Assembly (NCBI RefSeq): GCF_963921235.1 | Contig: NC_086097.1 | Location: 88,600,001 to 88,664,000 of the forward strand | Source of the DNA: Mobula hypostoma | Lineage: Eukaryota | Length of the DNA: 64,000 nt | Reading direction: 5' to 3' | In this document: piece by piece, positions 1-64,000 of the stretch | Numbering within the stretch: position 1 is the first letter of the stretch | Layout of the letters: each line of letters begins with the position of its first letter | The notes under the pieces: model-generated | What the model was told of the DNA's origin: nothing | What the model saw: the letters and a program-made list of their open reading frames with translations, nothing else | The model's database searches: none | Program-made: the position numbers and the translations under genes

Positions 1-433
1 TCCTCGCCTCGCCCGTTTCCGCCTAAGCCCGTTGAGCCGAAGCCCTTAAGCCGTCAATCTGCTCCTGGCTCACTCCGCCGCCCGCAAACTACGCTACCCA
101 CTATATAAGGCTCTGTTCCTTTTAAATCTTCCGTGCTTCACTGCCCGACGACACACGCCTGCGCAGTCCCGCCTCTCTGAACGCCAATGGAAAAAAAACC
201 GAAAAGTTCAAAAATGGCTTCCTCTGGACTCCGCTCCGATTCTCAGACTTCCTTCTTCAAATTAAACCCGAAGCAGGATTTCTGTCCTTTTAAATCTTCC
301 ACGCCTTACTGCCCGACGTCACACGCCTGCGCAGTCCCGCCTCTCTGAACACCGATGAAAAAAAAACCCGAAAAATCCAAAAATGGCTTCCTCCGCACTC
401 CCGCTCCGATTCTCAGACTTCCTTCTTCGAATT
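1..433 (-). mobile_element. Probable 5' UTR/promoter of a CR1-type LINE (body lies left of the window), with two tandem ~168-bp GC-rich monomers
   Basis: Direct repeat at ~119-263 and ~287-433 (cttttaaatcttcc...gcctgcgcagtcccgcctctctgaac...aaaatggcttcctc...ttctcagacttccttcttc). It is CpG-rich and abuts a truncated CR1 ORF2. The CR1 assignment is from resemblance only. Confidence 0.5.
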
Positions 434-435
434 TT

Positions 436-3400
436 GGGCATCACTGAATTATGGCTGAAAGAAGATTATAGCTGGGAGCTTAATATCCAAGGAAACACAT
501 TATATTGAAAGGATAGGCAGGAAGGGCGCGAGTGCTCTGATGGTAAAATCAAATCATTAGAAAGAGGTGACATAGGGTGAGAAGATGATGAATCATTGCG
601 CAAAGAGCTAAGTAATTACAAGGGTAGAAAGTTGCTGATGGGAATTGTATATAGACCCCCAGACTGTAGTGAGGATGTGGCCTACAAATTGCAATGGGAG
701 ATAGAAAATGCATTCTAAAAGGGCAATATTAGAATAGTCATGGGGGAGTTCAATATGCAAGTTGATTGGGAAAATCACGCTGGTGCTGGATTACAAGAGG
801 GGGAGTTTCTAGATGCATACAAGATGGCTTTTTAGAACAGCTCGTGGTTGAGCCCATGAGGAGATCAGCAATTCTGGATTTGGTGCTGTGCAATAAACCA
901 GAATTGATTAGAGAGTTTACGGTAAAAGAACCCTTAAGAGAAGTGATCATAATGTGATTACATTTATGCTGAAATTTGAGAAAGAGAAGCTAAAGTCAGA
1001 TGTATCAGTATTGCAGCGGAGTAAAGGGAATTACAGAGACATGAAAAAGGAGTTGGCCAGAATTTATTGGAAAAGAACACTGGCAGGGATGACGGCTCAG
1101 CACAATGGCTGGAATTTCTGGAAGCAATCTGGAAGGCACAGGATATAAACATTACAAAGAGGAAGAGGTATGCTAAAGGAAAGGTGACACAACCATGGCT
1201 AACAAGAGAAGTCAAAGCCAACATAAAAGCCAAAGAGAGAGCGTATAATAGATCAAAAATTAGTGGGAAGTTAGAAGATCGGGAAGCTTTTAAAAACCAA
1301 CAGAAGGCAACTAAAAAAGTAATTAAGAAGGTAAAGATGGAATATGAAAGTTAGCTAGCCAATAATATTAAAAAGGATACCAAAAGTTTCTCCAGATACA
1401 TAAAGTGTAAAAGAGAAGCGAGAGTGGATACCAGACCCCTGCAAAATGATGCTGGAAAGGCAGTAATGGGGGTCAACGAAATGGCAGATGAACTGAATAA
1501 GTATTTTGCGTTAGACTTCACTGTGGAAGACACCAGCAGTATGGTGGAAATTCCAGCAATCAGGGGTCATGAAATGTGTGCAGTTACCATAACTAGAAAG
1601 AAAGCTTTTAAGAAACTGAAAGGTCTGAAGGTAGGTATGTCACCTGGACCTTATGGTATACACCCCAAGTTTCTGAAAGAGGTGGATAAAGAGATCGCGG
1701 AGGCATTAATAATGATCTTTCAAGAAAACTAGATTCTGGAATAGTTCCAGAAGACAGGAAAATTGCAAATATCACTTCATTCTTCAGGAAGGGAGAGAGG
1801 CAGAAGAAAGGAAACTATAGACTAGTTAGTCTAACTGAAGTAGATAGGAAGATGTTGGACTTAATTATTAAGGATGTGGTCTCAAGATACTTGGAGGCAC
1901 ATGATAAAATAGGCCATAGTCAGTATGTTTTCCTGAAGGGAAAATCTTGCCTGAAAATCTGTTAGAATTCAAAGGTTTCAAAGGTACATTTAATGTCAGA
2001 GAAATGTATACAATATACATCCTGAAATACTTTTTCTTTGCAACCATCCACGAAAACAGAGGAGTGACCCCAAAGAATGAATGACAATTAAATGTTAGAA
2101 CCACAAAGTCCCCCCCCCAGCTCTCCTCCTTCCCGTGCATAAGTGGCAGCAAGCAACGATCCCCCTCCCTCCACCAACAAAAAAAGCATCAACATCCACC
2201 ACCAAGCACTCAAGAGTGCAGCAACACAGACTTGCAGTACCCCAAAGACTACTCATTCACCCAGTATTCAACATACCAGAGGCTCTCTCTCTCTTTCCCT
2301 AATAAGGGAGAAAGAGAGTCTCCGTTTCACAGTGAAAGGGGAGGCATAACAAACAACTCACTGGTTTACAATGTTAAAAGCACATTGCGCTGCTTTTTCC
2401 GAGCTCTGTGCCCAAGATCTCAGATCTCTGGGCACACAGCCACAGATCTTCCAACTCCCACGACACACCGATCTCCTTCCGGGATGCCGACCTTCGATCT
2501 GTCTGTCTCCAGAGGGTGAATTCTTTGAAGAAATCATAAGCAGGATAGACAAAGGAGAATCAGCTGATATTGTGTACAGGTACTTGGATTTTCAGGCCTT
2601 TAACAAGATGCCACACATGAGACTGCTTAAAAAGATATGAGCACATGGTATTACAGGAAATATTCTAGCATGGATAAAGCAGTGGCTGATCAGCAGGAGG
2701 CAAAGAGTGGGAATAAATGGAGACTTTTCTGGTTGGTTGCCATTGACTAATGGTGTTCCACAGGTGTCAGTGTTGGGACTGATACTTTTTATGTTATAAG
2801 TCAATAATTTGGTTGATGGAATTCATGGCTTTATTGCAAAGTTTGCAGATGATATGAGGATAGGTAGTTTTGAGGAAGTAGAGATGTTACAGAAGGTCTT
2901 CGACTGATTAGGAGAATGAGCAAAGAAATAGCAAGTGAAAGAATATGGTCGTGCACTTTGGTAGAAGAAATGAAAGGGTAGATTATTTTCTAAATGTAGA
3001 GAAAATACAAATACCTGAGGTGCAAAGGGTCTTGGGAGTCCTTGTGCAGGATTCCCAAAAGGTTAATTTGCAGGTTGAGTCTGTGGTGAGGAAAGCAAAT
3101 ACAATATTAGCAATAACTTCAAAAGGACTAGAATATAAAAGCACAGATATAATGTTGAAACTTTATAAAACACTGGTGAGGCCTCACTTGGAGAATTGTG
3201 AACAGTTTTGAGCCCTTTAGTTTAGAAAGGATGTGCTGAAACTGGAGAGGGTTCAAACGAGTTTCATGAAAATGATTCCAGGATTGAATGGCTTGTCATA
3301 TGAAGAGCATTTGATTGCTCTGGTTCTGTATTCCCTGGAACTCAGAGATGTGGAGGAATTTCTTTAGCCAGAGAGTGGGGAATCTGTGGAATAATTTGTC

Positions 3401-3620
3401 ACAGACAGCTATGGAGGCCAAATCTTTATGTGTGTGTATGCATATATATATATATAGGCAGAGGTTGATAGATTCTTGATTGGTCAGGGCATGAAGGGAT
3501 ACAGAGAGAAAGCGGGAGATTGAGGCTGAGAGGAAAATTGGATCAGCCATGATGAAATGGGAGAGCAGATTTGGTGGGCCAAATGGCCTAATTCTGTTCC
3601 TCTTTCTTATGGTCTTATGT
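436..3620 (+). mobile_element. CR1 LINE, 5'-truncated and decayed ORF2 (APE endonuclease + RT) with 3' UTR
   Basis: Fragments GITELWLKED, FLEQLVVEPMRRSAILDLVLCN, SPGPYGIHP, YLDFQAFNKMPHMRLL, AKFADD, LYKTLVRPHLENCEQF; tail ttcttatggtcttatg at ~3605-3620. Confidence 0.95.
1971..2517 (-). mobile_element. Non-coding retroposon (Rex/Babar-type 3' end) inserted into the CR1 RT region
   Basis: Splits the CR1 motif NLLEF|FEEI; 6-bp TSD gaattc at 1965-1970 and 2518-2523; minus-strand tail attaaatgtacctttgaaacctttgaa; related fragment at ~37510-37613. Confidence 0.8.
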
Positions 3621-5068
3621 TCTTTGTCAAACGGGCTGTCTTGCTGCATTTGTAAGATTATGCTTACCTCTGATTCTTTACCAGATTGGCTGACAGGATA
3701 ATGTCCATAGGCTGGTAGGCACAAGCTGCTATTAGGTTTAAGGTGCGATAATTTCCTGTAGCATATTTTTTCGTCCATTCACCTTGAAACTGCTAGGAAA
3801 ATGAATCTTTCAAATTAGAAGGCAGAATTAGTCTTTCAGTTGTGACAAAAACTGAAAACGTGAACAGTGAATAATACCCTATTGGACTTCCCTGAACTCA
3901 AAACTGAAATGGTATTCTCCCCTTGAAATAGTAATATGGGCACTAGGACTTCAAGTATTCATAGTCAGGATGTGATGCAAGTTGCTAAGGCTGCAGTCTT
4001 TGCTTCTCCTGAGTTGCCCTGTACAGATATTTAAGAACCATTGCATATTTAAGTCATATAGACCTGTGGTGCTTGCACTGACGAAATGCATTTGTGAATA
4101 GAAAGAAATTCCAGGACTTTAACTAGAACTAACAGAAGAATGTTAGGAACTGTCCGGGTCAAAATATTGTTGATTCCTAGTGACAATCTTTCCATTTGCT
4201 TCTCTTATTCTTTGTGGAAGTATACATGGACCATGGGATGGCAAATGCCATTGAAGTTATCCTCCAGAGTATCTGGCTGGATTATGCGACTTGCTACTGC
4301 CCGCAGTTTCCTGCTAACTGCAGTGTTTGGGTCAGCTTATTCCTAATGTCCATCCCTGCGTAATGGATCTCTGAGATGAGCTGGATTTTAAGTGTCTGAA
4401 CGTCTGACTACTCACTCTGTGGGTTGACTTGATTGTGTTGAAGGACCAAAAGCAACTCACAACCAGCTGTTCCAACTTTATGTCATGGTTGATTGATATA
4501 TGTAACTATTTATTTGAATGGTATCACTGATCTGAATTGAATAGTATGTGCAGGTAAATAATTTTGATTTTGTTTTTTTTAATTTACTTAATATTTTCAA
4601 TCTATTTCAATTGTTTAGATTTACTTTTTTAAGTGATGTATTACCTTTTAGCATTCGATATTTATTATTAACATTAGATTTTCGTTATTAAATAAGAACA
4701 CTTTTCCAGTATAGCAAAATTTAAAAAATAGTTAAAGATGCCTTCGAGTTTTCAAGGGGTTGGAAGGGTCAACCAGGCATGAAGCCTCAGCATCCACAGC
4801 CTGAGATGACAACTTGTAGACATTTGTAGACAGCTCCTATTTTGGAATAGAAAGAGCTGTGAGGCTGGAAGTTTGGGACTATGGAATAAAGGATAATAGC
4901 AGGAAAAGTAACTGGGATTGCTCTTAGCTTTGGCCAATTATCATCACTGATGTCTTGAACGAAGCTGAACGTAACAAATATCCCTCACATCAGATCCATT
5001 GGATATGCCAGCTCAGTCCCTGAACACACCTAGAGTATACCACTACCTCATCACAAGTCATTCTAGAC

Positions 5069-5147
5069 CAGGGGTTCCTAACCATTTTATGCCATGGACC
5101 CATACCATTAACTGTGGGGTCCATAGACCTCAGGTTAGGAACCCCTG
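5069..5147. mobile_element. hAT (Charlie-type) MITE, ~80 bp
   Basis: TIRs caggggttcctaacc / ggttaggaacccctg; flanks ttctagac / gtctagag match the NTCTAGAN 8-bp target; second copy at 46807-46885. Confidence 0.85.
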
Positions 5148-6044
5148 GTCTAGAGGCTCTGTGCACTTTATCCAACAGCATTGACTAAATGTCCTCGTAC
5201 TTCTTGCAATGAGTTTGCATCAATGCATTTGGAGTTACGAGAGGTGCATTACAAGGGCCTCTCAGTTAAATCCTGTGCTAGCTTTTCATACAGTTGAAAT
5301 GACTTAAAAGATCTCACATATAAATGACTTCTAGATTGTAATGATTATTATCTTGGCCAATTGGACAGCTATTGATCCCCAAGGCTGGAGGCCACACGCA
5401 ATTTCCTTAAATTTTACCATGTACTTCCCGAAGCAAATTTCTGTGATGGTTGCGCTAGGCTGTTTATTATCAATAAATACTATTGCCTTCCTAATTACTT
5501 GCTGTAGTGACTTGCTGAAAAATGTCCTAAAAGTGGAAAGTTGGGTAACAAGATGGGAAAATTTATAGGTTGGTAGCTGGAAGTGTACCCCCTGTGATAG
5601 GAAAGCAATTGCAGTTGAGTTCAGTTAAGGGGGCAGAAGTGCAGGAGCACAGATTTGCTGAGAGAACTGATGGGCTGAAGGTTGCCATAATAGGGAAGAT
5701 TGGAACTGTTACATTGAACAAACAAGAGCCAATGTAAGTCAGCAAGAAAAGAGTTGGCAGGTAAATACAAGATAAGACATGGGCAACAGTGTTTTGGACA
5801 ATCTTAACTAAAATTTTGGAGCTGCCTGTGAAGATCTGGAGGTGGTAAAGAGTTTCTGCAGAAGATGAGCTTACGCAAGGCAAAACTAGGTAACATTACA
5901 GGTGGGAATAGGTGGCTTTACGATGATGTAAGCAGATGGACAGAAGCTCACTTGGAGTGAGAGAAAACCCCGAAGTATAATAGCAATGCACACAATAAAC
6001 GCTGGTGAACGCAGCAGGCCAGGCAGCATCTATAGGAAGAGGTA

Positions 6045-6086
6045 CAGTCGACGTTTCGGACCGAGACCCTTCGTCAGGACTAACTG
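6045..6086 (-). ncRNA. Minimal type-I hammerhead ribozyme motif
   Basis: Minus strand CAGTTAGTC CTGACGA AGGGTCTCGGTCC GAAACGTC GACTG: intact CUGANGA/GAAA/UH core, helix I AGTC/GACT. Confidence 0.75.
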
Positions 6087-6164
6087 AAAGAAGAGATAGT
6101 AAGAGATTTGAAAGTGGGGGGGGAGGGGGAGATCTACTTTCAAATCTCTTACTATCTCTGCTTT

Positions 6165-6206
6165 CAGTTAGTCCTGACGAAGGGTCTAGGCTCGAAACGT
6201 CGACTG
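6165..6206 (+). ncRNA. Minimal type-I hammerhead ribozyme motif
   Basis: CAGTTAGTC CTGACGA AGGGTCTAGGCTC GAAACGTC GACTG. Confidence 0.75.
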
Positions 6207-7149
6207 TACCTCTTCCTAGAGATGCCGCCTGACCTGCTGTATTCACCAGCACTTTTTGTGTGTGTTGCTTGAATTTCCAGCATCTGCAGATTTCCTCATG
6301 TTTGCCCAAAGTATAATAGATTTGGTTCAGACGCTGGGTGAGTAAGTATAGCTTCTTATAGGAACTGGAGAGAATGGCTTCGGCTTTCTGAATACTGAGT
6401 TGAAGGAAATTTCTGTTTATCCAGCATTAGATAATGAAGAAGCAGTATGAAAATTTGTAGGAACTGGAGAGTTTGAGAAAGTGGTGATGAAACAGACTTA
6501 GCTGTCATCGAGAGCACTGTATGATGTTTTTGGATTTTCTTGCTGACGGGTATGTAAATGAGAAATGAGAAAGATATGTACTGTATGGGTAAGGGAAGAT
6601 GAGCCATTGCAGGTGATTCAACGGCTTGGAATGGATGGGAAAGAATTGGACTAGGTGGGAATGTCCCTATCCAACCAGACACTGGTGGTGAGGCATGCTG
6701 TACTCAATCACATGAAAGGCTGTAGACGCATTAAGAAGATGAGGGAGACTTTTGCCATTGTCACCATAAATCGACTAAAAATTGTGACCCTAATGAAAGC
6801 CTTTTCAGTTCCATATGTGGACGGAAAGCAAAAAGTTCAGGTAATAATTGGAAATGTCAGGCTTTATCATGAGAAGCTGGATTGCAAAAGTGGGGGGATA
6901 GATGCAGTTAAAAACTGTCAAGGTTAGATCCCATCAGGAGTGTTCACTCAGATTTGGGTTCCAAACCTCCAAGGGTATTATCCTGACCTTGATGCAGCAC
7001 ACATTCATCAGAATTAAATAAGGACTTCTGAAAAGAAAAAGCCAACGTGCATATGCACAGTGCCTCTTTAAGGAGCTTTTAGCAAACATTTTTTGTATAG
7101 TCACAGTTATAAGAAAGATGGCACAGCTAACTCCCACAAGCAACAGTAT

Positions 7150-7430
7150 AACAATGAATAGATAATCAGCTGTTTCATTAGTAGCACTGAATGAAAGATA
7201 AATATTGACTGATAGATCATTCCACAATTCTTTCCTGAAATAGCTCTGTAGAATCTTTTGTGTCTTCCTGTGAGCGTAATGGCCTCAATTTAACAGTTTA
7301 TCTGAGAGATCCACTGTCACTGCAGCATGCCCTCAAACTGTATGGGAATGTCAGTGCAGATCTTGTTGTGCTGTTACCTCCAGATAATTTTTTAACTCAG
7401 AGATGACATTGCTTCAAATTGAGCTGCTGT
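7150..7430 (-). mobile_element. Degraded Deu-SINE-like (AmnSINE1/SacSINE1-type) element
   Basis: gataaatattg...gaatcttttgtgtc...ggcctcaatttaacagtttatctgagaga...tgcagcatgccctcaaactg...tgtcag resembles the Deu-domain SINE consensus as recalled; similar pieces at ~48095-48135 and ~48440-48580. Confidence 0.5.
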
Positions 7431-8059
7431 GGGAATGAATTACAGTGATTCTTAACAAACTGTTATCCATTGTAGCGGATTAAGTGACAATCTCGTTGAG
7501 ATGATTATGAAATCTAAAGGGCACTAGCAGGTAGATGTGAGTCTTTCTGGGGGAGGATTTCATATAATTCCAGGGAATTTGAAATGAAATCAAGAAGTGC
7601 ATTTTAATGCAAAGATTGGTGGATATCTGTAATTTTTTTCCCCCAAAGAAGAAAAAAACAAGTCAACCCTTTCTTTGCTCGGTGACTTTAACATGTACCA
7701 CACATTCACAAAACATATTAGTAAAGCTTCTTTTTAGCAGAATCTGAACCACAGGAGTTGAAATATATATGTAACAACTTCAAATTCCATGTACATTTTC
7801 CCCCAAGGAATTTAAATGATGAGGATAAATTCTCTGCTTCTGTCACAAGTGGAGTTGTAAATCACTGCAGAGTATGTTGTCTCATGCCTCGACTGCACCA
7901 TAATCATTCAGAGGTAATAAAATGAGAGTGATTGATAGAAGCACATCACCTCCACTGAGCCGTCCTGTCCATTCCCAAGGCTATTGTAAACGTCAAGCAA
8001 CAGTTATAATTTATTTTCGGGTGGCTGTGATTGATAACAGCAGAGAAATATCACTGTAA

Positions 8060-8256
8060 ACATAAACACAAGAGATTCTGCAGATGCTGGAAATCTTGAG
8101 CAACACACACAAAATACTGGAAGAACTCGGCAAGTTGGGCTGCATCTGTGGAGGGGAGTAAACAGTCCAAGGTCTCAGCCTGAAACATCAACTGTTTATT
8201 CCCCTCGGTAGATACTGCCTGACTTGCTGAGTTCCTCCAGTGTTGCGTGTTTGTGT
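8060..8256. mobile_element. Older palindromic PLE terminal-repeat insertion
   Basis: Minus arm 8060-8167 and plus arm 8169-8256; 12-bp TSD atatcactgtaa at 8048-8059 and 8257-8268. Confidence 0.85.
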
Positions 8257-8559
8257 ATATCACTGTAATACCTCCTTTGTTTGTACATTGGCATTGGCTT
8301 AATAAATGATTTCTGGCCTGTCCTGGGTGACTACTGCTTTCCACTAAAAATGTCTCCCCTTTTGACCCCACCTTCTACCTATTGAACCATTGATCCTTTC
8401 TTGGTGGTAGTGTGACTCCGTCTGCCAAATTTCAAGTAGTTCTCTTGCCCTGCCCCACTGGTCCACATCCCTGAAACCACTCCCTTACAAAATACCTTCC
8501 GATGATTGATGTACCACCAATTGCCATTTGCAAAACAAAATGTTCCAAGTTTCTGCTAC

Positions 8560-9560
8560 AGGATGCATATGAAAAAGTTTCCTAACATTAGTCCTGCTGG
8601 GCCTGGATTTAACTTCCTGATGTCCCCTAGTCATAGATACCCCAGCCTTGAGTACACATCCTGATAAGGTGCCTCTTGGTAGACTGGTACAAAAGATGAA
8701 GGAATGAGGGATTCTAGGCATGCTAGCTAATTGGATCCAAGGTTGGCTTTATTCTAGAATGCAGTTGCAGAGGATGTTTTACTGATTGGAAATCTGTAAA
8801 CAGTCTTGTATCACAGGGATCTGTGCTGGAATATTTGCCGTTTATGATACACGTTATCAATTTGATGTGTATGTTGGAGGTTTGATTAATAAGTTAGCAG
8901 ATGGCATGAAAATTGTGGATAACAAGGAAGGTTGTCTACGGGTATATCAGGTTATAGATCGGATGGCCAGTTGGGAGAAGCATTGGTAGATGGGATTTAA
9001 TCCCAAAAAATGCAAGTGCATTTTGGGAAGTCAGATGGGAACACATTAGAGTTAGGTTATTTAGCCCATCAGCATGGCTGATCCATTTTCTGTCACAGCC
9101 CCAATCTCCTGCCTTCTCCTCATATCCTTTCATGTCCAGATTAATCAAGAGTCTAGCAACCACTGCCCTAAATATGCAGTAAATACTAGGGCAATAAGCA
9201 GAATCTCGATGAACAGGGTCCCTAGTCTGTTGTTTGTGGCAACTCAGGTCAATAGCTGATGAAGAAGTCATGTGGCATGTTTGCCTTTATTGGTCGGAGA
9301 ATAGAGTATAATAGTTGGGACATCATATTGCAAATTTTCAAAGCATTGGTTGGGCCACATCCGGAGCTTTGTGCACAGTTCTGGTTGTTACACTATAGGA
9401 AAGAAGTAATTGCAGTGGAGAGGGGAGAGGAGCTTCACCAGGATGTTGCTTGAATGGGAAAATTCAAGTTATGGGGAGAGATTGGATAGGCTGTCCTTGT
9501 TTTGCCTGAAGAATGCTAACCAGTAATAAAAATATTCAAGGTTCTGAGAGCCATTGATCA
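8560..9560 (+). mobile_element. Degraded CR1 RT fragment, with a small minus-strand CR1 3' piece at ~9050-9175
   Basis: GLINKLADGMKIV, FAFIGRRIEYNSWDIILQIFKALVGPHPELCAQFW. Confidence 0.75.
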
Positions 9561-9659
9561 GGTAGATAACCAAAATTCCACTACCTGAAGTGTAATGAGC
9601 CAGAAGATCTATCTTAAGCTTTGAAATAAAGTTAACCTTGGGCGTTATTTCCAAACATT

Positions 9660-10035
9660 TTAAGACCCCTCCCACCTCGGATATTCTCTTTTCTCTCCCC
9701 TTCCATCAAACAGAAGATACAAAGGTTTGAAAGTACTCACCACCGAGTTCAAGGACAGCTTCTATCCTGCTACACTAAGTCTCCTAAATGGACCTCTTGC
9801 ACATTAAAGATGAACTCTTGAATTCACAATCTACCTCATTATGACCTCTGCACCTTATTGTTTCCTTGTGTGGCACTTTCTTTGTAACCATCACGCTATA
9901 TTTTGCATTCTGTTATTTCCTCAATGTCTGTATATGTGTATATATAGTATATATGTTCTGAAATGATCTGCATGGATGGCTTGCAAACCTTAGCTTTGGT
10001 GGACATGACAATAATAAACCAATTCCAATTCCAAC
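9660..10035 (+). mobile_element. Rex1/Babar-type LINE 3' end
   Basis: ttcaaggacagcttctatcc (FKDSFYP) followed by a 3' UTR ending aataaaccaattccaattccaa. Confidence 0.6.
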
Positions 10036-11519
10036 AATAGTCAAAAAGCAAGGCAATGGATTTCCAAGCAGCTGAACAGGATATCTTTATGGCTGAAAGC
10101 CATGATATTTGTGAACAAAATAGAATCTTTTACAGTTGTCATTGACAAATTCCCTTTGCAGAAGCCACCGCTGTCCATACTGAAGCATGTACCTGAGTCC
10201 AAGAATTGTACCATAGACAAAGTGACTTATCACTTTAAAGTGAAGTCAGAAGTGCAGTTGATCAAATGGGGGATGATGATTAATTCTCAAAAAAGGAAAG
10301 GAACGTTTGGAACAAAAGAATACAGACAATGGTCATTGGCCTGTGACCATTGGTTTTCAACTAAATCTCTGTGATATCTATTTCTATAAAACAACTTTTA
10401 AGTACTGTGCAAGAATGAACAACAGCTAACAAATTAAGAACAATGAAAGAATTAAGAGCAATTAACAAAGCCGAGATGGATTTGATGTCACTTGATTAAT
10501 GAGAAGCATTGTTAACTGAATATGTTACAGTAAGAGGCATTAAGTAGTGCTCCTACATTGTCACCCTAGTTTTTAGGAGCTACTAACAATAATTTGTAAT
10601 TGTTTTATTAATAAACTGTGAAAAACTGCTTGAATAGTTTACATACATAATGCAGATTTTTTAAACATGAAGACTTTGGTACATTCCATTTAATATGTCT
10701 TCTGTGCTCAACTATCCTGAAGAGACAGGATTTTACTCAAGAATTTGCCTAAAACAAGGCAAGTACTTCCTCGTGTTAAAGTGGGTATGTTACCTGGTTC
10801 AGTTGGGATGCATGTCAGGATACTGAGGGAAGTAGGGTGGAAATTGCAGAATATTACCTGTAATCTTTTGGACACCTGTAGAAATGCTGTTAAAGGCAAA
10901 TTGTGCTTAATTAATAGTTTTTGATAAACTCACAGAAAGGGCCATTGAAAGAAGGCACTTGTTATAAAGGCACTCAATAAAATGCCACAAATAGGCTAGT
11001 CTTCAAGAGAGAAGTCCCTGGAATAAAAGCTACCATCATAGCATGGGTAGAAAATTGACTCAATGACTCTTTGCACACTCCCTTTAATTCACTGGCACTT
11101 TGGTTCCTACAGCCCTTTAAACTCAACTAGTTATATTACCCACACTCACTTGAAATTTACCAGGTTCACTTCAAATGTATTATTCTAATGATTTACACCT
11201 GAAAAAAGTGAATTAGAAATGTGTTATAGAGTATTAATAGGAATATCTAACAATAATGTGGAATATCTTCTACTTCAGCACCCCAAAGTCCTGAGTATGT
11301 CAGATTAATGCAGTTTTATATATAAACCAAAGGGCACATTTGTTAACGGAAATACAAAAACAGAAGAATGTACATAAATTATCAAAAGTACAGGAACAGG
11401 TTGAGAAAGAGGTTAAGAAATACAAGGTCCTCAGCTTTATAAATAAAAGCATGAAGTTCAAGAGCAAAAAATGTCACAATGAACTTTTATAAAATACTAG
11501 TTTGCCCACAAACTGGGAA

Positions 11520-12015
11520 TATAGAAGAGTAGAACACAGAAGCAGCCCTTTGGCCCACGATGTCTGGGCTGACATAATGACAAATGAAAATAAATCTCTT
11601 CTGCCTGCACATGATCCATATCTCTCCATTCTTGCACATTCATGTCCATCTAGAAGCCTCTAAAAACACGACTATCATCTTTACTTCCTCCAAAACCTTT
11701 GACAGCCCTTTACAGACACCTATCATTCTCTGTATGAAAAACTTGCCCTTCATATCTCCTTTAAACTTCTCCCCCTCACCTTAAATGTATGACTTGTAGT
11801 ATTTGATATTTCTACCCTAGGAAAAAATTCTGACTATCTAACCTCATAATTTTATGAACTTCTGTGAGGTTTCTCCTCAATTACCAATGCTGTGGAGAAA
11901 ACAACTCAAGTTTGTGCTACCTCTCCTTAGAGCTTTCATCCGGGAAGCATCTTGGTAAACCTCCTCTGTACCCTCTCCAATCTTCCCTGTAATGTGGTGA
12001 CCAAAACTGCTAACA
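11520..12015 (-). mobile_element. Degraded CR1 3' end
   Basis: gccctttggcccacgatgtctg, tctcctttaaacttctccccctcacc, cctctgtaccctctcc are reverse complements of CR1 ORF2 C-terminal and 3' UTR sequence. Confidence 0.65.
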
Positions 12016-12104
12016 ACTGGAGGAGTGATTGTCAGCAAATCCAGTGGCAGCATTTAACATTATGAAGGATGTGGGCAAAGTGGAACCAAAGGGAACTATT
12101 TTTT

Positions 12105-12460
12105 TTTAGATTATGAGGACACGCAGTCCTCTTGTATTGTCATTTAGTAATGCATGCATTAAGAAATGATACCATGTTCCTCCAGAAAGTTATCACAGAA
12201 ACACAAGACAAACCAAGACTGAAAAACTGACAAAAACCACATAATGATAACACATATTTACAACAGTGCAAAGCAATACCATAATTTGATGAAGAACAGA
12301 CTATGGGCACGGTTAAAAAAAAAGTCTCAAAGTCTCTTGAAAGTCCCATCATCTCACGTGGACGGTAGAAGGAAGAAAAACTCTCCCTGCCATGAGCTTC
12401 CAGCGCCGCAAACTTGCCGATGCAGTACTTTGGAAGCACCCGACCACAGCCGAGTCCATC
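12105..12460 (-). mobile_element. 5'-truncated copy of the non-coding retroposon at 29576-30197
   Basis: Reverse complement of ~29885-30195 (gattatgaggacacgcagtcctc...ttgtcatttagtaatgcatgcattaagaaatgata). Confidence 0.85.
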
Positions 12461-13319
12461 TGAAATATTGGAGAGTCATTGTGACTACAGCAGATCTCGA
12501 GATAGGGAGTGGAAAACCATGGGACAGGAAGAAAAATTATTCGTACTCATTGGATGTCTATCAGAATTGAAAGGTTCTGGATAAGACAAGAGGATGTAGC
12601 TGGATCTCCATGGTAACCCAATTAACATGCTCTCCAGTTTCTATTGATCTTTTATGATGTCTCACATTGGTTCAATGATTGAAAAGACCATCATGGTAAT
12701 CCATAGAAAGAAGCAACACTGAAACTTTCCTTTAAAACAAGGATCAGGAATGCAGAAAGAATAAATGTAAAAGAAATTAGAGAATTCAAAGGATTAATAA
12801 AATTGTAGTTCTAGTGCTGTCACAGCTCCCAACATTAAGCAAAACACTCCTGGTTAGTTGAACACCACTCTGTATACACTGAACAGCTGTTGCTTGTTTT
12901 GAAAGTGCCCAGTCCTATCAACAAATATAAGAAAAGTGCCTCTTTAAATAACAATTTACGGTGGTGTGGGTGGAAATAGGAATTAGGCAAATTATGTTTC
13001 ATTTGATATGTGCCTGCTTGGTGCCAGTGAATTTCATGTAGAATTGCCTGGTCGAACATTGCATCTGTCACAATTTCATCTAAGAATGTTGACTTTGTGT
13101 TAAATTTGAAGTTTACATATGATGTCCAAAGTACAAGATGAATGCAATCGAATCTCTTGATTTTACTCAAAATGTTTGCTATAGTTTTGAGGGAGGGCTC
13201 CAGCCCTCCTATTTCTGGAATTAGGGTCAGGAAATGGTACTGAGGCCGAAGAACAGATGATCTTGTGAAATGGCAGAGCAGGTGTGAGGGGTTGAAATCC
13301 TACTCCTGCTTCTCTTTCC

Positions 13320-15655
13320 TACAAGACCATAAAGACATAGGAGCAGAATTAGATCATGTGGTCCACTCAGTCTGCTGCACCATTCAATCATGGCTGATCC
13401 TTTCTCCCCTCCTCAGCTCCACTACCCGGCCTTCTCCCCGTAACCTTTGATGCTGTGGCCAATCAAGAACCTATCAATCTCTGCCTTAAATACACCCAAC
13501 AATCTGGCCTCCACAGCTGCCTATGGTAACAAATTCCACAAATTTGCCACCCTCTGACTCAAGAAGTTTCTCCACATCTCTGTTTTAAATGGACACCCCT
13601 CTAACCTGAGGCTGTGCCCTCTTGTCCTAGGCTCCCCCACCATGGGAAACATCCTTTCCACGTTTACTCTGTCTAGGCCATTTAATATTTGAAAGTTTTC
13701 AATGAGAACCCCCCTCATCCTTCTAGTACAGGTCCAGAGCCATCAAGCGTTCCTCTTATGATAACCCTTTCATACCCAGAATCTTGTGAACATCCTCTGA
13801 ACCCTCTCCAATGTCAACATAATCTTTTCTTAGATAAGAATTTCAAAACTGTTCACAATACTCAAGGTGAGGCCTCGTCATTGCCTTATAAAGCTTCAGC
13901 ATCACATCCCTGCTCTTGTATTCTAGACCTCTTGAATGAAAACATTGCATTTGCCTTCCTCACCACTGACTCAACCTGTAAATTAACCTTAAGGGTGTTC
14001 TGCACAAGTTCTCCCAAGTCCCTTTTTCAGATTTTTGGATTGTCTGCCTGTTCAGAAAATGGTCTGCACGTTTATTTCTTCTACCAAAGTGCATGACCAT
14101 GCATTTTCCAACATTGTATTTCATTTGTCACTCTCTGCCTCCTACTAAAGAGCCAATGCTCTAACCATGCTAGTATCTTTCCTGTAATACCATGGGCTCT
14201 TAACTTGGTAAGCAGCCTCATGTGTGGTATGTATGCCTACTGAAAGTCCAAATATACAACATCCACTGCGTCCCCTTTATCTATCCTACTTGTAATCTCC
14301 TCAAAAAATTCCAACAGGTTTGTCAGGCGAGATTTTCCCTTATGAAACCATGCTGACTTTGACCTATCTCGTCCTGTGTCACCAAGTACACCATAATTTC
14401 ATGCTTAACAATTAACTCCAATATCTTCCCAACCACTGAGGTCAGGCTAACTGGTCTATAATTTCCTTTCTGCTGCCTTCCTCTTTTCTGAGAGAGCAGA
14501 GTGGCACTTGCAATTTTCCAGTCCTCTGGCACCATGACAGAGCCCAGTGATTTTTGAAAGATCATTATTAATGCCCCCACAATCTCTTCCACTACCTCTT
14601 TCAGAACCCTAGTTCATCTGGTCTGGGAGACTTATGTACTGTTAGGTCTTTCAGCTTTTTGAGCACCATCTCCCTTGTAATAGTAATTGCACTCACTTCT
14701 CTTCCCTCACATCCTTCAACATCTGGCTCATTGTTACTGTCTTCCACGGTGAAGACTGATGCAAAATATTCATTAAGTTCATCTGTCATCACCTTGTCCC
14801 CCATTATTATTTCTCTGGTTTCATTTTCTAGCAGTCCTATATCCACTCTCATCTCTCTTTTATTTTTTATGTACTTGAAAAAGCTTTTACTATCCACTTT
14901 GATATTGTTTGCTAGCTTGCTTTAATATTTCATCTTTTCCTTCCTAATGATTCTTTTAGTTGCTCTCTGTAGGTTTTTAAAAACTTCCTAACCCTTTATC
15001 TTCCTGCTAATTTTTGCTTTGTTCTATGCCTTCTCTTTTGCTTTTACATTAGCTTTCACTTCCCCTGTCAGATACAGTTGTACTATTTTGCCATTTGATT
15101 ATTTCTTGTTTTTGGAATACATCCATCCTGCACCTTCCTCATTTTTCTCAGAAACTCGCACCATCGCTGCTCTGCTGTCATCCCTGCCAGCAGCTCCTTC
15201 CAATTTACTTTGGCCAACTCCTCTCTCATACCACCGTTATTTCCTTCCCTCCACTGAAATACTGCTACATCAGACTTTACTTTCTTCCTGTCAAATTTCA
15301 AGTTGAACTTAATCATATTGTGATCACTACCTCCTAAGGGTTCTTTTACCTTAAGCTCCCCGATCACCTCTGGTTCATTACATAACACCCCATCCAGTAT
15401 AGCTGATCCCCAAATAGGCTCAACGACAAACTGTTCTAAAAAGCTGTCTCGTAGGCTTTCAACAAACTCACTCTCTTGAAATCCATTACTAATCTGATTT
15501 TCCCAATTCACCTGCAAGTTGAAATCTCCAATGACTATCATAACGCTGCCCTTTTGACATGCCTTTTCTATTTCTTGTTGTAAACTGTGGTACACATCCC
15601 AGCTACTGTTGGGTGGCCTGTATATAACTGCCACCAGGGTCCTTTTACCTTTATG
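13320..15655 (-). mobile_element. CR1 LINE, truncated and internally deleted ORF2
   Basis: ORF fragments VIYRPPNS..IGDFN..SDHN (APE), NYRPVSLTSVVGK, RTRGHSLRL..FLSQRVANLWN; same family as 436-3620. Confidence 0.95.
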
Positions 15656-15682
15656 TCCCATATATACTACAGCTATAACTGG

Positions 15683-16517
15683 TAATTGGTTAATTATTGT
15701 CACACGTACTGAGATACTGTGAAAAGCTGGGTTTGCATGCCATCCAGACAGTCATTCCATGCATCAGTGCATTCAGGTGGGACAAAAGCAAGGCAATAAC
15801 AGAAAGCAAAATACGAGGGGTGATTGATAAGTTTGTGGCCTAAGGTAGAAGGCATCAGTTTTAGAAAACCTAGCAGATTTATTTTTCAACATAGTCCCCT
15901 CCTACATTTACACACTTAGAAGGAGATGAGTAATTAACTTCAAACTTTCTGCATAATCACTCAAAGATTTGAACAGCACGTGCATGTAACGAGAGCTGTG
16001 TAACTCATCTCCTTACCTTAGGCCACGAATTTATCAATCACCCCTGCTGTGGACCACTTTCTGGAGGTCAAAAACGCCGACTCTACAAAAAAAGAATCCA
16101 TATACTCCACGACCGCTGGACTAAGTGTGTAAATGTGGGAGGGGACTATGTTGAAGAATAAATGTGCTACGTTTACTAAAATTGATGCCTTCAACCTTAG
16201 GCCACAAACTTATCAATCACCCCTTGTATAGTGCTACAGTTATGGAGAAAGTGCAGTGCAGGCCAGCAATAAGGTGCAATGGCCATGGCGAAATAGATCT
16301 TGAAATCAAGCTTTCATTGTCGTATGAGAGGTCAGTTCAGGAGTCTTATGGCTGTGGGATAAAAGCTGTCCTTGAGCCTGCCCTCAAGCTTTCGTAACTT
16401 CTGTCCAATGGAAAGTGAGAGAATGACCAGTTTGGGAAGGGTTTTTCGTTTACGTCGATTGCCTTCTTGAGGTAGCTGGAAATGCAGAGCTCTTGAAGGA
16501 GAGGCTGGTTTTCATGA
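15683..16517 (-). mobile_element. Rex/Babar-type 3' remnant hosting a mariner MITE and a CR1; resumes at ~18250-18285
   Basis: attattgtcacacgtactgagatac tail; gaggctggttttcatga appears to continue as tggttgggctatgtccacaactctctgcag beyond the CR1 insertion. Confidence 0.55.
15814..16226. mobile_element. Tc1/mariner-derived MITE
   Basis: TIRs cgaggggtgattgataagtttgtggcctaaggt / accttaggccacaaacttatcaatcaccccttg; TA TSD at 15812-13 and 16227-28; transposase C-terminal remnant HDRWTKCVNVGGDYVEE* at ~16108-16161. Confidence 0.9.
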
Positions 16518-16519
16518 CA

Positions 16520-18245
16520 CATAAGACTATAAGACCAGAAGATATAGGAGCAGAGGTAGGCATTTCGCTCATCAAGTCTGCTCCGCCGTTCAATCATGGG
16601 CTGATCCAATTCTTCCAGTCATCCCCACTCCCCTGCCTTCACCCCATTTCCTTTGATGCCCTGGCTAATCAAGAACCTATCTATCTCTGCCTTAAATACA
16701 CCCAATGATTTGGCCTCCACAGCCGCTCGTGGCAACAAATTCTACAGATTTACCACCCTCTGACTAAAATAATTTCTCCGCATCTCAATTCTAAAAGGAG
16801 GTCCTTCAATCCTGAAGTCGTGCCCTCTTGTCCTGGAATCCTCTACCATGGGAAATAACTTTGCCATATCGAATCTGTTCAGGCTCTTTAACATTCGGAA
16901 TGTTTCTATATGGTCCCCCTCATTCTCATGAACTCCAGGGAATACAGCCCAAGAGCTGCCAGACGTTCTTCATATGGTAACCCTTTCATTCCTGGAATCA
17001 TTCTTGTGAATCTTCTCTGAACCCTGTCCGAACCCTCTCCAATGTCAGTATATCCTTTCTAAAATAAGGAGCCCAAAACTGCACACAATACTCCAAGTGT
17101 GGTCTCACGAGTGCCTTATAGAGCCTCAACATCGCATCCCTGCTGTTATATTCTATACCTCTAGAAATGATTACCAACATTGCATTCGCCTTCTTCACAA
17201 CCGACTCAACCTGGAGATTAATCTTTAGGGTGTCCTGCACAAAGATTCCCAAGTCCCTTTGCATCTCTGGATTTTGAATTCTCTCCCCATCTAAATAATA
17301 GTCTGTCCATTTATTTCTTCCACCAAAGTGCATGACCATACGCTTTCCAACATTGTATTTCATTTACCACTTCTTTGCCCATTCCCTTAAGTCTCTCTGC
17401 AGGCTCTCTGTTTCCTCAACACTACCCGCTCCTCCATCTATCTTTGTATGATCGGCAAATTTAGCCACAAATCCATTAACAACATAGTCCAAATTATTTA
17501 CATACATCGTAAAAAGCAGTGGTCCCAACACTGACCCCTGTGGAACTCCACTGGTAACCGGCAGCCAGCCAGAGTTGGATCCCTTTATTCCCACTCTCTG
17601 TTTTCTGATGACCAGCCAATGCTCCACCCATGCTAGTAGCTTCCCTGTAATTCCATAGGCACTTATCTTGCTAAGCAGCCTCATGTGTGGCACCTTGTCA
17701 AAGGCCTTCTGAAAACCCAAGTACACCACATCTAACTCCTGCAGCGTCGGGGTGACTATCTCCCTATAGCTCCTCTCTATCTCCTGTTCACTCTCCCTAA
17801 TAAGCCGTCATCAAGCCGCAGCTTCAGATCCCTAACACGGTCTCTCAGGAGCTGCATCTGGGTGCACCTGGCGCAGATGTGGCCATCTGGGAGACTGGAA
17901 GATTCCCAGGATTCCCACATCCGACACCCAGAGTAAAATACTAACCCTACCGACATGCTCTCTGTTCCTCAAAAAAATGCAAAGAAAAACCAAAAACAAA
18001 GTCCATCTACCCACTTACCTTGTCAGAGCCCGCTTTCGCCGAAGCCTGAATGAGCCAAAGCCTGTCACTTCTACTCTCGCTACTGGCCTACTCCCGACAA
18101 TGGCTGCTCCGCTTATCCCATCTGTACTTTTATTTAGTTCATCGAGCTCAGTTGCCGCTGCTGATAAGCCCTGCACAATGCACTAACGACCGCGAAGCTC
18201 TTGTTTTAAATAACCGCCTCTGACCTGCGAGAAGCTCTCCTTCGT
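16520..18245 (-). mobile_element. CR1 LINE with 5' UTR and ORF1 N-terminus joined directly to the ORF2 RT C-half (large internal deletion)
   Basis: ORF1 from ATG 17956: MSVGLVFYSGCRMWE..HICARCTQMQLLRDRVRDLKLRLDD (zinc finger/leucine zipper). Junction ~17735 leads to [32 protein letters not shown]; tail tcttatagtcttatg. Confidence 0.9.
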
Positions 18246-18699
18246 CGTACTGGTTGGGCTATGTCCACAACTCTCTGCAGTCTTGGGTCACTACTTTCAC
18301 GTTCCAGCATTTTAACCTATTCCCTATCCAATCCAATTGCTATGTCCATTTCTATGCTTTCTCATGTTGAGATGCATAATGGTCTAAATTTTGCCAATCT
18401 TTGCCTCGCCGTACCTCACCAGGATTGCCAATGTCAATGACTGGTCTGGTATTCCTTTCCTCACCAACATTAACTTCCTGATCTGTATACAGTTGACTGA
18501 AATAGATCCACAGAACCATTTTGTCCATTGGAAAATCGAAACCAGTCTGTGGGAAAATCTGAGCAGTACGAAACAGGCCCTGTAATTTTCATACATCTTT
18601 TCAATTAGGTTTGGTGTTCTTGCTTGTGTCTTCAAAGTTGATGGTTCTTTATGTTAGTTGGATTTTTAACCAGAAGTATCCCTAATATCTGGAGTGCTT

Positions 18700-18915
18700 A
18701 ATGTTCAAAAATCAAAGTAAATATATTATTAAAGTGCATATATGTCACCATATACAACTCTGAGACTCATTTTCTTTTCAGCTTACTCAATAACTCCAAT
18801 AACCATAACAGAATCAATGAAACACCTCATCCAGCAGGGCAGAGATCCAGTGTGCAAAAGTCAACAAACTTTGCAAATACAAACAAAAATAATAATAAGT
18901 AAATAAGCGATAAAT
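18700..18915 (-). mobile_element. 3' end of a Rex-associated non-coding retroposon
   Basis: caaagtaaatatattattaaagtgcatatatgtcaccatatacaac...gtgtgcaaaagtcaacaaac shared with 22825-23210. Confidence 0.65.
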
Positions 18916-18929
18916 GAGATGGGATTTCT

Positions 18930-19447
18930 GGTTAAGATGGTGCTACTGATCATGTGCAACAGCTTCCTGGTAGTAAAAAAAAGGCTAGCAATCTGTCTAG
19001 AAAACACCACTAAAAGTATATTTTAGGAGGTAAACTGTGTTAAATTATCACTGCAAACAGTGAAAGAATGAGCAATACTGAGGTGAGTTCAGGGGCTGAA
19101 TCATTGCAGATGGAGTTCCAATGCCCTTATAGCTGGCCTGGGAGTGAGGCTGGATCACTCTGGGCCCTGTAAGGAGAAGTCATGGCCTGGGCACTGATTT
19201 CAATGCTTGTACAGATGGCCCGCGTGGGAGGCTGGATCACTCTGGATGCCAAGCCGGTATGAAGAGCTTGAGAGCAGCTACGGGCTGGGCGATGAAATCC
19301 GGACCGGAGCGAGTTGCTGAGCAGCATGGTCTAGGCCCAGGACCTTTCACAGCAGCAGTGACTGGGAGTTAGTGAGAGGTGCAATGCACTGTTTAAACAA
19401 TTTAAATGGCGGCCCAGATTGGAGGCAAGAGCCGATTTCGCTGGCTC
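18930..19447 (+). mobile_element. 5' part of an AAGATGG-headed non-coding retroposon
   Basis: Starts ggttaagatggtgct, like 25960 and the minus-strand start at 32545. Confidence 0.45.
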
Positions 19448-20970
19448 TCACCTCTTATCATAAGGTGAAATCAAGCAACATGGCTTTGCTTCCTGGTGAC
19501 CTCAATGCCTTCTATGCTCGCTTTGACCATCAAAACATGGAGGAAGCTTCAAAAACTCCCACAATCCCTGATGATCCTGTGATTTAGTTTCTGGAGCTAA
19601 CATGAGAGCTTCCTTCAGGAGGGTAAACCCACAGAAAGTATCCAGACCAGAGGGGATGCCCAGGCGAGTACTAAACACCTGTGCTGATCAACTGGCTAGA
19701 GTGTTCACTGAGATTTGTAAACTCCTGCTTCAGCAGTCTGAGGTACCACCAGCTTCAAGCTTCAATTGCACCGGTGCTGATGAAGAATGTGGTAACCTGT
19801 CTCAATGACTATTGTCCAGTAGCACTTACAATCACAATGATGAAGTGCTTTGAGAGTTTGTGATGAAACATAGCAAGTTCTGGCCTGAGAAGCGACTCGA
19901 ATCTGCTCCAGTTTGCCTACCGGTGCAACAAATCCACAGCAGATGGCATTTCATTGGCTCTGCACACAACCCTGGAACATCTGGACTGTGAAAATGCATA
20001 CATCAGGATGCCCTTCATTGACTTCAGCTCGACATTAAATACTTTCATCCCCACAAAAGAATTTGGCCTCAGTACTGCTTTGTGCACTTGCGTCCTTGAT
20101 TTCCTCACTTGCAAACCCAGTCAGTCTGGATTGGCAACAACATCTCTTCCACAATCTCCATCGGCACAGGTGATTAGCCCCCTGCTCTACTCACTTTACA
20201 CTTATGAAAATGTGGTTCAGCATAGCTCCAATGCTATATTGAAGTTTGCTGATGACATCACTGTCATTGGCCAAACCAAAAGTGATGACGAATCAGCATA
20301 TAGGAGGGAGATTGAAAATTTGGCTAAGTGGTGCCATAACAATAACCTCTTACTCAATGTTAAAAGACCAAGGAGCTGATTTTTGAATTCAGGAGTAGGA
20401 AAATGAAGCTCCATGAGCCAGTGCACATTGGGGGTATCAGAAGTGGAGGGGTCAGCAACTTTAAATTCCTCAGTGTTATCAATTCAGAGGACCTGTCCTG
20501 GGCCCAGCACTTAAGTGCAAATACAAAGAAAGCATGGCAGCACCTCTACTTCCTTAGGAGTTTGCAAAGATTTGGCGTGACACCAAAATCTTTAACAAAC
20601 TTCTATAGATGTGTGGTGGAGTGTATACTTTCTGGTTTACCCTCCTGAAGCATGCTCTCATGTTGGCTCCAGAAACTAAAATCACAGGATCATCAGGGAT
20701 TGTGGGAGTTTTTGAAGCTTCCTCCATGTTTTGATGGTCAAAGCAAGCATAGAAGGCATTGAGGTCACCTGGAAGCAAAGCCATGCTGCTTGATTTCACC
20801 TTATGATAAGAGGTGATAGCATTCAAGCCCTGCCACAGCTGTCAAGCTTCCTTCTTTGGTTGAACTTTAGTTTGGAATTGCCACTTCACCTGTGAAATGG
20901 CCTTGTATCACTTGTAACTTTCATGGTCACCAGATTTGAATGCCTCTGATCTGGCCCTCAGCAGATTGCA
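19448..20970 (+). mobile_element. Rex1/Babar LINE RT pseudogene, rearranged (plus-strand body 19448-20633, minus-strand segment 20634-20970)
   Basis: DLNAFYARFD, CLNDYCPVALT, FIDFSS, SPLLYSLYT, ILKFADD, NFKFLSV, LYFLRSL. Confidence 0.9.
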
Positions 20971-22824
20971 TCTAAAAGAGTGACAGTAGGGTAGTATGCC
21001 TGAATTATGTCAAATTGTATGTAATATGGCTGCAATAAAGTTATTTCACATCTAGATGGAATGGATTGTGTGATCCATTGTGCCATATGTGTCCCACCTC
21101 CTTGGTCAGAGAGAACCATTCTGCTCCTTGCCCATAGTTACATACCCATAACATGCTGCACCCTTCACAAAGAAGGGTCCCCTGGTACAGGGAAACTGAA
21201 ACATACACACCAAGCTTATTAAAATTAGTAATCAAGTTCACTGAATATAAAGCCGAATTTATAGGTTACACCTGAAGTTTAAATGCTTTGTTAATTTTCT
21301 GTAAATAACACTATTTTGTTAGTTTAGATACAGTCATGTTCTTTGGATATAAATAGATTGCGGTTGACACTTATAAGACTTTGTGAGTCACATTGCTTTT
21401 GTATTGATGACGAATTCAGAGGCTACATCTTCTGGGGTCATAAGATATTTTGACAGACTTACACTTGTAAAACGGAAGAGCTTAATTAGATATTCTGAAA
21501 GCTACAAAGCAAGCAAGTAGTGAGAAATATTTTACTGTGAGATGCTTAAATTCTGTAACCTTTGGATAGCTTTTAAAGATAATTGAAAATTGAAAAGCCA
21601 TTGACATGATTACTTGCACCTTTACTTTTAGAGACTGTTTGGCAATGTAAAGAGAGACTTAGGTTTCTTTTGCCACACATCTCAAAGTCATTTTAAGTAA
21701 GTGAGGTATCTTTGAAGTGTAACCACTGCTGAGTCATGGCTGCCAAGCTTGTGCCTAGCAGGCTGCTAATGACTGCAATGTGATCAGATGTGGATAGGGA
21801 CCCAGAATTTTTATGTCAGACTCCAATGCACTGTTCCAGAAAGATGCTAACGCGCTTCTGGGTTCTCTTTGTGAATGGTGTGGCAGGGATGAATGGACGT
21901 GACCAATGAAATCTGACATTCGGATGGCACTTTGGCAAGATACAGTTGTGTGAGTTTGGGCTGTGGATGAGTGGTTATCTTTGCTGAAGAAGACTATTAC
22001 TGCAAAGCTTAAGCCTTCTTCATCTACTGGTGCTGAAGTTGACATGCAGGATTATGACTGCATCTGGCACATGAATCCAGCTGCACCTGGGTTACTTTTA
22101 AGTAATCTGCTTATTTTCACCGGAGGTTCCTTTGGTTCCCCTATCTCTGGATGCCATGTACTGCTAATCACTACAACCTCCTAGCCTCAGCCCACCACCC
22201 ACACATGCCAAGATCACAACCTGGACCTGTTCATCACCTCAGTCAATATACTCGCAACTGACTGCAAATCTTCGGAGTCTTGGTGCCCTCTACATAAGGT
22301 CTTGTCTCTCGTCTCTCTTTCCATTTGAACCCACAATCCTGCAACACAAGAAAAGGCCTTCGCGCACAAGGAGTGTGCAAGTCCCATTCTGATTTGCACA
22401 ACAACCTGGATCTTGCAAGCAATAAAATTTTGCAGTGGGGACGCTAGCACTGGCTTTCTCCAGATTAGAATATTGCACTGGGTTCCCATTATAAACTGTT
22501 CTAGTCCATATAGTATGCCAGTCCCAACTTAGAATAATTTTCAAGCAATTTAATTTAATAGTACTGATTCCACGATAAATATTGTCAAGGTGTCTGATCA
22601 TAATGCTTCATAGAGGTACCATGAGATCTTCCATCACAACCTGAAGAGCATATGGGTCTCAGGTAGAATAGAACCCCAGTCACGCTCAGGACTTTGGTGA
22701 TGTTAAGCAGACAGATTTTCTGAGCTATTGGATATTACTCTCACTGGTATCTCAATACATTCTTAATTCATTTTATTTTAGATGTTGCAAAATATTGTAA
22801 TATATATTCCAGTAAAGCCCATGA

Positions 22825-23210
22825 AGTAAATTTATTACCAAATGACATACATGTCATATACAATCATTTTCTTGTGGGTATTCTCAATAAATTCATAATA
22901 GAATAATAACCATAATAGAATCAATGAAAGACTGCACCAACTTAGGATTTCAACCAGTGTGCAAAAGACAACAAACTGTGCAAATACATTAAAGAAAGAA
23001 ATAATAATAATAAATAAATTAGCAATAAATCTGGGGACCATGAGACGAACAGTCCTTGAAAGTGAGTCCATAGGTTGTGGGAACATTTCACTTGATGGAG
23101 CGAATGAAGATGAGTGAAGTTATCCGGTTTGGTTCAGGAGCCCGATGGTTGAGGGGTAATGACTGTTCCTGAACCTAGTCATGTGAGTCCTGAGGCTCCT
23201 GTACCTTCTT
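22825..23210 (-). mobile_element. Rex-type 3' end fragment
   Basis: gaagtaaatttattaccaaatgacatacatgtc...ttcaggagcccgatggttgaggggtaatgactgttcctgaacct. Confidence 0.7.
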
Positions 23211-23929
23211 TTAAGAGTTTAGAAAAAATGCAGAAAATGAGGTGCCATAAAGTTAAAGGGGGTGCTGGAGATGGAGCTTCAGTGAATTCAAATAGAAATG
23301 GGGCACCAGTGAGTAATATTCTTCCAAAAGGCTCATTAACTCATAAAGTCATACAGCAAGAAAACAGGCCTTTCAGCCCAGCTCTTCCACGCCAACCAAG
23401 AAGTCTGTCTGAGCTAATCCTAGTTGCCTGTCTTTGGCCTGCATGGTTCAAAGGGTGCACAAGAAACAGCAGCTGGTGAGCATGGTGCCAAACCATAGCG
23501 AGTTATTGGAGCTGGTCTGATTGACAGCATCTTCCTCAACACAGGTGCTGCAGTGGAAGTCAGCTTGGACTTCTGTCTCTAGTGGCCTTTTGATATGTCA
23601 AAGTTACAATGTGAATGGAAGTTGTTATTGTTATTGTTTGAGTCAATCACTCTGAATGCTGATGCACAGGAACATGAACTAAATTTTGCCGCGTGTTGTA
23701 TTGTCAGGAAATAAAATAGTCATGACCGCCCTAAAGGGAAAATAATGATCGACTCCTCACAAAGCAGTCCTACCTCTGAGTCAGAGGACTCAAAGCCCCA
23801 CGCGATCTGTCAATGAGATAGAGAAGAAAGAATTAGCAGCAATGTGTCCAGGGCAACAAAAAGCAAAGAACTATTTACAAAAGATGAAGAAACAACTTCA
23901 TATCTCTTGATGAGTCCTATGAGTCACTT

Positions 23930-24032
23930 GAATCCTGATGAAGGGTCTTGGCTCTCATGTTGACTGCTAATTCCTCTCCTTAGATGCGGTCTGACATGAT
24001 AAGTTCCTCCATCATTTTGTATGTGTTGCTTC
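23930..24032 (+). mobile_element. Degraded PLE terminal repeat (decayed hammerhead)
   Basis: tcctgatgaagggtcttggctctcatgttgactg...gttcctccatcattttgtatgtgttgct; GAAA core lost. Confidence 0.7.
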
Positions 24033-24957
24033 AAATTATATATGCCTACCTGTGTGCCCCTGCATACATGTACGTGTCCAAATGACAATAATAAATCAGA
24101 CAATGAACTATGAACACTACCTCATTACACGTTTACACTATTTATTTAGTAATCTTATGTCTTTGCACAGTGCTGCTGCCATTCAACAACAAGTTTCACC
24201 GCATATAAGACAGTGATAATAAAATTGATTTCTGATTTGGAAACCTGACAGCACCTTGCTTACGTGCTGGATTAGATGTAATATGGCCCACACTGACACC
24301 CAGTGGTCAGAGATTGTAGCTACATGCAAAAGCCTCCATGAATTTCAAACATAATAGGTGTTTTCAAGTTTTGTAATGTTTAACACTGGGAAATTTATTG
24401 TGCCACTTTCTGCAATAGTGGGAGGCAACTAAATACCTATAATTTTAATTTGGCTTTTCTTTCATAGATGGAGTCTTCAGTCCATTTCAAGTTAGAACAT
24501 ATGAGGACTCAGCTACTTTCAAAAGTACATTGATGTTTTGAGAAACTCTTTTGCTACTTGAATTAGAATCATGTTTAATATAATTGAATTACATCATGAC
24601 ATTAGTTGTGTGGCAGTAGTACAGCACAATACCTAAAAATTACAAAAAAAAGGTGCAAAAGAGGCTTAATATCCACAGACTTTCATGTGTCTAACTGGGA
24701 GGCTGTAGCACAGCTGTGATTCTTCATGCAAGCTGTACCGAGGCACCACTCTTCCTTGTTCAAAATGGGCGAGTGAATGCTGGTGAAGTGTTAGCCTGAA
24801 ACTTCGTTCACCTCATGCTAATGTACCCAGAGTGAACTGGAGGTATGGATCAGGAGACCAGTGGTAAAGTGTGCAGGGGTTCTGAGGCCATTTCAAGAGA
24901 CAGAAATCCTTGATCAATTAAAATAATAATAATCTGCAGTTAATGTAAATCTGCAGT

Positions 24958-25136
24958 AAAAACTGAAAATGTTGTATACACTCAGCAGGCCAGGCAGTCA
25001 GTATCTGATGAAAGAACAGCAGTAAACTGTAAAGCAGCAGGTTGAAGAGTCTTTGCCAATCTGGACGTGAAATGTTAACTCTCTTACCACAGATGCCATC
25101 TGACCTGCTGACAGTTTCCAGCATTTTCTGTTTTTA
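24958..25136. repeat. Ancient palindromic element related to the PLE terminal repeat
   Basis: aaaaactgaaaatgttg..ctcagcaggccaggcag..atctg is inverted relative to cagatgccatctgacctgctga..ccagcattttctgttttt; gtgaaatgttaac remnant. Confidence 0.65.
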
Positions 25137-25959
25137 ATTTAGAAATCCTTTGCCATTGAGTTTAGCTGAGACCAGATCAGGGTTTGTCTTTATTCAGAAC
25201 AGTCTGAAAATTTCTGCTTCCTCGTCCACTCATTCACAGCCTGATGGGTCGATAGTCATTCTCAGAGTTCAGATTCTTGATTATTGATGAATAGTCACGG
25301 AGTTGTACAGGGTGAAAAAAAAGGCTGTCCACCCCACCATGTCCACACCAGACATTGCACCCATCTAGACTAACACCATTCACCTGTCAATCCATATCAA
25401 TCCATGACTTGACAGTCCAACTACTTGTCCAGATGTATCTTAAATGTGGCAGTACCCGTATCCACCACTTTCCCAGAGAACATATTCCAGATTCCAACCA
25501 CTCTCTGTGGGAAATAATTTCTATTCAGATACACTCTGAGCCTCTCATTTTTCATCTTAAATTTATGCTAAATCGATCAAATGGATAGAGATTAATTTGA
25601 CAGTCCAGGGACAGAAGCCACCAATTTGAACAATTAGTCATCTGTTAAAAACAAATACAGAATCCCATTTGGTCAGAACTTACATCATCAGCTTCTTGTC
25701 AGAGTAGAATTGGAACAATGGCTTAATTTAACTTAAGTTAAGCTTAACTTAATCTAGCCTAACTTAAGGCATCAGTGCATCAGATGGAAGATTTGTATTT
25801 TTATTGTGCTCTTACCAATAATGTCTTTGAGATTGTGGTAGGGCTTATGATGGGCAGGGAGCTTAACTACTAATGATGCAGTTCTGATGCGTGCTCCTGT
25901 GTGATTGGCTGAAGTAGGCATTGTTTCACTGAGCACTCATAGAGGAAATTATGTTGCGG

Positions 25960-26850
25960 TTTAAGATGGTGTTGGTGAAGCACAGTATGGACTTGCTGGC
26001 AGCAAACTTAACTATTAACTACTTTACTAATCACACTTTTTCTGGAAAGCGATTACTGCAATCAGTAGCCTGTAAGCTCCAGTTTCGAGGTGAACTTTTG
26101 AACCGCCTATATGACCTTGCATTTTTGCGGTGTGAGCTGAAGTCTCGAAGGTGCAGGATGATTGTAGCGTGGCTCGTACAGACCGAATTGAGGTGGTGGG
26201 GTCCGAGCCCGAGCCCGAGAGTGGGGGATGAGCTAATGCTTGGCCATTGCTGGAGCAGACCTTGGAGTTGATTCGTAGCGGCAGAACCGAGGTGAGGCAG
26301 AGTTGATGCGGCAGGTCGCAGGCCCAGGAGTGAGGAACGGCCTGCTGATTGGCTGATTTAAGTGCCAGGCCAGACTGGAAAGGTCGGGTACCGGCTGAAT
26401 CGAGCGGTGGGGCCCTGGCCCGAAAGCATATCAAAGTGGTAGGGCCTGGGACTGAGAATGAGGAATGACCCAAAGTTTGGACATTTAAGTGCCAGACAAG
26501 ATTGGAAAGGTCAAGGTTAGGGGGCCAGAGTTCAGCTCACTAGTCAGCAAAGTTTACTCATTACTACACTGAACTGAGGCTGCGGTCTGCAACTAACAGG
26601 CTCCTAGATCGGCTGCAGTGATGACTGGCTTTGTGGCAGTGGATTCATTTTCATGAATTTTAGTTCTGAAGGCTATTTGCTTACTTTTATTGTTTGCATG
26701 ATTTGTTTTTTTTTGCCTGCACTTTGGGTGTTTGACGGTCTTTTTTAATGGGTTCTTTTGGGTTTCTTTGTTTTGTGGCTGCCTGCATGGAGACGAATGT
26801 CAAGGTTGTATATAGAATACGTACTTGGATAATAAATGTACTTTGAACTT
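25960..26850 (+). mobile_element. Full-length-looking non-coding retroposon (~890 bp)
   Basis: Head ttaagatggtg; GC-rich interior with internal repeat tttaagtgccag..ggaaaggtc; tail gttgtatatagaatacgtacttggataataaatgtactttgaactt. Confidence 0.65.
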
Positions 26851-27557
26851 ATGATTAACTTTTGATCAAGTGTGAGTAATAAATGAATCCTGGACGGTAA
26901 TATGCATAAATATGAATAAAATAAACATACAGAGGAAGGGCAGGAAAAAGCAAGGGTGAAATAGCAAGTGATGTAAAAGTTTTAAACCAACAAAAAAACA
27001 CACTTGCTTATTAAGTAAATCACAAGAAATTATTCTAAGAGTTCTCCCCATAGTGAGTGGATTTAATAGGAACAAAGCAAGATTATTACAAAAGAACATT
27101 GCAGGAGAACTGACACTTTAGAATGTTTTCTTTATTTGCTTACGTTCCTAAAATGTGGGCTGCAGCCAAAATCAATGTTTGGATATGTCAGAGAGAGGTC
27201 AATGAGGACCAACAAAACAGAATGAAAAGCTATTACATCAAACCAAAATAATTCCTGCTGCACACAAGGGTATTTTTGAAAGAATGATTGGCAGCGGAAG
27301 CAGAGAAGTAAGAGCAAAGGATGCAGGTCTCCAGTGGGAGTTGATTTACTTTGTACAAGGTGCTATATAAATGCAAATTGAGGTCTCTGCACCAGGCTTC
27401 TGAATGGTACCGCAGTGGGAGGGGTGTATTGATCAATGGGAGACATAAATAGGGCTGAGCTGCTGCAGTGTTTACAAAGTGAGGCGCTGCCTCACGGATC
27501 AATATATCAGATTCGCCAAATTAACTATGTGGATATTGCTTCTTACAAACTAACATG

Positions 27558-27966
27558 TAGATGAGGCCACCCTCAGGGAGAGGAGCGACATCTTATATTC
27601 CGTCTGGGTACCCTCCAACCTGATGACATGACTATTGATTTCTCCTTCTGATGATCAAATCTCACCACCCACCTTCTTCCACTTCCCACTCAGACCTTTC
27701 ACTTTTTCTCACCTGCCTATTACTTACCTCTGGGCCCACTCTTTCTTACCTTTCTCCGATTTTCCACTCTCTTCTATCAGGGTCTTTCTTCTCCAACCCT
27801 TGACCTTACCCACCCACCTGGCTTCACCTAGCCTCTTTCCCCTCGCCCCAACCTTTTTATTCTGGCATCTTCCCCCTTCCTTCTCTGTCCTGATGAAAGG
27901 TTTACTTTTTTCCATAGCTGCTGCCTGACCAGCTGAGTTCCTCCAGCATTTTGTGTGTATTGCTTT
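27558..27966 (+). mobile_element. PLE 3' fragment (GIY-YIG C-terminus + terminal repeat; hammerhead partly deleted)
   Basis: gatgaggccaccctcagg..catcttatattccgtctgggtaccctccaacc (cf. HLIYRLGSLQP); ctgtcctgatgaaagg; ctgagttcctccagcattttgtgtg. Confidence 0.8.
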
Positions 27967-28376
27967 GAAATATAATGTGCTGTTCTGGCTGTAAAACTAA
28001 GGAGACTGCAGTGCAGCCAAAATGTACTGTGATTAACCTATAATGGTTTTAAGAGAAAATACTGAGTACTTAATTAGCTTATAAAAATTAACTTGGGAAG
28101 TTAAAAAGTAATGCAGTTCTGGACTATGATATGCCCTAGGAAAGGGCATCCTGAATAAGTTCAGTTGCTACATATAGATAACCTGCATTAAAAAAAATCA
28201 AAAATAAAAGTCTAGGTTATTGGATATTCTCAGTAGACTGGGTAGCAATTGAGTGGAAAATAAAATTCCTTGTTAATAACCTTTGTCCTTTGCAACTACT
28301 TTGTGGGGGCATTACCAATCACCATAACAAATAGGCTATTTAACTACAGCTGTTGCATCTCCTGCCTTTCTGCTCT

Positions 28377-29345
28377 CAACCCATCTCTTTGCAACCCACC
28401 TCTTCTCAATCCTTCTCTTCTCAACCCATCTCTTCTCAACCCATCTCTTCTCAACCCATCTCTTCGCAACCCATCTCTTCGCAACCCACCTCTTCTCAAC
28501 CCATCTCTTCTCAACCCATCTCTTCTCAACCCATCTCTTTGCAACCCATCTCTTTGCAACCCATCTCTTCTCAACCCATCTCTTCGCAACCCATCTCTTC
28601 GCAACCCACCTCTTCTCAACCCATCTCTTCTCAACCCATCTCTTCTCAACCCATCTCTTCGCAACCCATCTCTTCGCAACCCACCTCTTCTCAACCCACC
28701 TCTTCTCAACCCACCTCTTCTCAACCCATCTCTTCGCAACCCACCTCTTCTCAACCCATCTCTTCTCAACCCATCTCTTCTCAACCCATCTCTTCGCAAC
28801 CCACCTCTTCTCAACCCATCTCTTCGCAACCCACCTCTTCTCAACCCATCTCTTCTCAACCCATCTCTTCGCAACCCATCTCTTCGCAACCCACCTCTTC
28901 TCAACCCACCTCTTCTCAACCCACCTCTTCTCAACCCATCTCTTCGCAACCCACCTCTTCTCAACCCATCTCTTCTCAACCCATCTCTTCTCAACCCATC
29001 TCTTCGCAACCCACCTCTTCTCAACCCATCTCTTCGCAACCCATCTCTTCGCAACCCACCTCTTCTCAACCCATCTCTTCTCAACCCATCTCTTCGCAAC
29101 CCATCTCTTCGCAACCCACCTCTTCTCAACCCATCTCTTCGCAACCCATCTCTTCGCAACCCACCTCTTCTCAACCCATCTCTTCTCAACCCATCTCTTC
29201 GCAACCCACCTCTTCTCAACCCATCTCTTCGCAACCCACCTCTTCTCAACCCATCTCTTCTCAACCCACCTCTTCTCAACCCATCTCTTCTCAACCCATC
29301 TCTTCTCAACCCATCTCTTCACAACCCTTCTCTTTTTCAGCCCTT
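28377..29345. repeat. 15-bp minisatellite, ~64 units (CAACCCAYCTCTTCK)
   Basis: Tandem array read directly from the sequence; variant units translate as NPSLL/NPSLR/NPPLL/NPSLC. Confidence 0.98.
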
Positions 29346-29575
29346 CTCTTCTCAACCCTTCTCATTTGGAGCAGGGAAGTCCTCACCTCTCATCCCATCA
29401 GTCTCCACATTCAATGGACTTTCTTCCCTAATTTTTGACATCTCCAGTGTGGTGTCCCATCTGGACACATTATCCCTCTCCTCTTCCACAACATTCTTCA
29501 GGGATCATTTGTTCTATAACTTCCTGTTTCACTTTCCATTTTCACCAGTACCCACTTGATTTCCTGCAGCTAAAC

Positions 29576-30197
29576 GGGAGGAGAGAGAGCAGCGCGCTGT
29601 GCGTGCGCAGCCCTCCAGTGAAAAATGATATCATATCTGTTAAATAGGGGCTGTAGACAATTCTGATTTGATGGAGACAGACGTGAAAGCACAGAGGAAC
29701 ATCTGGAGAAATTTCTGAAATGCCAGTTCACTGCTGTTGTTACTGCACGGTTGGGAATCTTCCAGAGGGAAGGCCTCAAAATCCCCGGCTTTGCCTGCTG
29801 CTGGCGACCGAGATTGAGGTTGAATCGTTCGGACAGAGATGGCACTCAGTACTCGGAGTCGGAGAGCTGATCGGAGGCTCGAAGTTTTCAGATGACTCGG
29901 AGTCGGACTGTGGTCGGGCATGGCAGGGAGAGTTTTTCTTCCTTCTTCCACCTGCGTGAGATGTGGGATATTTGAGAGACTTTGAACTTTTTACTGTGCT
30001 CATGGACTTCTTCAACAAGTTATGGTATTGTTGCACTGTTGTAACTATATGTTATAATTATGTGTTTCTGTTAGTTTTTTCATTCTTGGTCTGTCCTGTG
30101 TTTTGTGATATCACACCGGAGGCAATATCGTATCATTTCTTAATGCATGCATTACTAAATGACAATAAAAGAGGACTGCGTGTCTTCATAATCTAAA
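29576..30197 (+). mobile_element. Non-coding retroposon (~620 bp), apparently full length
   Basis: TSD ctaaac at 29570-29575 and 30198-30203; CpG-rich head; aataaaa near the end; homologous copy at 12105-12460. Confidence 0.8.
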
Positions 30198-31682
30198 CTA
30201 AACTGTGAAAACTGCAAATAATCAACAGGCCAGGTTTCCTGTGTCACTGTCCAAGGCACACCTCCTTCCTTCCTGTGGTCTGGGAAAACAAATCTTTTGC
30301 TAGGTGAAACAGTGATTTTCTTATTTCTTTCCACTTGTAACTTTAGATAATTATTCCTCTTTCTATTTACACACCATGTAGAACTACATTTATTCAAATA
30401 ATAACCACTTCCATTTACCACCTCATTCACCCTCATCCACCACTCTTTTTGCCCTGCCAGTCATGTGTTTGTATTGGGTTTGCTGACCATGAAGTTCTAA
30501 ACTCTAACAAAGATCTTAAACCCTATCCAATATAGATAACTACAGGTATCCTCACTAAAGAGAGGTTGTACTGTAATCACTTACTCTTCAAAGTCGACTT
30601 CACTTCCCTATTTATCCTCCATGGCTAGTATAGCTGCCCAACATCCATTATTTAAATGGTAGCTCCCCCTCCCCCTTCCTACCAAAGAGGAGATACTTCT
30701 AGCTAACAAAGCAGCTTAAATATAGTTCATTATTTTTAGTGATACATGTTTAAATCCAGCCATAAAGTCTTAAAACATATTTAAAAGTAACAGAGTTTTT
30801 CTATCTTTGCAAATTACAAACACAAAAGTTTCCAAAGCAGGCATGCAATTCCCAAAAAGACATACCAACAAAACACAGACAAATTAATAGCCCGTCGTAG
30901 AAATTGAAGGCAGTGGAATGGTTCCTAGTTCACCCTGTCTTTCTGTCATTCTTCTTGATGTTATTTAAATATTCCTCACAAGCCCAACTGCTCTCTTACA
31001 TTTATACTGAATTTTTTGCCATTTGGGTGACTTCACATGCATATGATACTTTTCCAGATGCCTTTTTACAGAAATTGTCTAAAAGCTTCTAGAGACCGAG
31101 TTCCTAGATACCCACAATTAATGCTATAAAGCTGACTCTTTGAGAACACAATCCTTCCAACTATTAATAGATCAGTTATTTGATGTGCTAAGTGATAGAA
31201 TCAATCTAGTCTGTAAGCTTTCTTGAACTAAATAAATTAGCCAGCATTGTCAGGTTTGAAGCAGGCCAATTAACGTAACCTATCACCTTACACTGCATCT
31301 CTTGAGTACTCAGTGATGTTTGTTTGCAAAACTGTTCTTTTAACTTCAGACTGATTATTGCTTATCATTCGCATTAGGAACTGAAGGCTGGCTCCCGTTT
31401 ATGACAAGAAGCTGATCAAAGAATATTGGTCAGAAGTTTAACTTATTCAGAATCAACTCTTTGATCTCTACAAGTGTCAGCTGCTATGTTAGAAAGCTGC
31501 GCTTAGCGAAAAAGGCCCTGTAGCCCTGATCAGTGAATATTCATCGCATCCCTCCCTCCTCTTCCTAAGCAAAGATTTCTAACTTCTCCTTCTGGAAGTC
31601 AGTTTTGAGATCAGACCCCCACCAAGTCTTCTCTACCACTCCACCAATTGTTCCAGTAAGTTACCAATGCAGAGCTCTTCTT

Positions 31683-32547
31683 CAAAGGTTCAAAGCTTCA
31701 TTTTATTATCAAAGTATGCATGTACAATACAACTTTGATATTTGTCCTCACCAGATAGCCATTAAATAGAGAAAGACCATGGGTGTTGATGAAAGAAAAT
31801 GCATCAGCTTCCCCCTCCCCCACCACCACCACCCCGGCACGCAAAACTCACAAAGCCCAAAATCTATCCCACCCCTGCAGTAAAAAAACGACAATAACAG
31901 TCCCAACCCCCTCACTCCTAGAAAAGAGCAGCAACAGTAATACCAAACCCCCAACCCCCCACATGCAAAAATTTAACCGATTACCCACCCACCAATCTGC
32001 CACAAGAAAGAAACCACCAAAAAAACTGAAGGAAACCAATGTAAAGTACAGTCCAATAATCACATAAGCCTCAGAATATCAGAAACGTCTATTTGTCTGC
32101 ATACGAGAAGAGCAGCTGCATGAACTCAGTCCTTCTGTAAAGCGTGACCGCCAACCTGGATCCTAATGCCTCCTATCTGGCTGCTGACTGTCTCTGTTGG
32201 GAGCCATCTTTGACTCCCTCCACATTCACCTTGATGCGTCAATCTTCCTCGCTGCTTCGAGATGGAGCCGGTCATGATCCCGTGCCTCGTCTCTGGTCTT
32301 TTTCCATAAGTCATCATGTGTTCTCAGTCCTTTTTACCCCCCACCCTATCTTTAATCTCCACAAAGCAGCTCTCCGGACACATCATAGTGCTAGTTCCAA
32401 ACTATGCCACAGGCTCCAACCATTTCCATAACACAAACAAGACAAAAGGAACAAGCAGAAGGCATAGAAAAAGTGAAATAATTGGAGACATTTGCTATCT
32501 GGAAGATGCCGTCTGAGGAATCATTGTTCGCTGGCACCATCTTGATT
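31683..32547 (-). mobile_element. Non-coding AAGATGG-headed retroposon (~860 bp)
   Basis: Minus-strand start aatcaagatggtgccagcg; tail ttgtattgtacatgcatactttgataataaaatgaagctttgaacctttgaa. Confidence 0.7.
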
Positions 32548-32946
32548 AGAAGTCTTGATCCGATGCTAAGAGAACTCATTGAGTACTCCCTTATGTAGGG
32601 GTTTCTGTGTGATCTTCTCTTCAGAATATTCACTTCCTTAATCTCAGCTGCACACATTTCTGAAAGCTCAAAGGATTGTTACCATTATAATTTTCCATAA
32701 ACACGTAATGACTCAATGTCCATATTATAAGTCTACGTTAGTTCATCTTTAAGAATTTCTTTCTCAAAAACAGTTCTTGCTGTTTCCTTAATGCAAGTTT
32801 AACTCACTGTGTCTGTCACCATTAGTTCAACAGGACCGCTAAAGATAGCTGAAAATGTTCATTTCTTTCGCGGGGTGTTTGCTTTCATTTTGATGCAGTG
32901 CAGGATTATCATTCAGGTTTTCTGAAAACAAGTCTTGAAAGCAAGA

Positions 32947-33405
32947 CAGACAACATCCATACGAAGAAGCACTGTCGATATTTCAGGCCAAGACCCTTCG
33001 TCAGGACGAACTGAAAGAAGAGATAGTAAGAGATTCGAAAGTGGGAGGGGAAGGGGGAGATCCGAAATGATAGGAGAAGACAGGAGGGGGAGGGATGGAG
33101 CTAAGAGCTGGAAAGTTGATTGGCAAAAGGGATACGAGGCTGGAGAAGGGAGAGGATCATGGGGCGGGAGGCCTGGGGAGAAAGAAAGGGGGAGGAGAGC
33201 TCGCTCCTATCATTTTGGATCTCCCCCTCCCCCTCCCACTTTCAAATCTCTTACTATCTCTTCTTTCAGTTAGTCCTGACGAAGGGTCTCAGCTCGAAAC
33301 GTCGACTGTGCTTCTTCCTATGGATACTGTCTGGCCTGCTGCGTTCACCAGCATTTTGTGTGTGTTGCTTGAATTTTCAGCATCTGTAGATTTCCTCGTG
33401 TTTGC
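32947..33405. mobile_element. Palindromic PLE terminal-repeat insertion
   Basis: Minus arm ~32947-33195 and plus arm ~33203-33405; perfect 15-bp TSD gtcttgaaagcaaga at 32932-32946 and 33406-33420. Confidence 0.92.
33267..33308 (+). ncRNA. Minimal hammerhead ribozyme motif (a more mutated copy lies on the minus strand at 32972-33013)
   Basis: CAGTTAGTC CTGACGA AGGGTCTCAGCTC GAAACGTC GACTG. Confidence 0.7.
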
Positions 33406-33835
33406 GTCTTGAAAGCAAGAAAATGGTTGCGTATTGCTGTCTTCTTTTTGCCTAAGGATTAGTAATCTCACATTTTAGTTATAGAAAATTATATTCATCA
33501 GTTACATAATTTCACAATATAATAGTATACATATGAGGTGAGGTAATGAAGAGTGTAGTACTCCTGTTGAGGATTCAATAGGTACTTTTAATTCTGGATG
33601 CTCTGAACATGGGGGATGATGATGTCTCTCCCATGGGATTGAATACCCATTGGTGTGCTATAGCGTGGCATTCTGATACCACCCATCTTGTGATGGAGAG
33701 CACTCAGTAAACGCACTCCTTACACATGCGCATTGTCACACGCAAACAAACATTACCTTGTCATTCTGTGTCGTCGCGCTGAGTGTACGCACTTCAGTAA
33801 CTTTCCCCGGTATATTCAAATGACGGGTCCTACAG

Positions 33836-34070
33836 GCAACACACATCAAAGTTGCTGGTGAACGCAGCAGGCCAGGCAGCATCTCTAGGAAGAGGTACAG
33901 TCGACGTTTCAGGCCGAGATCCTTCGTCAGGACTAACTGAAGGAAGAGTGAGTAAGAGATTTGAAAGTGGGAGGGGGAGGGGGAGATCCAAAATGATAGG
34001 AGAAGACAGGAGGGGGAGGGATGGAGCCAAGAGCTGGACAGGTGATTGGCAAAAGGGATACGAGAGGATC
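33836..34070 (-). mobile_element. PLE terminal-repeat fragment with hammerhead motif at 33898-33939
   Basis: Minus strand cagttagtcctgacgaaggatctcggcctgaaacgtcgactg; same subfamily as the 6-kb and 33-kb copies. Confidence 0.85.
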
Positions 34071-34611
34071 TGTGATAGCGAGTCTGAGTCAAAATGTGGT
34101 CGAAAAGTTGAAGAGCAGAAGAAATTACAGATGGGGAGCAGTGAGAGATGGTTTCACTAAACTCCCGTCGAAGAGAGGATTGGCTTTATGGTGCCTTCCC
34201 CACCATGCACGGTGAAATATTCCATTGCTTTGTTCATGGGGATGTGTAAATGTGCATACCTGGTTCGTATTCAAGATAGCTACCTCTGTTTATTTGGTAA
34301 TATGTTTGTAACTGCATTGTTGGGTGCATCATATTCTCATTTATCTGTAATCTTAAGTTAACTTTGTGGGCAATTGAAGATAGTATGACCTGGTGCCTAA
34401 TAAGTGGGGTTCATCACTCTCAGTGTCAGAAAGAGATTGGACTGCCAGGAGTTCACACTGGACAAATATAGTATGGAGCTGTTATTGTGTTTTCTGGTAG
34501 GTATCCTTTTGTAGCTATTGGCAGCTTTCTTTTCACAATTCTTTGTAATTCTAATCTTTGTAAGCTTGATTTTTGACGCTTAACTGTTGTTTAAAAGTTG
34601 TAAAAGAGCGC

Positions 34612-37416
34612 CTGAAGGCTTTGTGTGTCAATGCAAGGAGCATTCGTAACAAGGTGGATGAATTGAAAGTGCAGATTGTTATTAATGATTATGATATAGT
34701 TGGGATCACAGAGACATGGCTCCAGGGTGACTAAGGATGGAAGCTCAATGATCAAGGATATTCAATATTCAGGAGGGATAGAAATGAAAGAAAAGGAGGT
34801 CGGGTAGCATTGCTGGTTAAAGATGAGACTAACACAATAGAAAGGAAGGACATAAGCCGGGAAGATGTGGAATCGATATGGGTAGAGCTGCATAACACTA
34901 AGGGGCAGAAAACGCTGGTGGGAGTTGTCTACAGGCCACCTAACAGTAGTAGTGAGGTCAGAGATGGTATTAAACAGGAAATTAGAAATGTGTGCAATAA
35001 AGGAATATAAGTTATAATGGGTGACTTCAATCTACATGTAGATTGGGTGAACCAAATTGGTAAAGGTGCTGAGGAAGAGGATTTCTTGGAATGTATGCGG
35101 GATGGTTTTTTGAACCAACATTTCGAGGAACCAACTAGAGAGCAGGCTATTCTAGACTGGGTTTTGAGCAATGAGGAAGGGTTAATTAGCAATCTTGTCG
35201 TGAGAGGCCCCTTGGGTAAGAGTGACCATAATATGGTGGAATTCTTCATTAAGATGGAGAGTGACATAGTTAATTCAGAAACAAAGGTTCTGAACTTAAA
35301 GAGGGGTAACTTTGAAGGTATGAGTCGTGAATTAGCTAAGATAGACTGACAAATAACACTTAAAGGGTTGACGGTGGATATGCAATGACAAGCATTTAAG
35401 GATTGCATGGATGAACTACAACAATTGTTCATCCCAGTTTGGCAAAAGAATAAATCAAGGAAGGTAGTGCACCCGTGGCTGACAAAAGAAATTAGGGATA
35501 GTATCAATTCCAAAGAAGAAGCATACAAATTAGCCAGAAAAAGTGGCTCACCTGAGGACTGGGAGAAATTTAGAGTTCAGCAGAGGAGGACAAAGGGCTT
35601 AATTAGGAAGGGGAAAAAAGATTATGAGAGAAAACTGGCAGGGAACATAAAAACTGACTGTAAAAGCTTTTATAGATATGTAAAAAGGAAAAGACTGGTA
35701 AAGACAAATGTAGGTCCCCTACAGACAGAAACAGGTGAATTGATTATGGGGAGCAAGGACATGGCAGACCAATTGAATAATTACTTTGGTTCTGTCTTCA
35801 CTAAGGAGGACATAAATAATCTTCCAGAAATAGTAGGGGACAGAGGGTCCAGTGAGATGGAGGAACTGAGCGAAATACATGTTAGTAGGGAAGTGGTGTT
35901 AGGTAAATTGAAGGGATTAAAGGCAGATAAATCCCCAGGGCCAGATGGTCTGCATCCCAGAGTGCTTAAGGAAGTAGCCCAGGAAATAGTGGATGCATTA
36001 GTGATAATTTTTCAAAACTCGTTAGATTCTGGACTAGTTCCTGAGGATTGGAGGGTGGCTAATGTAACCCCACTTTTTAAAAAAGGAGGGAGAGAGAAAC
36101 CGGGGAATTATAGACCGGTTAGCCTAACAGTGGTGGGGAAACTGCTGGAGTCAGTTATCAAAGATGTGATAACAGCACATTTGGAAAGCGGTGAAATCAT
36201 CAGACAAAGTCAGCATGGATTTGTGAAAGGAAAATCATGTCTGACGAATCTCATAGAATTTTTTGAGGTTGTAACTAGTAGAGTGGATAGGGGAGAACCA
36301 GTGGATGTGGTATATTTGGATTTTCAAAAGGCTTTTGACAAGGTCCCACACAGGAGATTAGTGTGCAAACTTAAAGCACACGGTACTGGGGGTAAGGTAT
36401 TGATGTGGATAGAGAATTGGTTAGCAGACAGGAAGCAAAGAGTGGGAATAAACGGGACCTTTTCAGAATGGCAGGCAGTGACTAGTGGGGTACCGCAAGG
36501 CTCAGTGCTGGGACCCCAGTTGTTTACAATATATATTAATGACTTGGATGAGGGAATTAAATACAGCATCTCCAAGTTTGCGGATGACACGAAGCTGGGC
36601 GGCAGTGTTAGCTGTGAGGAGGATGCTAAAAGGATGCAGGGTGACTTGGATAGGTTGGGTGAGTGGGCAAATTCATGGCAGATGCAATTTAATGTGGATA
36701 AATGTGAAGTTATCCACTTTGGTGGCAAAAATAGGAAAACAGATTATTATCTGAATGGTGGCCGATTAGGAAAAGGGGAGGTGCAACGAGACCTGGGTGT
36801 CATTATACACCAGTCATTGAAAGTGGGCATGCAGGTACAGCAGGCGGTGAAAAAGGCAAATGATATGCTGGCATTTATAGCGAGAGGATTAGAGTACAGG
36901 AGCAGGGAGGTACTACTGCAGTTGTACAAGGCCTTGGTGAGACCACACCTGGAGTATTGTGTGCAGTTTTGGTCCCCTAATCTGAGGAAAGACATCCTTG
37001 CCATAGAGGGAGTACAAAGAAGGTTCACCAGATTGATTCCTGGGATGGCAGGACTTTCATATGAAGAAAGACTGGATGAACTAGGCTTGTACTCGTTGGA
37101 ATTTAGTAGATTGAGGGGGGATCTGATTGAAACGTATAAAATCCTAAAGGGATTGGACAGGCTAGATGCAGGAAGATTGTTCTCGATATTGGAGAAGTCC
37201 CGAACGAGGGGTCACAGTTTGAGGATAAAGGGGAAGCCTTTTAGGACTGAGATTAGGAAAAACTTCTTCACACAGAGAGTGGTGAATCTGTGGAATTCTC
37301 TGTCACAGGAAACAGTTGAGGCCAGGTCATTGGCTATATTTAAGAGGGAGTTAGATATGGCCCTTGTGGCTACGGGGATCAAGGGGTATGGAGGGAAGGC
37401 TGGTGCAGGGTTCTGA
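34612..37416 (+). pseudogene. CR1 ORF2 (APE endonuclease + reverse transcriptase), single frame with 4 internal stops; element 3' UTR extends to ~37508
   Basis: [77 protein letters not shown] all in one frame; stops at 34732, 35008, 35347, 35386; tail ttctatatttctatgt. Confidence 0.97.
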
Positions 37417-37699
37417 GTTGGATGATCAGCCATGATCATAATAAATGGCGGTGCAGGCTCGAAGGGCTGAATGGCCTACTCCTGCACCTATTTTCTATAT
37501 TTCTATGTTCATCCTTTGGGACACTTCTCTGTTTTCTTGGATGTTCGTGAAGAAAAAGCATTTCAGGATGTATATTGTATGCATTTCTCTAACATTAAAT
37601 TGGACTTTTGAATCTAATAAACATCCTTGCACCGAAGTGCTAAGCACCTCCAGCCATTTTATTTTCTTTCAGTCATAATCTACAGTTTAACAAATGGTG

Positions 37700-39758
37700 A
37701 AAGCGTCCCAAGATAGAATCTTATCAACAATGTGATGAGTTTGGGAACTATCACCTCAGGTTCAAGAGGATGGCCCAGATGAGGGGATGGCCAGAGAAGG
37801 AGTGGGTCTGCCAACTAGTGCCACTGCTGATGGATAAAGCTCTCAAAGCCTACGCTGCAATGGATGAAGAAAGGTCCAACAACTATCCTGGCCTGAAGGA
37901 GGCGCTGCTGGCTCAACTTAATATCTCAGCAGAAACCTATCATCAACGCTTCCATTCCAGTACACTACATCGGGTGAGTCACCCATGGAAACGTATCATT
38001 GCCGAGGGGTCTCAACTGGCAATGGATTCAACCAGAGCAGATGTCCAAGGAGGAGATTAGTGAGGCTATTGTTCTGGAGCAGGTGCTGTGGGTTCTTCCT
38101 CCATATACCCGAGCATGGGTCCGGTCCAAGAGGACGAGCCAGCGGATGGACTCACTGCAGTACCTCGATACCTGTAAGGGGGCACCATCACACCATCATT
38201 CTGAAGGAACGGTAACTCTAAAACACCAAGAGACTCTCAGGTTAACTCTGCTGAACTGGAGACTGGGAGAAACAAGGGCAAAGGACCTTTAGTGGTTTCT
38301 TCTAAGACTTTTATTTGCTGCCATTGTCAGCAGCCAGGTCATACGTCCTCTCTGTGAACTGTCAAGAAGTCCAAATTGTCAGGTGTGTGCTACGTACCAA
38401 GAAAATGAGAACGTGATGATGCTGATAATGACTGTAATGGTTGTGAGTATGTTTTTAGAAAACAAGCAGACTGTGAGAAGAAAGAGCCGGTGTTTATAAT
38501 AGTCACAATTAATGGAAAACCTGGTAAAGCTCTTTTAGATTCTGGTAGGTCACAGTCATTTATTAGGAAAATTCATGCCCCTGCCTTTGGGTTGACCACA
38601 GTCACCAAACACCTGTCCATTGTGTCCATGGTGACTGGAAGTCTGGGCCACTGGCACACTCACCATTGAACTGGATGACCACAAGTATTATGATGAAAGT
38701 GGGGATGCTGGAGCAACACCATTTGACCTGATTCTGGGGAGAGATTTGTCTGTGTTACATGAGTTACTGAAGAAGAAAAATAGCCAATCACGTTTATCTA
38801 TTAATCCAGAAGTAGATAATGCTGTTTCCCATTTTGTTGTGACTTGTGCTAAAACCAAGCAATAGCCGGGTTACAATACCTGCCTGACTTGAATGCTATT
38901 CTGTGTGAGGGAGGAACCAAAAGGCCTAGAAAGTCATGCCAGCAGTGGCGCCATGGGAAATGTGGTGGTTTTCCTGCCTCTGTTGTTAACTGTACCCATG
39001 ACGTACCCGTTGACAGTGACTCTGAAGGGGTCGCGGAGGCCTGGGGAATTTGAACTCTCCCACCTTGATGGCTGCCAACCAGTGGAGCTTCAGATGGTGC
39101 TGATTTTCCACTGCTGTTTCAGCAGAGACCTGGGCTGACAAAGCTCCTGAAACATTCCACCAGGATCAGACCTGACAAGTGTCCAGTGTGCCAGCACTGC
39201 TACAAGGCCCCAGAGTCACTTGTGAGGGCCCTAAAGGATGCAGTTCGGACCATGCTGGAGCTGGGTATCATCGAGCCTTCAAATACTGAGTGGAGCAGTC
39301 CTATCGTTATCGTCTCAAGAAGGATGGCATGCTGAGGGTATACACAGTTGATTGCCGTTTCTTTTTTGATGCTTATCCTATGCTCCGTTTTGATGGCCTA
39401 CTAGAAAGGGTTTGACAAGCAAACTACATTCCTACCCTGGACCTTTGTAAAGGCTGCTGGCAGGTTCCCCTGTACGATCAATCAAAATCCCTCACTGCAT
39501 TCCGTACATTCCTGGGTCTGTTTCAATTCACCATGAAGCCCTTTGATCTTCATGGTGCACCGGCAACATTCCAGTGGATGATGGACTGGGTGATCCAAGA
39601 CTGTAAGGACTGCAGTGTGGCCCATCCAGATCCAGATTGTCTACAGCCAGACATGCTCAGAGCACCTGGACCATCTGCGCAGGGTCCTGGGGAATATTCG
39701 TGCTGCTGGACTCACCCTCATTCTACAAAAATGTGAGTGGGCAACAAGGGAAACTAGA
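37700..39758 (+). mobile_element. Decayed Gmr1-like Ty3/Gypsy retrotransposon (SCAN-like gag, CCHC knuckle, protease, RT N-half)
   Basis: RMAQMRGWPEKEWVCQLVPLL..ETYHQRF; IVLEQVLWVLP..RAWVR; CCHCQQPGH (~38317); VTINGKPGKALLDSG (~38500); LGIIEPSNTEWSSPIVIV; PFDLHGAPATFQ. Confidence 0.85.
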
Positions 39759-39759
39759 T

Positions 39760-41311
39760 CAACATTCACAACATGCTGGAGGAACTCAGCAGGTCGGGCA
39801 GCATCTGTGGAAGCGATCAGTCAACGTTTCGGGCCGGAACCCTTCGTCAGGACCATAGGGGGAAGGGGCAGAGGCCCTATAAAGAAGGTGGGGGGAGGGT
39901 GGGAAGGAGAAGGCTGGTAGATTCCAGGTGAAAAACCAGTAAGGGGAAAGATAAAGGGGTGGGAGAGGGGAAGCAGGGAGGTGATAGGCAGGAAAGGTGA
40001 AGAAGGAATAGGGGAAAACACAATGGGTAGTAGAAGGAGGCAGAACCAAGAGGGAGGTAGTAGGCAGCGGGGGGGGCGGGGGCGGGCAGAGTGACATAGG
40101 GATAGGGGAAGGCAGGGGGAGGGAATTACCGGAAGTTGGAGAATTCTATGTTCATACCAAGGGGCTGGAGACTACCTAGACGGTATATGAGGTGTTGCTG
40201 CTCCAACCTGAGTTTAGCCTCATCATGGCAGTAGAGGAGGCCATGTATGGACATATCTGAATGGGAGTGGGAAGCAGAGTTGAAGTGGGTGGCTACTGGG
40301 AGATCTTGTCTGTTTTGGCAGACGGAGCGGAGGTGCTCGACAAAACGGTCCCCCAATATGCGTCGGGTTTCACTGATGTAGAGGAGGCCACACCAGATGC
40401 AATAGATGACCCCAACAGACTCACAAGTGAAGTGTTGCCTCACCTGGAAGGACTGTTTGGGGCCGTGAATGGTGGCAAGAGAGGAGGTGTAGGGTCAGGT
40501 GTAGCACTTGTGCTTACAGGGATAAGTGCCGGGTGGGAGATCTGTGGGGAGGGACGTGTGGATCAGGGAGTCGCGGAGGGACCGATCCCTGTGGAAAGCG
40601 GAGAGGGGTGGAGAGGGAAAGATGTGCCTAGTGGTCGGGTCCTGTTGAAGGTGGCGGAAATTGCGGAGGATAATGTGCTGGATCCGGAGGCTGGTGGGGT
40701 GGTAGGTGAGGACAAGGGGAACTCTGTCCCTGTTGTGGTGGCGGGAGGATGAGGTGAGGGCCGAAGTGCCGGAAATGGAGGAGATGCAGGTGAGGGCATC
40801 ATTGATGATGGCAGAAGGGAAACCATGATCCTTGAAGAAAGAGGACATTTGAGATGTCCTGGAACGGAAAGTCTCATCCTGGGAGCAGATGCGGCGGAGT
40901 CGGATGAACTGGGAACAGGGAATGGCATTTTTGCATGTGGCAGCATGGGAAGAGGTATAGTCGAGGTAGTTATGAGAGTCAGTGGGCTTGTAGTGGATGT
41001 CAGTGGACAGTCTGTCTCCAGGGATGGAGACCGAGAGATCGAGAAAGGGGAGCGAAGTGTCTGAGATAGATGAAGTGAATTTAAGGGCTGGGTGGAAATT
41101 TGAAATAAAGTCGATAAAATTGACGAGCTCAGCATGGATGCAGGAAGCAGCACCAATGTAGTCGTCAATATAGCGAAGGAAAAGTTGGGGAGCAGTACCA
41201 GAACAGGTTTGGAGCACAGACTGTTCCACATAACCAACGAAGAGGAAGGCATAGCTGGGGCCCATGCGAGTGCCCATAGCTACACCCCTGGTCTGAAGAA
41301 AGTGGGAAAAC
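39760..41311 (-). mobile_element. Penelope-like element (Neptune-type), 5'-truncated: RT C-half, Cys linker, GIY-YIG endonuclease, terminal repeat
   Basis: GVAMGTRMGPSYA, FLRYIDD, LPFLD, YKPTD..YLDY (ORF 40495-41313); YPCKHKCYT linker; VIYCIWC..LYISET..RFVEH..VATHF..GMN (ORF 40126-40443). Confidence 0.95.
39818..39856 (-). ncRNA. Hammerhead ribozyme motif in the PLE 3' terminal repeat
   Basis: Minus strand GGTC CTGACGA A GGGT TCCG GCCC GAAACGTT GACTG. Confidence 0.8.
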
Positions 41312-41313
41312 AA

Positions 41314-44300
41314 TATAAACTAGAATTGTTGGGGAGTGGGAACTGAACTGAAGAGACTGGGGAAGAGGCAGTTGGCTCACAAATAGAGAAAGCTTAGAGA
41401 CAGTGATGAGGAGAGATAGGCAAGTGATAGAGAAGGGATGCGCTCAGACCAACGGTTTGAGATGTGTCCATTTTAACGCAAGGAGTATTGTGAACAAAGC
41501 GAATGAGCTTAGAGGGTGGATCAGTACTTGGAGCTATGATGTGGTGGCCATTACAGAGACTTGGATGGCTCAGGGACAGGAATGGTTACTTCAAGTGCCA
41601 GGTTTTAGATGCTTCTGAAAGGACAGGGAGGGAGGCAAAAGAGGTGGGGGCATAGCACTGTTGATTAGAGATAGTCACGGCTGCAGAAAAGGTGGACGTC
41701 ATGGAGGGATTGTCCAAGGAGTGTCTGTGGGTGGAGGTTAGGAACAGGAAGGGGGTCAATAAATTTACTGGGTGTTTTTTACAGGTCGCCCAATAGTAAC
41801 AGGGATATTGAGGAGCAGATAGAGAAACAGATCCTGGAAAGGTGTAATAATAACAGAGTTGTCGTGATTGGAGATTTTAATATCCCAAATATCAATTGGC
41901 ATCTCCCTAGAGCAAGGGGTTTAGATGCGGTGAAGTTTGTTAGGTGTGTTCAGGAAGGTTTCTTGACACAATATGTAGATAAGCCTACAAGAGGAGAGAT
42001 TATACTTGTTTTGGTATTGGGAAATGAACCTGGTCAGGTGTCAGGTCTCTCAGTGGGAGAGCATTTGGGAGATAGTTATCATAATTCTATCTCCTTTACA
42101 ATAGCATTGGAGAGAGATAGGAACAGACAAGTTAGAAAAGCATTTAATTGGAGTAAGGGGAATTATGAGGCTATCAGGCAGAAAATTGGAAGCTTAAATT
42201 GGGAACAGAGAGTTCTCATGGAAAAGTACGGAAGAAATGTGGCAAATGTTCAGGGGATATTTGTGTGGAGTTCTGCATAGCTACGTTCCAATGAGACAGG
42301 GAAGTTATGGTAGGGTACAGGAACCGTGGAATACAAAGGCTGTAATAGATCTAGTCATGAAGAAAAGAAAAGCTTACGAAAGGTTCAGGGAGCTAGGTAA
42401 TGTTAGAGATCTAGAAAATTATAAGGCTAACAGGAAGGAGTTTAAGAAGGAAATTAGGAGAGCCAGAAGGGGCCATGAAAAGGCCTTGGTGGGCAGGATT
42501 AAGGAAAACCCCAAGGCATTCTACGTGAAGAGCAAGAGGATAAGACATGAAAGAATAGGACCTATCAAGTGTGATAGTAGGAAAGTGTGTATGGAACCGG
42601 AGGAAATAGCAGAGATAATTAATGAATACTTTACTTCAGTATTCACGATGGGAAAAGGACCTTGGTGATTGTAGTGATGACTTGCAGCAGACTGAAAAGC
42701 TTGAGCATGTAGATATTAAGAAAGAGGATGTGCTGGAGCTTTTGGAAAGCATCAAGTTGGATAAGTCGCCGGGAAAGGATGAGATGTACCCCTGGCTACT
42801 GTGGGAGGCGAGGGAGAAGATTGCTGAGCCTCTGGCGATGATCCTTGCATCATCAATGGGAATGGGAGAGGTTCCGGATGATTGGAGGGTTGCAGATGTT
42901 GTTCCTTTATTCAAGAAATGAAGTAAAGATAGCCCAGGAAATTATAGACCAGTGAGTCTTAGTTCAGTGGTTGGTAAGTTGATGGAGAAGATCCTGAGAG
43001 GCAGGATTTATGAACATTTGGAGAGGTATAATATGATTAGGAGTAATCAACAGGGCATTGTCAAGGGTAGGCCGTGCCTTACGAGCCTGATTCAATTTTT
43101 TGAGGATGTACCTAAACACGTTGATGAAGGAAGAGCAGTAGATGTAGTATATATGGATTTTAGCAAGGCATTTGATAAGATACCCCATGCAAGGCTTATT
43201 GAGAAAGTAAGGAGGCATGGGATCCAAGAGGACATTGCTTTGTGGATCCAGAATTGGCTTGCCCACAGAAGGCAAAGAGTGGTTGTAGATGGGTCATATT
43301 CTGCATGGAGGTTGGTGACCAGTGGTGTGCCTCAAGGATCTGTTCTGGGACCCTTACTCTTCGTGATTTTTATAAATGATCTGGATAAGGAAGTGGAGGG
43401 ATGGATTAGTAAGTTTGCTGATGACACAAAGGTTGGAGGTGTTGTGGATAGTGTGGGACGGCTGTCAGAGGTTACAGTGGGACATTGATAGGATGGAAAA
43501 CTGGGCTGAGAAGTGGCAGATGGATTTCAATCCAGTTAAGTGTGAAGTGGTTCAATTTGGTAGGTCAAATATGATGGCGGAATATAGTATTAATGGTAAG
43601 ACTCTTGGCAGTGTGGAGGATCAGTGGAATCTTGGGGGTCCAAGTCCGTAGGACACTCAAAGCAGCTGCGCATGTTGACTCTGTGGTTAAGAAGGCATAC
43701 GGTGTATTGGCCTTCATCAATCGTGGGATTGAATTTAGGAGCCGAGAGGTAATGTTGCAGCTATATAGGACCCTGGTCAGACTGCACTTGGAGTACTGTG
43801 CTCAGTTCTGGTTGCCTCACTACAGGAAGGATACGGAAACCATAGAAAGGGTGCAGAGGAGATTTACAGGGATGCTGCCTGGATTGGGGAGCATGCCTTA
43901 TGAAGACAGGTTGAGTGAACTCAGCCTTTTCTCCTTGGAGCGACAGAGGATGAGAGATGACCTGATAGAGGTGTATAAGATGATGAGAGGCATTGATTGT
44001 GTGGATAGTTAAAGGCTATTTCCCAGGGCTGAAATGGTTGCCACAAGAGGGCACAGGTTTAAGGTGCTGGGGAGTAGGTACAGAGGAGATGTCAGGGGTA
44101 AGTTTTTTTACGCAGAGAGTGGTGAGTGCGTGGAATGGGCTGCCAGCAACGGTGGTGGAGGCGGATACAATAGGGTCTTTTAAGAGACTTTTGGATAGGC
44201 ACATGGAGCTTAGAAAAATAGAGGGCTATGGGTAAGCCTAGTAATTTCTAAGGTAGAGACATGTTCGGTACAACTTTGTGGGTTGAAGGGCCTGTATTGT

Positions 44301-44326
44301 GCTGTAGGTTTTCTGTGTTTCTATGT
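41314..44326 (+). mobile_element. CR1 LINE (second family): ORF1 tail, ORF2 pseudogene, 3' UTR
   Basis: [64 protein letters not shown]; tail ttctgtgtttctatgt. Confidence 0.95.
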
Positions 44327-44337
44327 AAGAAATGCAA

Positions 44338-44590
44338 AGGGAGGATTGACCATCAATTGCAACAAGACCGAATGTGTGGATGTCACAAAGAAGAAATACA
44401 GAGGTGCCAACTGAAAGTGGGTAACAAAAGAATTAAACAAACATGGAATTTCAATTACACAACAACATCTGACAGTAGGGCAGATGCTCAAATTAGAAGA
44501 AGGATTGAAGAGCTTATTAGAACTTCTCAGCTTAAAGGCAGATGGAAGACCATGATCAGCCATGTCATACGACGCAGTACATAATGATGA
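44338..44590 (+). mobile_element. RTE-type LINE RT remnant
   Basis: GLTINCNKTECVDV and TSDSRADAQIRRRIE; tgatgatgatg tail. Confidence 0.6.
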
Positions 44591-45553
44591 TGATGCCCTG
44601 GTGCTCTTTCTTAATGTGGTCTACTCATTAAGTCTAAACAAAGCACAACTATTCTTTTGAGCGTCTCTTTGAAGAATTTATTAAGATTTGCTGTTAGGCC
44701 CTAAAGAGGACATATAATATGCACTATATGACTAAGAAATATGGTTAAGACTCCAGCAACAATTATTTGGGTGTTTTTTTCTGAGGACTTCATCTAAATA
44801 GTATAGTTGATATGTTGCCCCACAAGTTGTAGGATGTTGACTGATTTTCTTTCTAGAGGAGAAGAAATGGAGCAAGAAAGTGGGGGTTGGCTAAATCACA
44901 GCTGCTGCAGCATAGAGGGACAGGAGGGTAAAGTGCCATCCTTCCTCACCGAGCATATTGGACATTCTCTTCCTCTGCCACATCCAATAAAGAATAAACC
45001 CTTTCACTTTGTCTCTTCGCTACCCAGGGGATAGGTGCAATGGAAAGTGAGTGAGCAGCCCACATGCACAGCTCCACTAAAGAATGCATCCTATCAATGC
45101 TTCAGTGCCAATCCCTCATATGTGGCTGGTTTTGCTGAAGATAAACTCAAATTATAGTAATCACCAATTAGGACCAAAACCCCTAGCTAAATTCAGACAT
45201 TCAGAGTCCTGCCTTATTAATACAATCTACATTTATCTGGGAAAGACTTTGTGACCTGATGAAATTGCTACTTTGGAGATTTCATGTGTAATAGAAAATT
45301 TATCACAAAATGTGACCAGCAGTACAATTAGGAGGCAATTTAATACTTATATCCTTGTCCCCGGAGCTAAACATTCATAGAACTCTGCGGACGTTAGTTT
45401 AAAGGAATGAATATTGGAATAAAAATTGTCTATTTAAGAGGTCTGCATAATTTAAGTGAAGGGGATTTTCAGATATTAACTGGTTTTGTCTAGCAAAACA
45501 CAGTAATACAGGTGCAGTAATGAGAGAGTATAAAAACACTTCACACCATCCAC

Positions 45554-45715
45554 AAACAACAGGAATTCTGCAGATGCTGGAAATTCAAGCAACACACGTC
45601 AAAGTTGCTGGTGAACACAGCAGGCCAGGCAGCATCTCTAGGAAGAGGTGCAGTCGACGTTTCAGGCCGAGACCCTTCGTCAGGACTTGACGTTTCAGGC
45701 CGAGACCCTTCGTCA
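45554..45715 (-). mobile_element. Short PLE terminal-repeat insertion with a tandem partial hammerhead duplication
   Basis: TSD tcacaccatccac at 45541-45553 and 45713-45725; full hammerhead 45651-45687 plus partial copy 45689-45715. Confidence 0.92.
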
Positions 45716-46806
45716 CACCATCCACCATGTTTTAAAAGATTGTATACTCAGTGTGTTCAAGATACTTGATGAAAATAATCTTCATCATTTTTTGATGAGG
45801 ATATAACAAGTCAGTTTTGGATATCCTCTAAGCCCATTAGTGATGCCCAGCTTTAGATTGATAGGACTGTTCTATGTCTGCCCCACTGAACATGGAACTA
45901 CATGATTTAAGGTCTTCTCAGTACAAAGTGAGGTCTTTGTATCCTCAGGGTCCATGTAGATGTCTCTCCTACCAATATTGCCATGAATAGATACAGCTGT
46001 GTCAGCTAGATTTGTAAGTGCATTTTTCTCTCATGGTGTTATTCTCACTACCTGCTGCAAGCACAGAATAACATCTATGCCATTCAGGACTCAAACAATG
46101 CATTTGCCAATGGTATCACCAAGTCATTACCCAGTGTTAAGTCAGTGTCCTTGCTAACTCAATGCCACTTTAAGAAATGTTCATTGTTGAAGTACATCAA
46201 ATCAGCAGCTAATGAATTAGTATTCAATAGTTTTGACCTGAGAACAATGGTAAACAGTCAATGTTCAGGACTTGTAGAAATATACTTCACTTACAATAAC
46301 AAACTGGCATTTTTGTCTGTAACATAATGGAAGCTGTATTGTACCAGAGTACTTTGCTACTAGTGTTCATAAAAATTATGTCGACAGAACCTGAGTCCTT
46401 GACAAACTGCAGACCCAGCAGATGTGTTACTGGAGGAATGCCAAGTACAGTGATTAAGCAGGTGAACAGAATGCACCCTGTCCTTGAATTGACATGCAGT
46501 AGCAAAAGGAGCCACTTGTGTATAAAGGAATGACTATGCTGTCTGTTTTTTCTAAGCTATCACCGGCTCTTATATAGTGCTAGTCTTCCCTTGCTGTAAG
46601 TAAAATAAATGTACTTATGATTGATCCACACTGAGTGAATTGTTGTTTGTTATAAGATGTAGCGAAAAGGTACTCGACAGGCTCCAAATGCTACGCCCTT
46701 ATTCTGTTGCTATCTCTTGGGTTGGACCACCAATGGGAAATACCTGGTGATGGTACTGCAGAAGATTGTGTCGTTAGCTGAAATCTATGACTTGGTCTGT
46801 TTTAGG

Positions 46807-46885
46807 CAGGGATTCTCAACTGTGGTCCACAGACCCCTCGATTAATGGTAGGGGTCCATGGCATAAAATAGGTTGGGAACCCCTA
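46807..46885. mobile_element. hAT MITE, opposite-orientation copy of 5069-5147
   Basis: cagggattctcaac..ggttgggaaccccta; TSD gttttagg / gtttaagg. Confidence 0.85.
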
Positions 46886-47329
46886 GTTTAAGGGAGAGCT
46901 CTTCAGCTCTTCCAATTAAGCATAAATCCCAAGATGTTAATGTGGGGGATTTTTACTGCCAACCAGACTGCAATGAACATTGTACTATGTTGTGACAGAG
47001 ACTTTCAAAAGCATTTTAGATAGGCACATCAATGGAGGAATATGGAGATGGGATTGATTTAGTTGGACATTTAATTACTAGTTTAATTAGTATGGCACAA
47101 CGTCATGGCTGAAGGGTCTCCTCCTGTGCTATACCATTTCTATGTTAACTCTGTCTTTGTTGAATCACATTGGTTAAAACTATATGGGTTGTTCATCTTG
47201 TTTTTTAATCTGAGAGGAACTAAACAAGTTGAAGTGGCTCAGACGTACTCCAAGAGTTTTGGGGTTCAATTTCTGCAATAAAGGGCTGCAAGTAGCAGGT
47301 TAAATTTCAATAAATCAGCTCTAAGAATA

Positions 47330-48076
47330 TAGTAGTAGCAGTAGTAGTAGTAGTCATACTTTATTGATCCCGGGGGAAATTGGTTTTCGTTACAGTTGCA
47401 CTATAAATAATAAATAGTAATAGAACCATAAATAGTTAAATAGTAATATGTAAATTATGCCAGTAAATTATGAAATAAGTCCAGGACCAGCCTATCGGCT
47501 CAGTGTGTCTGACCCTCCAAGGGAGGAGTTGTAAAGTTTGATGGCCACAGGCAGGAATGACTTCCTATGACGCTCTGTGTTGCATCTCAGTGGAATGAGT
47601 CTCTGGCTGAATGTACTCCTGTGCCCACCCAGTACATTATGAGAGACATTGACCAAGATGGCATGCAACTTAGACAGCATCCTCTTTTCAGACACCACCG
47701 TGAGAGAGTCCAGTTCCATCCCTACAACATCACTGGCCTTACGAATGAGTTTGTTGATTCTGTTGGTGTCTGCTACCCTCAGCCTGCTGCCCCAGCACAC
47801 AACAGCAAACATGATAGCACTGGCCACCACAGACTCGTAGAACATCCTCAGCATCGTCTGGCAGATGTTAAAGGACCTCAGTCTCCTCAGGAAATAGAGA
47901 CGGCTCTGACCCTTCTTGTAGACAGCCTCAGTGTTCTTAGACCAGTCCAGTTTATTGTCAATTCATATCCCCAGGTATTTGTAGTCCTCCACCATGTCCA
48001 CACTGACCCCCTGGATGGAAACAGTTCTCCTCAGGTCTACCACCAGCTCCTTAGTCTTTTTCACATTAAGCTGCAA
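47330..48076 (-). mobile_element. Rex1/Babar LINE 3' fragment
   Basis: LQLNVKKTKELVVDLRR, YKYLG, MFYESVVASAIMFAVVCWG, KSFLPVAIKLYN; tail gatcaataaagtatgac(tac)n. Confidence 0.92.
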
Positions 48077-48137
48077 ATACAAAGATGCAAAAAAAACCTT
48101 CTTCAAATAACGCCACGGGAGCATTAGCCACATGAGA

Positions 48138-48428
48138 GTGCGGCACAGTAGCATAGTGGTTAGCACAACACTTTACAGTATCAGTGACAGGGGTTCGATT
48201 CCCGCCACTGCCTGTAAGGAGTTTGTACGTTCTCCCCGTAACTACATGGGTTTCCTCCAGTTGCTCTGGTTTCCTCCCACATTCCAAAGACATACCGGTT
48301 GGTAGGCTTCTTGGTCATTGTAAATTCTCCCATGATTAGGCTAGGATTAAATCAAGGGATTGCTGGGCAATGAAACTCGAAGGGCCGGAAAGGCCTGTTC
48401 CGCACTGTATCTCAATAAATAAATAAAT
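48138..48428 (+). mobile_element. tRNA-derived V-SINE (HE1-like)
   Basis: A box tagcatagtgg, B box ggttcgattcc, V-domain ggagtttgtacgttctcccc..gggtttcctcc..ggtttcctcccacattccaaagacat, LINE-like tail and (aaat)n. Confidence 0.85.
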
Positions 48429-49710
48429 CAAGATAAATGTTTCAGCTTATTTGAGAAACATCATTTGCAGCTGTGGTGCCATTGCTCAGTATAGCACTGT
48501 ACTGTCAGCCTAGATTGTGTGTTTGAGCCCCTGGATCGAACCCATATCCTTCTGACTTTTATCTCAGTCTGAGAGAATTAAACCTGGTAGCTAAATGGTT
48601 TCCATTTTCATTTGTTACTACTGAAAAGTTGAAGTACTTTAAAATGGCTCTGGATTTTCCATAAAACCTGTGAAATTGACTGGTTTATTTTTGATCCAGT
48701 TTCACAGTTCTGTTTTTCTTAGTGTAATACAGAAGTTATGTAAGAAATTTCAGAAAATTATTTCTCAATTGTTTAAAATCAAATTTGAAGCATATTCTTT
48801 AATATTTCCCCATTTTCCTTTCCTCTTTCAATCTTCATCCAAGCCCAAGGGTAAACATATAGATCTCTTTCAATAACAGGAAAAAATAGTGCAGATTTGA
48901 AACAAAGAAGCAGAAAGTGCCTGAAGAACGCAGCTAATTTGGCTTTCCCCATTTGGATATAGATCTGAACTCTAGCTCAGATCTACATCTATATATTAAA
49001 GCACTGTTCTCTTTTGCTGATTTGATGGAGCTGTATACTAAAGCATTTTACTTAAGTGATTTCTGCTACCAGCAAGATAGTGCATTCAATGTCTTGAGAA
49101 GCAATGAAAATTAAAAATCAAATCTTTAATGTTTCAAAATGTGATGCATACTAGTGAAACAGTACCAAGGGGTTCTTTAGTCTGCACTAAAATATTTGCA
49201 TTTTCCTTTACAGAAGCCAAAAGCCGCTGCATTATTTATGGTACATCACTTTGTATTGTCATTAGAGTGTTAGAAACCAACAAGCTTCACCTTAAAAACT
49301 TTACAATCTCATACAGATCAAAATATGTTACAATCATTCCCTCTAGGCTATTTGATGCAATTGATTCATCTCCTGCCAATTGTGCATCTCATGTCTTCCC
49401 TACTTAATTTTTCTCTTGGCAAGTGGCCAATAAGAACAAGAGTTTTAACTCAAAACTACACATTATAATCCACCATCATCCTATTTAGGCAATCTTATAG
49501 TTATCATCAGATCATTTGTGATTATAAATTAAAATGAATATAAGAACAGATGCTAAACTCACAAAATCCAGTGTAATATTCAGGACTGTTGAAGTCAACA
49601 TCAGACAGGGTGTCATACGGGTGATTAATAGAATGTCATGTGTTTGCCATCTCTACTGATATTCCTTACAATATTCTCAGAGCCAATCTGTCCCAATTTC
49701 TGTAGCTGCC

Positions 49711-50028
49711 TCTCATGAAATGGAGAGGAGGCATGACCCAAATGCAGAACAGCAGAGACAATTAACAGTGAATGATAACTTTAATAATAACTTGCAAAAT
49801 AACAAAGCATGAGGGGCCACAAAACCAGAGAGAGAACTGATACTTAACATGACAAAGCAGCAAGGTAACTGAAGGCTAGAAGCGACTAGCTGGTTCAAAT
49901 GAGTGAACTAGGACTGTGGAGGAGGGCTGGGTTGAAATAGACTGCAGGCGATGAGTTGGAAACAAGTAGCAGATGACTGCGGTTAACTGGATAGAGACTG
50001 GGTGGAGGCTGCATGTGCAGGCCTGACG
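49711..50028 (-). mobile_element. Possible solo LTR
   Basis: Degenerate termini tctcatga..cctgacg; gacccaaatgcaga motif; minus-strand attaaa; no TSD found. Confidence 0.3.
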
Positions 50029-50128
50029 GTCATCATACTTTAGTAACTTACACCAATGCTTAGAATCACGCACTGAAAAATAAAATGAACGCATAGTGCC
50101 TCAAATTGAATGGACTTCCCATCAAACT

Positions 50129-50974
50129 CCCTGATCCACACGTCCCTCCCCACAGAACTCCCACCTGGCACTTACCCTGTAAGTGCAAGTGCTACACCTG
50201 TCCCTACACCTCCTCTCTTGCCACCATTCAGGGCCCCAAACAGTCCTTCCAGGGCAGGCAACACTTCCTTGTGAGTCTGTTGGGGTCATCTATTGCATCC
50301 AGTGCTCCCAATGTGGTCTCCTCTACATCCGTGAATCCCGACGCAGATTGGGGGACCGCTTCGTCGAGCATCTCCGCTCCGTCCGCCACAACAGACAGAA
50401 TCTCCCAGTAGCCACCCACTTCAACTCTGCTTCACATTCCCATTCAGATATGTCCATACATGGCCTCCTCTACTGCCATGATGAGGCTAAACTCAGGTTG
50501 GAGGAGCAACACCTCATATACCATCTAGGTAGTCTCCAGCCTCTGGGTATGAACTCTGAATTCTCCAACTTCCAGTAATTCCCTCCCCCTCCCTTCCCCT
50601 ATCCCAGTTTCACTCTGCCCCCTCCCCCAGCTGCCTACTACCTCCCTTATGGTTCAGCCTCCTTCTACTACCCATTGTGCTTTCCTCTATTCCTTCTTCA
50701 CCTTTCCTGCATATCCTCTCCCTGCTTCCCCTCCCCCACCCCTTGATCTTTCCGCTTACTGGTTTTTCACCTGGAACCTACCAGCCTTCTCCTTCCCACC
50801 CTCCCCCCACCTTCTTTATAGGGCCTCTGCCCCTTCCCTCTTCAGTCCTGATGAAGGGTTCCGGCCCGAAATGTTGACTGATCGTTTCCACGGATGCTGC
50901 CCAACCTGCTGAGTTCCTCCAGTGCGTTGTGAGTGTTGCTTTGACCCCAGCATCTGCAGATTATTTTGTGTTTA
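50129..50974 (+). mobile_element. PLE 3' portion (Cys linker, GIY-YIG endonuclease, terminal repeat)
   Basis: CKCKCYTCP; VIYCIQCSQCGLLYIRES..RFVEH; TSD ccatcaaact at 50119-50128 and 50975-50984; same family as 39760-41311. Confidence 0.95.
50843..50880 (+). ncRNA. Hammerhead ribozyme motif
   Basis: CAGTC CTGATGA A GGGT TCCG GCCC GAAATGTT GACTG; perfect 5-bp helix I; helix III CpG decayed. Confidence 0.75.
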
Positions 50975-52239
50975 CCATCAAACTGATTTGCTGATGACTT
51001 TAAGAACACCATCGAGTGGTTTCTTTTTCACTTAATGATTACATTGCCATCTCTCTTAACTGCACAACTCTGCTGTCAACTTTCATAACAAAATGTGTGC
51101 TTCACAGCCCTCATGTGAGCATCCCTTTCACCAGGAGCAATAGTGTTTCTGTGGAAGTTTAAGTGCTGTATTTCCAGGTCACAATTTATAGTTTGGCAGA
51201 TTATGTTGACAATTCTGGAAGTTATTCAATGATCTGGGAAATTTGCAAGCTGCATCCAATTTCTCAGTTCTTTGAGTAACTACTTGGAGTATTCCTGTAA
51301 TTATACCAATTAATTAAAACTGTCATCAAAAGGAAAAAGCACATTAGCCTAATACTCAGTATGTCTGGCCAAGCACTAGGCCCAAGGAGGAGTCTAGTGA
51401 GTTTGAATATCAAATGGATAACAGATGGCAAGAAATTATGCATGATCTAATGGGAAATTATACAGGAGCACATATTTATACAGCACCTTTAATACCAATG
51501 CTTCAGAGGAACATTATTATAGAAGAATGTTGAGTAATTGATAGATTTGTTCCATTTTGTCTCAAAACATCTGATTTATTGTGGAGAAAATCAGTAAGGA
51601 TTTCTGTAAAAGGGTGTCATCCTGTGATCTTCACTGCGAGGACAATATTAATTGGGTCTGATTCACTCGGATACTTGGACAGACCAGTAGGAAACCCAGC
51701 TGAAAATCATCAACCTGTAGGATTTTTAAAAAGTAGCGTAAAAATCCATGGAAAACATCAAATAAGTAGGGTTGAAAAAAGTAAAAGCTAAATTTATACC
51801 TGCTTAAGTACAAAGTGCTGTCGATAGAATGCATCTTGCTGGGAAGTGGGGAGGAAGGAGGTTAAGATGTCGGACACTGTTGGAGCTCGAGGGTAGCTTA
51901 GAACTAAGCTAACAATCAGACGCCAGCCAAGTCTAAAATCCTTTCTACCCTACTCATGCCAATTGTCTGCTTTTACTTATCTCTGCATTCACTGCTTCTG
52001 TGTGGAAGGCATCAGAAGTTGTAATGTGTTTTGGAACTTGACCAGGAAGTATTTGCTTTGTATACAAAGTGCCACAGACATTATCCAATTTCTTAGTCTC
52101 TGAGATGCTTCCTGGCATTTACCATATATTGCCAGCAAAGGGAAACTCACATTTGCCTAATTTTCACACTGAACATCGAGCCAAGATGTGGGTGCAAAGA
52201 GACGGTTAATCAATCTGTATGCCAAATGGGAAGAAAGTT

Positions 52240-52427
52240 ATTAGGCTAAGTCATTGGGTGTATTTAAGGCAGAGATTGATAGGTATCTCAGTAGCCAGGG
52301 CATCAAAGGTTATGGTGAGAAGGTGGGGGAGTAGGACTAAATGGGAGAATGGATCAGCTCATGATAAAATGGCGGAGCAGACTCGATGGGCCGAATGGCT
52401 GACTTCTGCTCCTTTGTCTTATGGTCT
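52240..52427 (+). mobile_element. CR1 3' fragment
   Basis: tatttaaggcagagattgatagg..gatgggccgaatggc..tcttatggtct. Confidence 0.8.
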
Positions 52428-52456
52428 AAAGTGGACAGAGTACTAACAATGAAACA

Positions 52457-52585
52457 TGACGAAGGGTCTCGGCCTGAAACGTCGACTGCGCCTCTTCCTA
52501 TAGATGCTGCCTGGCCTGCTGCGTTCACCAGCAACTTTGATGTATGTTGCTTGAATTTCCAGCATCTGCAGAATTCCTGTTGTTT
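52457..52585 (+). mobile_element. Short PLE terminal-repeat copy starting inside the hammerhead core
   Basis: tgacgaagggtctcggcctgaaacgtcgactg...gaattcctgttgttt. Confidence 0.88.
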
Positions 52586-52699
52586 ACTACAACAAAATGT
52601 AGCAGTGATGCAGAAAGTGCTTGAGGAGTTCAGGTATGCTAGTGGAGAGAAAATAATGAACGTTTCACATCATTGATATTTGGCACTGATTCTGTTTCT

Positions 52700-53400
52700 G
52701 TCTTGGTAAATGCATACTTGACCTCTTTGTGAGGAGAGAATAAAGTGAATGCCCGGTGGAGATCATGGGTAAGTGGGTTGGAGATTGATTGGAGAGGGTG
52801 TTGTAGTCGTATAAAGGGCAACTAATCTGTCTGAAGGTGTAAATAGAGAAAGATTGAGAAGGGCAGAACCATGATGAAACTGTGAGGTACAACTGCGTCA
52901 CCACAGACCTGATAGAAAAGAAAATGCTTTAAATATCCACCAGGTGGAGAGGAAAGAAAATGAAACAGGAATGATTAAATGTCAACTATCGTAGAGAGGT
53001 ATTCAGAGTTATGTATAAAGAAAGACATTTCAGAAGGACAGAATGGGAAGCTTAATCATCAGAACAGATGCAGCGGAGCCAAATGATTAGGGAAAATGGA
53101 ATGGAGTCCATACAGGAAGTAGGATAGGAAGGGGTGTAGTCAAGACTGCTGTAGGAATCTGTGGGCTTTAATTGTCTTTAATTGCCAACTTAACTCTTGA
53201 GTCAAATGTGGAGAAGTCAAGAAAAGGAAGAGAAGAGTTGGAGATAGATCACAGGAAAGGTGACAAAACTTTCCAAATAATACCAATATATTTATCAGTG
53301 TCCTTGAAAAGAGGTAACAGAGAGGCATTAAGCTGGACTGAAACAATTGTTTCACATGTCTCAGACAGACTGGTAAAACTTGGCACATGCCAGTTCCCAT
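52700..53400 (-). mobile_element. Ancient PLE RT remnant
   Basis: Minus strand ~53092-53170 translates KPTDSYSSLDYTPSYPTSCMDSIPFS (cf. KPTDSHNYLDYTSSHAATCKNAIPCS); boundaries approximate. Confidence 0.7.
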
Positions 53401-53923
53401 TATTATAACTTTGGTCTAGAGAAAATATTTGAAATTAAGCAGAATTGTTCAATGTAAGAATGAGTCATCTACAGCAAGTGGAGGAGGACAGGGGTGGAAG
53501 TGGCTGGCTAGATCTTACAGGAAGAAGTGGTAATTCTTTTAATAAGAATTACCTATTAATCATATTCATTATAATTATATAGACAATAAATATTTGCAAA
53601 AGACAAGTTAAAATTATAGCACTAATTCAGTTACTGAATTCAAAGAATTATTTTATCCATTTACTTCACACTGTGGCGGCTCGCCCGTGGCAAGCGAACC
53701 AGCTCCAGCAGTCGCGGCCGAGTCCGCAGCCAGCGGCAACTGAGGGGGCTGTGAATGTGGAGCAGACCTCAGCACGGAAGCCGACTTGACTTCCGCCCCG
53801 AAAAGAGCGGGGGATGCTGGGAGCAGGCACTTAGCGTGCGCAGATTGAAACAGTAAACAGTTCACCAGACCCTGCTCGACTCAGTGTGTTGCTTTCACTC
53901 GTTGCATATCAGCACAACCACAT

Positions 53924-53937
53924 TGGTGACCCCGACG
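53924..53937 (+). promoter_or_regulatory. Primer-binding site complementary to tRNA-Trp
   Basis: tggtgaccccgacg is the reverse complement of the vertebrate tRNA-Trp 3' end CGUCGGGGUCACCA; sits 1 nt after the LTR. Confidence 0.9.
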
Positions 53938-53950
53938 GTCCAACCGCATT

Positions 53951-54206
53951 TAGAAACATAGAAACATAGAAAATAGGTGCAGGAGTAGGCCATTCGGCCC
54001 TTTGAGCCTGCACCGCCATTCAGTATGATCATGGCTGATCATCCAACTCAGAACCCCATACCTGCCTTCTCTCCATATCCCCTGATCCCTTTAGCCACAA
54101 GGGCCATATCTAACTCCCTCTTAAATATAGCCAATGAACTGGCTTTAACTGTTTCCTGCGGCAGAGAATTCCACAGATTCACCACTCTCTGTGTGAAGAA
54201 GTTTTT
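53951..54206 (-). mobile_element. CR1 3' fragment inserted in the Gypsy leader
   Basis: Close match to 37258-37508 (NFFTQRVVNLWNSL..; tail (tagaaaca)n on plus strand). Confidence 0.93.
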
Positions 54207-54212
54207 CACAGC

Positions 54213-57200
54213 ATGAACGACTCGGCTGTGCAGAATGCAGTTTCCCTTAAACTGCCAACCTTCTGGACCACTCAAACCCTAGTCTGGTTCAAGCAAGCAG
54301 AGGCCCAGTTCCAAGTCAGGCAAATTGTCTCAGATGCCACCAGATATTACTACATGGTGGGTACCCTCGACCAGGAGACAGCAGGCCGCGTTATTGACTT
54401 TCTGCATCAGGCCCCAGCAACAGACAGCTACAAGGCACTCAAGGCCCTGTTAATCCGCACATTTGGCCTCTCCCATCGCGATCAAGCCACGCGGTTACTG
54501 CATATGGACAGCCTGGGCGACCGCGCGCTATCAGCCCTGATGAGCGACATGCTAGCACTGGCAGACGGCCATAAGCCTTGCCTGCTTTTTGAACAGATCT
54601 TCCTGGAGCAAATGCCAGAAGACATCCACCTTCTACTAGCAGATGGAGACTCAGAGGCCCGCACAGGGTGGCAGCCCGCACGGACGTGCTTTGGCGCGCC
54701 AAACAAAATGGCGGAACCACCAACAAAATTAGTGCTGCGGCACGGCCGAAAGTCCAGCCCTCCCACACCCCAGCAGCGGAGCACCGAACACCCACACCAA
54801 GGGACAGCACCACTTCTGAGTCTTGGTGTTTTTATCATCAAAGGTGGGGTTCCAGGGCCCGCCGCTGCCAACCGCCATGCTCATTCCAGCGAAACGCCAG
54901 GACCAGCCGTCGCTGATGGCTACGGCGGCTGGTCACCGTGATAGCCTCCTCTACGTTTGGGACAAGCACTCCGAGCATAGATTCCTGGTGGTCATGGGGC
55001 GGAAATCAGTGTCCTACCCCCCTCAAGCCACGATACCCGAACTAGAAGAACAGGACCGGAACTTACGGCAGCCAACAGCAGCACCATCCGCACCTATGGC
55101 ACAAGAACCATCCCCTTGCAGTTCAGTTCTAGCCGCTTTACATGGACATTTATGCTGGCCGCAGTATCACAGCCATTGCTAGGTGCGGACTTCCTCCGTG
55201 CGCACTGCCTGCCCGTGGATTTGAAGGGACAACGATTGGTCGATGCGAAGACGTTCCAGACTTCCTCCCTTGATGAAGTCAGGTTACCGGCCCCGCACCT
55301 GGACTCCGTCACTTATTCCGACAACGAGTTCGCCAGAGTGTTATCAGAGTTCCCATCTATCATCATGCCGCAGTTTTCCTCAACAAACCCCAAGCACGGC
55401 ATGATGCACCACATCCCCACACAGGGACCTCCTCTTCATGCCCAGGCCCGCAGGCTGCCGCCCGACAAGCTCCGGCTCGCAAAAGAGGAATTCAAGAAGA
55501 TGGAGGAGATGGGGATTGTGCAGCGTTCCGACAGCCCGTGGGCCTCCCCACTCCATATGGTGCCCTAGTCTGCGGGAGGGTGGAGACCATGCGGCAACTA
55601 TAGGAGGCTGAAAGGCACCACCACGTCCAATCGCTATCCGGTACCACACATCCAGGACTTTATGGCCAACCTGCACGGGGCGCGCATCTTTTCGAAGATT
55701 GACCTGGTCCGAGGGAATCATCAGATCCCAGTCCACCCAGACGATGTACCCAAGACGGCCCTCATTACCCCCGTTGGCCTGTTCGAGTTCCTCAGGATGC
55801 CATTCGGGCTCAAAAACACGGCGCAGACGTTCCAGTGCCTGATGGACGGAGTAGGGCGAGATCTGGACTTTCTGTTCATCTACCTGGATGACATACTTAT
55901 CACCAGTCGCTCCCACCAGGAACATCTAGCACATTTCCGCCTGCTCTGCCACTGCCTAAGCGACTACGGCCTGGCTATCAACCCTGCCAAGTGCCAGTTT
56001 GGCCTACCCACCATTGACTTCTTGGGACACCAGATCGACCGCCATGGAGCTGTGCCCCAGCCGTAAAAGTTGAAGCCATCCACCAATTCGCCAGGCCCAG
56101 CACTGTTAAAGGCCTGCAGGAATTTGTTGGGATGGTTAACTTTTATCACTGTATCCTATCCTCAGCGGCCCCTTCTCGGCTTGATGTCCGGCAAGGTCAA
56201 AGAGGTCACCTGGACAGAGGAGGCGACGGTGGCTTTTGAACAAGCCAAGAACATACTAGCAAGCACCATGCTCCTAGTCCACCCCCAGGTCGACGTCCCC
56301 ACTGCCCTCACTGTGGAAGCCTCCAAAGTGGCAGTTGGCGGCGTGCTCGAGCAGCTCATCGAAGGCCAGTGGAAGCCGCTCGCTTTTTTCAGCTGACACC
56401 TACAACCTCCGGAACTTAAGTACAGCGCTTTTGACAGGGAGCTGCTGGCCCTGTACCTTGCCATCCGGCACTTCAGGTATTTCCTGGAAGGGAGGGAGTT
56501 CACGGTCTTCACAGACCACAAGCCCCTCACTTTCACGTTTGCCAAAGTGTCGGACTCGTGCTCAGGCCGCTAGCAATGCCACCTGTTGTACATCTCTAAG
56601 TCTACCACCATGATCAAGCACATCTCCGGGAAGAACAACATGGTAGCCGACGCACTGTCATGCGCCTCCGTCCAATCAGTGCACTCTCTGTCTGGAGAGT
56701 GGATTACGCGGCGTTAGCTAAGGCGCAACGACTGGATAGCGAGATGCCGGTGTACCGAACCGCAGTCTCAGGACTCCACCTCGAAGACATACCCATGGGC
56801 CCGAAGGTAATGAGCTCCCTTGAGATGTGCCCACCAGGCAACCTTGGCCCATTGTCCCAACCGCTTGGAGGTGCTGCGTTTTCAATACCTTGCACGGTTT
56901 AGCACACCCTTCCATCTGGCTGATCGCAGACAGGTTTGTGTGGCACGGCCTATGCAAACAGGTTGGGCACTGGGCCAGGACGTACACACACTGTCAAACC
57001 TCCAAAGTCCAGAGGCACGTGAGGGCCCCACTGCAACCCTTCCAGCCTACACATAGGGGGTTTGAACATGTCCACATGGACATCATCGGCCCACTGCCGA
57101 TTTCGAGAGGAGCGAGATACCTGTTCACCATGGTGGACAGGTTCACGAGGTGCCCAGAAGCCATCCCACTCGCTGACACAGCCACGGAGACATGCGCCAG

Positions 57201-57879
57201 AGCCCTGATTACCACCTGGGTGACACGGTTCGGACTCCCAGCCCATGTCACTTCAGACAGGGGTGTGCACTTCACATCGGCTTTGTGGTCTGCACTGGCA
57301 CAACTCCTCGGAATCCAGCTCCACCGAACGACTGCTTACCACCCGCAGTCCAACGGCCTGGTGGAACGTTTCCACAGGCACTTGAAGTCAGCCCTGATGG
57401 CACACCTTCGAGGGCCAGACTGAGTTGACAATCTCCCCTGGGTGCTGCTTGGCATCCGCACAGCACCCAAGGAGGACCTGGCTGCATCATCAGCCAAACC
57501 TGTTTACGGTGCCCTGCCCACAGTTCCTGGTGAGTTTGTGCCAGCACCCCGTGGCTAGGAGGACACACCTACGGCAGTCCTAGCTAAACTCCGGGAGTGG
57601 CTTGGAACACTTGCCCCAGTCCCGATGTCCCATCACGGAACAACACCCTCTTTCATGCCCAAGGACCTACAACAGAGCAAGTATGTTTTCGTTTGCCGAG
57701 GTGTGCACAGACCACCCCTGCAGCGACCATACAAAGGACCCTACGAGGTGCTGCGCCATAATGGGATGACCTGCATTCTCGACATCGGCGGTCATGAAGA
57801 GACTTTTACCATTGACCGTCTCAAACCGGCGCATCTAGACCTTGAACGCCCGGTTGCGGTGCCACCCCCACGACGATGA
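54213..57879 (+). pseudogene. Gypsy gag-pol, disrupted by frameshifts and stops
   Basis: ORF pieces at 54213, 55116, 55662, 56070, 56827, 57625 in the order gag-PR-RT-RH-IN. Confidence 0.93.
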
Positions 57880-59288
57880 AGCCGGCCACCTAAAAGAACT
57901 GACAGTGTGCAGGCTGTGGACTCTGCACCTCCTAGCGCCGGTTCTGGGGTGGGGGGGGGCGTTCATGTGGTGGCTCACCCATGCAGCAAGCGAACCGGCT
58001 CCGGAAGTCACGGGCGAGTCCGCAGCCAGCAGCAACCGAGGGGGCTCTGAGTGCGGGGCAGACCTCGGCCTGGAAGCCGACGTGACTTCTGCCCCGCAAT
58101 GAGCGGGGGTTGCTGGGAACGAGCACCTAAGCGTGCGCAGATTGAAACAGTAAACAGTTCAACCGGACCCTGCTCAACTCAGTGTGTTACTTTCACTCGT
58201 TACATATCAGTGCGACCACAACACCCTTTATACAGATGATTCTTTCACAAAACTGAATTTACCTGGCAATGGCTAGTGATACAACTATCAGTAAGCTTAC
58301 AGAATCAGTTTTACTCTGTCCTGGGCTAGGGGTGTAGAGAGGCTGAAGACCATAGTGGAATTAAACTAATTGGGATCATGAGTACAAAAGGTATCAGAGA
58401 TATCGCCTATGTAAGTGGGACTTTGTTTCAGGTTTCAAACATCTGCGGGTTTTACTTTTCAAACTCTTACCAGCTCTAATGTATTTCGATTTTTCCTCTC
58501 CTCATTGATGGCGCCTGTACTTAGGGCATTTCCAGCAATCCCCTTTATTTCAGGTTTGCATTGACTGCTGTATTCTATTTCTCACAATTCCAACTAGTGC
58601 CTATTTACCTCCTCGTCTGTCCTTCCTCTTTTCAGACCTCCTCCGGTCAGTTGAACTTTAGCATCCACCCCGGCCAAAACCAAGTGGCATCCATCTTCGC
58701 TTGGTTATCATCCTAACAAAACACTCCTTTAGTTCACCCTACCTCTCCCTTTTTCAGTAAGGTTAAACATACCTCCTCTTCAGGTTCTCAGTTCTAAAAG
58801 AATGTTGTCCACCTGAAATATTAACTATTCCTCTACACATACATGCTGCTTGGCCTGCCAAGTATTTCCAGCACTTTCCCCTTTCAATTCGTAATGCTCT
58901 GTGAGAAAAGGAAGATCCAAATAATTATTGCAATGTATCATATTGTGACGTTCCTGGGGGTGGGGGGGAACGTGGTTGACAGCGTGCCCTGCATTTCTAA
59001 TGACTGATGCTGTTTATTGTCCTTGTGTTAAAATGCTTTCGTGGGATTATGATGGGAATTTCAGGTTCATTTATTGTTACATTTTAGCTTGGGTTGTACA
59101 GTTATTCACATGTGTGTTTGTGGGTCACCCAGACTGTAACCGAGGTGTGTGATCACCACCTCCCCAGTCTGTATGTGACTGAGTGGGTTCAATCCCCAGG
59201 TCACAGCGTCCGGTCTGTTTTTTGTGTTTATCACAATAAAAAAGTGGTTGAGTTTAACGAGTCATCACGGACAGAATGCTCTCCACAG

Positions 59289-59307
59289 TGGTGTCAGGAG
59301 TGGGATT
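59289..59307 (+). promoter_or_regulatory. Primer-binding site complementary to tRNA-Leu(CAG)
   Basis: tggtgtcaggagtgggatt is the reverse complement of AAUCCCACUCCUGACACCA. Confidence 0.9.
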
Positions 59308-59918
59308 AGAGATTGACGACGAGATTGAAGAGCTACGACATCGGATAGAGCGCCTTAAGATTCGGGGAGTAAGTCGAAGGACCAAGCAGTATGCTTTCCC
59401 CCACACTCCCGGGCCAGGCTCATGAAGGCAAGACCCGGAGGGAGAACCTGGGAACCGAGCAACGTGCCTTCCCAGGCAGCTCCGACAGAGCAAGCATACC
59501 CAGGCTCCCTGACCCAGGGGACACAGTGGTGCGCATCACCCGCCTCCCTCGCGATTCGCACTCGGTGACCCAAGATGCCAAAGCAAGAGGAGGACCACTG
59601 GACCTCAGCAATTCACGCCTCAAGGTCCACCCTGAAGCTCTCCAGATACCATGGTACCAGTCACCTGGAGCCTTAGCTAGTGCAAGTCAAACTTGCCGCA
59701 TGGCACAACGGGTGGAGCCCCAATGAGACGGCGGTGCACTTTGCCTTGGCACTGGAGGGGTTGCCCTGTGGGCCCTCCTCGACCTAATGCCAGCCGAACA
59801 GCATGACTACAGGCCCTCATAGCGGCGCTGGAGTGGCATTTCGAGCAGAGGCCTTTGGAGGAAGTAACGAGGGAAGAACTGGATAGTATGGGAGAAAGCT
59901 TGGGGATGTTCGCAGCAG

Positions 59919-59960
59919 ATGGCCACCACTGTGCTCGGCATGGCCACCACTGTGCTCGGC
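59919..59960 (+). repeat. 21-bp in-frame tandem duplication in gag
   Basis: atggccaccactgtgctcggc x2. Confidence 0.9.
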
Positions 59961-61939
59961 ATGGCTACCCTCAGTTCCCTCCCGAGACCCAGGAAGAGCT
60001 TGCCCTCCACGCCTTTGTAAAGGCGCTGATGCCGGAGTGTGTTTGGCAGCATGTTCACCTGATATCACCATCATCGCTGGCCAAGGTAGAGACAGCAGAA
60101 GCAACTTTATCCCCCAACCCCCAAGGCATTCTAGCATTGCCCCGCATGCCACAAACCCGTGTTTGTGTCACTGAGGCAGAGGAGGGAACTGACAAGGTGG
60201 AGCTCATGAGACAGGCCCGACCAGCACCGCACTGATCCCGCCACAGGCCACAGAACGATCCCTGCTACAGACCATGTGCTGGACTTGCCCCGCACCAGTG
60301 CCATATCACAGCACAGCCATCGGGCAACGCCAAGTGGGCAGCGCCGCCTGAGACCTCCAGCAGAAATCCTCCCTTGTCGCTTCCCTGGGTTGTCTGTTTG
60401 GGTGAAAGACAAGGCTTATACGTGGACTGCATGGTGGAGGGCATCAGATGCCGTGAGTTGGTTGGCATGAGATCAACCATCACTATCATCCATCTGAGTA
60501 TCCTCCCCAATACAGACCAGCCATCTTCGCCTAGGTGGGCAACGAAGCCAGTCTAGCTGCTATGGTCTCCGGCGACTGTGGTGCTGAGAAGAAAGAGGTG
60601 GATTGCATCACAGTGGGGAGAAACACAGTGGAGTACGAGGTGTGGCTAGCTGACATCCGAGAGTGCTGCATCATTGGCCTGGACCTGCTGTTCTGCAGGG
60701 GAGGCCATGTAGATGTGCCAGGGGTAACACTCTACCTCCGCGCTGAAGCTGTGGCTCTCTGGCAAGGCAGCTTCAGGAAGCAGACCAGGCAGGTGCAGCA
60801 ACAACCACCAGCAGCTTCACAGTGGCCCGCAGCAGTGCAGCACACCCGTAGCAATCCAATGCAAGGCAGCGGACCCAGGGCAAGTGATGGTGGCAGCTGG
60901 TGGCAAGGTAGACCTCCCCACCATTGACCACCAGTGGCTGCGCTGAGAGCAGGTGAGTGATCCCATGCGGGCCTGGCTGAGCGTGGGTGGCAGCCAGAGT
61001 GGGCAAAGTTCTCTGCCCTAGATCGGGAGACCAAAACCCTATACTCTTAGTGGAGACCAGGTTGCTATTCTGCCAGAGGCAGTTGTCCGATGGCGATGGA
61101 CATCTCCTGCAGCTGATGGTTCGCCAGGTGCTCCGCGTACGGTGCTGTGGTCGGTGCATGGGCTGGTGGGGCCAGCCATTTTGGGGTTGCAAAGATGCTG
61201 GGCAAGCTGTGTGAACGCTTCCACTGGCATGGCTACAGGAAGGATGCGGGGCTGCTTGTGCACTGCTGTGACACTTGCACGTCCCAGAAGGGTCTAGGTC
61301 ACCAGTGCAGCAGTACATGATGGGGGCCCCAGTATGGGTCCAGTGCCCCTTCCGGAAGAAGGGAATATCCCCCAAGCTGGGAAGCTGCTGGAAGGGGTCA
61401 GGAGAAATGTTTGACCGCATCTCCAATGTTGTACGTTTCTTGCCTCACCAACAGAGCCTGGGAGGTTGGGGGGGGGGCTGGTTTGCAGAAAACCCCCAGC
61501 GTCTCAGGCAGCAGCGTCAACCACCACTAGGACTTTTGGACTTCGTTATGGACTCTGGGGTTGCTGAGGACGGCTGACCCCTCAGGTGGGGGCAGTGTGG
61601 TTGACAGCCAGCTCCCCGCAATTCTAATGACCAGTCCTGTTTATCATTCTCGTGCTAAAATGCTTTTGTGGGATTATGGTGGGAAGTTCAAATTCATCTA
61701 TTGTTGCATTTTAGCTTGGGTTATACAGTTATTCGCATGTGTTTTTGTGGGTCACGCTGACTGTAACCGAGGTGTGTGATCATCACCTCCCTAGTCTGTA
61801 TGTGACTGAGTGGGTCCACTCAACCTGGGCCATAGCACCCAGTCTGTTTTTGTGTTTATCACAATAAAAACAGTTATTGAGTTTAACGGGCATACTCATG
61901 TGCCATCATGGACCGAATACTCACCACAGTATTATCTAG

Positions 61940-63685
61940 ACTATAGGCCATAAGACATGGGAGCAGAATTAGGCCATCTGGCCCATCGAGTCTGCTCCAG
62001 CATTCAATCGTGGCTGATCCTTTTTTTTTCTATCTCCTCCTCAACCCCAGTTCCCGGACACCTCCCCGTAACCTTTGATGCCATGTCCAATCAAGAACCT
62101 ATGAATCTCTGCCTTAAATACACCCAACAACCTGGCCTCCACAGCTGTATGTTGTAACAAATTCCACAAATTTACCACTCTTTAGCTAAAGAAATTTCTC
62201 TGCATCTCTGTCTTGAAAGGGCACCCCTCTGTCCTGAGCCTGTGCCCTCTTGTCCTAGACTCCCCCACCATAGGAAGCATCCTTTCCATGTCTACTCTGT
62301 CTAGGCCTTTCAACATTTGAAAGGTTTCAATGAGATCCACCCCCTCATCCTTCTGAATTCCACTTTGTACAGACCCAGAGCCATCAAACATTTCTCATAT
62401 GATAACCCTTTTATTCAAGGACTCATCCTAGTGAACCTCCTCTGCATTCTCTCCAATGCCTGCACATCTTTTCTTAGATGAGGGGCCCAAAACTGTTCAC
62501 AATACTCAAGGTGAGGCCTCACCAGTGCCTTATAAAGCCTCAGCATCACATCCTTGCTCTTGTGTTCTAGACCCCTTGAAATGAATGCCAACATGGCATT
62601 TGTCTTCCTCACCACTGACTGAAACTACAAGTTAACCTTCAGGGTGTTCTGCGCAAGGACTCCCAAGTCCCTCTATATCTCAGATTCCTGGATTTTCTTC
62701 CTGTTTAGAAAATAGTCCGCACGTTTATTTCTACTACCAAAGTGCATGACCATGCATTTTCTAACATTGTATTTCATTTGCCACTTTCTTGCCCATTCTC
62801 CTAATCTGGCTAAGTCCTTCTGCATCCTTCCTGCTTCCTCAACACTACCTGCCCCCCACTAACCTTTGTATCATCTGCAAACTTGGCAAGAAAGCTATCT
62901 ATTCCATCATCTAAATCATTTATATACAGCATAAAAAGAAGTGGTCCCAACAAAGAACAACACTAGTCACTGGCAACCAACCAGAAAAGGATCCTTTTAT
63001 TCCCACTCACTGCCTCCTAACAATCAGCCAATGCTGTAACCATCTTAGTATTTTTCCTGTAATACCATGGGCTCTCAACTTGGTAAGCAGCCTCATGTGT
63101 GACACCTTGTCAAAGGCCTTCTGAAAGTTCAAATATACAACATCGACGGCATCCTCTTTATCTATCCTACTTGTAATCTCCTCAAAGTATTCCAACAGGT
63201 TTGTCAGGCAGGATTTTCCCTGAAGGAAAAACCATGCTGACTTTGTACTATCTTGTCCGGTGTCACCAAGTACTCCATCACCTCATTCTTAACAATTGAC
63301 TCCAACATCTTCCCAACCACTGAGGTCAGGCTGTCTGGTGTATAATTTCCTTTCTGCTGCCTTCCTCCTTTCTTAAAGAGTGAAGTAACATTTTCAATTT
63401 TTTTTTCCCTCTGATTCGGTTGACTTATGTACCTTTAAGTCTTTCAGCTTTTTGAGCATCTTCTCACTTGTAACAGTAACTACACACACTTCTCTTCCTT
63501 CACACACTACAACATCAGGCATACTGCTAGGGTCTTCCACAGTGAAGACTGACGCAAAATACTCATTTAATTCATCAGCCATCTCCTTGCCCCCCATTAT
63601 TATTTCTCCTGCTTCATTTTCTAACGGTCCTATATCCACTTTGATATTATTTGCTAGCTTGCTTTCATATTTCATCTTTTCCCTA
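61940..63685 (-). mobile_element. CR1 LINE ORF2 3' portion with deletions
   Basis: VYLNFQKAFDKVSH, LYKALVRPHLEYCEQFW, RTRGH; same family as 13320-15655. Confidence 0.95.
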
Positions 63686-64000
63686 CATCTGGAAGTAGTA
63701 GATTGCTTCCAGGAATTAACGGAAGCCATTCCATTTTTACTGATTAAGAAGCATTGTCAAGAATTACTGCTATGCAATCAAATTAAAAATAAATACACTT
63801 CTTTTGAAAATGAGATAGCAAATCGAGGCCTGGAAAGATATAGGTTCATGTGGATCCATGGGGTTAACAGTACAGATATTCAAAGCCAAGTTAAGTTTAT
63901 TGTCATATGCACAAGTAAATGTATGAAGGAGTGCAATGAAGTGCAGCATCAGAGTGACGAAAAGGTCAGCATTAGGAAAGGTGGGCCAAATAGTCTATAT

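Follow-up and report, generated by a model that had tools for sequence, protein, structure and literature searches.

The window, as the whole 64-kb stretch of DNA under analysis is termed here, carries a 5'-truncated Penelope-like element (PLE) on the minus strand. The element retained the C-terminal half of the reverse transcriptase (RT) and the Cys-rich linker (40495 to 41308, truncated near 41308), followed by a GIY-YIG endonuclease (EN) region (40126 to 40494) in which the frame is shifted near 40495 and the CxxC motif carries a small deletion. Downstream of these lay a pyrimidine-rich 3' UTR, the part of the pseudo-LTR (pLTR) upstream of the ribozyme (39857 to 40125), then the ribozyme motif (39818 to 39856) and the short form of the PLE tail (39762 to 39817), with which the insertion ends on its 3' side. 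Where the unit is full-length, the tail sequence is the 5' UTR that precedes the ATG. Alignment to a full-length copy, L279, gave 91% identity over 1,560 nt. A target duplication was looked for around this element and none was resolved. The element (39762 to 41308) is flanked by an LTR-retrotransposon-like fragment and a LINE.

Direct reading of the minus strand from 39856 to 39818 gave GGTC-CTGACGA-A-GGGT(TCCG)GCCC-...-GACTG, in letter-for-letter agreement with the hammerhead described in the initial annotation. The same reading placed C3 at 39850, an extra A at 39843, helix II at 39842 to 39831 and the GAAA box at 39830 to 39827; the predicted cut falls between 39823 and 39822. The motif is a minimal type I hammerhead of sub-lineage B1, with a UCCG loop and a GUU triplet, and its helix I has only 4 bp, compared with 6 bp in the B1 lineage. 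The EN stop codon was located at 40126 to 40128, 270 nt from the motif, as had been estimated.

The copies in the window and in a genome sample contained the CUGANGA and GAAA boxes and an NUH triplet. Helix I had at least 3 bp (3 to 6 bp depending on the lineage), and helix II carried the G10.1-C11.1 pair, with the exception of one family A sub-lineage that had G-U at this position. An unpaired base between positions 9 and 10.1 and a palindromic 15.2-16.2 segment (ACGU) were also present. An Rfam scan at E≤5 returned 13 matches, none of them to hammerhead families, and the motif was filed under the published class of minimal hammerhead ribozymes (PMC4209133). It shares with that class a CUGANGA box with one unpaired base, a G...C helix II, a GAAA-palindrome-UH segment and a short helix I, as well as the setting: a pyrimidine-rich upstream sequence, presence in both pLTRs, mostly solo copies and close pairs on opposite strands. 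It differs from the class in its helix II, which has only 4 bp and a tetraloop. A published Neptune ribozyme of Acropora is built in the same way, with other bases in helices I and II. The PLE origin, minimal form and palindromic helix III that had been proposed all held against the published consensus and element anatomy. The extra A is real, but it is not a peculiarity of this family, being part of the published consensus (PMC4209133). By every feature that could be compared at the sequence level, the motif is the known minimal hammerhead of PLE pLTRs; its class, location and extra base, and the idea that it acts as a dimer, had already been published.

Pfam did not match GIY-YIG on the window piece 40126 to 40494 alone, and a PDB search gave no RT match at E≤0.1. 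A first look through the genome (3.48 Gb) with the RT fragment gave 122,191 candidates, of which the 146 that were scored were 85 to 90% identical, the window copy excepted. Twenty long-frame copies were fetched, and 14 of them yielded a frame under the filter. One of the longer copies, L093, encodes RT plus a C-terminal GIY-YIG domain in a single 749-aa frame (RVT_1, E = 8e-7; GIY-YIG, E = 6e-4; both just under the Pfam cut-offs). The long-frame copies contained a DKG motif, RT motifs, a CX3CxxC linker and a GIY-YIG domain with Cys and His pairs, an anatomy described for Neptune and Nematis elements in PMC8557442. A CX2-5CxxC linker combined with a CCHH endonuclease, as found here, is characteristic of the Neptune clade, and on these motifs the element is likely to belong to it.

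In the available portion of Craig et al. 2021 (PMC8557442), EN+ Neptune elements share with this element the single frame with a C-terminal GIY-YIG domain, the DKG motif, the CX3CxxC linker, a Cys pair between GIY and YIG and two downstream His residues, together with partial tandems, inverted 5' stumps and an optional tail of 30 to 40 bp. Nematis also has a linker motif in common, so far as that portion goes, and the Neptune assignment made here is one from motifs. Partial tandems of the pLTR, inverted 5' stumps and an optional tail were likewise found in the present genome. Of 30 loci walked in the 5' direction, 14 had an upstream ribozyme in sense orientation about 370 nt before the anchor, which is a partial tandem.

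The full unit is about 3.55 kb long and consists of a ribozyme, the tail, an ATG at about +162 from C3, one RT-GIY-YIG frame, the 3' UTR, and a second ribozyme and tail. Both pLTRs were recovered in 7 of 14 refetched stretches; the two ribozymes were 3,529 to 3,652 nt apart in five of these, and 3,191 and 4,178 nt apart in the other two. An open frame running through the ribozyme into the ORF was considered and rejected, since it was not kept between sub-lineages and the GUU triplet creates a stop. The tail between +45 and +130 from C3 was 76% identical between families, compared with 57% for the other flanks, and was predicted to form stem-loops; it is a candidate protein-binding and priming structure.

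Elsewhere in the window, a loose core pattern matched 16 times against 4.94 expected, a number reached in none of 100 shuffles; eight of the 16 matches were this motif. A fuzzy search with the 39-mer found nine copies (6045-, 6168+, 32972-, 33270+, 33898-, 39818-, 45651-, 50842+ and 52450+). A profile search added a partial copy at 45689 to 45715 and three decayed copies, at 23930 (E = 3e-4), 8171 (E = 0.011) and 27887 (E = 1.1); the tail of the last matched well at 27908 to 27968. All three had been annotated, at 23930, 8169 and 27888. With paired copies counted as single insertions, there are about seven young insertions.

Five of these window insertions belong to family A. At 5985 to 6308, two head-to-head pLTR stumps with hammerheads at 6045 to 6083 (minus strand) and 6168 to 6206 (plus strand) form a single insertion inside an 11-bp target duplication. 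The stump at 45556 to 45715 (minus strand), in which the hammerhead at 45651 to 45689 follows a partial core, is likewise a single insertion with its partial partner, inside a target duplication of 13 to 14 bp. The inverted pair at 32940 to 33409, with hammerheads at 32972 to 33010 (minus strand) and 33270 to 33308 (plus strand), is likely to be a third such paired insertion, although a clear target duplication was looked for there and none was found. The remaining two are a 3' stump at 33833 to 34070 (minus strand; hammerhead at 33898 to 33936) and a stump at 52457 to 52590 (plus strand) that begins within the core. A second B1 insertion at 50126 to 50975 (plus strand) comprises EN, the 3' UTR, a hammerhead (50842 to 50880) and a long tail; both B-group copies in the window were of the B1 form. 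The decayed copies span 23930 to 24028 (plus strand), 8063 to 8245 (an inverted tail pair on both strands with a core relic) and 27887 to 27968 (plus strand; core mostly deleted, tail clear). The statement that the same fold recurs at these sites was sustained in part: seven of the nine copies passed a lenient test of intactness, but C3 and the 5' helix I strand are missing from the copy at 52450, and helix II of that at 33898 has a mismatch.

Several other features were recorded in the window. A piece at 34070 to 34181 (minus strand) resembling a PLE ORF start, 82% identical to family B, is fused directly to the family A stump (33833 to 34070) at the 5' end of the latter and represents a scrambled 5' junction. 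LINE-type elements, which we take to be CR1-like, lie on the plus strand at 35389 to 37416, with an uninterrupted 675-aa frame (RVT_1, E = 1e-32), and at 41352 to 44235, where the element is broken. Broken LTR-retrotransposon-like fragments lie on the plus strand at 37701 to 39736 and 54138 to 57423, with weak RVT_1 similarity at 39416, DUF7041 at 54138 and an integrase core at 56824. Long open frames at 28374 to 29363 are due to a tandem repeat of period 15 in about 66 copies.

Genome-wide, a strict pattern for the intact core had 26,153 exact matches, compared with one for the reversed control; its TCCG form had 3,213 matches and the control none. For an estimate of density, large contigs were sampled at round positions, 10 kb at a time, to give 80 stretches. 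These contained 83 profile matches of at least 20 bits (1.04 per 10 kb, SE 0.12; reversed control maximum, 7.5 bits); a structural descriptor accepted 24 of them and the strict pattern 12. Because the sample was about twice as dense as the genome mean, totals are given as ranges: 180,000 to 360,000 relics and 50,000 to 100,000 descriptor-passing motifs. The strict count exceeds the roughly 4,000 copies reported for coelacanth and 9,000 for Xenopus (PMC4209133), although the methods differ. The motif was also present in assembled contigs of four runs from four other organisms, contigs that show neither ends nor strand and come from runs of which none is recorded as RNA.

Type I hammerheads derived from PLE pLTRs are also found in the non-LTR retrozymes of Li et al. 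(bioRxiv 10.64898/2026.07.22.740005), which the accessible part of that preprint reports from one chondrichthyan genome; the retrozyme counts published reach 14,255 copies at most. As described there, retrozymes are tandem arrays, whereas the copies analysed here terminate autonomous elements and are scattered; the window held no tandem repeat in which every unit had a complete hammerhead, and its copies were dispersed or inverted. The sole array seen, at L174:278-1035 (G000 C5), repeats 13.5 times a 56-bp unit derived from an old ribozyme relic, with helix II and the palindrome broken in the unit; from its sequence it is likely to be an inactive array resembling those of retrozymes.

Lineages could be assigned to 330 of 334 distinct copies. 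Family A has a CUCG loop and GUC in 120 of 135 copies, and the B group a UCCG or UUCG loop. GUU was present in 28 of 32 B1 copies, whereas GUC prevailed in B2 (24/26), B3 (9/14) and B4 (21/22). The two subfamilies of the initial annotation thus differ in loop and flanks and keep a common core, as was proposed, but GUU is not a property of all TCCG copies and is fixed in B1 only. Simple CpG decay was rejected as the origin of GUU in B1, where the T was present in 28 of 32 copies and the following G was lost in none of 32; in A, B2 and B4, GUU fits CpG decay.

Comparison of the majority sequences of A and B1 showed identity at 29 of 29 structured positions and at 25 of 44 flank positions (57%; Fisher P = 1.5e-5), at approximately 77% (EN) and 71% (RT) identity. 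The core was thus more conserved than its flanks across subfamilies, the opposite of what the initial annotation had named as a refuting outcome. The recurring changes between lineages were those in loop II, N7, H17 and one G-C to G-U change at the base of helix II, and an older family (about 61% EN identity) kept the core apart from CpG decay. A different pattern was seen within insertions. At non-CpG, non-polymorphic sites of 30 young tail-anchored family A copies, changes were found at 8 of 658 core sites (1.2%), 10 of 779 upstream flank sites (1.3%) and 13 of 360 spacer sites, while core CpG sites were changed in 33 of 236 cases; the motif was intact by the lenient test in 20 of the 30 copies. 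Inserted copies decay neutrally. Conservation between lineages together with neutral decay of insertions therefore indicated that selection acted on active masters and not on insertions. The very large population of ribozymes that had been postulated is present, as the 26,153 exact cores show, but it consists of neutrally decaying passengers and is not a pool of working host ribozymes.

In half of the 30 family A copies, a T occupied the position that pairs with G10.1, and the adjoining G was rarely lost. These sequences suggest that a family A master may have amplified while carrying G-U at the usually fixed G10.1-C11.1 pair. Helices varied little in this genome: a compensatory helix I pair was found in nine copies, of which a single local cluster supplied five, whereas changes on one side only numbered 100 and 199, and helix II covariation was never seen. 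A putative compensatory sub-lineage, B5, was rejected as a local duplication cluster. Near-identical PLEs at about 97.1 to 98.1 Mb of G000 C1 (L156, L157, L166 and L221-L225), several with a swapped helix I pair, form a cluster that looks like a segmental duplication. Conservation by itself does not tell whether catalysis or a sequence signal is being kept.

In the predicted fold of the isolated motif, helices I and II form, but the core box pairs with CGUC or CGUU to give an inactive rod; adding 35 nt from upstream abolished both helices. The upstream tract was rejected as a dedicated off-switch, since 5 to 63% of shuffles disrupted the fold equally or better. Nearest-neighbour energies, in which neither magnesium nor tertiary contacts are counted, favoured two misfolded monomers (-20.4 to -29.0 kcal/mol) over the double hammerhead (-13.5 to -22.5 kcal/mol) by 6.5 to 10 kcal/mol in all five copies. 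This predicted disadvantage of the double hammerhead fits the published absence of monomer cleavage and weak dimer cleavage (PMC4209133), as well as the protein-assisted cleavage, dispensable for insertion, that is described in the available part of Frangieh et al. 2024 (PMC11167929).

The ends of insertions were then compared with the predicted cut. The 3' ends were bimodal: in family A they fell at +87 to +100 in 52 of 115 copies and at +122 to +135 in 47 of 115, and family B was similar. This distribution matches the two internal priming sites found in vitro for PAc, the Anolis Poseidon element, in the accessible text of Frangieh et al. 2024 (PMC11167929), in which reverse transcription starts inside the tail. 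As given there, PAc shares with the present element a tail defined by two 3' ends some 35 nt from each other, a ribozyme upstream of both ends, and no ends at the cut site; the PAc ORF begins within the ribozyme, whereas in the present element the tail is non-coding and the ATG follows some 162 nt downstream. For 5' junctions, copies were anchored on the tail alone, and the 67 of 331 that were kept are young and not pattern-selected. One junction fell at the scissile bond (+27 to +29), none at +14 to +26, 18 at -14 to +13 and 14 at -15 to -180; 27 copies extended beyond about -195 and seven junctions were in the spacer or at the anchor edge. When only the random stretches and the window were counted, 11 of 42 junctions were at the 5' edge and one at the bond. 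The near-absence of junctions at the scissile bond therefore suggests that the ribozyme was intact or re-joined in the templates. Jumping between templates at the cut site was rejected: none of 75 copies whose upstream sequence was of family A proved to be an A/B chimera, and N17 remained linked to markers downstream. Microsatellite targeting was not seen at the two resolved junction pairs.

The explanation that we consider probable is that the motif is the minimal hammerhead of the pLTR of a PLE, likely of the Neptune clade, which is conserved between lineages, is predicted to cut rarely and as a dimer, likely with the aid of protein, and persists in insertions as a neutrally decaying 3' passenger. 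Reverse transcription would begin inside the tail, as for the anole PLE in vitro, on a template RNA in which the ribozyme is uncut or re-joined. Because the monomer is predicted to misfold, with its core box paired to CGUC, cutting would need two molecules that swap helices I and III. The likely task of the ribozyme would be the trimming of element RNA from read-through or tandem transcripts.

A circular template, proposed in PMC4209133, would account for part of the same evidence: both pLTRs would be cut, the unit RNA ligated to an obligatory circle, and reverse transcription around the circle would produce the partial tandem. The lack of a junction pile-up at the cut site is compatible with such a route, as is the variable length of the upstream pLTR (about 20 to 575 nt). 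In the seven elements for which pLTR pairs were compared, the two pLTRs differed by 4.7 to 7.5% in six, much as unrelated copies of one sub-lineage do (5.4 to 7.2%), so that identity at birth is allowed. All of these points, however, fit an uncut tandem transcript equally well. In two of the seven elements (L278 and L281) the pLTRs differed at the sub-lineage markers -6 and +36, which is not expected from one circle, although this is a weak point. Furthermore, uncut RNA was the dominant in-vitro template for the anole PLE, according to the portion of Frangieh et al. 2024 that is accessible (PMC11167929). An obligatory circle is therefore considered unlikely.

A second alternative is that the 29 nt are kept chiefly as a non-catalytic signal for the RNA start (a transcription start, splice acceptor or protein-binding site) and that cutting is vestigial. 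The 18 of 67 junctions at -14 to +13 correspond to about five times the upstream rate (P = 9e-6, for an interval picked after seeing the data), a pyrimidine tract and CAG precede helix I in the lineages seen, and in D. virilis the promoter is published as internal with an intron that ends at helix I; the lack of covariation in this genome points the same way. However, seven of the 18 edge junctions adjoin an inverted copy, and fold-back at insertion could create the cluster; the 5' junctions showed no upstream exon in common. The tolerated changes are almost confined to positions at which hammerheads tolerate change, and the helices covary across phyla in the alignment of PMC4209133. We regard a mainly non-catalytic role as distinctly improbable. 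That the dispersed copies serve the host, for instance by cleaving transcripts in which they lie, has in its favour the 26,153 exact cores, the 20 of 30 intact young family A copies and the motif in contigs of four other organisms, but is very improbable indeed, given that the core decays at the upstream-flank rate with 33 of 236 core CpG sites changed, that monomers are predicted to be inactive and that nearby pairs are mostly inverted and so cannot share one sense transcript.

The pLTR hammerhead belongs to a class that was already known, and what is new here is the scale and the statistics. No report on PLE hammerheads of sharks or rays was found in the literature searched, a search to which subscription journals, Repbase and Dfam were external, and the supplement file of PMC4209133 that was searched had no cartilaginous-fish entry. 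Craig et al. 2021 (PMC8557442), in the available portion, describe the function of PLE hammerheads as unclear. Conservation between lineages and neutral decay after insertion indicate that the motif is of importance while the element retrotransposes but no longer once it has inserted, and the insertion ends point to a template that was not cut, or was re-joined, at the ribozyme, with a hotspot at the ribozyme 5' edge.

That insertions begin at this edge rather than at the cut is an open lead. It is possible, though we rather doubt it, that the pLTR hammerhead marks the RNA start and does not process the template. A promoter would then lie just upstream, transcripts would run from helix I, and mini-insertions of 100 to 140 bp, made of ribozyme plus tail, would arise in the hundreds of thousands by reverse transcription from the 5' tail. 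If this reading were true, the genome would hold the largest hammerhead census among the published counts compared, and insertion ends alone could discriminate between uncut, circular and start-site models.

Follow-up and report, generated by a model that had tools for sequence, protein, structure and literature searches.

The insertion at positions 45541..45725 of the window (the whole stretch of DNA analysed, 64,000 nucleotides long) is an ordinary 5'-truncated copy of an abundant Penelope-like element (PLE), and it does not show that its ribozyme cleaved in the cell. The partial hammerhead copy that precedes the complete one is best read as the product of position-locked re-priming on an uncut template during integration, a reading to which we give a probability of about 0.6. 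The pattern of such junctions across the family is a more useful result than the locus itself.

Anatomy of the insertion and its element family

Positions in the element are counted from C17, the last base of GAAACGTC (position 0); the predicted cut lies between 0 and +1, and the 5' arm of helix I begins at -31. The insertion is 172 bp long (159 bp plus a 13-bp target-site duplication, TSD) and holds no ORF. Its minus-strand string of repeat, junction, and second copy matches exactly the one given in an earlier sequence-only reading of this DNA, and the placement of the insertion inside a 13-bp TSD is confirmed (45713-45725 and 45541-45553). Its parts, in the order of the minus strand, are as follows.

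45713..45725, minus strand: 5' copy of the 13-bp TSD; empty sites in organisms C and E
45689..45712, minus strand: partial copy on the upstream side, running from C7 of the core across helix II and GAAAC as far as C17 (position 0)
45688..45688, minus strand: A at the junction, either untemplated, templated by fold-back, or a G decayed at a CpG
45651..45687, minus strand: downstream copy, a complete minimal hammerhead-like motif by its sequence against the definition in the available text of PMC4209133
45687-45684, minus strand: 5' arm of helix I, downstream copy
45683-45677, minus strand: hammerhead core, downstream copy
45676, minus strand: extra A after the core, downstream copy
45675-45664, minus strand: helix II, in which G10.1 faces U, not C
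45663-45660, minus strand: GAAA, then palindromic ACGT, downstream copy
between 45656 and 45655, minus strand: predicted scissile bond, downstream copy
45655-45652, minus strand: 3' arm of helix I, downstream copy
45554..45650, minus strand: 3' part of the PLE terminal region, which stops at the "long" RT start (+102, tail included), as judged from the clusters of 3' ends in the family
45541..45553, minus strand: 3' copy of the TSD, the second 13-bp repeat

The last three nucleotides of the TSD (TGA, 45715-45713) are microhomology with the ribozyme core. The upstream copy had been said to open with this TGA; its letters do match the core, but they are the end of the TSD, and therefore the inserted partial copy comprises 24 nt (45712-45689). 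The empty site in relatives, proposed as a check, is seen in two organisms: in organism C, a contig joins 45540 to 45713, with 172 bases absent and the 13 letters fitting either side, and in organism E, 45713 continues directly into the left flank.

The second copy was rightly called complete. All parts of a minimal hammerhead are present at 45651..45687, and the copy fits type I, with the CUGANGA, GAAA, and NUH core, the extra nucleotide 9/10.1, and palindromic 15.2-16.2. The canonical G10.1-C11.1 pair is absent, T being found at 11.1 in both window copies; positions -9/-8 are CT in 42, CC in 8, TT in 2, and CG in 2 of 54 background copies. Rfam at gathering thresholds yields no match anywhere in the window. 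C3 and the two arms of helix I are missing from the upstream half. The minimum-free-energy fold of the region is not the hammerhead fold; in it, AGUC/GACU is predicted to stack on GACG/CGUC, and the latter 4-bp stem terminates at C17 (position 0). For the 80 nt of both copies, an alternative long hairpin is predicted instead. The suggested resemblance to a compact tandem dimer is accordingly abandoned: by its anatomy and its predicted fold, the tandem cannot form a proper hammerhead dimer.

The core has 9 matches in the 64-kb window and 0 in 100 shuffles, so the motif is not due to chance, and its exact 18-mer has 74,584 matches in the 3.48-Gb genome. Loci L261 and L146 carry a reverse transcriptase (RT) together with a GIY-YIG domain at the C terminus in one ORF, which ends ~300 nt upstream of the core; Pfam reports GIY-YIG at E=6.3e-4 and 8.9e-4 (L261 and L146 ORFs) and RVT_1 at E=1.5e-4 (L146 only), all below the curated cut-offs. 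The translation P0001 contains a DKG motif and two cysteines between GIY and YIG, both named as features of EN+ PLEs in the available text of PMC8557442. Family members have a terminal repeat with the hammerhead motif, inverted 5' copies, a tail at one end, and a TSD; the family is an EN+ PLE. Its 3' ends form two clusters, at about +59-74 and +100-105, and the focal copy stops at the long site.

A sister of the focal copy from its young subfamily (96% over 129 nt) lies on the plus strand of the window at 52456-52585; it also begins at TGACG, stops at the long site, and has no stutter. A 675-codon open frame of a different abundant repeat occupies ~35388-37413 of the plus strand, and similar frames occur in L264, L124, and L041.

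Junction positions across the family

Direct tandem cores are rare, the tandem pattern having 171 matches, many of them within one minisatellite, vs the 74,584 core 18-mers. Matches with gaps of 0-25 nt were all listed, and those with gaps of 26-30 nt were listed through contig C67, leaving out 29 rows; among the matches listed, 164 were parsed, yielding 115 junctions after repeats within a locus had been merged. For these 115 junctions (among the matches listed), the upstream copy ends at +7 in 41 and at +6 in 4 (45/115), at -1 in 7, at +3 in 6, and at +8 or further in only 3; a further 8, from which the focal locus is excluded, are compatible with 0, 3 of them exactly. The commonest junction insert, again among the matches listed, is G (16).

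A second, tighter pattern (anchor CCTGAAAC, downstream copy from AGTCC or earlier) gives 70 rows in 65 loci, a set that overlaps the first one and was tallied by eye. Here, 28 loci end at +6/+7; 13, including the focal one, at 0; 9 at -1, with G next in 6 and 3 ambiguous; 6 at +3; 2 at +1/+2; 1 at +5; 1 at +8; and 5 elsewhere. Ten of the 13 loci at position 0 are blunt, and acceptors other than AGTCC are found among them. For the 12 non-focal loci at 0, the Poisson probability is ~7e-5 under a flat null, which ignores hairpin ends and the C at 0, +3, +6, and +8.

The minor peak at the predicted cut is thus real against a flat background. The major peak at +6/+7 needs no cleavage, and no cleavage product ends there; the focal locus sits in the minor class (0), outside the main one. 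The histogram of internal junctions, which had been proposed as a check for a spike at the cut, is far from uniform and has a minor peak there (13/65), but its main peak is at +6/+7 (28/65; 45/115).

The letters at +6 and +7 both match the subfamily of the locus itself in 31 of 42 cases; therefore, the +7 end is templated and position-specific. In some loci, the same stop is repeated with differing junction letters (L032 at +3, L097 at +6/+7, and C76:11409825 at 0), which points to repeated restarts within one event. As individual examples, L055, L057, L071, and L114 show a sharp templated +7 stop in three subfamilies, with almost nothing from +8 to +17.

Several related patterns were also considered. 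The pattern for 3' termini in -3..+11 (2,705 matches, 100 listed) picked up mainly an older subfamily differing after +5 and was set aside. "CAAGTCC" as a separate start of a short element is explained by query bias, TSD letters, and +7 junctions. For capped transcription starts at AGTCC/AGTTAG with a cap-copied G, no excess of G is seen by eye among the 100 of 7,340 matches listed. In open-literature titles and abstract openings, we found no histogram of junction positions relative to a PLE hammerhead cut.

Cleaved template, later change, and time of origin

Frequent use of cut RNA as the template should make 5' ends accumulate at +1. The sample consists of 111 young copies from 1.68 Mb, made up of random stretches, flanks, and the window (including the focal downstream copy and two edge cases); of these, 102 span the cut intact, 33 start at -40 to -17, and 1 starts at +1. 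Genome-wide patterns for copies broken in a 10-position window give 1,316 matches around the cut vs 7,340 just 5' of the core, the anchor of the around-cut pattern being at least as common (25 vs 18 in 0.71 Mb). Among the first 90 of the 1,316 matches listed, an apparent start at +1 is seen at 23 of 89 loci and is the commonest within -3..+6. Starts without microhomology at these 89 loci (among the matches listed) number 12 at +1 and, at other G positions, 9 at -2 and 8 at +5, with 2-3 at each non-G position from -3 to +4. A small excess of 5' ends at +1 is possible; the clear spike sought in the proposed check of termini is not seen (111 copies; 89 loci among the matches listed).

Two kinds of single cases may be mentioned here. 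In the flank of L125, a copy starts exactly at +1 after the TSD plus one T, a candidate cDNA run-off from a cleaved 3' product. At L316, L327, and similar rows, the whole core is cleanly deleted, AGTC being joined to GACTG via GTC microhomology, as expected from a skipped template hairpin.

The excess at 0 over the neighboring positions (13/65 loci, against 0-2 at each of +1, +2, +4, and +5) would follow if a minority of transcripts were cleaved by the ribozyme, with the RT jumping from the RNA 5' end onto C17 of the 5' product and the A being a non-templated overhang, or with second-strand synthesis stalling at the 5' end of the hybridized 3' product. The nine loci at -1, six with G, and one locus with two successive units that end at 0 with different junction letters agree with this, as do, in the available text of the sources, the jumping of R2 RT via a non-templated overhang of 1-2 nt (PMC8857657) and the cleavage of the anole PLE hammerhead with its protein present (PMC11167929). 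We still find such a jump onto a cleaved end doubtful, since the bigger +6/+7 peak and the +3 peak represent the same product formed with no cleavage end, a clear 5'-end spike at +1 is missing, and the focal junction may be read as +1/+2 as well. The 5' product of hammerhead cleavage ends in a 2',3'-cyclic phosphate, and it is this end that the acceptor would carry. In 16 loci of the canonical G10.1-C11.1 variant (by eye; 6 shared with the first set), 2 end at 0 and 9 at +4 to +8, so that in this small sample the share at 0 is not higher with the canonical pair (2/16) than in the G-U variant (13/65). Minimal hammerheads are, furthermore, described as nearly inactive in vitro and as needing dimers (PMC4209133, available text).

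Hence, of the proposed RT template jump, a template switch at insertion is supported, while the jump onto a cleaved end is the less likely part, the bigger +6/+7 peak forming without one. The stronger claim of genomic evidence for cleavage in vivo is not supported, given the dominance of +6/+7, the +3 peak, and the lack of a clear pile-up at +1; position 0 is also a stem end, and the share at 0 is not raised with G10.1-C11.1.

The single unmatched base noted earlier between the copies, A at 45688, is present, and its origin is ambiguous between three readings. It may be untemplated; it may be fold-back-templated, as it completes a 5-bp TGACG/CGTCA stem with the upstream copy in a predicted DNA fold (-3.8 kcal/mol); or it may be a CpG-decayed G, which places the junction at +1/+2, the result also given by the automatic parse. 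The undecayed junction GTCGA-AGTCC is present at L041, and decay of G to A at +1 is seen in 2 of 73 background copies. Position 0 plus A is the likelier parse, though not a unique one; the end of the upstream copy at the predicted scissile bond holds to this extent. The exact focal junction occurs once in the genome, GTC-A-AGTCC being found at no other locus. Fold-back of the upstream copy was rejected as a general source of GTC-AGTCC, as GACG is kept upstream in only 3-4 of 8 such loci (by eye).

The repeated unit includes AGTCC, the upstream copy lacks it, and the TSD is intact; one later slippage step, hence, cannot make this allele, and the stutter probably arose during insertion. For organism B, a gapless 46-letter piece across the junction, with a 30-letter overlap with the flank contig, is present in two runs from a single sample; two letters differ in each of the two junction-side contigs, most simply the same two inside 45686-45715, and organism B is read as carrying the same stutter. 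Its flank contig ends at 45686 with 2 other letters, and that contig alone also fits a duplication-free allele; for the proposed search of orthologues for a missing duplication, the gapless piece speaks for the same stutter, with this contig as a caution. In run X2 of organism A, the gapless junction piece is absent among the matches listed (8 records, filtered list).

A change after insertion, from +1/+2 or 0 plus G with the G decayed to A, or from +7 (GACTGCA-AGTCC) by loss of 6 bases, would make the match to the scissile bond partly accidental. Three loci have the +7 string and one has the undecayed +2 string, and the letters that differ in organism B fall most simply within the junction region; such a change is nonetheless improbable, given the rarity of G-to-A at +1 (2/73) and the gapless piece in organism B, by which any deletion would be older than the split. 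Tandem duplication after insertion by replication slippage, which the sequence-only reading had kept as a chance 33-bp event, or an assembly error would suit the flank contig of organism B and the listed records of organism A, but is highly improbable in view of the AGTCC unit, the intact TSD, and the gapless piece with its flank overlap in both organism B runs.

Integration mechanism and related elements

The fetched G000 loci, most of which came from the junction-pattern selection, contain 162 head-to-head inverted insertions (e.g., L002, L158, L170). One long and one short arm are combined in 159, two short arms in 3, and two long arms in none, while ~39 long-long pairs are expected at random in a similar set; the 3' ends of long arms are mostly at +100-105, and those of short arms mostly at +55-75. 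The arm reaching further 5' is the long one in 62 cases and the short one in 88, with 9 ties; fold-back of one cDNA as the sole source, which predicts that the long arm always reaches further, was rejected. The pairing of one long with one short arm suggests priming of the two target strands on a single RNA, at its two start sites, which sharpens the known "tail at one end."

Under re-priming on an uncut template, the endonuclease would cut the target with a 13-nt stagger, and the RT would start internally at the long site (+102) and copy the whole uncut hammerhead as far as the base of helix I (-31), the region in which 5' ends of the family cluster. Synthesis would then restart at a position set by structure, and the second short stretch would join the target (or, family-wide, the inverted arm) by microhomology, presumably TGA at the focal locus. 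The restart may be made by the RT on RNA or by second-strand synthesis on cDNA; the data fit both. The GACG/CGTC stem ends at position 0, so that its extrusion as a hairpin in the nascent strand would let synthesis begin again at 0 without cleavage, and snap-back extension could, judging from the letters, provide hidden microhomology for the GACTGCAGTCC and GACTGTACAGTCC products. For the anole PLE (PMC11167929, available text), uncleaved RNA is the dominant insertion substrate in vitro, the RT needs no homology for its internal starts, and RNA-seq gives no reads with either end at the cut. Evidence against re-priming is that the peak at 0 is real, includes non-AGTCC acceptors, and is mostly blunt; the frequency of apparent 5' starts at +1 (23/89) and the place of the focal locus in the minor class also count against it, and this reading does not account for ends at exactly +7. 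The -1 class with G could represent a mismatched-overhang jump onto the C17 end, which would bring the cut-site class to ~22/65.

Similar to the EN+ PLEs of PMC8557442 and PMC3846280 (available text of both), the family has an ORF with RT and C-terminal GIY-YIG upstream of a hammerhead-bearing terminal repeat, 5' truncation, TSDs, partial tandems, inverted 5' copies, a tail at one end, and 5' junctions with microhomology; the last four are PLE traits already described. What differs here is the tandem unit, which consists of the 33-nt hammerhead hairpin and nothing more, and the available text of these papers does not give a position-locked histogram of junctions vs the scissile bond. The Poseidon PLE of Anolis carolinensis, PAc (PMC11167929), likewise starts reverse transcription at two internal sites (here at about +55-75 and +100-105), extends both target strands, and has a hammerhead just upstream of those sites; in the available text, its start site is the same for both strands and re-priming products are not reported, whereas here 159/162 inverted pairs combine one long with one short arm, and the junctions of tandems concentrate at +6/+7 and 0.

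The minimal type I hammerheads of metazoan PLEs, as presented in the available text of PMC4209133, share the CUGANGA/GAAA/NUH core, the extra nucleotide after position 9, palindromic 15.2-16.2, the absence of loop 3, and a helix I of 4-5 bp; in contrast, G10.1 faces U here and in most of the young subfamily, helix II has 3-4 bp, and activity here is only predicted. Template jumping by R2 and group II intron RTs (PMC8857657, available text) resembles our case in end-to-end cDNA joining with 0-2 extra junction letters and is shown in vitro for the non-LTR RT on free 3' ends, while here most junctions lie at the internal +7, where no RNA end is known. Non-LTR retrozymes (bioRxiv 10.64898/2026.07.22.740005, available text) similarly consist of tandem hammerhead-bearing units akin to PLE terminal repeats; their consensus is 51-972 bp, vs a one-off junction product of 33 nt here. 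The focal tandem as such a retrozyme was rejected, as its exact junction is unique in the genome, its upstream unit is incomplete, and there is no full ribozyme per unit. Separately, L135 (G000:C67:45319296 onward) repeats the hammerhead hairpin region (~-43 to -1) dozens of times in units of 44-45 nt; this minisatellite is a candidate for a tiny array resembling retrozymes.

In vivo evidence for cleavage by PLE minimal hammerheads is said to be absent (PMC4209133, available text), and one locus cannot decide whether they cleave in the cell. It is unlikely that the 0/-1 class (up to ~22/65, the focal locus included) reflects RT jumps onto the C17 end of hammerhead 5' products, with +7 a third, unreported internal re-initiation site; if it does, the genome documents germline cleavage by the minimal hammerhead of a metazoan PLE. 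The family histogram makes exact predictions for the in vitro system already in use: synthesis should restart at +7, 0/-1, and +3, and each inverted insertion should combine one long with one short arm. Should dead ribozymes remove the peak at 0 and no other, a record of cleavage is preserved in genomes; otherwise, the peaks map the geometry of PLE integration.
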